A stretch of 64,000 nucleotides of DNA from Eledone cirrhosa. Its lineage: Eukaryota. The DNA is taken from contig OZ024751.1 of the NCBI GenBank assembly GCA_964016885.1, forward strand, positions 30,876,001-30,940,000. The letters are read 5' to 3'. Of the stretch, positions 1-64,000 are shown piece by piece. The first letter of the stretch is position 1. Each line of letters begins with the position of its first letter. The notes beneath the pieces were generated by a model. It was not told the origin of the DNA. It searched no databases and saw only the letters and a list, made by a program, of their open reading frames with translations. Both the position numbers and the translations under genes were made by a program.

Positions 1-177
1 GGGATTCAGTATGACTCCAGACATCCACACACATTCTTCACCATAAACTGAAAGTAGAAACCATTAACTTGTTCTTTGGATATCAAAAAGAACACAGTGT
101 CTTTATTTTCTTGATAATATTTTTCAAATATTTACATTATTTCAAATAACTTTTGTTTTTTCTAATTCTATATTTAG

Positions 178-6717
<6,540 letters not shown>

Positions 6718-7388
6718 ATCATTTCAATCAAGTTCAAAATGACTCACATTTTATGTTTATTTGAGCTAAATAAATATTTATTTTCAAAACTTATCTCTTA
6801 TCATTATGGGTAAAAAAGTAGAAACAATTATTTGGAGTGATAATGGCGGAGGATTGGCAGTATCGGTAGAGGGTCGGACACCATGCTAGGGCGGAGGATT
6901 GGCAGTATCGGTAGAGGGTCGGACGCTATGCTTTGATGCATAGTTACGGTCCTTGCCATTCTGAGTTCAAATCCCGCCGAGGTTAACTTTGCCTTTCATC
7001 CTTACGGGGTCAATAAAATAAAGTACCAGTAATGCACTGAGGTAATTGCTGGCCTTGTGTCGAAAGTAGAAACAATTATTTATACATCCATGTATGCAGA
7101 TATTTGACCACAAAAACATGCTGTAGGACAGAACAAAGGAGAGATACAAAATAAAAAATCAGTCACTGAGGAGATCACAGAATGGGTGACGAAAGAGCTT
7201 TGAAAATATGTAAACAAACATCCGGTTATTGAACCAACCGGAAATTTATAATAAATGGAAGTGAAAACTAGCAGGTGCATGTGTTTCTATTGGCAGCATG
7301 ACCTTCCCAAAGTATAACCATACCTGTTGCAACACACGTTTTCAGATAAGAAATCCTGCAAGACAAATTCAAAAACGAAGTATACATA

Positions 7389-7717
7389 CAGTTGTCCCCC
7401 TGTGTTCGCGGGGGTTACGTTCCTAAACCACCCGCGAAGAGTGAAAAACCGCGAATATCGGACGTGGCCCATAAAAATGCCTATAAACGTCAAAACATAA
7501 CGTAAAATGTATGCCGTCAAATACGGTATATTGTCATTAATAATTTAGCGTTAAAAAGCGTGATAAAATGTATATTGCCACGTAAAAAATCGCAGAAGAT
7601 ATTTACGATTCCGCGAATATGCGGTGATTTCAACGAAATCACAGCATATTCGCGGAATCATTCGATTCTAAGAAAAAATACGCGAATAACTGGGACCGCG
7701 AATGCCAGGGAACACCG
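7389..7717. mobile_element. Tigger/pogo-like MITE just upstream of COPE
   Basis: TA|CAGTTGTCCCCCTGTGTTCGCGGGGGTTACGTTCC...CGCGAATGCCAGGGAACACCG, with recurring CGCGAATA subterminal motifs. A homologous copy lies at 34188-34479. Confidence 0.7.
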
Positions 7718-7912
7718 CCTCCATTCTGATATATATATATATATGTGTGTGTGCGTGTATGTGCAAAAAGTAAACATGCTACATCTTGTTGCACTCCAAC
7801 AACCAGCTGGTTAATGGGTTGTAACTCTTACATTACTATATTGGTTATGAGTTAGTGAGTGGTTATCTCCCCTGAAAATATTTCTTCGACACGTTTTAAC
7901 ACATTACGTGGC

Positions 7913-7924
7913 TACGCATGCGCA
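7913..7924 (+). promoter_or_regulatory. NRF1-like motif in the COPE promoter/5' UTR
   Basis: TACGCATGCGCA (consensus TGCGCATGCGCA) ends 16 nt upstream of the COPE ATG, in a locally CpG-richer stretch. Confidence 0.4.
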
Positions 7925-7940
7925 TTTACTAGTCGCAATC

Positions 7941-9737
7941 ATGGCGAATGAGTCTGTAGACGAACTTTTTGAGATCCGGACAGCTTTCTATATCGGAAAT
8001 TATCAACAATGTATCAACGAGGCTCACAAAATGAGGGTACACTTGATTTTTAATGTTTTTTTTCTAAATATTATTTATATTTTTAATCTAATTGTGTATG
8101 TATCGATTGTACAAATAACTACCATAATGTGAGAGACGCCGCCTTCCTTGAACGATGTTTATTATCCTTGACTAATATTTTTGAAATTATGAAAGTTATT
8201 AGCAAAATATACATGTCCCTATGTGAGTGGTTCCCACTAGTTATGATTCTCCAAAGTTTTTGCCCCAAAGTTCAAGAGACAGGGTGGTCATGGCTGTAAT
8301 AATACCTTTGATGCTAAACTATAGTGATTACAACACTTATTTTTTACTTATAACATGAAGATTTATTCCAATAAGTTCAGTATTTTGAAGGGCATCTAGC
8401 TGTAGAAACTAAACCAAAACAAAGCTTATGAGCTGGGCCTAGTCACTTCCCCAGCCTGGCTTTAGCACATGACAGCCATCTAATCCATACAAGCATGGAA
8501 ATATGACTTTAAACGTTGATGATGATGAAGTAGTTGTCATTAACTCTAAAATATATATAACCTCTTTTATTCTCAGTTGCATAAAAATATAATAATTTAA
8601 TGGTTACAGAACGAAACCACAAACATATGATATATTCAAAGCAGGTAATACATACATCTAGTACCACATACAACTAAAGAGAGGTGAAAGGGATGGGCAA
8701 ACGAACTGCTACCAGAGCAAAAGATAACAGTATCGTGAGAAGCACTGGGAAACCTCTCTAATAATCTTTTAGGCAAGCCAGCATGCTCCCAGCGTTACCT
8801 CAGGTGATGGCGAGACTGATGTGCTGGAACAGCCAAACACCCTCACAAGCAGCACCAGTTACCTCGGTTAGGCCCGACTTCCCCAAACGTCTCGAACGCC
8901 ACTGGCTAGAAAATGTAGTTAGCCGACAGATCTACAAAATAGCTATGTAAAACCTGTTAATAACGCTAGTATGTATTAAACAATAAATACCAGCCATTAC
9001 TACAGTCAAATGCTTTTTTTACTTGCTATTACGTTATTATATTTGTTGTATCAACACATGTAACTTTCTGTTTTCAGCTACAGAATCCAGATTTAAAAAT
9101 CCAGAGAGATATAATAATGTACAGGGCATTTATTGCTCAGAGAAAATTTGGAGTTGTACTTGATGAAGTAAATTCTTCTCATGGTTGTGAACTTCAAGCT
9201 GTGAAAATGTTGGCAGACTATTTAGCAAATGAAAACAAAAGGTAACCCATACATTTCTGTCTTCAAATGTTGAAAGGGTCAGTCACTTCAAACAGAAATA
9301 GTTTAGAAATTCATATTGCATCAGAAAACTAAGAAGGCATGTCCACAGTCTAATGATTGAAACGACTAAAAGACTAACTGTTCTGTTTAATTTGATATAA
9401 TCTCCAAAAATTATTTGTCAATGTGTGGCCATGCGTATCCACTTTAGAATAGGTACACTGTATCCCTGCACGCCATAAGAAATGACATCTTCCCTGATAA
9501 TGGTGCCACAATAAAATGTACAGTCTGTGATGACATGGCCAACCTTCGCTAACGGAGAAAACGGATGTTAAATGATGATGATATATAAATATACACACAT
9601 GTATATATATATATATCATCATCATCATCATCATCGTTTAACGTCCATCTTCCACGCTTGCATGGGTTATATATATATATATAGTAGTAAAAATAATAAA
9701 TATAAAGACCAAAATCTAGAGAGGACTCCATAAGTGT

Positions 9738-9773
<36 letters not shown>

Positions 9774-12700
9774 TATATATAAACCCGTAAAGCAAATATT
9801 TATTATAAGCACAGATTAATAGTGTATTTGCTTAAATTTTTAATCTGTACTAATAATATATATATATATATATATATAGCAGGGAAGGCAGACATTAAAT
9901 TATGATATATACATGGGAGGACCCTTCAATTTGTGTCAAAAGACATCTCCTGTGCACTCAATAAAACGTATGACCATATGTAAGCGAGATGCTTACCCCT
10001 TTACCTGCCTGGGAGGTCAGTAGCCCCGCTTCAGTACTGACTTGGTCTATGTTGACCCATCAGACCCTTACTAGCAGGGAAAGCAGACACTAATTGATAT
10101 ATATATAAATGAAGGCACATGGCTTAGTGGTTAGAGCATTGGCCTTGCAATCGAAAGGTTGTGAGTTCAATTCTCAGACCGGGTGATGTGTTGTTTCCTT
10201 GAGCAAGACACTTTATTTCACATTGCTCCAGTTTACTCAGCTGTAGAAATGAGATGATAGGGACTGGGGTCCCTATCATTCCACTGCAAAGTGGTCGTGG
10301 AGGTGCCACGGCAAAAAAGCACCCAGCACTCACTGTAAATGAGGTTGGTGTTAGGAAGGGCATCCAGCTGTAGAAATCAAGCCAGAATCAGTTCCCGTCC
10401 CACCCTTGCAAGCAGGGAAAAAGTGGACGTAAAAGGAAATGATGATAAAATCAGGAGAGAAATATTGCTTTGTACGTCAGATAATTAAGCCGATAAACAC
10501 TATAACTGTATATATTCATTACAGAGATGCTATACTTCATGAGTTAGATACCAAGATGACCCATAAACACTATAAGTGTATATATATATGTATATGGTCC
10601 AATATATTTCTTTACAGAGATGCTATACTTCATGAGTTAGATACCAAGATGAGTGGCAATATTGACATCAGCAACAGCACGTTTTTGTTAATGGCTGCCT
10701 CCATTTATTTCAATGAATTGGTAAGCTTGCTTATAATTCACTTTTAATGTTCACTATATCAAACTCACTAAATAAAATAAAATATGTGTATATAGAATAT
10801 ATATATATATATAACACAAAAGTGTTGATGAGTAGAAAAGAGGACAAAACTCTGATTCCATCAGGGAAATGGCCATGTTCGATATGCAGAAAAGGAACTG
10901 GCATAAATTCTATAAAATGCACACAATGCAGATCCTGGGTACACAAGAGATGTAGTGGGATAGCAGGCAAACTAACAGGTAGGGAGAAATACGTATGCAG
11001 TAGATGTACAGGGAAATTAGACAGAAGTCGCATTGATAGACACATTTTTCAAATGCAGGCGGGTGCTATAGAAGTGGTGGATAGCTTCCGGTACCTAGAT
11101 CAGATTAGCATGGGAGGGGGTCCGAGGCCATATTATCTGGAATAAGGACGGGTTGGAAGAAGTTTAGGGAGCTGCTTCCTCTGCTGACGAAGAAGGGTTT
11201 CTCCCTGCGTGCGAAAGGCCGGTTATATGATGCCTGTGTGAGGAGTGCGATGCTGCATGGTAGTGAGACATGGGCAGTAACTGCAGAGGATATGCGACGG
11301 CTGGAGAGAAATGAGGCAAGCATACTCCGTTGGATGTGCGTGAACGAGCCAGCATGAATGTGTTGAGAGAGAAACTGTGTCTGAGAGGGATAGAATGTAG
11401 TGTACGGGAGAGGAGACTGAGGTGGTATGGACTTGTGATGCGCATGGAGGATGACCGATGGGTGAAGAAGTGCCAGGAAATGCCAGTTGAAGGAAGACGT
11501 GGCAGAGGTAGACCACGAAAAACATGGGCGGAGGTGGTGAGAACAGACCTCAGATTGCTGAAGCTCACGGTGGAGATGACGAAGGACCGTGACAAGTGGA
11601 GAGATGCTGTGCTGAATAAGACCCGTCCCACCCTTGCAAGCAGGGAAGAGCAGACGTAAAATGATGATGATGATGATATATATATATATAGGATGACAGC
11701 TGTATAAAAAGGTGCAGAGTGCTCAAAGTCGATGGAAGCCTTAGAGTGGGTAGAGCCAGGAAGATTTGAAGACTTGAGATGAAGTGATAAAAGCTGACCT
11801 TGCTCAATTGCACCTCTCAAAGACAATGACACAGGACCAAGATCTCTGGTGTTATGCAGTAATACAGTAGACCGACCCTCCTCCCATGAGCACAGGCTGT
11901 AGCATACATCTAGTGAAGCCTCCAGCCCACACTGTAAAGTGGTCAAAATCTCATAGAATTGATATTACGTGAGCTAAAGCATTTACAGTGAAAATACAAT
12001 AGTATATATAGAGTAATGTAAATGTTAAAGGGTTAAATGACCAGTTGTGATTATATGAAAGTATTTTAAAAAGAAAGACCAAAATTTTATGTTCCTATTT
12101 TTAGAATTACGATGCTGCATTGCGAGTACTGCACCAATCTGACTCACTGGAATGGTAAGTGTCCTGGATCAAGATCCTTTTTTAATTGTTGAATAACATT
12201 TGGCTAAATTGATATGTTTATAGCCTAGACACTTTACTCTATCTGGCACAATCTATCTTGGTGTAAATGTGTAAATTTATAACATGGGTCGGTTCAAAGA
12301 CAAACCACTGTGTCAGGTAGGAAGTCAGCAAATATGCCAGCAGGCAGGAAAGGAACCATTACTTGTGATGGTAAAAAGACAGAAGCTTGCCTGGTACAGT
12401 CATATATCCTAGCACGACTCCCTGTCAAAAACCATCCTAGGACAGGTAATTAGTTTTTAAACTACTGACATAGAGGTAGGAATAGGAAACATCATCACTT
12501 GAATTAGTTTCTAAAATACCTTCAGTATTTCTAGGTTAGCAGGTAGTAATAAAGATGTTGGGTTAAACATTTGACAGTATTTAGTGTCACTCCTTGTACT
12601 GTCTCTGTTCAGATGTTGCTAGGATGGACTTTACTATACATCTTTCCAACATTTCCAACTAGTAATATATTACAACCAATTCAATAAATTAAAGATTTTC

Positions 12701-14109
12701 CTTACAAAAGTTGACAATTGAGACTTATCATTGAAGATCTCATCTTCCCAATGTTTCTTTATTCAATTGAAACTTATCAATAAAAATCCCAACTTCCCAA
12801 CTGTTCAATTGTAATTTATCATTAAAGATCGCAACTTCCTAGTATCTTTCTCTGTTCAATTGAGACTTATCAATAAAGTTCACAACTTCCCAATATGTTT
12901 CTCCATTCAGTTTTCAGACAAACGACTTAGATGTTTAATTAATTATATATAATGTGTATTGGGGTAACTGGATCATCTTTGCATGCAAGTGTCAAAGAAG
13001 GTGTAAATGGGAATTTCCAGAGTGTCTGTCGTTGATGTATAGTAGCTTCGGATATATCAGAACATAAAATAACTGAAACTAAGCCTGTGTGGGCACAATA
13101 CATTGATTTGTATTTATTTCTTTAGTTCAATTATTTTTATGTTTAATTTCAGCATCGCTTTGTCTGTTCAACTCTTACTGAAGCTTGATAGAGTTGATCT
13201 TGCTAAGTAAGTATTCACTTTTTACTTTGCATCATTATCATCATCACCGTTTAATGCTTATTTTCTATGCTTGTATGAGTTAGATGGGCTGTTGTTTTAT
13301 GAGGCGTGACAGGCTGTTGTGTTATGAGACTAGACAGACTGTCATGTTATGACACTAGACAGGTCAGATCGTCAAGTCTTGCTTATATGATCTATTTTGG
13401 GCTTGGTTTTCCATAACAGGATGTACTTCCTAATGTCATTCACTTTTGTCTATTGATCTGATAGATTACTGTCTATTTAATTTATCTCTCATTCTCTTTC
13501 ATTCTACAAATTTATTATGTTAAAAGGACTTTGGGTTCTATTTTAATTTCTTTTCAGAAAAGAGTTAAAGAAAATGCAGGATGCTGATGAAGATAGCATT
13601 TTAACCCAGTTAGCATTAGCTTGGTTTAATTTAGCTGTGGTAAGAGATATTATTAGTTTTGATTCTGTAATTAATCAATTAAAGTTGAATAAATTAATAA
13701 ACTTAAAATATATATATATAAACATTTTACTCTTTCTGATGAAGTGCAATGTTTTTACGTAATGCTTGCGATTGAGCATGGGACTATGCAGTCAACGCTA
13801 GTAAACTGATATTGTGCAAAAATATGTTAAAGAACGAACTCTAAATAAATTTTTTCCTTCTAACCACTTCTTCTTGCCTAGTTTTTCCTGTACTATACCT
13901 ATTACTATTATATATATATAGGGTGGTGGATTGGCAGTATCGGTAGAGGGTCGGACGCCGTGCTTTGACGCATAGAGTTACGGCCCTTGCTATTCTGAGT
14001 TCAAATCCCGCCGAAGTTAACTTTGCCTTTCATCCTTACGGGGTCGATAAAATAAAGTACCAGTAATGCACTGGGTATTTGCTGGCCTTGTGCCAAAAGT
14101 AGAAACAAT

Positions 14110-14142
<33 letters not shown>

Positions 14143-17100
14143 AATAAAATAAAATAAATAAGTCAAATGTTTAAAATTTGGCTTCATTTATTACTGCTAT
14201 ATATATTTCGGTGACAGCCATCTTTGGCTGTGACCTCTTCAGGCAGTCCGAATTAGTGTGGTAGAGACGAGTACACATGTTGTTGAGGTGTTTAACTTTG
14301 TCAATACTCTGATATGCCCAGTTCCTGACTGAGGAACTGGAATCATATGATTCCAGTTCCTCAGTGAAATAACAACCCAACCAGGAACTGGACATATCAG
14401 AGTATTGACAAAGTTAAACACCTCAACAACATGTGTACTCGTCTCTACCACACTAATTCGGACTGCCTGAAGAGGTCACAGCCAAAGATGGCTGTCACCG
14501 AAATATATATAGCAGTAATAAATGAAGCCAAATTTTAAACATTTGACTTATTTATTTTATTTTATTTTACATTACTCCGGAGTAACCAAACCAACCTGTG
14601 CACTTCGTGGAGTGCTCCAATCTGCATACTGAGGTGTTGGTATACAACCAACATATACTCAAAATATATATATATATATATATAATTGAAAATTTTATAC
14701 AGTCTTTTCAAATTTTCAGAATATTTAAAATTTTAGTTAGTTGTTTAGGTATTAAGCTATCTATCAAACTAAAAGTATTTCAGTTGTTAATAAATATCAA
14801 ATAATTTGTTATATTGTTGTTACTAACTGACTGTTACTCACTTCTTAGATTACAGTAAATATTTTACTCATAATCTGATAAAATAACAACAAACATTTTG
14901 TGTACGTAGTTGATCTCTAAGACTCTTACAAAGTGCTGAGAAGATGAAGTTAATGTAATGTAAAGAATGATGTGCTAATGTGTAAGGATGCTATAAAATA
15001 GGGTGAAAACCTCTAAAAGATGTTAAAAGAAATTGCTAGCGGTCACTATGAGGAATGCTTATTGAGAAACACAAAATTCTAACATATTTGATATGTTTTG
15101 ATTCATTATTTGTATATTTATATATATATATATATATATTTTTAAATGTTTTGGTTTATTTATTTTTACATTACTTAGGGTGGTGAAAAATATCAAGATG
15201 CTTATTACATCTTTCAAGAGCAAGCTGATAAACATGCATCCACTCCACTATTATTGAATGGTCAAGCTGCTTGTTGTATGGCCCAAGGACATTTTGAAGA
15301 TGCTGAGTCTCTACTTCACGAGGCTATGGACAAGGTGAGATGAATACAAGAATTTGTTTTGTTCTCATTTTATATTTCAATGAAAAGTAAGAAGTTTTCA
15401 ACACATTCCTGTATATTTATATATAATCATCTGGCTGTTGATTAGCAGTATCAGTTGAGCATCAGACACTATGCTTTGCAGCATAGAGTTATGACCCTTT
15501 ACGTTCTGAGTTCAAATCCCGCCAAGTTTAACTTTGCCTTTCATCCTTACAGGGTCAATAAAATAAAGCACCAGTAATGCACTGGGGTAATTGCTGGCTT
15601 TGTGCCAAAAGTAGAAGCAATTATATATAATCATCATCATTGTTTTTATATCTACCTTGCCATGCTGGCATGAGCTTGACATAGAATTTCTAAGCAGTGT
15701 TTTATAGTCTGATACCTTTTTTGACACCAACCCATTTAGTCAAGATTAGATATATCTATTCTAAAAACTGAGATACACACAGGATAATAGTATTTTTCAG
15801 AAATATATAATCACTGTTTGATATGTAAGTGGGGGGGGAAAACAAAACAAAATATATTTCGGTCACCTGTAAGAGAAACAGAAGTTTTTGTGCAATGAAC
15901 CAGAAAGAAATATAATCAAATGTGTGTGTGTGTGTGTGTATATATATATGTGTGTATACGTGTGTGCATCATCATCGTCATCACTGTTTAAAGTCCATTT
16001 TTACACGCTGGCATGTATGTGTGTATATGTAAATGTGTGTGTATATATGTGTATAATCATTAATATTTGGATTGGCAGTATCGGTAGAGGGTCGGACGCC
16101 ATGCTTTCCAGCATAGTTACGTCCCTTTACGATCTGAGTTCAAATCCCGCCGAGGTTGACTTTGCCTTTCATCCTTACGGGGTCGATAAAATAAAGTACC
16201 AGTAATGCACTGGGTAATTGCTGGCCTTGTGCCTAAAGTAGAAACAATTAATATTACTTATCTTTTACTATCAGATCATTTGTTTATTAATGAACTAGAC
16301 AAATCCAATTCATTCTCCTTTGGAGAGTGCTTTCTGTTGGCTTACTGTTCAGAATATGGAAATGAATTCAAGAAGTTGAAATTGATTATTGTGATTGCCA
16401 GAAGAATGGAGGAAAGAAATACAAACAGTTGTAAAATTATTAAATAAACTATAATAAAAAAAATCAAAAAAATCACTTGACATAGATAGATATGTAGGTA
16501 GGTATGTAGATAGATAGATACAGAAAGAGTTATATATAGAGGTACAAATCAATGTGTAATTGATATATTTGCTAATTAATATGAATTATATGGTTATATT
16601 GTACAGAATAGTAACAATCCGGAGACCCTTGTCAACATGATTGTCCTCTCACAACATTTGGGTAAAGCACCAGAGGTAAGTAAACATTCTTCTATAGAGT
16701 TTTGTTTCTTCTTCTCCCACTTATTCCTGGGAGGGTCATGTGTGCTGAGTTCTCAAACATTCCTTCCAGTGTGTCCTGTCAGAAGCAATTTCTGCAATCG
16801 ATCTGGCTGGATCGCCTCAGCAACACCAGCTGAGCTCGTGTATGTTATCCAACCATTTTGCTCGGGGGCCTAACCCTGGGTCTCCTGCCAGTTGGTTTTG
16901 CTCATAAAATTTGTCCAGTGATTCTTTCCTGAGACATTTTAACCTCAGTCCATAATATCAGAGCTGCGAGCTCTCAATTCGGAGAAGTAGCAGCTCCACC
17001 TGGAGCGACTCTAAAATTCAAAAACTTCTAAACTGAAACAATCATTAAGGTATTCTCCTATTTAATTATTATTACATTTCTAATCAAGGTGCATTATTTT

Positions 17101-17774
17101 CATTACTGAATTGGCAGTATCGGTAGAGGGTTGGACGCCATGCTTTCTAGCAGAGTTACGTCCCTTTACAGTCTGAGTTCAAATCCCGCTGAAGTTAACT
17201 TTGCCTTTCATCCTTACGGGGTCGATAAAATAAAGTACCAGTAATGTACTGGGTAATTGCTGGCCTTGTGCCTAAAGTAGAAACAATTATTTTCATTGCT
17301 ATTGTCCTTCCTCACCTTTATCTTCAGTTCTACATTCTTTTTTTCTTCCATTTTCTATCTCATTGCAATATGCAAATGAGGTTAAACTGTGTGTGTGTGT
17401 GTGTATATATATGTATGTGTGTATGTATGCATGCCTGTATGGATAGAATGATGTATGCATGCCTGGGACCCATGGTTCCTGGGAGAGTTATAAAGGCAGT
17501 GTTTTGGACGTTTTAAGCCTGGCTGAGCACATCGCTCCTCCTCAGATCCAAACACAGCTAATTTCTTCCAGAGAATGAGAAAGAGAGAGTGGAAGAAAGG
17601 AAGTAACAAAAAGATCAACCCCAGTACTTGACTGGTACTTATTTTTATTGATCTCGAAAAGTTGAAAGGCAAATATGACTTTGGTGGGATTTGAACTCGG
17701 TGCAGAGAGCCAAAACAAACATAAAAAACATTCTATGCAACGTTCCGACCAATTTGCCTCCTGGTTTAAACTGT

Positions 17775-17815
<41 letters not shown>

Positions 17816-17854
17816 CAAGCCAAAACCGCTTGGCGTCGCAGTTGAGATTTTACA

Positions 17855-17885
<31 letters not shown>

Positions 17886-19620
17886 TTTATGTCAGAGTTG
17901 GAATCGCAATCGTGAGGTTGTGAATTCAATTCTCAGACCAGGTGATGCGTTGTGTCCGTGAACAAGACACTTTATTTCACATTGCTCTTTCTGCCAGGAG
18001 TTGCATCTAGTAGATAGTATCAGCAATGGAAACATTGTTTCCTTGGTCCGATTTGACAAGGTTCACCCCACTCAGCAAGTGAATCAGGTCTGGGATCTTG
18101 TTGATTGATCAGATCAGAGCAAGCGATATATATACACTGTTGAAACATCAAGAACTCTGCTGTCGGGCTGACTCTCTAATATATTTACATTCTACTATCC
18201 CAAGTATTGAATACTCTACTGAAACTCTTACTAGTTTAAAACTGGTAAAATCCCGATATCTATACATAAACACACACAAATAAGTAAATTTACTCCATTT
18301 GTTTTTAAAAACATAAACACAAATTTAAAGATAACTTTTTTCTAATTTTGACTAGTATGTTTATATTTGTACATGTTTATATTAAAAACCTTCACTGTTT
18401 CAGGTTGGTAATAGATACATCTCTCAGTTGAAAGACTCACACAAAAAACACCCTTTTGTTGTCGATTATTTACACAAGGTAGGTATTTTATATGCTTTCA
18501 ATCATCATCATCATCATCATCATCATCGCCATTTTACGTCCGTTCTTCCACGCTACCATGGGTTAGACGGGTTGTCCTGTTGTGGGCAGTGTCCGGTCGG
18601 CTGACCTTGTCTTGCTCATACAGGAACTGATTCTGGCTTGATTTCTACAGCCCTTCCTAACACCAACCTCGTTTACAGTGAGTGCTGGGTACTTTTTTTT
18701 TGTGATGACTACACGTCCACTTTGCAGTGGAATGATAGGGACCCCAGACCCCAGTCCCTATCATCTCATTTCTACAGCTGAGTAAACTCGAACAATGTGA
18801 AATAAAGTGTCTTGCTCAAGGAAACAACACATCACCCGGTCTGAGAATTGAACTCACAACCTTTCGATTGCAAGCCCAATGCTCTAACCTAGTTTTGGCT
18901 TTATTAAGAATAATATGTATGACAGAAAATATATTCCACTGTATGTGGAACCATATTTAAGTGAGGTGCAGACACACACACCTGGCCTGTCTGGGAGGTC
19001 AGTAGCCCCACTTCTGTATTGACTTAGTCTGTAAAGACCTATCAATCTTTGCTAACGGGTAAAGCTGAAGTTAAATAATGATGATGATGATGAAAAGGCT
19101 TCCTAAGTGAGCAGATAAAATACCATTTGTAGCAAGGCCAATATCTTCAGTACTGAAGTGGAGCCCTGTCCTCAAGGTGAGCTGGTGGAGGCTAACACGA
19201 TCCCACGCTCTACTGAGTGCGTTTTATTGCAACGCAAAAACTAGAGAAGTTGTCACAACTTAAGGGTCCTCTTGACCCCTTATTTGACAGGTTTTCTTCA
19301 ACTAGATGTCTTTCTTATCATCAACCACTTTACAGAGTGTACTGGATGCATTTATTGTGTAAATCATCCACACTAGGGAGGCTGTTATGCCATGACACGA
19401 CTGGAGGGTCCTCCCAACCCTTTGTTTGTTTGCTTGGCAAGCTCTCTATGGCTGGAAGCCTTCCCTATCACCAGCCACTTTACAGTGGAAGGGGGACTGA
19501 AGTAGTGAAGTTGAGAATAATATATGTTACTGTGGAGTATACTATGAAAATATATTATATTTACAGGAGAGTGAATTTGACCGACTGGTGAGAAACTATG
19601 CACCCAGTGTTACAGCTTAA
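7941..19620 (+). CDS. COPE: Coatomer subunit epsilon (about 300 aa)
   Basis: Exons 7941-8036, 9078-9241, 10618-10720, 12105-12154, 13153-13206, 13558-13639, 15179-15334, 16607-16675, 18404-18478, 19567-19620. They total 903 nt with consistent phases. Translation [28 protein letters not shown]...[30 protein letters not shown]...[14 protein letters not shown]...LLLNGQAAC...HLGKAPEV...[15 protein letters not shown] is characteristic of epsilon-COP. Confidence 0.96.
10110..10445 (+). mobile_element. Young tRNA-derived SINE family A (about 330 bp), representative copy
   Basis: Head with A box TGGCTTAGTGG and B box GAGTTCAATTC; central CCTTGAGCAAGACACTT domain; RTE-like 3' end with (ATG)n. Other copies: 584-912(+), 4043-4377(-), 5219-5545(+), 18503-18890(-), 23320-23632(-), 24520-24868(+), 28170-28496(-), 46315-46645(+), 53353-53688(-), 56905-57235(-). 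Confidence 0.9.
10815..11676 (+). mobile_element. RTE-clade LINE, 5'-truncated 3' fragment in COPE intron 3
   Basis: [19 protein letters not shown] zinc-binding segment, [47 protein letters not shown]; (ATG)n tail; (TA)n flanks. Confidence 0.9.
13921..14110 (+). mobile_element. SINE family B (about 190 bp; tRNA-like head, Meta-domain-like core), representative copy
   Basis: TGGCAGTATCGG...GAGTTCAAATCCC...TTTGCCTTTCATCCTTACGGGGTCGATAAAATAAAGTACCAG...AGAAACAATTATT. Other copies at about 6200-6415, 6845-7080, 15435-15625, 16068-16252, 17110-17290, 20610-21040, 30790-31225(-), 36515-36940, 39505-39935, 42368-42890. The Meta-domain assignment is from recall. Confidence 0.8.
14193..14247 (-). ncRNA. 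Type I hammerhead ribozyme, mirror copy on the minus strand
   Basis: Exact reverse complement of 14462-14516, lying in the left arm of the fold-back. Confidence 0.8.
14462..14516 (+). ncRNA. Type I hammerhead ribozyme, sense to COPE intron 6
   Basis: Stem I ACTGC(14462-66)/GCAGT(14512-16); core CTGAAGA 14467-73; stem II GGT-c-ACAGCC/GGCTGT-c-ACC; GAAA 14500-03; minimal stem III with palindromic ATAT loop; AUA cleavage triplet ending at 14511. Confidence 0.85.
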
Positions 19621-20392
19621 ATGTAAGTTAAGTTTTTTCCTTGTTAAAGAAATATTGTAAATTTTTCAGAATGACTGTTACCCTCGAATCTGTAGCATTG
19701 AAAACTTCCACCAGCATTCTTTACCCCAAAAGAACATCCCAAATATCGGGGGCGGAGTTGGCCACCCACATGAGCGAACCCTGGGAGTTAGAATGTTCAT
19801 TCTAACACATCTCCCTTGTCATCCTCCGGGGTAACATTTCCTTTCTGTCTTCTACTGGGACCAACAAGGCGGCCTCAACCTTGGCTCCTAGCACTCTGTC
19901 TGGGCCCACTTCACTGGGGTAACTATCTTATGACTGTTATCCTCTGATAAGACTTCCTACTAAATTTTACAGGTGTCTCACCATTCTGTTCAAAGACTCA
20001 TGGCATTTATTCTGCTATTATTGTTCTCATTACATGGAGAGACCAAAACAAGGAATTTTAAGTCAAAATTAGGAATAGCTTAAAATAATTCTATACCTTT
20101 TTTGTTTTATTTCGTTTTTTATTAACCCTTTAGCAGATACATTACTCTATATTTACTATTGTATTTTCACAGTAAAGGCTTTACCTTACAATGTTGAATC
20201 TATGAGATTTTGTTGTTATTTATTTTGAGAACAATATACCTTAATGTAGGTATGAGCAGCCAGTTACAGCCAGTTTGAACAGAAAGAAGTGAGAGAGTTC
20301 TGGCCAGATTAAATGCTAAAGAGTTAAACAAGAGTCCTTAATGCTTTCAGTTATCTTTTATTAAATAAACTGTTTTTCTTCCCCTTTTTTAG

Positions 20393-20570
20393 ATATTTAA
20401 TCTACAGTGAAGGAAGACATCAGCATATATTACACATTTGATATTACTCTTTACTCCATGTCTCAACCAATATTTCTGTTATATCATATCTACCACTATG
20501 GATTATCTTATTTTCTGCACACAAAAACAAAACATTAAAACTTGAATAAAATAATCTCAATATTTATATT
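20393..20570 (+). other. COPE: Probable non-coding terminal exon (3' UTR) of COPE
   Basis: Donor AT|GTAAGT lies 2 nt after the stop codon. Polypyrimidine tract plus AG at 20371-20392. AATAAA at 20545-20550. Confidence 0.55.
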
Positions 20571-21151
20571 TTGACCTGCTTATTATTATTTGTATTATCT
20601 TATGATTTAAGGTGATTAATTGACAGAATCGGTAAAACCTTGGACAAAATTCTTTGTGGTATTTAGTTAAAGCCATTTATGTTTTGAGTTCATAGGGTCG
20701 GACGCCATTCTTTGCACCACACTTACATCCTTTTACGGACTGAGTTCAAATCCCGCCGAGGTTAACTTTGTCTTTCATCCTTACGGGGTCGATAAAATAA
20801 AGTACCAGTAATGCACTGGGTAATTGCTAGCCTTGTGCCTAAAGTAGAAACAATTATTTTGGCAGTATCATTAAATGGTCGGACACCATGCTTTGACGCA
20901 TAGTTACGGCCCTTGCCATTCTGAGTTCAAATCCCGTCAAAGTTAACTTTGCCTTTCATCCTTACGGGATCAATAAAATAAAGTACCAGTAATGCACTGG
21001 GGTAATTGCTGGCCTTGTGCCAAAAGTAGAAACCATTATTATGGCTAAATGGTAAAACTCCAGAGTAACAAGAATCATCACTTAGTATTTAAATATTCAT
21101 TTATTATGGCTATTTCGGTATTCTCACATCCATCAATAATACACGGATATA

Positions 21152-22014
21152 CGAGGTGTGTCAGAAAAGTTCCAGGACTGTTGTCACAAAAGATTTATTT
21201 CAAACCCAAACTTCACACTAAGAGTAATCCCCCTGGAGTATGTAACTGTAATCTTAGCTCTCTGCAGCGATCAAACTTTTTTCTTCATAATTTGATATAC
21301 GTCAAGCAATGAGCACAGAGCAACAAACAAACTTGAAGTTTCTGGTATGGTTGGGGAAAACTCCATCAGAAGCACTGGGATTGCTGCAGCAAGTGTATGG
21401 AGATGAGACGATGTCACGCTCACGTGTTTTTGAGTGGTGCAAGAGGTTTAAAGAAGGACACGAGGACGTGGAAGATGACCCCAGGAGCGGAAGGCCCTCA
21501 ACAACCAGGACTGAGGTCAATGTTGAGAGCGCCAGGCAGATGGTGCGTAGCGATCATCAGCTGACTGAGCTGGGCATGAATCGGAACAGCGTCTGGAAGA
21601 TTCTCACAAGATTTGGACATGCGGAAAGTCTGCGCGAAGATGGTGCCAAAACTGCTGAACGATGACCAGAAGGTTCGACGCATGCAAGTGTGCCAGGACA
21701 TCCTCGAGCGTCTTGAAACCGAACCAGACTTGCTAGGGACAGTCATCACCGGTGATGAGTCATGGATCTTCGAGTACGACCCAGAGGGGACCCGTTTTGA
21801 AGATGTGGACGACATCAAAAAGACTGTGACGATGGAACTGCGGAGGATCCCGGAAGAATCCTTCCAGGAGTGCATGCAAGCGTAGCAGAAAAGGATGGAA
21901 AAGTGCATTAGACTCCAGGGGGATTACTTTGAAGGAGAAAACTCCTAGTGTGAAGTTTGGGTTTGAAATAAATCTTTTGTGACATCAGTCCTGGAACTTT
22001 TCTGACATACCTCG
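21152..22014 (+). mobile_element. Mariner DNA transposon, internally deleted, with long TIRs (about 75 bp)
   Basis: TA|CGAGGTGTGTCAGAAAAGTTCCAGGACTG...CAGTCCTGGAACTTTTCTGACATACCTCG|TA. Frameshifted transposase (EQQTNLKF...DDPRSGRPST; KMVPKLL; ITGDESWIFEYDPE joined directly to GTRFEDVDDIK), so most of the catalytic domain is deleted. Confidence 0.92.
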
Positions 22015-22253
22015 TATATATCATCATCATCGCTCCCCATGCTAACAAGGGTTGAATAGGTCCATACAGACCAAGTCAGTATTGAAGCAGAGCCAGGGAT
22101 CTGTCTCACTCATGTACACTCTCATATATATAAGTTTCAAACAAAATTGAAAATAATTAGTTTATTTTTTAATAATTACTTATAAAATATTAAATGAACA
22201 AAAATATCTTGTACACAAATCAGGCAGAAAATCATGTTCCACCAGCAACTGTA

Positions 22254-25200
22254 TTAGAAATCATTATCACTGTCGTCTTCTTCCTCAATCATTTTGTTTC
22301 GTAATACTGCACTGCCAGGTACATTTTTAGATGGGACTGCTATTTCAATATCTTCATCATCATCAAGATCATCATCATCATCATCATTGTTATCATCAAA
22401 ATCTACATCTGAATCACTACCAGATTCCTGTTGGAAAAAAAAAAAGAAATTAGTTGAATTAGCATTCTATTTCATTTATATGAAACCCATGACAAAAAAC
22501 ACCCAGTTCACCCTGTAAGGTGGTTGTGCAGGTGACACAACAAAAAAAGCAGCCAGTTCACCCTATAAGGGACAAAGATATGGAATATAAGTAATATAGA
22601 GGTAAAATACCATTATAACAAAACTTTTCAATCCCTGGCCACACGCTCGATGTGTTAGGTCGATCTCGTTATAAAGAATTTTTCATTACAACAAATTTCT
22701 TTTTATACCCCGTGAAATACATTATAACGGAATTTCACTGTATATATATATTATTTAAAGTTTTGTTTCACTTACATCTTCTGAATCATCAATAAACATT
22801 GACCCTTGGACATGAGCTTTCCTCTCACTGTGTGCCAAACCACCACTTGCTGCAAAATATAGAAAAAAAAACAAAACATTGGGTTTCTATTGAATTTAAA
22901 TAGATTAATACTATAAAGAGTTGGTGATAGGAAGGACATCCAGTCATAGAAACCATGCTCACACTGTAAAGTGATTGGTAATCCAGACATAAACAACCTG
23001 CCAAACAAAGGGTCAGCAATGTCTAAAATATGACAGCCTCCCTTGTGTTGGTGATATAATAAAATGGACTCAGTAGTGCAAGGGATAGTGTGAATTATGG
23101 GTTTTCTGGTTCATCTGAGTACTCAGTAGGGTACAGGAACATAAGCAAGATGTAAGCTCCCTGTCAAGCCCTTCACTTTGAGTACCAACCTGGTCTACTG
23201 AAATCCATTCCAACCTTATAGTGATGGTGGTAATGATGTATTAAATGTATAGCAGATACTCAACAAAGCTACAAAACAATGATTTGAAATTAACTACACC
23301 CAATCCATTAGCATCTGGAATCATCATCATCATTTTATGTCCGCTTTTCCCTGCTTGCAAGGGTGGGACGGGAACTGATTCTGCCCTTCCTAACACCAAC
23401 CTCGTTTACAGCGAGTGCTGGGTGCTTTTTTTTCCATGGCGCCTACACGTCCACTTTACAGTGTGGGCTGGGTGCTTTTTTTGCCATGGCACCTCCACAA
23501 CCACTTTGCAGTGGAATGAATGATAGGAATCCCAGTCCCTATCATCTCATTTCTACAGCTGAGTAAACTGGAGCAATGTGAAATAAAGTGCCTTGCTCAA
23601 GGAAACAACATCACCCGGTCTGAGAATTGAACTAATAATTTGCAAACCATTTTGATACAGAGCCAAACAGAGTATAATGCTTGGCTCAACAGTCTGATAC
23701 AATACATATAATGGTTTGGAGGTGAGGAGAAAGTTGATTATATTACTCAGTATTCTACTGGTACTTTATTTTAAAAAGACTTGGAAGGATGAAAAGCAAA
23801 GTTGACCTCGGCAGGATTTGAACTTAGAATGTAGAATGTTATATTAAATACTTGCAAACCCACTGCCCTATATCTATAATAAAAGAAGTTTTTATTTCTA
23901 TTTAAAATAACTTACCTTCAGGTCTTGTTCTATTGTGGACAGGTCGAATTGGGCGGTGAATTTGACTATCATCTCCAAATTCAGAACCGCTGTCTAAGAT
24001 ATCTGTAGAATAAAGTAAAGAAATATAATCATTATTCTTTGTTGCTCAGGTCTTTCTTGGCCTTCACTATTGCAGTTTCCCAGCACTTCACCCAACAATC
24101 ATGAAGAAAATGAGTGATACAAGCAGGGTGAGAATGTACCGGGAGCTTGTCACTGATGGTGCAAAGAAAAAGTTTTTAAAAAATTTTTTTTTTAAATCAA
24201 TAAAGAATAGAAGCAACTGGAAGAATACAAAGTGTTAAAACTAGAGAACTGGTTGGCTGTGAACCAAGGGAGAAAACAAAAAGCCAAAAATACAGACCCG
24301 AAGTTTGGCTGAAATCATCATCATCCTCATCTTCATCAAAGATGTTTTTCGGATCTCTTTCTACTTGACGTAATGTCTCAGCTGTCAACTTGAGAGCATA
24401 TTGATTTTCCTAGAGTATCAATAATAACAGATAAAATGCATTATAAACAACAACAGCAACAGCAGCAAAAACAACAAGCATTTTAACCTTTTAACATTTA
24501 CATTCTATATATATATATATGGAGGCATATGGCTTAGTGGTTAGAGCATTGGCCTTGCAATCGAAAGGTTGTGAGTTCAAATCTCGGACCGGGTGATGTG
24601 TTGTTTCCTTGAGCAAGACACTTTATTTCACATTGTTCCAGTTTATTCAGCTGTAGAAATGAAAATGATAGGAACTGGGGTCCCTATCATTCCACTGCAA
24701 AGTGGTCGTGGAGGTGCCGCGACAAAAAAGCACCCAGCACTCACTGTAAATGAGGTTGGTGTTAGGAAGGGCATCCAGCTGTAGAAATGAAGCCAATATC
24801 AGTTCCCGTCCCACCCTTGCAAGCAGGGAAAAGCAGACGTAAAATGATGATGATGATGATGATGATGATATATATATATACTATTGTTTTTTTGTGGTAA
24901 AGGCTTTATCTTACATAATTATCTCACATAATATCGAATCTATGAGATTTTGATGTTATTTATTTTGAGAATAATACCTTAACTTCAGTATGAGCGGCCA
25001 GTTATAGCTGGTTTAAACAGAAAGAGGTGAGAGAATTCTGGCCGGTTTAAATGCTAAAGGTTTAAGGACATTTTCTCTTCAAGTAAGGGCTAGCCTTTGT
25101 AGCTTCTCTATTTTGTCTATCATCAGCATCCACCCTCACCAACCTCCTGGTTTTCATTCCTCTTCCATCATCTTTAGCCATGTCTTTCTCGGTCTACCTC

Positions 25201-28112
25201 TACTTCCTTTCACATTAATTTCCATCACTCTTCTCACCCAGTCACATTCATCCTTCCTCAACACATGACCCAACCATCTCATTCCATCTCTCTTCAAAAC
25301 ATTCATCACTGGCTCTATTCCTCTCACCCAGTCACATCTTTTCTCAACACATGACCCAGTGGTAAGAAAGTCTCAGGGGAGCTGGACAGCAGAAGGTCTT
25401 CAGAGAAGAAATCCTGCCTCCTTCAAACAAGTGTTTTGACCCTTAACTTCTGAAGCACTTTCTGTGGAGAACAAAAAGAACCATAGGTGTAAGGAACTCT
25501 CAGGAGTGCTGGGCAGCAGAAGGTATTCAGAGAAGGACCTCACCACACACACTCAAGCAAGTGTTTCAGCCCTTAACTTCTAAGATATCTTAACTTTTTA
25601 TAGAGATATCTTCTTATAATCAAAGATCAATATGCAGCACTTTTAAAGAATCAAGTAATTCTCAAGTCTCCAGCACAACAAATCACAAACAAAACAATGA
25701 AATATACAAACTTTAACTTTATCTTGTTCCAGTCTACTGTACTCTTCAACTTGTTGTTCAAGGTAAGTGAGGTTACGGAATTTAATAATATAAGCTTCAT
25801 ATAGTTTCTCTAATTCTTGTTCCAGTCGTTCATACTCATCCATGTAAGCAGGTCTTAAAATAAAAACAAGAAAAGCATTTCTTTGTAATACAAGTTTAAC
25901 CCTTTAACATTTACATTACTCTACATACACTATTATATGTTCACGGTAAAGACTTTACCTTACATAATTATCTCACATAGTATTGAATCTATGAGATTTT
26001 GATATTATTTATTTTGAGAACAACACCTTAACATCAAAGTGAGTGGCTGGTTACAGCCGGTTTGAACAGGAAGAGGTGAGAGAATTCTGGCCAGATACAG
26101 ATGGTTTAAATGCTAATGGTTAAACATATTTAGTTTCAGCCTTCTTCATTTTCAAATCCTCCGTTTTCTCTTCTGATATCAATAAAATAGTACCAGTTAC
26201 ACACTGGAGTCAATTCAATTGACTACATTGCATTCTTTATGTTTGTGACTTTGTGCTGCTGGTGGTGGTGGTGGTGACGATGATGGTGGGGTGGGGGTGA
26301 GGGAGATGGTAATGATGGTGATCTATATGCTTCCCTTTCAGCAGTTAACTAAATACAGGTACAAGTAAGTGAACCTTGTTCAGTTTCAACAATGAGTGTC
26401 CCACATTTCACATATGTCACAGAATTCACATCAAAGCAATGGTGTCTATATGAGACAACAGCAGTCATTTCATCGTGTATTTAGGCAGTAAACTTAAATC
26501 TACACATCTCAGTTCATCTATCTACCTGTCAGGAATAGTTCCTCGTCTGTGAACATTATGTCAGAAAGACTAGCAGCCTATCCATGAGGAGATTTATCTC
26601 TCATCCTCACTTCATCCAACTGTCAGAAACAGATGCTCTTCTGTGAACATTATGTCAGATAGACTAGCATCTTATTCAAGGGAAGATTTAACTCTCATCC
26701 AAACAATTTGTCAGATAGACTAGCTCTCTGTTAATTAGGAAAAAGTCCATTTGTATTGTTATTCAATAAAAAAAATCCATATTTGATGATAGGAAGGGCA
26801 TCCAGCTGTAGAAAACCTGCCAAATAAAGTACAGGAGGACTCTTTAGATGTGCCAAAGACATGGCAACTTCTCTAGTGTTGATGACCTACACAATAAACA
26901 ACCACCCTGTACACTCTGTCAAGTATTTGCTGATAGGAAGAGCATCCAGCTGTAGAAAACCTGCCAAATAAAGGGTTGGGAAGACTTTTCAGCTATACCA
27001 TACACATAACTTCCCTAGTGTTGGTACCATAATAAAAGACAATCGGTAGAGTACGGAATCATATATCAGGTCTACAACCAATCTGGAGTATTGACTGGTC
27101 TGTAATGACTAACTCTTGCTAACAGGGGGAAAATGGACGTTAAACAATGATGATGATAAAATATAGCAGAAATAATATGAAGATCCTACCTAACATTCTG
27201 TAATGTCTGTAATCGTTTATGGTTTCTTTCAAGCTCTACTTTCCTCTTCTCAATTTTGTTGTCCAAAGTTAATTCATCAGCAGCAATATTCTCGAGCATA
27301 GCAACAGTCTTTTGGATATCACTCTAAAAAAACAGAAAGAATGTAAATCATGTCGAAGAGACTCACTGAAAAAAAAATAGATAATCATCAAGCTTTCTAG
27401 TATTTCCGTTGTGTCGACAGGACAACGGCTCTAGTGATGGTGCCATGATAAAATGCATCCAGTACCCTTTGTAAAATGGTAGTGCTGGTGCCACAATATA
27501 ATGCACCAAGTACACTCTGTAAAATACGGCAACATATGTAAGCTCAATATACCCTTTCCAGCTTGTCTAAGAGGTCAGTAGTGACTTGGTCTGCAATGAC
27601 CAGTCCGAACCTTGCTAGCAGAGAAAACATATGTTATATGATGATGGTGAGTGTATACACATAGAAACACTACAATTTGAGTTTAAAAAGCCCCCCTCAG
27701 GTGTGTGAAAGGTAAAGATATTAAGTTTATCTAGAAGCAGGTGAAAATGATCCTTAAAAAGTAACTATGATGATGACAGTGGCAACAACAATAGTATCAA
27801 CAAAACAATGGTGATAGTTTAGTACTTATTTTATCGATCTCTTTTTGTCTAACTGCTAGGTTACAACAAAGGGTCCAGCACTCTACAAGTACATTTTATC
27901 CTGGTACCAACACATGCCTTTCACACAGTTGAACAGTCTTCATGACCCTTTGTTTGGCAGGTTTTCTAGATGCCCTTCCTATCACTGATGTATACATATA
28001 TATTAAATATATATTAGTTTATTAATATATCTTGCCCTTTCATTGAGATGCCTACATATTAGAGAGTTAACTTTATAGAATTGTAAATTTTAAAAATATA
28101 TATATGTAAATG

Positions 28113-28143
<31 letters not shown>

Positions 28144-28718
28144 GTAGAATAATCTGTAAATATGTGTATCATTCATTTCATCATTTCATTTTACATCCGC
28201 TTTTCACTGCTTGCAAGGGTGGGACGGGAACTGATTCTGGCTTGATTTCTACAGCTGGATGCCCTTCCTAACACCAACCTCATTTACAGTGAGTGCTGGG
28301 TGCTTTTTTGCCGTGGCACCTCCACGACCACTTTGCAGTGGAATGATAGGGACCCCAGTCCCTATCATCTCATTTCTACAGCTGAGGAAACTGGAGCAAT
28401 GTGAAATAAAGTGTCTTGCTCAAGGAAACAACACATCGCCCGGTCTGAGAATTGAACTCACAACCTTTCGATTGCAAAGCCAATGCTCTAACCACTTTAT
28501 ATATATATATATTAAAACAATGAAATTAAACACAAAAAGGTTAATTCATAACCGTTTTGTGTTTAATTTCATTGTTTTAATATTTCTATTTTTGACTCTG
28601 TACCCAATGAATTATATCGTTGAAAATTTTGTACTTTAAACTTTGCTTCACGACATCTACATACGGATTACATTGAGTTCTTCATAGGTTTAGACCCTAC
28701 CATTGATTGGTAGATTTA

Positions 28719-28791
<73 letters not shown>

Positions 28792-31700
28792 GTGGTTACA
28801 CAACAGTTAATTCACAATTGTTTCACCTTAGCGGATCCTCAGCTTAGGCAATTGCCTTGAGTTTAGGCAATCGCTATTGCATAATCTCTTTAGAATATTT
28901 ATTTGTTCATCAATACATAGTCGACACGACGGATTAACCCTTGCGTAAGACCTGGACTTAGTGATGGCTTTCCATTGAATGGAGTAGTCTATACTTGAGT
29001 CCGTGAGGGAGCATACGTGGTTCGCGAGTTTCGTGGATGAACGTCTGTCCGGGTACCTAAAAGTCGACTGGTGGTTCAGGAAGCGTTCCTTAAATCGGCC
29101 CTCCGCCATACCCACATAGGATTTGACCTCCTGTGGTTGATTTGGTCGGTTGGAAGTGACCACAGCTTCATAAACTACAGTGGGTGTGTTGCATTGCTGT
29201 TGAAGGGGACAAGCTTTGGGCTTACGGCAAGAGCACCCTGGAGGGGTGTTGCTCTTAGGGCTGTTAGTGATGTGGGCCTTCATGTCCTTAGCGCAGGAGT
29301 ATCCTAGTTTTACTTTGTGTCGGTTAAAGATGGAGCGGTATTTATGACCTATGGGAAAGTGTCTATCTAAGAGGGCTAGAAAATGTTTGCCTACATATAT
29401 ATATATATTAATCTGTAATTTTACAAAGTATATATATATATATATATATATACTTTGTAGAGTTACAGATTTATATATATTTCTCACTCCCTCTCTGTCA
29501 CTGTTTTCTTTGGAAGAAATCGGCTATGTTCAGAACTGGAGAGCGATGGCCTCTGCCAGATTTAAATGCCCAAAGGACGTTGTATATCACAGCAGCACTC
29601 TTGCAATACCATCAGCAGTTAAACCTATCAGGACACTGTTTATCCTACCTGTAGTATCTTCATCGAAGCATTTATCCCCTTTTCAACTTCATTGATTTCC
29701 AGTGGTCTAGCAATGACTGTAGATCGACTTTCCTAAAAAATAAACAGAAAGAGATATCAACATTTTAATGTACATTAACCCATTAGCATTTACATTCCTC
29801 TATATTTACTATTATATTTTCACAGTAAAGGCTTTATCTCACATAATATCTCACACAATATCCAATCTAGAAGATTTTTATATTATTTATTTTGAGAACA
29901 ATACCTTAACATTGTTATGAGTGGACAGTTATAGCCAGATTGTGCAGAAAAAGGTGAGAGAATTCTGGCCAGATATGGTCGATTTAAATGCTAAAGGGTT
30001 AAAATAAAATACAATCTCTACTTCACAGAAGTGTAACTGAACTATGTAATAAAAGGTATAATGTTTACTTCACAGAAGTAAGTGTACTTAACTATGTAAT
30101 GGGTTAACTATGTAAAGGCCATTACCAAGATGACAACAGTTCAAATCTCTTCCATAATCCCAACCCCATGGGGCATACATTTAATTGATGTTACCTGTGT
30201 TGTTGGACCTCTGTTGTTTGCTCTTGAAATTAATGTGTAAGTAACTGCTGAACATTCCACAGACATGTGTACCCATAATGTAATTCTCAGGGAGATTCAA
30301 GGTGACACAGTGTGTGATAAGACCAGCCCCTTGAATTAAAGATAAGACTCATTTTTACCAGCTGAGTGGACTGGATGAATGTGAAATAAAGTGTCTTGCA
30401 CAAGGACAAAACACACTGTCTGGTCTGGGAACTGAACTCATAAGCTTATGATCATGAGCCTAGCTATCAAACCGTTATGCCATATGCCTTCAACAATTTT
30501 ATTTGTTATCTACCTTAAAACACAATTTGTAAGAAGGAGAAAAGTCAGTTATGTCACCCCAGTAGGTACTACATCCAGAAGGATGAAAGGCAAAGTTGAC
30601 TATTTGAACTCAGAACATAAAGGGTCGTAATTATATGCTGCAAAGCATGTTGTCCAATCTACCAACCTAATAATAATAATAATGACGTTGCTACTTTTGG
30701 CACAAGGCCAGCAATTACTCCAATGTATTACTGGTGCTTTATTTTATTCATCATCATCGTTTAATATTGATAATTATTGATAATAATAATTGTTTCTTCT
30801 TTTGGCACAAGGCCAGCAATTACCCAGTGTATTACTGGTACTTTATTTTATTGACCCTGTAAGGATGAAAGGCAAAGTTAACCTCGGCGGGATTTGAACT
30901 CAGACCATAAAGGGCATGGCGTCCGACCCTCTACCGATACTGCCAATCCAGCGCCCTATTGATAATAATAATAATAATAATAATGATGATGATTTCTACT
31001 ATAATGATTTATGATTTAGGCACAAAGCCAGCAATTTAAGAGAGGAAAAAGTTGATTAAATCGACCCCAGTGCATTACTGGTGCTTATTTTATCAACCCA
31101 GTAAGGATGAAAGACAAAGCTAACCTTGGCAGGATTTGAGCTCATAACGTAAAGCGCCATAACTCTATGCTGCAAAGCATTGTGTCTGACACTTTACCGA
31201 TACTGCTAATCCACCTCCCTTAGGCGAATTGTGTAAAACGATCAGAGTTCCCATGTCGGGATAATAACAAAAGCAACAACCAAATATTCCCAATGAAATA
31301 CAGATATATAAGAAACACCAGCAACACACCTGTAAATCAGCTTCGTTTGCTAAAAGATCATAAAGTGTAGCTCCTTTTAATGTAATTTCTGAGGCTAGTT
31401 TCCTAGCTTCTTTCAAATCAACAATCTAAAACAGAGACAAGGAAAGTTGTATACAAAACAATTGTAAAACAAACACCCCCACCCACCCACCCAACCCCAC
31501 ACACCCCCACACACACACATTAAATGACACCTACTTTAGATGATATATCAAATGAGATTGGACCACTTTCGTTGCATTCATTATCATCCAAGGAGTTAAA
31601 TTCATTAGTCTTCATAACATTGTACAAAACTGATGTTATTTTCAGTAATTCTTTCACAGCATAGCCATCTGCTTGGTAAAGTTTTTTGCTGTTTAACTTC

Positions 31701-34700
31701 AAATGAGATTTTATGGCCTGTATGAAAAAATTACACAATGTAAAGAGATACAAGAACAAAGGCAAAACACACCTAGTACAGAGCTACAAATTTTAAATAC
31801 AAAATGCACACTTTATCTACTTTGTCAACATTGTACTTTTATTTCATTTAATGTTACTACAGTGCTTCCTTTTCCTCTCTCCCACCTTCACTGACTACAC
31901 CAAAAGTCTTTGCATGTCTTTCTTTACATGGTGAGATTCCCACTATTTCATCCCTGAACTTCAGTTATGACATCAAACAATTCCTTAACTCTAACAAAAA
32001 GATATAACTTTAGAGTTTCATCATTAACTATGCCCTCTGTCATCTACCAGCTTTCAGCTTTACAATAAAGACAATAATCCCTAAATTCTTCACAGGCTAA
32101 CTTTGAAGTTGAGTATTTCAAGATACAGGCTTGCCCCTTCTTCTACATCAAACCAATTTTTAAAAAAGGGGTCTTGTAGAAAGTTCCTTTTTTGACATTA
32201 TAACAAAATAAATAATGCACAAAAAAAATAAGAAAGCATCAAAGAGGAACTGAATATATCTTCATAAGATGACAAGACTTACCATAAATTCTGTCACAGA
32301 TCGAATGAAAAGAACTCGATCTTGCTGGGTATCAATGTCTGAGTGGATAGAAGCAGTCGGTTCAAATCTTAAATAAATAAACAATAATTTAAAAGTTGAT
32401 GATGACATCAGTGATGTGATTGTTTAGCTCTCAGTTAAACTTGATTGAGCAATCCAGTCCCACACTGTAAATGTGATTGGTGTTAGGAAGGGCTTCCAGT
32501 TGTAAAATCACCGGCCAAATTTACAGTCTCTCAACAAGGACGACTCGTTTAACCCATGCAAGCATGGAAAATCGATGCTAAATGGTAGTGATGATGATAT
32601 ATATATATAAATTAAGTGGTTGTTTGGGTGTCACAATAAAAAGTCTGTCCATGCTCTAAATGTGGTTGGCATTAAGAAGGGCATCCAGCTGTAGAAACTA
32701 AACCAGAATCAGTTCTATATGAGCAAGACTTGGTCACAATGGAACAACTCATCTAACCCATGCTAGCATGGAAAAATGAACATTAAACGATAATGGCAAT
32801 GATATACACATGTGTGTATGAAAAATCACAACAGACAATGAAGTACAATAAAGACATATATTAGTTTCCTGCCTAATATAGTAGGAAAGGTCTTAAGTTT
32901 CAGACACTGGTCCTTCATCAGAAAATAGAATGAGAAATTAAAGAAGTATTATAAAGATAGAGGGGGATGAGCAGAGGCAAGTCAGTTCATTTATCCATCA
33001 TTTAACCCTTTAGCATTTAAACCGGCCATATCTGGCCAGAATTTTCTCACCTCTTGCTGTTCAAATTGGCTATAACTGGCCACTCATACTGATGTTAAGG
33101 TATTGTTCTCAAACTAAATAACATCAAAATCTCATAGATTCGATATTATGTGAGATAATTATGTGAAATAAAGCCTTTACTGCAAAAATACTAGAGTAAA
33201 TACAGAGTAATGCGCATGCTAAAGAGTTAATCCTTTAGCATTTATATTACTCTATATTTACTACTGTATTTTCGTAGTAAACATTTTATCTCACATAATA
33301 TTGAATCTATGAGATTTTGATATGATTTATTTTGAGAACAATACCTTAACATAAGTATGAGCAGCCAGTTATGGCCAGTTTGAACAGAAAGAGGTGAGAG
33401 AATTCTGGCCAGATACGGCCGGTTTAAATGCTAAAGGGTTAATGTCCGTTGGTAGATTTGTTGTCGGAATGTTGTACAAAATGGCTTTTAGTATTCTGAT
33501 TCTCTACGTTCTAAGCCAGAATTAGAATGAAAATCTGGAAGTTATATTAAGTTCCAAAGATCAATTGTAACAATCTACCTCTTTACCAGCCACAATAATA
33601 TCTCAGCAACCAGTGGAAAATTTGGTTTCCGGAAGTTTTCCATTGAAATAAGTCGTGGATAACTTAAAGCTCTCATCATTTCAGTGAAATCTAGAAAATA
33701 TAATAAAATGGATAGTTTGAATGGAAATACTTTATAAATTCATCAGTAGAAAGTTACTTAAAAAATTATATATATATATATATTGAAAGGATAACAAGGA
33801 CAATTGGTTACTCCTTCATTACATTTATTGGTAGGTGACGCGCGTTTCGCCACTGATCAGCTCAAGGTTCGATCTGTATCGATCTTACCCGACTCAATAA
33901 TCGGCAGCTCAACGGAACGGACCTTGCCGATTATTGAGTCGGGTAAGATCGATACAGATCGAACCATGAGCTGATCAGTGGCGAAACGCGCGTCACCTAC
34001 CAATAAATGTAATGAAGGAATAACCAATCGTCCTTGTTATCCTTTCAATATATTACACTCTGTATAGCTCTACACCTCAACACAGAAGTGAACCTAAACA
34101 TCGAGTGCTCACCCAGGTGAACCTGCAGTAACTCCAACTTACACTCCTTAGATATAGATATATATATAGATATATATATATATAATGTAGTTGTCCCCCA
34201 GTATTCGTGGGGGTTACGTTTAAAGAGCACAAGCGAAGAGTGAAAAACCGTGAATATTGGATGAGGTCCATAAAATGCCTATAAACATAAAAACATAACG
34301 TAAAATATAGGCTGGCAAATACAGTATATTGTTATTAATAATTTAGCATTAAAAAGCATGAAAATATATATATTGCCATGAAAAAAGCCATTAAGAAATC
34401 ATGGAAGATATTTATAATTCCACAAATAATCATTAGTTAGGTTACTAAGCAAAATTCTGTGAATGCCAGGGGTACACTGTATGTATGTATGTATATATAT
34501 ATATATATATATATAGATAGATAGATAGATAGATATATATGTGTGTGTAGATATATATATATACATATGAATGTGTGTATACATTTTTTTCAACTCGAGT
34601 TGAAAATAAGTTAGGTGAAATACATGTCATTAAAGATGTTGTGGAATTAACTTTATACCGAACTCGTCCAATCCTCTACTTACTACAGATATAACCCCCC

Positions 34701-35425
34701 AGTGTTCTACCACTACATATATATATTATTATTATCATTATAAAAATGATTTTTTTTACGAATGAAAGAGTTCTAGTTCTGTAGAAGTCATTTCTATAAT
34801 AAAATAAATATGCCTAAACTCTATTGAAATATTGAGGAGCTTTTTAACTGTGGTCACCTCCAGGTACACATCAGGAATCCACCTATTATATATATGTAGT
34901 GAAATCTCTTTGCACATAGACTCCCGAATGACATCTGGTTGCTATTTCTCTTTATCTTGGGTTGGCGTCAGTGGTCTGGAGAGGCTGGCTAACTTGAGGT
35001 TAAAAGTTTTTCTTGGGGTCATTCCACTCTGTTCCTCAGAAGAGAAGAATCACTTGGAGTTGCTCAAGCAAGTAGTGAGATGTAGCGCTTAGCAAAAAAA
35101 AACACTCTGGCCCTCTCAACAAGGGCCCAACAGCAAGTCTTCCATTGGCACTTCAACCATACTCAGTCATTTGCCTCTTCATATAGACAACAGTTTCCTT
35201 GCCACTGTGAGCTTACTATTACTTATATTGATACGTACTATTTGACGCAGGAGCCTTATTGAACACTATATTCATTTGCGAATTCTATAATCAAACTTTA
35301 TATTTATGATTCAAAGTAATCATATTTTTTTCCCTTTTTGCTAAAGTGAAGTAAAATGTTATATCTAGCCAGAATAATTGGTATTTGTTGTGTTTATCAT
35401 CCTCTTCCACAACCAAAAAGTTCGC

Positions 35426-35486
<61 letters not shown>

Positions 35487-36347
35487 ATATACACAACTTT
35501 ATATTATATCATATAACTATGTGTGTTATTGTTGGACCCCCTTCGTTTCCAGTTGATCCAGTCAATGGAACTGCCTGCTAGTAAAATTAACCTGTAAGTA
35601 GCTGGGTATTCCACGGTCAGGTGCATCTTTAACATAGTTCTCAGGGGAATCAACTAAAGTGACATGAGGCATCGTGAAATAAAGACTAGGGAAACAATCT
35701 CTGGGCCGGTTTTAAGAGCAACGCCAACCGACAGAAGACCCAGGGGTAGTCAACGAGCAAGATGGTTGGATAACAGCCGTAGGCTTAGTTGTTCTCAAAG
35801 GAGAGCCACCAAGATTATTTGGAGGCGGTTGCTTCTGACAGAAGTCGTGTCTGAGGATCCCCCACTCCCGCGATTCTTTCAAGATCATCTGCAATAGTTT
35901 ACCATAAATTAAAATAGAATGTATTTAATGGAGAAATGGTCTTATACATCTTGAATAAATTTATTCCACATATATAGAGTAATAAAAAAAAAAGTAAAAA
36001 GTGGGACGGAGACCTGCACACTCAATAAACTAATTTACAAAATATTGACATTAATTGGACGTTCTAAAAACATCAAACATATACAATAATAAATGTAATC
36101 ATTCCTTTAGGTTAGTGGAGCGAAAGATGGCTTTATTTCTTCTGTATCAAAATTAGTTTTAAAAGTTGGTCGATTTAGCTATGAATTTTTGCCTAGCAAC
36201 AAAATAATTACACAGAATTTGTACATGTAACAATAATGTGTCAACGCAATGTGGAAAAAACATATTCAATGACAATTTCTTTTTTTTTTTAATGAATATT
36301 ACTTATATCTGAAAAAAAAACTTACTTCGAAGGTCACGGTAAGACAT
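22254..36347 (-). CDS. CLUAP1: Clusterin-associated protein 1 / IFT38 (about 434 aa)
   Basis: Minus-strand exons 36347-36326, 33690-33579, 32367-32283, 31717-31535, 31425-31330, 29732-29649, 27323-27190, 25853-25712, 24409-24298, 24002-23916, 22849-22776, 22427-22254. They total 1305 nt with consistent phases. Translation [48 protein letters not shown]...[21 protein letters not shown]...[15 protein letters not shown]...acidic tail ending DDSDNDF*. Confidence 0.95.
28509..28722 (+). mobile_element. Short Penelope-like terminus (35-bp inverted arms plus tail) in (TA)n
   Basis: Arms 28509-28543 and 28549-28583, then a tail with ATTGAGTTCT and hairpin CTACCA-TTGAT-TGGTAG, then a long (TA)n. Confidence 0.55.
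28789..29394 (-). mobile_element. Penelope-like retroelement ORF fragment: end of RT/thumb region, Cys linker and GIY-YIG endonuclease
   Basis: Open frame [33 protein letters not shown]...[26 protein letters not shown]...[21 protein letters not shown]...LANHV...[12 protein letters not shown]...LNSR shows VVY/YVG, the catalytic R, E and LN. It is embedded between (TA)n tracts. Confidence 0.88.
33002..33442. mobile_element. Two inverted copies of a TTAA-flanked MITE of about 220 bp (piggyBac-type non-autonomous element)
   Basis: TTAA|CCCTTTAGCATT...AATGCTAAAGGG|TTAA termini; the two copies share the TTAA at 33227-33230. Other copies at about 20122-20326, 24483-25065 (SINE-interrupted), 25897-26123, 29776-30002, 44205-44406, 55657-55844, 56081-56303, plus fragments near 2935, 11980 and 61137. 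Confidence 0.8.
33778..34150 (+). mobile_element. Penelope-like element terminus with 129-bp inverted arms and a hammerhead-like motif
   Basis: Arms 33778-33906 and 33925-34053 with an 18-nt spacer; CTGATCA-GTGGC-GAAAC-GCGC-GTC at 33971-33994; tail 34054-34150; TA-rich flanks. Confidence 0.75.
34188..34479. mobile_element. Second, CpG-decayed copy of the Tigger/pogo-like MITE
   Basis: Colinear with 7389-7717; ends GAATGCCAGGGGTACACTG|TA. Confidence 0.7.
36188..36200. promoter_or_regulatory. RFX X-box-like motif in CLUAP1 intron 1
   Basis: TTTGCCTAGCAAC is one mismatch from GTTGCCTAGCAAC. A half-site TAGCAAC lies at about 36396, upstream of the ATG. Ciliary IFT genes are classic RFX targets. 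Confidence 0.5.
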
Positions 36348-37361
36348 TTTAGTGAAATTTCGATAAAAACTACAGAAAATGTTAAGTGTTTAAGATAGCA
36401 ACGCCATATTTTACATCATCAAGGGAGATAATCGGTAACTAGGAAGTTATCCTCCTTCTTAAAATAACAGAATCACTATCGATTTTGAAATATTTTCAAT
36501 ATTCAGTCTTTTCAGGGTGGTGGATTGGCAGAATTCGTAGAATGTCGGATAAAATGCCATTATGGTATTTGTTCTAGCTTTTACATTCTGAGTTCAAAAT
36601 TCCACCAAGATCAACTTTGCTTTTCATTCTTTTGGGGGTCGATTAAATAAAATACCAGTCAAATACTGGAATTTTAGTTAATCAACTTTGCAATTCCCTC
36701 AAAACGTTTCTGTCCTTGTGCCTAAATTAGAAATCAGACTAATTTCTGTCTGTCTCTCTTTGTTTCTTCCCCCTCCCCCCGTCGTCTCTTTTTCAGGATC
36801 GAAAAATAATTGTTTCTACTTTTGGCACAAGGACAGCAATTATTCAGTGCATTACTGGTACTTTATTTTATCGACCCCGTAAGGATGAAAGGCAAAGTTA
36901 ACCTCGGCGAGATTTGAACTCAGAACGCAAAGGGCCATAACTCAGGATCGAAAAATAATGTTTATAAACAAAGGACTATAGAAGTGATTGCTATAAATAT
37001 ACCTCGTTAAAGACTTGTAGATTTGTGTTACTAACACATTATTATAAAGTTCTTATAAAATTATTTGAAGATATAGGAACGTTGAAAACAAAGGAAATAA
37101 TAATGGTTTCGGATTTAGGCACAAGGCCAACATTTTTTGTGAAGGGGGAAAGTCTATTAAATCGATCTTTGTGTGTTACTGGTACTTTATTAATAATAGA
37201 AATTTATACCTTATAAATTAGCAATTTTTTAAATATTGAATATTTCAATTAATGATTTTAATATTATTTATTATATTTGATGCGATGTCGGATGTTAATC
37301 TGCGTATAAAAAGAACAACACCAAAATTGTTGCATGTTATTAAAAAGTAAATTTAGATAAA

Positions 37362-37390
37362 ACCGGAAGTTGATGTTAATAACATGGCGA
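37362..37390 (+). promoter_or_regulatory. ETS/GABP (CCGGAAGT) and YY1-like (ACATGGCG) motifs at the UBL7 start; divergent promoter region shared with CLUAP1
   Basis: CCGGAAGT at 37362-37369. AACATGGCG overlaps the ATG at 37384. The CLUAP1 ATG is about 1.04 kb away on the opposite strand. Confidence 0.45.
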
Positions 37391-40300
37391 CCATCAACGT
37401 GCGATGTCTGTTTGATCAGAATCGGTTTCAATTAGATTCTATAGATCTTAATTCTCTGGTCAATGAATTTATTAATCGAATTTCGGAAAATGTTACACTA
37501 ACAGATAAAGAAATTGGTATGATTGTTATTTTAGTTTTATAGATATATTGAACTGATTTGTTTTTTTGTAAATAAAACTTTGTTGTCTTTTTACTTGTTT
37601 CTGTTTAACGAAGCTATTTGTTCACAGAATACCGAATTAAATTAAGTAGCGTAGAAACCAAACTAAGTAAAGAATTAGCCACGTTTCAGCTATTTTATTA
37701 ATTTGTAGTTGACTCTGTTTATTTCAACCGCTGAAACATACGAATCTTACGAAAACATTACATTTTTATTTAATAATTTTCTATGTACGAAAGCTACGGA
37801 TTACTGATATATGAAATTAATCTTAGCAGTCGAACTTAGAAAATAATTTTAGTCTAAATTATGGAAAATAAATCTTAGTATTCCATATAAGAAACTATAA
37901 CTATAAAACTGTTACGAAAATGTATCTGAAATATCTAGATGTGTGTTTAATTATCTGTGCATGTTTAGCTTTTATGTCTAAAACTTTTCAGACTGGCCAC
38001 TGAAATATTTTGAAGCAATTTATTTTTAAAATCTCTTGTTTTGGGGGTCTTTTTTATCATTCATTTAATGTTCATTTACACCGACATTTGTTTTGTTGTT
38101 CTTTTACTAGCTCTGTCTCGTTGCTGAAGACTACGTCTTTGGTTTTCGTTGAAATAGATACCTGTTGACAGCAATAATGCCTTTTTTTTCTTAATCTATT
38201 AGCGTATTCCAGTCATGTTGATACAGTTTATGTAATGAATAAGACATTGCAATTATAAAATAAAAAGGGAGAAGACATGTACACAGCAAGGGGCGTTGGA
38301 GTTACCCTCTAATAATGTTTGAGACAAGCAAGTACACTCACAAGCTATTTTTTCAGTAAAGCTGGAGTTTCTGTCAGCCTTAAACTTTGTGGAACTCAAA
38401 TTTGCATTCAGTCCGTGCAAGGATTCTGTGCCTTTCCTATCGAGGGTGCACTAAATCGTGGGGTAGTTTGCCTTTCGTCCTTTTCGAGTTGAGAAAATAT
38501 TTGAGTATTACACAAATATTATTCGGTTTTCCTCCAAACATCGATGTTTAGCTACAGAAATGCCAACGAAGGAATTATATAATCAAGAATAACATGTAAG
38601 AATGTGAGAGTAAAAGTCTAATAAATCAGTAACACACACATGTACACCAGGTCCGAACACAGAGGAACCAAACTCCCACTGTCACCACCTCCGTCTCTCC
38701 TGCTTTTCCCATCTCTCAGTATTATGAGCAAATGGGGGCCCTGGGGGACAGAATAGAGAAGGTGTTTCCCCAGAGGATGGTGAGGGAGGTGCACTTCAGA
38801 AATTATGTATTAATCTCTTTTTTTTATTTCATTTTTCTTCTACAGAGTTAATTTACTGTGGCAATTGTTTACAAAGAACAAAGACTTTGGAATCATATGG
38901 TGTAAAGAATGGCTCTATGGTTTACGCTGTGAAAAAGAACTCGAAAGAAACTGTAGATTCTGGTAAGTATGAATATATATATTTCTACATATATATATAT
39001 ATATATATATATCTTCATATATATATATATATGAATATAAAGCAGGTGTGGAGGAGGTTAGAATGTCTCAGGAAAGAATCACTGGACAGATTTTACAGGC
39101 AAAACCAATCAGCAAGATTCCCTGGGCTAGACCCCAAGCAAGATGGTTGGTCGCATTTGGGGATCCAGCCAGATCAGTTGTAGACGGTTCCTTCTGACAG
39201 AACCTGCTGGAAGGAGTGTTTGAGGAGTCTGCCCCCACAAGCCTCTCAGGAAATAGTGGGTGAAGAAGAAGATATATAAATATTATACACAAAATGGTTA
39301 GTGTCAAGAAGGACATCACTGCCCCAATGATATGACATAATCTCTGAAGCTAAACATCAATTCTTGGAGGTAAACTGAATATTTGTAGCCAGAGTATGAT
39401 GAAATCATGAAGGAAAACAATGAGGTTGGATTTGGAATTTATAATCTGTTAAATCTGATATATTAACTTATTGATTTATATATTATTATATCATTATTAT
39501 CATGAGAAGGTGGTTGGCCGACATGTCAGTTTGTCGAACAAAATGTTTTGCAATATTTAGTTACATCACTTTACATTATCCAGAATTTAAATCCCATCAA
39601 GGCCAACTTTGCCTTTTATTCTGGTGTGGATAAAATAAAGTACCAGTTACTAACTGGTACTATAATTGACTTTCCTCTCCCCACAAATTATTGGCCTTGT
39701 GCCTGAATTAGAAATCATTATTATGGATTGGCAGTATCAATAGAGGGTCGGACGCATGCTTTCCAGCATAGTTACGTCCCTTTACGATCTGAGTTCAAAT
39801 CCCACCGAGGTTGACTTTGCCTTTCATCCTTACGGAGTCGATAAAATAAAGTACCAGTCACGCACTGGGGTCAATTTCATCGACGTTTCCCTCCTCCCAA
39901 AATTGCTGGCCTTGTGCCTATATAAGAAACCATTATTATTATTATAATCAGTTATATATTTATATTTTTATATTTGTTTGTTACTTTTAGGAAAACCAAA
40001 TGAAACAGATATTGCCAAAGTGTTAACTGCTTTCAGAATGGCTATTTTTAATCCTTCTTATAAGACAATAGTAAGTAATTTATCTTCAAAATTTATGTAT
40101 AAACATCATGTAACAGTATAAAACCTCATTTCTTGTTATTATGGCTGTATAGCTTTTAAAGGGTTTCCAGCAGGTATTAAACTGAAATAACAGAATATGA
40201 TGATGGGTTCGATTCTGACATCCTGTCCAGTGGGGGAGTCTTGTATTCTTAGTTGCTTAATGAAAAGGAAACTGGGTTTGATTCCTGGACTGGGTTGTGG

Positions 40301-43300
40301 TTTGTGTTCTTGAGCAAAACACTTCATTTCACATTGCTCTAGTATACTCAGCTGTAACTGGGGGTTTAATCCTGTGATGGACTGACATCCCGTCACGGGA
40401 GAATTCTTGACCTCCCAATCACTTAACACCAAGGAAACTGGGATAAGCACTGGCCTGATGAGCTTTAGACATATTTGAAAGAGAATGTAATTCCTATAAT
40501 AGTCTTTCTAGAAAGTTCTATCTAATATGTGTTGTAATTTATAACATGGTTTCATTTACAGGTTGAAAATATGTTGATGGACTCTGATGCTGTTGAAAAC
40601 CTGATTCTCACTACACCTGGTCTTGCCAATGATATAACAGTCTTAAGTTAGTTATTTAGTTTTTCTTAATTTATTTCTTCTCTTAAATCATCATCTTCAC
40701 TACTGTCATTTTACATCCACTTTCCCATGCTGGCATGGGTTGGATAGGTTGTCACTGTTTGACTCGGTTATAATTCAGTGAAGTTGGGTGGCTTTGTGAT
40801 TAGAGAATTGGATTCGCAATCGTGAGGTTGCAAGTTCGATTCCCAGACTTGGTGATGCATTATGTCCTTTCACATTGCAACTGGTACATAGCATCAGCAA
40901 TTGGAAAAATCAATGGTAACATTGTTTCCTTGGTTCGATTTGATGAGTTCCACCTCACTCAATAAGCAAATGAGGGTTGGGATCTTGTCGATTGATTTCC
41001 TATAATTCAGTGTTTACTGCCTTTCTGGATGGATTAGGGACCATATCTTACTCATATTTTCCATTTTTGTTGTGGTTTCTATGACTGGATACTTTTCCTG
41101 ACACTAACCACTTTACAGACTGTACTGTGTGATCATTTATCATGTAGATCACCAACACTAGAGACACTCTCTTAACAATTCCACAACCCTAACCCAGGAC
41201 TGTTTCTCTATTTTATCAACCTTGAACGATAAAAGAAAAAGTTGACCCTCACAGGAATTGAACTTAGAGTACAGTGTTCCTACATTTGGCACAAGGTCAG
41301 CAATTTAAAGGGAAGGGGAAAAGTTGTTTAAAATGTCCCCAGTGCATTACTGGTAAGGATGAAAGGCAAAACTAACTCTGGTGGGAGTTGAACTCACAAT
41401 ATAAAGGACTATCTAAATGCTACAATGCACTAACAAACTGCCGTCCTGGGTTTTGTTCCCTACTCTAATGATTTTACCAATTAGACAATTTACATAAACT
41501 AGATTACAGACCTCCAATCTGTCGGGGATGGGGGTCAGTAGCCACGTTTCAGTACTGAACTGGTCTATGTAGGCTTGTCCGGCCTTTGCTAGCAGGAAAA
41601 CAACAATGATGTTCATCATCATTAAGAACTGGATAATTGAATAATTTCTTTCCTTTTTCTTTCTTCTCCTTATCCTTTAGTAATGTTCCAGGATTTGAAA
41701 CTGTTACTACAGCTACACAAAACTAAACAAATTCGACAGTAAGTTGTTAACTTTTCGTTTTTATTCTATTCCAAGAAGACATATTTATGTTCAGTGCCAC
41801 TGTTCTAGAGAGGAGGGACTGGGCATAGTGGTTAGTGTGGGACCTGAGAATTCTTTACAATATGGATGACAAGAGATGTCGAGATGAGTGTGTAACTGAA
41901 CCTGGTATGAGACCAGTAAGGTTTGAGGTACTATTGTAAATAGTGAGTAAAGGTGACATTGGACCAGTAAGATGCCATTGTGGTAGTGAGTGAAGCTGGT
42001 ATGAGATTAATAAGGTCTGAGGAGCAGAGGCTATTGTTAAAACTGTAGAAAAAAATTGAGGGTGGAGAGACAGCACATTACTTGTTCCAAAATATATGAC
42101 TACTGTGTTTTCTGTTTTTCTTCCTATCTCACATTGAAATGTTAATTAAATGGTTATTTTTACTTCAATTTTCAGAATAATAGACGAGCATCCTGCATTT
42201 TACCATGTTGCCCAGTTGATAGCTGCCACTGTCAACGAACAAGGAGTTAAAGCTGGGGAGAGTTTGTTATCTTCAGGTGAGGCGAGGAGGTCTTCTCAGG
42301 GTCAGGGAATTTGTTTAACCCTTTCACTACCATGTTATTAAGAATTTCTAATCTAGGCACAAGACGGGGGATTGGCAGAGTCGATAGAATGCTTTGCACT
42401 ATTCGTTCCGGCTCTCTGCTCCCTGAGTTCAAATCTCGCCAAAGTCTACTTTGCCTTTCATCCATTTGCGGTCGGTAAAAAAAGTAAGTCAAATACTTGG
42501 GTCGATTCTTCCTCTATATTTCTTTTTCTCTTTCTTTATCTCACTCTCTATTCTTCTCTAGAGGAAATTTGCTGTATTCAGGCCTGGCGAGGAGATGAGC
42601 TCTGCCAGGTTTTAAAAAAATGTCCTAAAAATGCGATATGTCAGTACTGCACCCCTACGACTCCCTCAGAAGTTACAGCACCATACATACATATAATCTA
42701 TTTGTGTGAAGGGGAAAAATCGATTATATTGACACCCAGTATTTGACAATTACTTTGTTTTATCATCCCTGCAAGGATAAATGGCAAAGTTGACCTCAGC
42801 AGGATTTGAACTCGGAATGTACAAGGTCGTAACTAAATTCTGCAAAGCAGTTTGTCTGACTCTCTACCGATTCTGCCAATCCACTGCCTTTTGACCATAT
42901 TATTAATGAAATTATTTGCATTAATGAAGAATTTTGAGGGATTTAACTAAAATTATGTTATGGTATTTGGGCTTAAAAGTTGTACCCGTTCCCTCGTTCC
43001 AAATTTCAAAATTAATATTTAAGAGAAAACTCTGAATGTACTAAATAAGGACACAAAGTTTCAAAACTCAGAAATATCGATCTAATATTATTAAAATAAT
43101 TTTACCTTAAATAAAGCAGTCTTGAACTTTCTGAGAATCTCTATTTATATTGTTATAATTGTATATATATATGTATGTGTATGTGTATATATATATATAG
43201 AGAGAGAGAGAGAGGGTTGTATAGTTGTGCTCTTAAAACACCAGTTATATTTTTAGGCAAATGAATATATTGAATTCCTATATTTATACTGTTATAGTTG

Positions 43301-46300
43301 TACATATACAACTATATATATAATATATATATATATATATACACTGTTGTATATCTACTCTTAAAACACCATTGTTACAATACTTAAACAAGGGAATACA
43401 TTAAAGCTAAATTATTTTTTGTTCTTTAGCTGCATACTCTCTTGATCAAATGTCGGATGATGATGAATCTGCATCACCACTTCACACTCAGGGACAGTCA
43501 CCTTTACAGGTGAGTAAATAAATACAGGTGTTAATGAATAAATGTGGTCTGATAGGTTTTTTGTTTTTTTTGCTTTCTTTCTTTCTATTGTATAGACACC
43601 ATGAACTGATTAGAAATGGTTTTTTGGGTGTGTTTTCTTTTTGTCCTTTCCTTTTCTTGAAATCAGGTGTCATGATTTATGTGAGTGAGACATGGAGTGA
43701 TAATTGTGGAGCAACAGAGGGGAAAGGTATATGCTACATGTATCAGAAGTGCCATGAGACATGGGGTGATAATTGTGGAGCAACAGAGGGGAAAGGTATA
43801 TGCTACATGTATCAGAAGTGCCATGAGACATGGGGTGATAATTGTGGAGCAACAGAGGGGAAAGGTATATGCTACATGTATCAGAAGTGCCATGAGACAT
43901 GGGGTGATGAATGTGGAGCAACAGAGAAGGCTTTTTGTCATGTCACTAATACAACCTCTTTACAGTGTGGGCTGATGGCTTCACTGGATGTATACTTCAT
44001 ACTGCCCTCGTGAGAAATGTATAGGTGGTGCACACTGTATGCTTCAGTTTTGGCCTGTATCCTGTATATATATACATACTTATGATGAAGATGAAGTCTC
44101 TCTTGTTGCTTTCTTCTTATGACTAAATAGGTTCTGGTACTAAAATTCCCCCCAAACATTCTTAGGATTTATCAAGGTATTTGGATAAAAATATTAAAAG
44201 AATTTAGCATTTAAACTGGCTGTATCTGGCCAGAATTCTTTCACCTCTTTCTATTCAAACCGGCTGTAACTTGATGCTCATACTTATGTTATGGTATTGT
44301 TCTCAAAATAAATAATATCAAAATCTCATAGATTCAATATTATGCGAGATAAATTGTTTCCTAAGAAAATACAATAGTAAATATAATGTAAATGCTAAAG
44401 GGTTAAAATCATCTTTGTTGTCCGTTCCTCCAATACCAAACAATAAACAAATCAATAATTGAGAGTTGATGTTCATGTTTTGTTTTATTTTAACAATTTC
44501 TATCTAGCTTGATGGAAGTTCTATCCAGGGTATAACAGCATCCCAACTTGCTGCTGCTCTTGCCGCTGCCAATTTCCCTGCTGGTTTCTCTGACCCATCC
44601 ACATCAGGAGCTAGAATGGCTGTAAGTAAATTATCCTTCATATTCTAAAGTCTAAAGTCAGTCTCGAGCCCAGAGGTTCATGAAGCCAATGTTTATCTCA
44701 GTTTTCATGGCATTAAGTGACTGAGAGTACAAGACTTCCCTTGGACAGTCCATCGCAGTATCTTCAGCTTGAAAGTTCATCAGGCCTGTCCTTATCTCAG
44801 TTTCTGTGGTGTTCAGCAATTGGGAGTACAAGGCACCCCTCTGGTCAGGACGCCAGTCCATCACAGTGTTAAAGTCTGTCTTCAGCCTGGAGGCTCACCG
44901 GGCCAGTGCTTATTCCTGTTTCCATGGCATTAAGCAACTGACAGTACAAGACTTCCTCCACTAGACAGGACACCAGTCCATTGCAGACCTAAACCCCCAG
45001 CTATTGCTGGTACTCATTTTCAGCTGAGTATATCGGACAATGTGAAATGAATAACACAGCATACAACACAGTCCAGGAATGGAACCCACATTACGATCAT
45101 GGGTCGTATTAAATTATAGAAATATGATAATCATATCAGATTGCACTATAAACGTTTAACTAGTGTTGGTGATTTACACGATAAATGCACCCACTGCACT
45201 CTGTGAAGTGGTTGGTGATAGGAAGGGCATCCAACCTTAGCAACCTGCCAAATAAAGGGTCTGGTGGACTCTTCAGTTGTGTCAAGGACATGTCAACTTC
45301 CCTAGTGTTGATGCCAGAATAAAAGGCACTTGGTAGAGTGCAGGATCGTATATTGGGTCCATGGCCCACCTGATACATCTATCCATTGTAAAGTTCAACA
45401 TGCCAGGATGGAGAAAGTATTTCTGGTTCTGTTTTTGTTTTCTCTCTGCCTCTTCACGTTTCTTATTTTAAATGTTGCAGGATGCAGCCTCCACCTCTGA
45501 TAGTGTTGGTGCTTCCCCACCTATCAGCAGTGACTTTTTTCAACAAGCCATGGTACATGCTCAATATGTTGCTACTCAGGTAAAACAAATTTCATAGGTT
45601 TTTTTTTATCTTTTCAGTTATTTATTTAACCAAGCTGTAAATTTACAATGAATAACTTTGCCACTACTCAATACTATATAATAGTATAAAATTATTAGCT
45701 TGTATTGCATTGGAAACAACCTTATTGCATAGCATATAATGATGTCACATTACTGGTTGCAAGATCACAGCATCATGTAACCATGATCGCCATTGAAATA
45801 TGTATCAACATCCAATCCTAAATAAATGAGGTCGCGTAGGTGTCACAACAAAAAAACAGTCCACGCTGTAATGTGGCCATGTAGGTAACACAGTAAAAAC
45901 CTCCCAGTCCACACTGTAAACGTGGTTGGTGTTAGGAAGGGCATCCAGCCGTAGAAAACCTGCCAGACAGTCCCATACGAGCAAGACAACCAATCTTGCC
46001 TCATGTGGGACAATTCCCATCTAAACCCATGCTAGCGTGGAAGATAGACGTTAAACGATGATGATCAAAGGAATTTTGACAATTATCCTTATTGCATATA
46101 TATATATAAGTTTATCCCAGGTTCAATCGAGGGTAACCACAGTAAGTAAGGTACTCAATACAAAGCAGAGTGTAAATATTTAATATAGAAATGGCTTCTA
46201 CAGGACTAGAACTGTTTCATTCGGGAGAAATCATCAGGGCTTCTCGATGATTTCTCCCGAATGAAACAGTTCTAGTCCTGTAGAAGCCATTTCTATATTA

Positions 46301-47159
46301 AATATATATATATATGGAGGTACATGACTTAGTGGTTAGAGCATTGGCCTTGCAATCAAAAGGTTGTGAGTTCAATTCTCAGACCGGGTGATGTGTTGTT
46401 TCCTTGAGCAAGACACTTTATTTCACATTGCTCCAGTTTACTCAGCTGTAGAAATGAGATGATAGGACTGGGGTCCCTATCATTCCACTGCAAGTGGTCG
46501 TGGAGGTGCCACGGCAAAAAAGCACCCAGCACTCACTGTAAATGAGGTTGGTGTTAGGAAGGGCATCCAGCTGTAGAGATCAAGCCAGAATCAGTTCCCG
46601 TCCCACCCTTGCAAGCAGGGAAAAGCGGACGTAAAATGATGATGATATATATATGTATGTATGTAAAAGGTAAACAGAAATAACAACACAATCGGTACAG
46701 TATATGGAAGGGGTATATTAGGTTAATACTTGATATAGCAGGAAGCGGGTCTTAACGTTTTGGACACTAGTCCTTCATCAGAAGAAAGAATGAGAAATAA
46801 GATAGATTGAGGGGGACAGGCGGGTTGGAATTGGAAAAAATGTCTTTAGATAAAAATAACAGGCCCATTCATGTTGACATCTCTTATAGAATAAGGAAAT
46901 ACAAAGTTTAGCTGATAAAGTCCTTTATTGATAAGGCCATGATACATGTTTCAAGGACGATATTGGCTACGCAATTGTATGAACAGCTGATAAAAGATTT
47001 TTTTTTCCTTTTTAATTTCTGTAGACCCAGCTTCAGCAGCTTCGTGATATGGGCATCACAGATGAAGATTTGGCACTACATGCCCTCCAAGAAGCAGGTG
47101 GAGATATACAGGCTGCACTAGAATATATATTTGGCGATATTGGTGGAGGTAGTTTATGA
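37384..47159 (+). CDS. UBL7: Ubiquitin-like protein 7 (N-terminal UBL, C-terminal UBA; about 333 aa)
   Basis: Exons 37384-37516, 38846-38962 (ELIYCGNCLQRTKTLESYGVKNGSMVYAVKK), 39991-40070, 40562-40646, 41681-41738, 42176-42276 (alternative donor 42300), 43430-43509 (AYSLDQMSDDDE), 44508-44621 (ITASQLAAALAAA), 45481-45579, 47025-47159 (QLQQLRDMGITDEDLALHALQEAGGDIQAALEYIF..*). The last exon matches the UBL7 UBA domain. Confidence 0.92.
43686..43928. repeat. 69-bp minisatellite, about 3.5 units, UBL7 intron 7
   Basis: TGAGACATGGGGTGATAATTGTGGAGCAACAGAGGGGAAAGG... repeats every 69 nt. Confidence 0.9.
46108..46305 (-). mobile_element. Penelope-like terminus with 60-bp perfect inverted arms and a hammerhead core
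   Basis: Arms 46176-46235 and 46246-46305; CTGATGA...GAAA-CAG...CTG-TA core; (TA)n flanks; homologous to 4881-5025. Confidence 0.7.
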
Positions 47160-47419
47160 AAACAAAATATATTATAATTTAATATTACAAAATATCCCAA
47201 TTTTCTAAATAACTGTTACACAGCTTAAGCAATAGAAATTATCTTTAAACTTTTTTTTTCTTTTTTTTTATATTTAAATTATTTTTTTTATTGATATATT
47301 TCTAACACACACATAAGTTAGTCTTGACAACACCTCCACCACCATTTTATTGACTGCTGTATTTAATATTAATAATTGTAATAAACTTATTTCTATATGT
47401 TTGTTGTCTTTATCGTTCA

Positions 47420-48412
47420 TACATCTTTCATCTGTCCCGTAGTCTGGTGGATTGTTGGGGCTCCTTCCTTTCCTCTCACCTCTCCATCCTTATGGTTGCA
47501 TTTAGCTTCATGCCTGTCTATTCCGGGATGTTATCCTCCCATCTCTTTTTCTGTCTATCTCGCTTCCTCTTTCCTTGTACTGTTCCCTGCAGGACAGTCT
47601 TGGCAAGCCCTGAAGATCTTGTCACGTGCCCATACGATCTCAATTTGTGTTGTTTTACAATGGTTAGTAGGTCTTCGTAGGGCCTGATGGCTTGCCAAAT
47701 TCTGTTTCGCACCTCCTTATTGGAGTTGGGGTCCCTGCAGGTGATGCCAAGGAGCTTTCTGAAGCATCTCATCTCCATAATCTATCCTTTCCAGATCTGC
47801 TACTATTGTTCAAGACTCACAGGCATACAAGAATATGGACATAAAGCGCGCATCAGTCTGATCTTTGAGCTGAGAGCTATGTTCTTATCATTCCAGATGG
47901 TCTTAAGTTTTGTAAGGCTGCTGTGATCTGGACAGATCTGGCGAGTACTTCAGGTTTAGATCCTTCATCTGAAATGACTGCCTCCAGGTATTTGAAACTG
48001 TTGACAGGGTTTGGGACGCAGCACTGTGGAGCCTCAATGAAACTGTACTACATCAATGGAAACTTGATCAGTGATACGGAGCCTATATGACAAAGCCACC
48101 AGCGCAGTGTACCTAAACAACAGCATTGGAGACTGGTTCAGAACCACAGAGTAAGACAAGGTTGTTTGCTCTCTCCAACTTTCTTCAACATATTCTAAGA
48201 TAGACGCATTGGAAGATCATGAAGGGACAGTGAGCATTAGCGGCAGGTCTATTATGAACTTGAGTTTTGCCGACGACATAGATGGTCTAGCAGGGAAGGA
48301 GGAGGAGCTAGCCAACCTAGTGGAATGTCTTGACAAGACTTCTACCACATACCGTATGCAGTTGACCAACAACACCAACGGTGAGAAACTAGAGTGCGTC
48401 AAGTTTCAAATA
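47420..48412. mobile_element. RTE-clade LINE fragment with an inverted 5' segment
   Basis: Minus strand 48005-47420 encodes NSFKYLEAVISDEGSKPEV...EMRCFRKLLGI...YGHVTRSSGLAKTVLQGTVQGKRKR. Plus strand 48006-48412 encodes the upstream RT part ([30 protein letters not shown]). Confidence 0.85.
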
Positions 48413-48665
48413 ATATATATACATATATAAATATGTGTATGTGTATATATATAATATATATACATGTATATATGTACATATAATATATATGTATGTATAT
48501 ATAATATATATACATGTATATATGTACATATAATATATATGTATGTATATGTAATATATATATATGTATGTATATATATATATAATATATATGGATGTAT
48601 ATATATAATATATATGTATATATAATATATATGTATATATATATATGTATGTATATATATATATG

Positions 48666-48701
<36 letters not shown>

Positions 48702-48764
48702 TAATATATATGTATGTATATATATATAATATATATGTATATATATATATGTATGTATATATAT

Positions 48765-48797
<33 letters not shown>

Positions 48798-49157
48798 GTA
48801 TATAATATATATAGGTGTGGATATATATAATATATATATATGTGTGTATATATATATATATATGTGTGTGTATATATATATGTGTATATATATATATATA
48901 TATATGTGTGTATATATGTATATATATATATATGTGTATATATATATATGTGTGTGTATATATATATGTGTATATATGTATATAAAGATATATATACATA
49001 TATATATGTATATGTATGTATATATATATATGTATATGTATATATATGTGTATATATGTGTATATATGTATATATATATGTGTATGTATATATATATGTG
49101 TATATATATATATATGTGTGTATATATATATATATGTGTGTATTGTATATATATATA
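48413..49157. repeat. Long degenerate (TA)n/(TG)n microsatellite; similar tracts at 5025-5218, 50424-50537, 51735-52100, 53050-53335, 56590-56837
   Basis: Low-complexity TA/TG sequence seen directly. Confidence 0.95.
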
Positions 49158-50423
49158 CAAGTGGGGATCAAAAAGTTCGTGGAATTTTTCAAAAAATATG
49201 ATTTACCCTCAATTTATTTTTCTACATAGTTGCCATCCAGGTCAATACACTTCACAAGGCGATGCTTCCAGTTTCGTAAGCCGTCTCTAAAGAAAGTTGA
49301 AGGCCTTGTTCGAAGCCATGTGTTGGCAGTGTTTTTTAGCTTCTTCAACACCACTAAAACGGGTTCCTTTTAGCATTTCTTTGAGTTTTGGAAAGAGGAA
49401 AAAGTCTGATGGGGCTAAATCTGGACTATAAGGCGGGTGAGGAAGCACTTCCCATCGAAATTCTCAAAGAACTTCTTTTGCAACCCACGCAGAATGCGCA
49501 GGTGCATTGTCATGGTGAAACAAGATCCCACCATGAAGTTTCCCTTTTCGTTTCTTGACTAAAGCCTCTTTCAGCTTCCTTAAAACATTTGCATAGTAAG
49601 CTCCTGTCACAGTTCTTTGACCTTCAAGATAATCTATTAGTATCACCCCCATCTGAATCCCAGAAAATGGTGGCCATCACTTTTTGATCCGACTTTTGAG
49701 ATTTGAACTTGATTGGCCCTGATGATCCACGTGGAAGCCACTGTTTTGACTGCTGTTTGGATTCAGCATCATACTGGTAGATCCAGGTTTCATCTCCGGT
49801 GATGATTCTGGTCAGGAAATGCTCTTCATCAACTTCAATTTTGTTTAATATCGCCAAAGACAGATCACTTCGAAGAATCAGCTGATCAGGGCGCAACGCT
49901 TTTGGGACCCATCGCGCTGAAAGCTTGCTTAGTCAAAAATTATCGTGCAGAATTGAATTTGCCGAACCATATGAAATGTCTAGGGACTTAGATGTTATTC
50001 TTCGATCTTCTTCAATTAAAGTCTGAGCAGCCTCAACGTTTTGGTCATTTTTTGATCTTCCTAGACTTCCACTGTGATGGTCGTCTTCAAGGTCGTCTCT
50101 CCCTTGTTTGAATCGCTGAATCCACTTGAAGACAGCAGTTTTCTTTGGAGTAGTACTGTAAACTTTAACTAAAACCTCCATAATCTGTGTCCCTTTCCAT
50201 TTGAGTTTCACCAGAAACTTGATATTCGATCTTATCTCAAAATAACTATTTTCCATTGTTCCAAAAAGAGGTTGTTTAAAGAGTGTCAGTACTGTACAAT
50301 AGTCCACGCGCAAGTGACTGCAAGGTAAACACCCAGTGACAATGTTCTGACGTGTTTAATATTGTTTTAATCTATTTTTTTCTTACTACAATAAAATTCC
50401 GCGAACTTTTTGATCCCCCCTCG
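49158..50423 (-). mobile_element. Full-length (about 1.27 kb) defective mariner transposon
   Basis: Imperfect TIRs C(A/G)AG(T/G)GGGGATCAAAAAGTTCG(T/C)GGAATTT with TA flanks inside (TA)n. The transposase is split over several frames with RWVPKAL, ITGDETW, HHDNAPAH and PPYSPDLAPSDF motifs. Confidence 0.93.
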
Positions 50424-50469
50424 TATATATATATATATGTGTGTATATATATATATATGTGTGTATATA

Positions 50470-50508
<39 letters not shown>

Positions 50509-50924
50509 ATATATATATATATATGTGTATATATATATCATCATCATCATCATCAACGTTTAACGTCCGTGTTCCACTTGCATGGGTTTGGACGGGGGTT
50601 TTCCCACTTGAGGCAAGATTGGTTGTCTTGCTCGCATAGGACTATCTGGCGGGTTTTCTACAGTTGGATGCCCTTCCTAACACCAACCACATTTACAGTG
50701 TGGGGCTGGGAGGTTTTTACCGTGTTGCCTACACGGCCACATTACAGCGTGGACTGTGTGTTTTTTTGTCGTGACACCTACACGATCTCATTTGTTTCGG
50801 GCTGGCTGTTGTGGCACCAACATAACTTTACATTGAAGGGGCGGTGTGGATGGGGTGGGGGTGGTGGGACGGGGGTGTATTTTGTTAGAGATGCCTACTG
50901 GCTGTAGTAGGTTTTACTTTGTAT

Positions 50925-51734
50925 TTAGGTAAGGCGGGTCTTCTCTATTACTGAGTACCGCCAAAGGTCTCGGTCCAGTGACATTGTCTTGGAGAGGTGT
51001 AAGTGTGTGAGGTCAGAATTTATCAGCTCGTCCCAGGTTTTTCTGGGTCTGCCTACTCCGTAGCTACCGTCTATCTTTATTGCCCTGCACTTTGTTATAC
51101 AGCTGTCGTCTTTCATGCGCATCACGTGACCATACCAACGTAGCCTTCTCTCGAGTAAACAACATCTGATCCCTCTTATTTCTAATTTTTTCCTTAGTTC
51201 GCTTATGCTTTGCCGTTCACGTATGTTACTATTACACATCCAGCGGAGCATGCAAGCTTCGTTCCTCTCTAGTCTGCGTATATCCTCTGCACACAATGCC
51301 CAGGTCTCACTGCCATGCAACATTGCTGTTCGTATGCAGGCATCATACAACCTGCCTTTCATTCTTAGGGAGAACCCTTTAGCAGCTAATAGTGGTATAA
51401 GCTCTCTGAACTTTTTCCATCCAGTTCTGACTCTAGCTACTGTACTTTCAGAGCACCCTCCCCCACTGCTGATTTTGTCACCCAGGTAACGGAAGCTGTC
51501 CACTATTTCTATAGAACCCTCTGCGCAATTGAAAGAGCTAGTATTCTGTGGGCACTTGCTGCTACTTATTGCACCAGAGCACCGGCCACATGTAAAATCT
51601 ATGTTCTTAGTTAGCTTACCTGTGATCCCACTACATCTTTTATGCACCCATACTTTGCATTTGGGACATAAAATAGAGTTTCTACCTACGCCTTTCCTAC
51701 ACACTGAGCATGGCCATTTCCCAGAAGGGACTGG
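50925..51734 (-). mobile_element. RTE-clade LINE 3' ORF fragment, related to 10815-11676
   Basis: 259-aa open frame: [23 protein letters not shown]...FRYLGD...MLHGSETW...[11 protein letters not shown]...GRPRKTW. Confidence 0.9.
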
Positions 51735-52055
51735 TATATATATATATATATGTGTGTATATATATATGTGTATGTATATATATATGTGTATGTATATATA
51801 TATGTGTATGTATATATATGTGTATGTATATATATATGTGTATATATATATATGTGTATGTATATATATATGTGTGTATATATATATATATGTGCATATA
51901 TATATAATGTATATATATGTGTGTATGTATATATATGTGTGTATGTATATATATGTGTGTATGTATATATATATGTGTGTGTATGTATATATATATGTGT
52001 GTGTATGTATATATATATGTGTGTATGTATATATATATGTGTGTATATATATATA

Positions 52056-52086
<31 letters not shown>

Positions 52087-52099
52087 GTGTATATATAAT

Positions 52100-53050
52100 A
52101 ATAATAATGAAATTATTGTGTACAGTGCTCAGGTGCACTACAACTCATCAAAGGTGCATGTATAGTACATAGAATAATGTACAAATGTCAGGAAAATAAA
52201 CAGTGTATGAGTCATGATATAATAACAATAACAATAATGAAATATTGTGTACAGTGCCCAGGTGCACCACAACTCATCAAAAAAGTGCATGTACAGTACA
52301 TAGGGGAATGCACAAACATCAGTAAAATGAACAGTGCACGAGTCATGATACACACGTGTGCATGTGTATGGAAAGGGTACATCAGGTGTAGTTTTGGCGT
52401 ATTTCGGGAAGCATGAGTGTCTTAAAGGATGCAGTGTCTCGGCAGCCAACAATTGACGCAGGCAGTTTGTTCCATGCTTCAGCAACTCTGAGCGTGAAAA
52501 AATGTCTGCGAAAGTCATGGGAGCTGTGCTGTTTTCTTATCTTGTAGGCATGTCCACGTGTGTTAGACACATGGGGATCAAAGAGGCGCTCAGGGTTGCA
52601 GTTGGCGAGATGGTTAAAAACTTTGTGGGTATTCACCAAGTCCATTGCCAGACGTCGGAGCTTCAATGAATCCATGCCCAGGGAAGCAAGGCGTTCAGAG
52701 TATGGTAGGTGTCTGATGGAGGGTATGCGCTTGGTTGCACGTCTCTGAACAGTTTCCAGGAGGTCAATGTTCCGAGCAAGATAGGGGTTCCAGACTGATG
52801 ATGCGAATTCCAAGTGTGGTCGCACCATAGCTGTATACAGTTTTAAATAGATGGCTGGAGAGCGGCTAACAAAGGTCTTGCTGAGTGATGCCAAGACACC
52901 CTCGGCCTTCTTGACAATCTTAGAGACATGCTTTGTCCAACGCAAATCGTTGCTGACAGTAATGCCCAGGTCACGTTCACAAGAGGACTTTTTGATGTCA
53001 GTGTTGTGGAGGGAGTATGTGGACGCTGGATTTTTCCTTCCAAAATGCAT
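52100..53050 (-). mobile_element. CR1/L2-group LINE 3' fragment with 3' UTR
   Basis: HFGRKNP...[18 protein letters not shown]...[20 protein letters not shown]...[10 protein letters not shown]...YSERL..L..L..RR...[14 protein letters not shown]; short (ATT)n tail; (TA)n flanks. Confidence 0.9.
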
Positions 53051-53085
53051 GTATATATATATATGTGTATATATATATATATGTG

Positions 53086-53142
<57 letters not shown>

Positions 53143-56100
53143 GTGTGTGTATATAAATATATATATATATATATGTGTGTGTATATATATATATATATAT
53201 ATGTGTATACATATATATGTGTGTATACATATATATGTGTGTATACATATATATATGTGTGTATACATATATATATATATGTATACATATATATATATAT
53301 ATGTATACATATATATATATGTGTATATATATAAATATTTTTTTATGTATGTATCATCATCATTTTACGTCCACTTTTTCCTTGCTTGCAAGGGTGGGAC
53401 GGGGACTGATTCTGGCTTGATTTCTACAGCTGGATGCCCTTCCTAACACCAACCTCATTTACAGTGAGTGCTGGGTGCTTTTTTGCCGTGGCACCTGCAC
53501 GACCACTTTGCAGTGGAATGATAGGGACCCCAGTCCCTATCATCTCATTTCTATCGCTGAGTAAACTGGAGCAATGTGAAATAAAGTGTCTTGCTCAAGG
53601 AAACAACACATCACCCGGTCTGAGAATTGACCTCACAACCTTTCGATTGCAAGGCCAATGCTCTAACCACTAAGCCATTTGCCTCCATATATATATACAT
53701 ATTCTCAAAAACACAGTGATAATCACTGAAGATGTCATAGAAATGTGTGACAAAAGAACTTTGAGAAATTATATTTATATTTTTAACTGTTGGTCAATCA
53801 ATGATAAACACTGATTTCCAGCTAAATTATTTATTTATTGAAATATTAAAAATATACTGAAACTGAAGCATAAAACAAACCAGTGTGTTTTACAATTTTT
53901 TGGCAATATTAGGAAAACATGACCCTCTCTAAACATAACAATAAAAAAAATTCATATTATATTAGTGGCTAAATAAAACTGATTAAAAATAAACAACTCG
54001 TCGTGAGCACTGTTGGTCTGGGGTTGCTTATTCATCTGGTAGTTGGCCGCTCAAGTCGCAACTAACCATATCTGGTGGCCATATCGCTATCCGCAACCCA
54101 TTCTCTAGCAGAACAGCTTTGATACTTTAGGTATGTGGTTAGAATGTCTCAGGAAAGAATTGCTGGACAGATTTTATAGGCGAAACCAACAGGTAGGAAA
54201 CCCAGGGGTTAGACCCCGAATAAGATGGTTGGATAACATCCATGAGCTTGGCTGGTCAGGTTTGGGGATACAGCCGAACCAGTTGGAGATGGTTGCTTCT
54301 GACAGGACCCTTTGGAAGGAGTGTTTCAGATCTCTGCCCCAACGACCCTCTCAGAAATAAATGGGCAAAGAAGAAGAAGAACTCGTCATTATTTATTCAA
54401 CATTATTTTATTTCAAATTGGTTAGATTGAATACTTTTTTTTTATCTTTTCCTTATTTTAGTATAAAATCAAAGCAGTTAGAAAAAACAGCAGGAAAGGA
54501 ATATTGCATCTAGTTGGAATTTGTGTTAATATGTCTGTACAAGACATTGAGTCCTGTTTGATATTTTGTCTTTCTTCTTTTCTTTTCTTTTATTCCATAA
54601 ACTTATATCACAACCGACAACTCAATGATTTTGCACATATTTAAGCAAACAAAATGATGAAGCAATTTTGATTTAATTTTTATAAATATTTTAGCATATT
54701 CGAAGTATATCATGAAAAATTATTATTTTTTTTTTTTTTACAAAATCAAAGAAAATATAGGTTAAATATTAAATATGACCAGTCTTTCTATTGCTAGAAT
54801 CATTTAATCAGTTGACCATCCTCTTGCAATAGTGGCAAATAAAGAGAATGCACACACACATGCACATACATACATGTATATATATGTATGTGTATATATA
54901 TATATATGTATATATATATGTGTATGCTAAAGGCAGTATATATATATGTATGCAAAAGGCAGTATATATATATATATATATATACACATACATACATATA
55001 TAGTTTTAGATTTCTTTTTTCTTTTTAAAATCCCTTTATCAGACTTAAAATGAAGCTGGTAAGAAAGTTTTGCTACTTGAATTAATTTTAAATTAAATTT
55101 ATATTCAAAACAATGGCGGTGACGCAGCAGGGACACGTAACAAAGTAATTGAATAATGGGGGAAAAAGTAAAGAAAAGAAAAATATTCAAAATGTTTCAT
55201 AAAGGAATAAAATGTTAAAAAGTCATAGTAGAATGTCTTAACTATGATCCTTCAACAAAAAAATTCATAAAAGGAATGCAATTTTTTTTAAAATCTAAGA
55301 ATGGAATCATTATAACAAAATGGTAAGCAGGGAATTTTGTAAAAATCAATAATGGTTATTTATAAGAGTAATTCTTTCTTATTTTCATTTGTTTTATTCA
55401 ATATATATTTACTTGAAATATAGAACTGTTTTTGAAATTACTCATAAACAGGAAAAAAATAGAAATTATTTTTAATTTTATAAGCAGATCTTGAACAAAT
55501 TAAATTAAACAAATTATATTCCTTAAACATTAAATTTAACTATATTAATATTTTTAATAATCAAATTAAACTGAATTGATATTTTTTTTAAATCAAATTT
55601 TAAAGAAACTAGATTAATTAAAAAATTAAATATAACTAAGTTTATCAAAAATATCTTAACCCTTTAGCATTTAACCCGTCCATATCAGGCCAGAATTGTC
55701 AAAATGGCTGCTCATACTTATGTTAAGGTATAAATAATATCAAAATCTCATAGATTTGATATTATGTGAGATAATTATGTAAGATAAAGCCTTTAACATG
55801 AAAATAATAGTAAATATAGAGTAATGTAAATGCTAAAGGGTTAACCAAGGTAAATTTTTTTTTTTTTTAAATGTTTTAACTAAAGATTAACTAGTCCACC
55901 CAAATATAGAAAAAAACAGTCAAAGTTTATAACAATAATAATAATAATGATTTCTGATATACGCACAAGGCCAACAACTTGGTGGGAAGGGGAAAATCGA
56001 TTAAATCAACCCAGTACTTGACTGGTATTTTATTTTATCGATCTCGTAAAGATGAAAGGTAAAGTTGACCTTGGCAGGATTTAACCCTTTAGCATTTAAA

Positions 56101-56587
56101 CCGACCATATCTGGCCAGAATTCTCTCACCGCTTTCAATTCAAATTGGCTGTAACGGGCCGCTCATACTGATGTTAAGGTATTGTTCTCAAAACAAATAA
56201 TATCAAAATCTCAGATTCGATATTATGTGAGATAATCATGGGAGGTAAAGACTTTATCGTGAAAATATAATAGTAAATATAGAGTAATGTAAATGCTAAA
56301 GGGCTACACTCAACATAAAGAGCCAGAACAAGTACAGCAAAAGCATTTCATCCAATACTCTACCAATTCTGTCAACCCACCACAACAACAATAATAATAA
56401 TAATATGGAAAATTTAGAACAAACATAATTTTCACTAAATTTGAAACTTCTCTGAATGTCGAAAGATGGTGGGTGATAAAAGTCACTGTCATCGTGGCGA
56501 AAATAGACAATTACTTGGTCAGAAAAGTTAACTTTAATCGGGGACATATCAGTTTACACACACACACATGCACTTATTGGAAAAAGT

Positions 56588-56641
<54 letters not shown>

Positions 56642-56768
56642 GTGTGTGTGTATTTATTTATATACATATATATGCATACATACACACATGTATATGTGTA
56701 TATATACACACACACGCAAATATAAATGAATACATGTGTGTGTGTTTATTTATATATATACATATATA

Positions 56769-56834
<66 letters not shown>

Positions 56835-57844
56835 TATGTCCATGCAGGAGAAATCCTAATAAGACATGAAAATGTGTTATGCAACACACACATTAGAAAT
56901 GAAATCATCATCATCATCATTTTACGTCCGCTTTTCCCTGCTTGCAAGGGTGGGACGGGAACTGATTCTGGCTTGATTTCTACAGCTGGATGCCCTTCCT
57001 AACACCAACCTCATTTACAGTGAGTGCTGGGTGCTTTTTGCCGTGGCACCTCCACGTCCACTTTGCAGTGGAATGATATGGACCCCAGTCCTATCATCTC
57101 ATTTCTACAGCTGAGTAAACTGGAGCAATGTAAAATAAAGTGTCTTGCTCAAGGAAACAACACATCACCCGGTCTGAGAATTGAACTCACAACCTTTCGA
57201 TTGCAATGCTCTAACCACAAAGCCATGTGCCTCCATAATACCTTATATTAAATAAATCAAATAAATTACATTAAAGTTATATTTTATGAGAGAAGAAAGG
57301 TTGAGTGATGGGGGATGATTGACATCAATCAATCAATATGTAAATATATTAACATCTACTGCAGAATGTAGGGAGAGGGAAGAGTTAGCTAGGAAGGGAG
57401 CGAGTGTGAGAAAGGGGAGGGAGGGAGAAAGAGAGAAGGGGGAGAGTGAGTGAGTGAGAGAAGGAATGGGAGAGAAAAAGGAGTGAGAGAGAAGAGGGAG
57501 TAAGTGTGAGAAGGAAGGCAGAGTGAGTATGAGAAAGACAGAGAGAAAGAAGAGGGAGAGTGTTAGAGAGAGAGTGAGTGAGTGAGAGATATTTAATTCT
57601 GAACTAAAATAAATAAAAACTACAAAGAAATGCTATGGAGTGGGTGGGGTTTGAAAGATGTCTTATTAAGAATTACAACCAACAGAAAATTTGTATTTTT
57701 TCCTACTTGTAAACAATGTGTATTTTATAAATATTTTATGGAACTTACTGTAATTCATTGAAGAAAATATTTTATTAAATTTAGCAAGAAGAAAACATGT
57801 CCCTATAAATGAGATGAAGTAGAAATTCGTCAAACTGAAAAAAT

Positions 57845-58030
57845 AAATTTTCAGCATATACTTATATAAAACAGCTTTCTTCATACAAAATTTCAACATA
57901 TTCTTAAATAAAACAGCTTTTTCATGTGAAATTTCAGTATATTCTTAAATAAAACAGCTTTTTTTCATATGAAATTTCAACATATTCTTAAATAAAACAG
58001 CTTTCTTCATATGAAATTTCAGAATATACT
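57845..58030. repeat. AT-rich tandem repeat of about 42 bp
   Basis: AAATTTCAACATATTCTTAAATAAAACAGCTTT... occurs about four times. Confidence 0.75.
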
Positions 58031-58683
58031 GAAAAGAATAGATAAACTTTGAAAATCTCAACACTGAATGCATTTGGTAAGTTCTAACAGAATGATCAGA
58101 ATCAATTGCAGCATTCTGAATTAACAAAATTGATTATGAAGGATCTAAGGAACGTAGATTTGAAATTTCATTAAGAAACCCTGGTGGTGCCATTAGTCAT
58201 TTATACAAGACAGCAGTTCAAATCTGTTAAGTATTTTAAAAAGCCACAGATATTACCTCACATAAATATACAAAATTTCCAGTGAAAAAACAAGTTAACC
58301 AGTTTTTTTATTGAGCAACTGGCAAGAATGTTGATTTTTTGGGGTGGGTGGGGGGGTCAAGTTAAAATTGTTGGTTCTAAACTTTCCAAAATTAACAAAG
58401 TATAATGTTGTGTTTGTTTCTCTGAGTGAGTGTGTGAATAAAGGGGTACATGAGTGTGAGAAGGGTGAATATATGTGTATGTGTGTGTGTGTGTGTATAT
58501 ATATAATAATAATAATAAATTTGAAGACTAAAATCCAAAGAGGGCTCGATAAGGATAAATATATATCAAATATATAAGAACCGTAGAGCAAATATTTATT
58601 AAAATAACAGATTAAAGTTTAAGCAAAGAATCGCTGCTTTCACTCTTAACGGGATCTGTTATTTTAATATATATACATACATA

Positions 58684-58898
58684 CAGGGTGACCACAAAAA
58701 CACTCCGAGCTTCATTATCGCATTAATGTTTGCTGAGCAACAAAAGGGGTACACATCGAGTGTCTATGATATCGACCAATACCACATGAAAGTGTATTAG
58801 TTTATGCAACTGTAGCCACCAATATTGTAAGAATGTTCATTTAAGTTTTCATATTATATAAGTATTTGAAATCAAAGAGTGTTTTTGTGGTCACCCTG
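58684..58898. mobile_element. Tc1/mariner-type MITE
   Basis: 22-bp TIR CAGGGTGACCACAAAAACACTC / GAGTGTTTTTGTGGTCACCCTG flanked by TA. Confidence 0.85.
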
Positions 58899-58914
58899 TA
58901 TGAAAGGGAGATAC

Positions 58915-59196
58915 ATATATGTTTGTGTGTGTATGAGAGAGAGCTACATAGTCACACAAATGTGTATATGTTTGTGTGTGTATGAGAGAGAGCTACATAG
59001 TCACACAAATGTGTATATGTGTGTGCGTGTATGAGAGAGAGCTACATAGTCACACAAATGTGTATGTGTGTGTATATGAGAGAACTACATAGTCACACAA
59101 ATGTGTATATGTGTATGTGTGTGTATGAGAGAGAGCTAGATAGACACACAAATGTGTGTGTGTGTGTATATGAGAGAGAGCTACATAGTCACACAT
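58915..59196. repeat. Degenerate tandem repeat of about 45-50 bp
   Basis: GTATGAGAGAGAGCTACATAGTCACACAAATGTGT... occurs about six times. Confidence 0.8.
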
Positions 59197-59558
59197 ACGT
59201 ATGTATCTCTGTCATGTTTCATTATGTTAGAAGTGGAAAGGTGAGAAGAACTATTTAACCTATGATACTGTATTTAACTACAAATATTTCCACACATATT
59301 GTCCACTTTGTCAACATTTCCACTTCTACTATTCATGTAAATTAGCAGAAGTTGGATTTATAACTGTATTTACACAGATAAGGCAATAAGCGGAAAATAC
59401 AGGATTCCTTCAAAATCTGCTTCTATATGAGTGTGTCTGTGTGTGATTGTGTGTGCGTGTAAGCATGCATGTGTATGTGTAAACATGCATGTGTATGTCT
59501 GTACATCTTAACTTCTAAAAAAAATAGAAAAAAACAATGTTTTTACTCCGAAAGTTGG

Positions 59559-60926
59559 CTATCTTTTATAAACCAATTTGTATAAGCCCACTGCTATCAC
59601 ACAAACAGCAACAGTGCTTAATAGATATTTCTTATAGGATCGTTTGTTTAATAATACAGCAAACTGAAAAAAAAGAAAAACAAAATGAAAATAATTAGTT
59701 GAGTTAATGAGCAAAAGAAATATAATAGAATACAGCTTCAATATATACTTTATTCATTTCTCATTTTGGATTTATTAAAGTGAAGCATCTGTGTTACATA
59801 TTTTTTCTAAAATGTATTATAGATGTAAGTATATCCGTGTAGTTAAGAAGTTTGTTTAACAAACACAGATTTTGGGGGCTAATTCCATTTAAAATATACG
59901 ATAGGTGTATGTATAACTGAGTAGTTAAGAAGTTTGTTCTACAAAATACAGACTTATGGGTCTAATTCCATTGGATGGTATCTTTATTAAGTGATTGACT
60001 CTGCTTTATGTGTGGAATTTGATAAATGGAAACTGGGCAGAAGTTCATAGTGTATATCATAGATATGTCAGGACTATTCAGCTGTGTCAAAGACATGACA
60101 ACCTCCCTACTATTGGTTATTGAGCAACACACTTTATTTCATGCTGCACCAGTCCACTCAGCTGGCAAAGGTTGTACCTGTAATTGAAGGGGACAGCCTT
60201 ATCTCACACTGTATCATGTTGAATCTCCCTCAGAATTATGTTACGGGTACATGCGTCTGTGGAATGTTCAGTCAGTTCCTTTGATTGAATCAATTGAAAT
60301 ATGCATCATCAGAACTGACAGAGGTTCAATCCCATATAGCATCTCATCTCTACAAACCCACATTACTGTACATCAGGGTTTCCCACCCACCTGTGTGGCG
60401 ATTTCAACTGTTGGGTGGGTAATGAGCAACTGAACAGAAAATGGCTGGCAGGCGATTGGAAATTTTGATGCACAATATTAGGATTTTGAGTATTTAAGTA
60501 TTTCAATATATGCTGCCCGAAAATAAGAATATTTAAAGGTAATATGCAAGAAAACCTGTATAAAAAAACACAGAAGGCTAAATGGGAATAACGAACCAGT
60601 AACAAACTTTTACCATGAGAAAGTGGGTGATGGCACAAAAAAGGTTGGGAACCTCTGATTTACATATACAAAAATAGAACAAAAGAATGTGCAATGCATA
60701 CCCAACCACCATTTCTTTCGACCCATTCATAGACGTAATCAGCAAGGAATTTGAAAAACCACTGTACAAAGCGCGAGAAACGCTGCACACATTCTTTTAT
60801 GGAGCGAATTGCTACATCAGAACAAAAGAAGAATAAGACTATAATTCGACTGTGTGTTATTCCTCCTTGGTTGAACAAAGATGTTGCAATTCCTTCAAAT
60901 TCTGAGTAACTATCGATATTAAGACA
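59559..60926 (-). CDS. Bcl-2 family, Bax-like protein: last two coding exons (BH1, BH2, C-terminal TM anchor); no 5' exons identified in the window
   Basis: Exon 60926-60702 encodes CLNIDSYSEFEGIATSLFNQGGITHSRIIVLFFFCSDVAIRS...VYEWVERNGGW (BH1 and BH2, with the conserved intron after GGW). Exon 59663-59559 encodes FAVLLNKRSYKKYLLSTVAVCVIAVGLYKLVYKR*, a hydrophobic tail anchor with a basic end. Confidence 0.88.
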
Positions 60927-61507
60927 CTGAAATAAAAATAAAAAATAAATCTTTATTAGTGTTCAATAAATGAAATTAATTTTTAAGAATCTAACATTGA
61001 AACTCATCAAAAGAACTAAGATTTTCATCTGTAAATATTCCTGTTTATGTATAGAAGTTATTTACATGTAGATCTTATTTCTCTCAAGTGATATTTTATT
61101 TAATTCATAATCATCATCATCATTACTGTCAATAGAATTCTCTCACCTCTTTCTGTTCAAACAGGCCATAACCAGCTGCTCAAACTTATGTTAAGGTATT
61201 ATTCTCAAAATAAATAATCACAAAATCTCGTAGATTCAATATTATGTAAGAATATTATGAGAGAAAGTGTTTACCATGAAAATATAATAGTAAATATTGA
61301 GTAATGTAAATTCTAAATGGTTAATGTCTATTTTCCATGCTTGAATGGGTTACACAGGTTGTCAGGTAAAGAGGGCAGACAGGGCAGGTGATCATATCTT
61401 GCTCATATGTTCCATTTGGGATTTGGTTTTCTATGGCTGGATACACTTCCTAAGGCCAACCACCTTAGAGTGTGTACTGGGAGCTTTTACCGTGATACCA
61501 GCACTAC

Positions 61508-62345
61508 CACTATACAGGGTGGACTGGGTGTTTTTGTTGTGGAATCACTATCACCACCTTACAGGGTAGACTGGGTGTATTACTCGCGGTACCACTATCA
61601 TCACCTTACAAGGTTGACCGGGGGTTTTTGTTGTGGTACCACTATCATCACCTTACAAGGTTGACCGGGGGTTTTTGTTGTGGTACCACTATCATCACCT
61701 TACAAGGTTGACCGGGTGTTTTTGTTGTGGTACCACTATCATCACCTTACAAGGTTGACCGGGTGTTTTTGTTGTGGTACCACTATCATCACCTTACAAG
61801 GTTGACCGGGGGTTTTTGTTGTGGTACCACTATCATCACCTTACAAGGTTGACCGGGGGTTTTTGTTGTGGTACCACTATCATCACCTTACAAGGTTGAC
61901 CGGGGGTTTTTGTTGTGGTACCACTATCATCACCTTACAAGGTTGACCGGGGGTTTTTGTTGTGGTACCACTATCATCACCTTACATGGTTGACTGGGTG
62001 TTTTTGTTGTGGTACCACTATCATCACCTTACAAGGTTGACCGGGTGTTTTTGTTGTGGTACCACTATCATCACCTTACAAGGTTGACCGGGTGTTTTTG
62101 TTGTGGTACCACTATCATCACCTTACAAGGTTGACCGGGGGTTTTTGTTGTGGTACCACTATCATCACCTTACAAGGTTGACTGGGTGTTTTTGTTGTGA
62201 TACCACTATCATCACCTTACAAGGTTGACCGGGGGTTTTTGTTGTGGTACCACTATCATCACCTTACATGGTTGACTGGGTGTTTTTGTTGTGGTACCAC
62301 TATCATCACCTTACTGTGTGGACTAGGTGTATTAGTCATGGTACC
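61508..62345. repeat. 47-bp minisatellite, about 16-17 units
   Basis: CACCTTACAAGGTTGACCGGG(G/T)GTTTTTGTTGTGGTACCACTATCAT repeated head to tail. Confidence 0.95.
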
Positions 62346-63680
62346 AGCACATGATTAACTGTTAACTTGTAATAACACTCTTTAATTTCCTTGACATATT
62401 TTGCTTTAAACTAATATCAATTCCACTTCACAATTGATGTTTAATATTATAAAGTGTAAATAACTATAATTTGAATATCTAGTCAATCCACTATTCTAAA
62501 TTTTACACCTACCATTCCTTCACATACAATTATTACATCTGCCAATGATCATCTGAATCTAACACTTTTGTTACCAACCCAGCTAAAACCGGTTCTGTTT
62601 CTATAAAATAAAATCACCCATTTTAAAGAGTTCCAATTAAAATTAAAATCTTTCAACATATATAAGAACCTTACATTAAGTTACTATTTTAGTAATGAAA
62701 TGATTAATAAGTTACTATTTTAGTAATGAAATGATTAATAAGTTAAGTAAATCCCTCCAAATTCTTCATTAATTAATTGAAATATAGTATTTCATTAGAA
62801 ATGTGGTCATGAAAGGCTAATTACTCTTTTTTTACCTTTGGCAGTGAAACATGGGGCTCTTTTTTTTTTCACATAGACATTGTGTCGAGGTTTGGCTTGA
62901 ACTCAAAACCACTGGGTTCAAAACCTACTGCCTTAAAAACTTATTTACCACTGTTCATATAAATAACACAATCCAAGTTAAAAAAAAAAAAATTGAGATC
63001 TACAGAAACTAAAGGCAGAATTGAATTGTGCTACATTGTTTGCTGTATTGTAGTAACAAGTCAGTCACACTTACGACAAATGATGTAATATTACCAAATA
63101 ACTTACCATATATATTCAAATATAAGCCCCCTCCCTACCTTGTGTCTGAAAAATGGGTAAAAATTTCCAAACCCCATTTATAAGGCCATGTGTATCTGTG
63201 TAACTGGTTTAGAATAGGTCCACTGTATCCCAGCATGTCGTATAAGAAGTGACGAAAAGGGTTGGTGACAGGAAGGGCATCTGGCTATAAAAACATTCCC
63301 TCAAAAAGTCCTGTACAACCCATGTTGACATGTAAAAGTCAACATGATGATGATGGTAACATAACCATCATCATCATGACTAGCAAAATATACCTAGGGA
63401 TGCCTACTGTTTGAAAACTTAACAGTAAGGTAAACATTGTAATAAGCCAAGAAATTTTAATTAATTATGAATTTGATGAAATCAAATATGAAAAAATTTG
63501 ATCTTAGCTAACACAGTTGATTGATTTTAGGTTATGATTTGTGAAATAGTTATGTGAGAAGTGATCAATAACTATCAATAGCAACAGCTGGTGGTCAGAC
63601 AACATTCCATGGGAAGTGACTAATTTTTAATTTTTTAGGCAATAACCTTGTATTTATTGAATAAAAGTTATGCAATGATT

Positions 63681-63926
63681 GACAGGAGCTGCTCGATGGA
63701 GTGTTTGAGGACTCAGCCCCCACGACCCTCTCAGGAATAAGGGGACAGGACCTGCTCGATGGAGTGTTTGAGGACTCAGCCCCCACGACCCTCTCAGGAA
63801 TAAGGGGACAGGAGCTGCTCGATGGAGTGTTTGAGGACTCTGTCCCCACGACCCTCTCAGGAATAAGGGGACAGGACCTGCTCGATGGAGTGTTTGAGGA
63901 CTGTCCCCACGACCCTCTCAGCAATA
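63681..63926. repeat. 63-bp minisatellite, about 4 units
   Basis: GACAGGA(G/C)CTGCTCGATGGAGTGTTTGAGGACTC...CACGACCCTCTCAGGAATAAGGG repeated. Confidence 0.9.
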
Positions 63927-64000
63927 AGTGGATATATTAAAAAAAACAAAAACTAAATTAAGTAATGGAAAAAAAAAGAGGAATAGGTAAAGAAGGGCAG

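Follow-up and report, generated by a model that had tools for sequence, protein, structure and literature searches.

A fold-back with two hammerhead motifs in a COPE intron

We analyzed a 64-kb window, that is, the whole stretch of DNA under study, around an inverted repeat that lies in an intron of the COPE gene (Table 1). The exons on either side of the intron match the Pfam family Coatomer_E, and genome-wide both matches to this family lie within the window. Since these exons match Coatomer_E on the plus strand and enclose an intron with GT..AG ends, the right-hand of two hammerhead motifs in the intron is sense to COPE, confirming an earlier reading made from the letters alone (the sequence-only reading), in which one motif was said to be sense to the COPE pre-mRNA. 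A contig of run X4, a run whose library type is unrecorded and whose sample may be without the insertion, contained the spliced junction of the two exons at a depth of 158. Splicing of the intron probably proceeds as usual.

Table 1. Features of the COPE intron and of the insertion in it (positions in the 64-kb window)
Feature	Position	Strand	Remarks
COPE exon upstream of the intron	13558..13639	+	Pfam Coatomer_E, E 1.1e-07 on 13559-13639; GT donor at 13640
COPE intron with the insertion	13640..15178	+	GT..AG ends; contig of run X4 joins both exons
Presumed SINE-like short interspersed repeat, (TA)n end is the insertion target	13909..14117	+	Two more copies, 15420-15629 and 16048-16256
Inverted tail-less pseudo-LTR copy (left arm)	14140..14346	-	16 nt missing near apex; terminates at the tail-less end point of the family
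Type I hammerhead, antisense to COPE	14193..14247	-	Predicted cut after 14198; mirror copy of 14462..14516
Junction palindrome, 38 nt	14328..14365		Centre 14346/14347; 5' truncations and fold-backs of the family cluster here
Direct pseudo-LTR copy (right arm)	14347..14569	+	14347-14664 matches the 3' end of ORF-bearing copies at 90-97.5% identity
Type I hammerhead, sense to COPE	14462..14516	+	Predicted cut after 14511; descriptor and covariation; 53-nt core in 1026 exact copies
AATAAA followed by a T-rich run	14517..14522	+	Also inside the duplex; putative poly(A) signal
One-sided tail, 95 nt	14570..14664	+	Same sequence as the 5' leader that ends 56 nt before the element's ATG (L040, L046, L047)
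(TA)n right flank of the insertion	14664..14684
COPE exon downstream of the intron	15179..15298	+	Pfam Coatomer_E, E 9.7e-14 on 15182-15298; 3' end open-ended

The near-perfect 188-bp inverted arms described from the letters alone were recovered as 14140-14327 and 14382-14569, and they match at 187 of 188 positions with the sole mismatch at 14392/14317. The 54 nt between them look like a spacer but do not form a loop, since the true symmetry centre of the fold-back, at 14346/14347, falls within the 38-nt junction palindrome. Because the left arm lacks 16 nt (the partner of 14366-14381) and the centre is at 14346/14347, the duplex aligned from this centre is 207 bp long with one mismatch and one 16-nt bulge. 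The insertion stands in the (TA)n end of the first of three copies of a repeat that we take to be SINE-like. The AATAAA directly 3' of the sense hammerhead is likely the poly(A) signal of the inserted element; it is possibly a bigger hazard to the host transcript than the ribozyme, and it too is buried in the duplex.

We then analyzed the two hammerhead motifs. The plus-strand motif consists of a 5-bp stem I, CUGAAGA at 14467, a stem II of 3+7 bp with a C.C mismatch, GAAA, and a stem III of 2 bp closed by an AUAU loop; the core CUGANGA / GAAA / UH with stems I to III is that of a type I hammerhead. A relaxed descriptor found exactly two hammerhead sites in the window, one in each arm, compared with 0.02 per window in 50 Markov resamples. 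An Rfam search of 13000-16000, along the lines of a check proposed in the sequence-only reading, returned no hammerhead family at E<=5, and chance miRNA and snoRNA matches were all that appeared; the case for a hammerhead is therefore built on the descriptor together with covariation. A match to an Rfam model is a convenience rather than a defining feature, and this motif may lie outside the curated models. Six hand-picked related motifs were compared, and 6 of the 17 pairs showed two-sided changes (0 of 500 shuffles), a result that is partly circular because the motifs came from a descriptor demanding pairing in stems I and II. The palindromic character of stem III, which the descriptor did not demand, was seen by eye, in different letters, in most of the further hammerhead families that these loci contain. 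Conservation of individual hammerhead columns was set aside as evidence of selection because 40 of the loci had been chosen by the exact core. Taken together, the descriptor and the covariation bear out the proposal of a type I hammerhead in each arm.

Many other hammerhead families were present in the loci examined, including L011, L024, L037, L040, L049, L076, L079 and L084. To judge from these motifs, the genome carries a large and diverse hammerhead set.

The parent element and its copies

The 53-nt hammerhead core had 1026 exact occurrences in the genome, and the reversed control had none. A search with 14380-14665 yielded 1734 candidates. Scoring covered 40 of them, and the full-length matches besides the query locus, 39 in number, were 97-98% identical. 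In longer copies the unit lies about 1.1 kb downstream of reverse transcriptase (RT)-endonuclease ORFs, to which it is connected through a UTR of about 1.1 kb. Pseudo-LTRs with a hammerhead lie 3' of the ORFs, and partial copies are found directly 5' of the ATG in L040, L046 and L047. The window unit was 90% identical to the pseudo-LTRs of the long-ORF copies and 95-97.5% identical to others. The unit is thus continuous with the 3' end of ORF-bearing elements, which agrees with the Penelope pseudo-LTR origin suggested by the sequence-only reading.

The open frame of L040, 894 codons, encodes P0002 (an 892-aa ORF); the ORF is present in the parent copies and absent from the stub in COPE. Hydra-clade elements are characterized in PMC8557442 by RWK, by DKG changed to DKT, by a CxCx5C linker, and by CxxC and CxH flanking a conserved E and N. 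P0002 has RWK at 39, DKT at 122, YRDD, CxCx5C at 754, CxxC at 852 and CxH at 880, so that all of the features RWK, DKT, CxCx5C, CxxC and CxH are present, and by eye it resembles the printed Hydra alignment. By these motifs and the by-eye comparison of alignments, the element is assigned to the Hydra clade. A Naiad or Neptune type had been our first assumption for the end of the ORF and was dropped upon the motif comparison.

Sequence searches of Pfam and PDB did not recognise the RT of P0002 or of alignment A1, so the identity of the RT was settled by a fold search. The predicted model of P0002 (60-sequence alignment, mean pLDDT 79) had TERT 3du5 as its best Foldseek match (E 1.6e-9), which places a telomerase-like RT in the single ORF of the parent copies. 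Pfam gave no GIY-YIG match on full-length P0002; on P0001, the C-terminal part from L021, GIY-YIG PF01541 matched with E 1.6e-4 and 22.4 bits, just under the cut-off of 22.6, and we counted the C-terminal GIY-YIG endonuclease as present on the basis of P0001. Residues 483-613 and 698-747 of P0002 were long low-confidence linkers, which account for the ORF being about 180 aa longer than most of the listed homologues.

By its continuity with these copies and by their motifs, the unit in COPE comes from a Hydra-clade Penelope-like retrotransposon, of which it comprises the 3' pseudo-LTR and the 95-nt tail; the insertion site is a (TA)n run. A genome search with P0001 gave 63,886 first-look candidates, with several open frames of 850-900 codons. 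Hydra-type elements are thus abundant in this genome, and some look intact. The element family was not found in the literature searched, which comprised among others PMC13282606, bioRxiv 10.64898/2026.07.22.740005 and part of one supplement. Pieces of a PIF1-like helicase ORF lie near one family copy (L114:7870-9336) and likely belong to a Helitron.

Architecture of the insertions and a model of their origin

From the exact-core list we examined the first 40 loci, and from the apex list the first 20. Two family hammerheads stood head to head at 15 of the 40 exact-core loci, always with the tail on exactly one arm. This count was reached from 17 labelled loci by leaving out L099, where the second motif is from another family, and L100, where both arms are tailed and 1.8 kb apart; it is biased upward, given that loci with two hammerheads were likelier to be picked by exact match. 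A single hammerhead was labelled at 21 of the 40. Both arms carried a hammerhead at 14 of the 20 apex loci. Genome-wide, the exact palindromic apex (central 24 nt) was found at at least 194 loci, compared with at least 409 exact matches that read through.

The ends of the copies were sharply placed. Among 61 hammerhead-bearing pieces, the 3' end was at the tail start in 30 and at the tail end, 95 nt away, in 27, and 52 of these 57 canonical 3' ends adjoin a TA run, in line with the (TA)n insertion preference of Hydra elements. The 5' end lay within 16 nt of the apex site in 25 of the 61. The recurrent form is thus an inverted 5'-truncated copy with a one-sided tail of 95 nt. PMC8557442 reports the inverted truncated copy, the one-sided tail and the microsatellite bias for Penelope-like elements, PMC3846280 reports junction palindromes and a predominance of head-to-head arrangements in Penelope insertions, and PMC4209133 describes dual hammerheads in Schistosoma that lie on opposite strands at distances of about 100-700 bp. 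Each feature of this layout, from the inverted copy and the one-sided tail to the palindrome at the junction and the hammerheads on both strands, has therefore been published already.

The two arms of a locus shared rare variants more than re-paired arms did (10 compared with 0.8; 0 of 2000 permutations); the test left out the near-duplicates L005 and L019 and is inflated by subfamily structure. The sharing suggests that both arms derive from one source element or were homogenised afterwards. L060, L061, L062, L065, L067, L068 and L072 are spacerless palindromes with no arm-to-arm differences over 121 nt and 3-8 differences from the majority; they may be a young subfamily or a product of arm homogenisation. 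Rarer geometries were also seen. The hammerhead pairs at L087:4740-5065 and L085:4654-5868 are tail to tail, with the sense copy transcribed before its antisense partner, and L112:4853-6489 holds two consecutive fold-backs with two same-strand hammerheads about 900 nt apart, where a dimer in cis is conceivable.

We considered whether the fold-back moves as a fixed unit, as a non-autonomous retrozyme or a MITE-like element would. The unit is ORF-less, short and young, and many loci have the same apex, all as expected of such an element. However, the junctions and arm lengths differ from locus to locus, the tail is found on either arm, and in longer copies the unit passes without a break into the 3' UTR and ORF of an autonomous element. 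Retrozymes, moreover, are tandem: the window has one hammerhead copy per strand and hence no tandem same-strand pair of the kind that marks a non-LTR retrozyme, and by eye no same-strand pair within 5 kb was found among the first 100 of the 1026 cores listed. We therefore regard a fixed mobile fold-back as very improbable.

An artefact of assembly or a long-read chimera was also weighed, as palindromes are a known source of both. The junction 14327/14328 is private to this locus and is bridged by none of the 32 listed pieces of 538, which would fit a chimera. Against this, the element sequence is all that is inverted, with the COPE exons collinear across the insertion; the two arms are told apart by one substitution and a gap of 16 nt; and the tail is confined to one side. 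In addition, 31-mers of the apex occur in read-derived contigs at a depth of about 1000-1900, compared with 6.7-12.4 for the unique flank. These 31-mers are abundant in contigs of X1-X3, which may come from the same sample as the assembly. An assembly artefact is thus an unlikely origin of the fold-back, and a chimera scarcely deserves credence.

Long double-stranded RNA is an established substrate of ADAR editing, and editing of the fold-back is plausible by analogy. The sole listed difference at or above 10% was A>T at 14486, in contigs that drop rare variants and with X4 having no coverage of the unique intron; since it was present in three runs of one organism, we take it as a family variant.

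Taken together, the locus is real, and it is an ordinary stub left by a Hydra-clade Penelope-like element, of which the genome has such stubs at many other sites. It is very probably a 5'-truncated, head-to-head inverted insertion in the (TA)n run of the COPE intron, whose sense hammerhead is predicted to be inactive, being both a lone weak monomer and buried in a duplex. The observed part of this explanation comprises the family identity, the copy numbers, the two fixed 3' ends, the palindromic junction and the (TA)n flanks. As for the process, the GIY-YIG endonuclease of the element would nick the (TA)n run, and the RT would begin on the element RNA at two fixed internal positions, at the tail end for one arm and at the tail start for the other. 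Each copy would extend as far as the palindromic site, which lies about 120 nt upstream of the hammerhead core, and the two would be joined at this site.

Two routes of joining can be envisaged. We lean toward priming from both cut DNA ends followed by annealing at the palindrome, since the second arm stops at a fixed point, which makes twin-end priming the simplest. In PMC11167929, the anole protein extended both strands in vitro, and two RT start sites define the tail. Snap-back self-priming, proposed for Penelope insertions in PMC3846280, is the route that we favor less, at somewhat below even chance. The variants shared by the arms do not tell twin priming from snap-back or from later conversion between the arms.

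Masking of the sense hammerhead and comparison with known systems

The sequence-only reading held that the upstream antisense arm would pair with the ribozyme and form a built-in safety catch that makes the insertion tolerable. The first half of this agrees with ViennaRNA predictions: with the upstream arm present, the pairing probability of every hammerhead stem, stem III included, fell below 0.0001. In COPE pre-mRNA the antisense arm would be made first and would then zip up with the sense arm. The second half, a special and needed catch, was not supported. The head-to-head geometry is general (15 of 40 loci) and has been published as a by-product of how these elements insert, and it places the antisense arm first in the transcript at any locus, whichever strand is transcribed. 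Stem III of the lone monomer, without the arm, has a predicted probability of about 0.006, or 0.6%; the design is of the dimer type, as had been proposed for the motif, and the relaxed descriptor found no second sense copy in the window. Masking is thus likely a by-product of insertion geometry rather than an adaptation, and the folding model predicts that the motif on its own is too weak to need a safety catch.

Single minimal type I motifs of this class gave no detectable cleavage in vitro in the assays described in PMC4209133. ViennaRNA ignores tertiary contacts and the minimal hammerheads tested were without the 2-bp stem III of this motif, so that the monomer may have some activity. Slow intronic ribozymes were without effect on splicing, according to PMC10919898 citing Fong 2009.

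We also weighed whether the catch has been selected, with unmasked sense copies cutting host pre-mRNA, for example after trans-activation by the element protein, and with fold-backs surviving mainly in sense introns of essential genes. Masking is thermodynamically strong, long open ORFs of the family exist in the genome, and in PMC11167929 an anole Penelope hammerhead needed the element protein for activity in vitro. The survey of host exons comprised 150 of 157 splice-flanked candidates at 40 loci and 257 open frames from 746 candidates at 24 mostly solo loci, and it gave two credible host exons. Both solo copies placed near them are antisense, L103 near a CaMKII_AD exon and L022 near an LRR exon, which is the direction predicted by purging of unmasked sense copies; with n=2, the sample is too small for a verdict. 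The AATAAA at 14517, or else splice signals, could just as well produce an antisense bias. Furthermore, the geometry is found at a large share of loci wherever they are located, the monomer fold is predicted to be unstable with no partner in cis in the window, and the cut site is merely 667 nt from the 3' splice site. We consider a selected catch improbable. A related proposal, similarly remote in our estimate, is that the element protein would trans-activate hammerheads on host pre-mRNAs, that unmasked sense copies would be purged, and that fold-backs would be tolerated with both ribozyme and poly(A) signal locked in double-stranded RNA. If so, intronic hairpins would be selected self-silencing insertions and a source of ADAR substrates and of small RNAs against the family, and a purge of sense solo copies from introns would show transposon ribozymes acting on host pre-mRNA.

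Returning to the by-product reading, the single stub in COPE matters little, as it is one of many and the layout of its family is published. The family is a useful natural data set on Penelope insertion: its 3' ends fall at two sharp points separated by 95 nt, and its palindromic junction is a sharp hotspot. It also shows that Hydra-clade elements, of which a small number of families have been described, can be both numerous and recently active within a single genome.

The closest known system is the Hydra clade itself, as presented by Craig et al. 2021 (PMC8557442) and its supplement. The element studied here is alike in RWK, DKT, CxCx5C, CxxC/CxH and the C-terminal GIY-YIG. It also targets (TA)n and has a canonical hammerhead close to its 3' end. 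In the supplement, Penelope-13_HM likewise has a 5'-truncated inverted copy and hammerheads on both strands. Our element differs in size, with a unit of about 4.2 kb compared with generally <3 kb, and in its 95-nt tail compared with the usual 30-40 bp. The octopus family Hydra-1_Obim of the supplement is a different family with another hammerhead sequence; unlike it, the element here has an 892-aa ORF with the long low-confidence linker 483-613 and a 3' UTR of about 1.1 kb.

Pen2a and Pen3a of Adineta vaga, as described in PMC3846280, are alike in the head-to-head inverted pseudo-LTR with the tail on one pseudo-LTR only, and Pen3a has a 38 bp palindrome at the inverted junction, as here. In contrast to Pen2a and Pen3a, the whole ORF is lost at the COPE locus, and a target-site duplication is unreadable inside the TA run. 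The minimal hammerheads of metazoan Penelope-like elements (Cervera and de la Pena 2014, PMC4209133) share the long stem II, short stem I and palindromic stem/loop III, whereas our motif, in the predicted fold, retains a stem III of 2 bp and joins the core to stem II without an unpaired base. Finally, the intronic CPEB3 ribozyme, as covered in PMC10919898, is also a self-cleaving motif that sits in sense orientation within a host-gene intron; it is of the HDV type and has measured activity, whereas the motif in COPE is one of more than 1000 young transposon copies with no sign of a host function.
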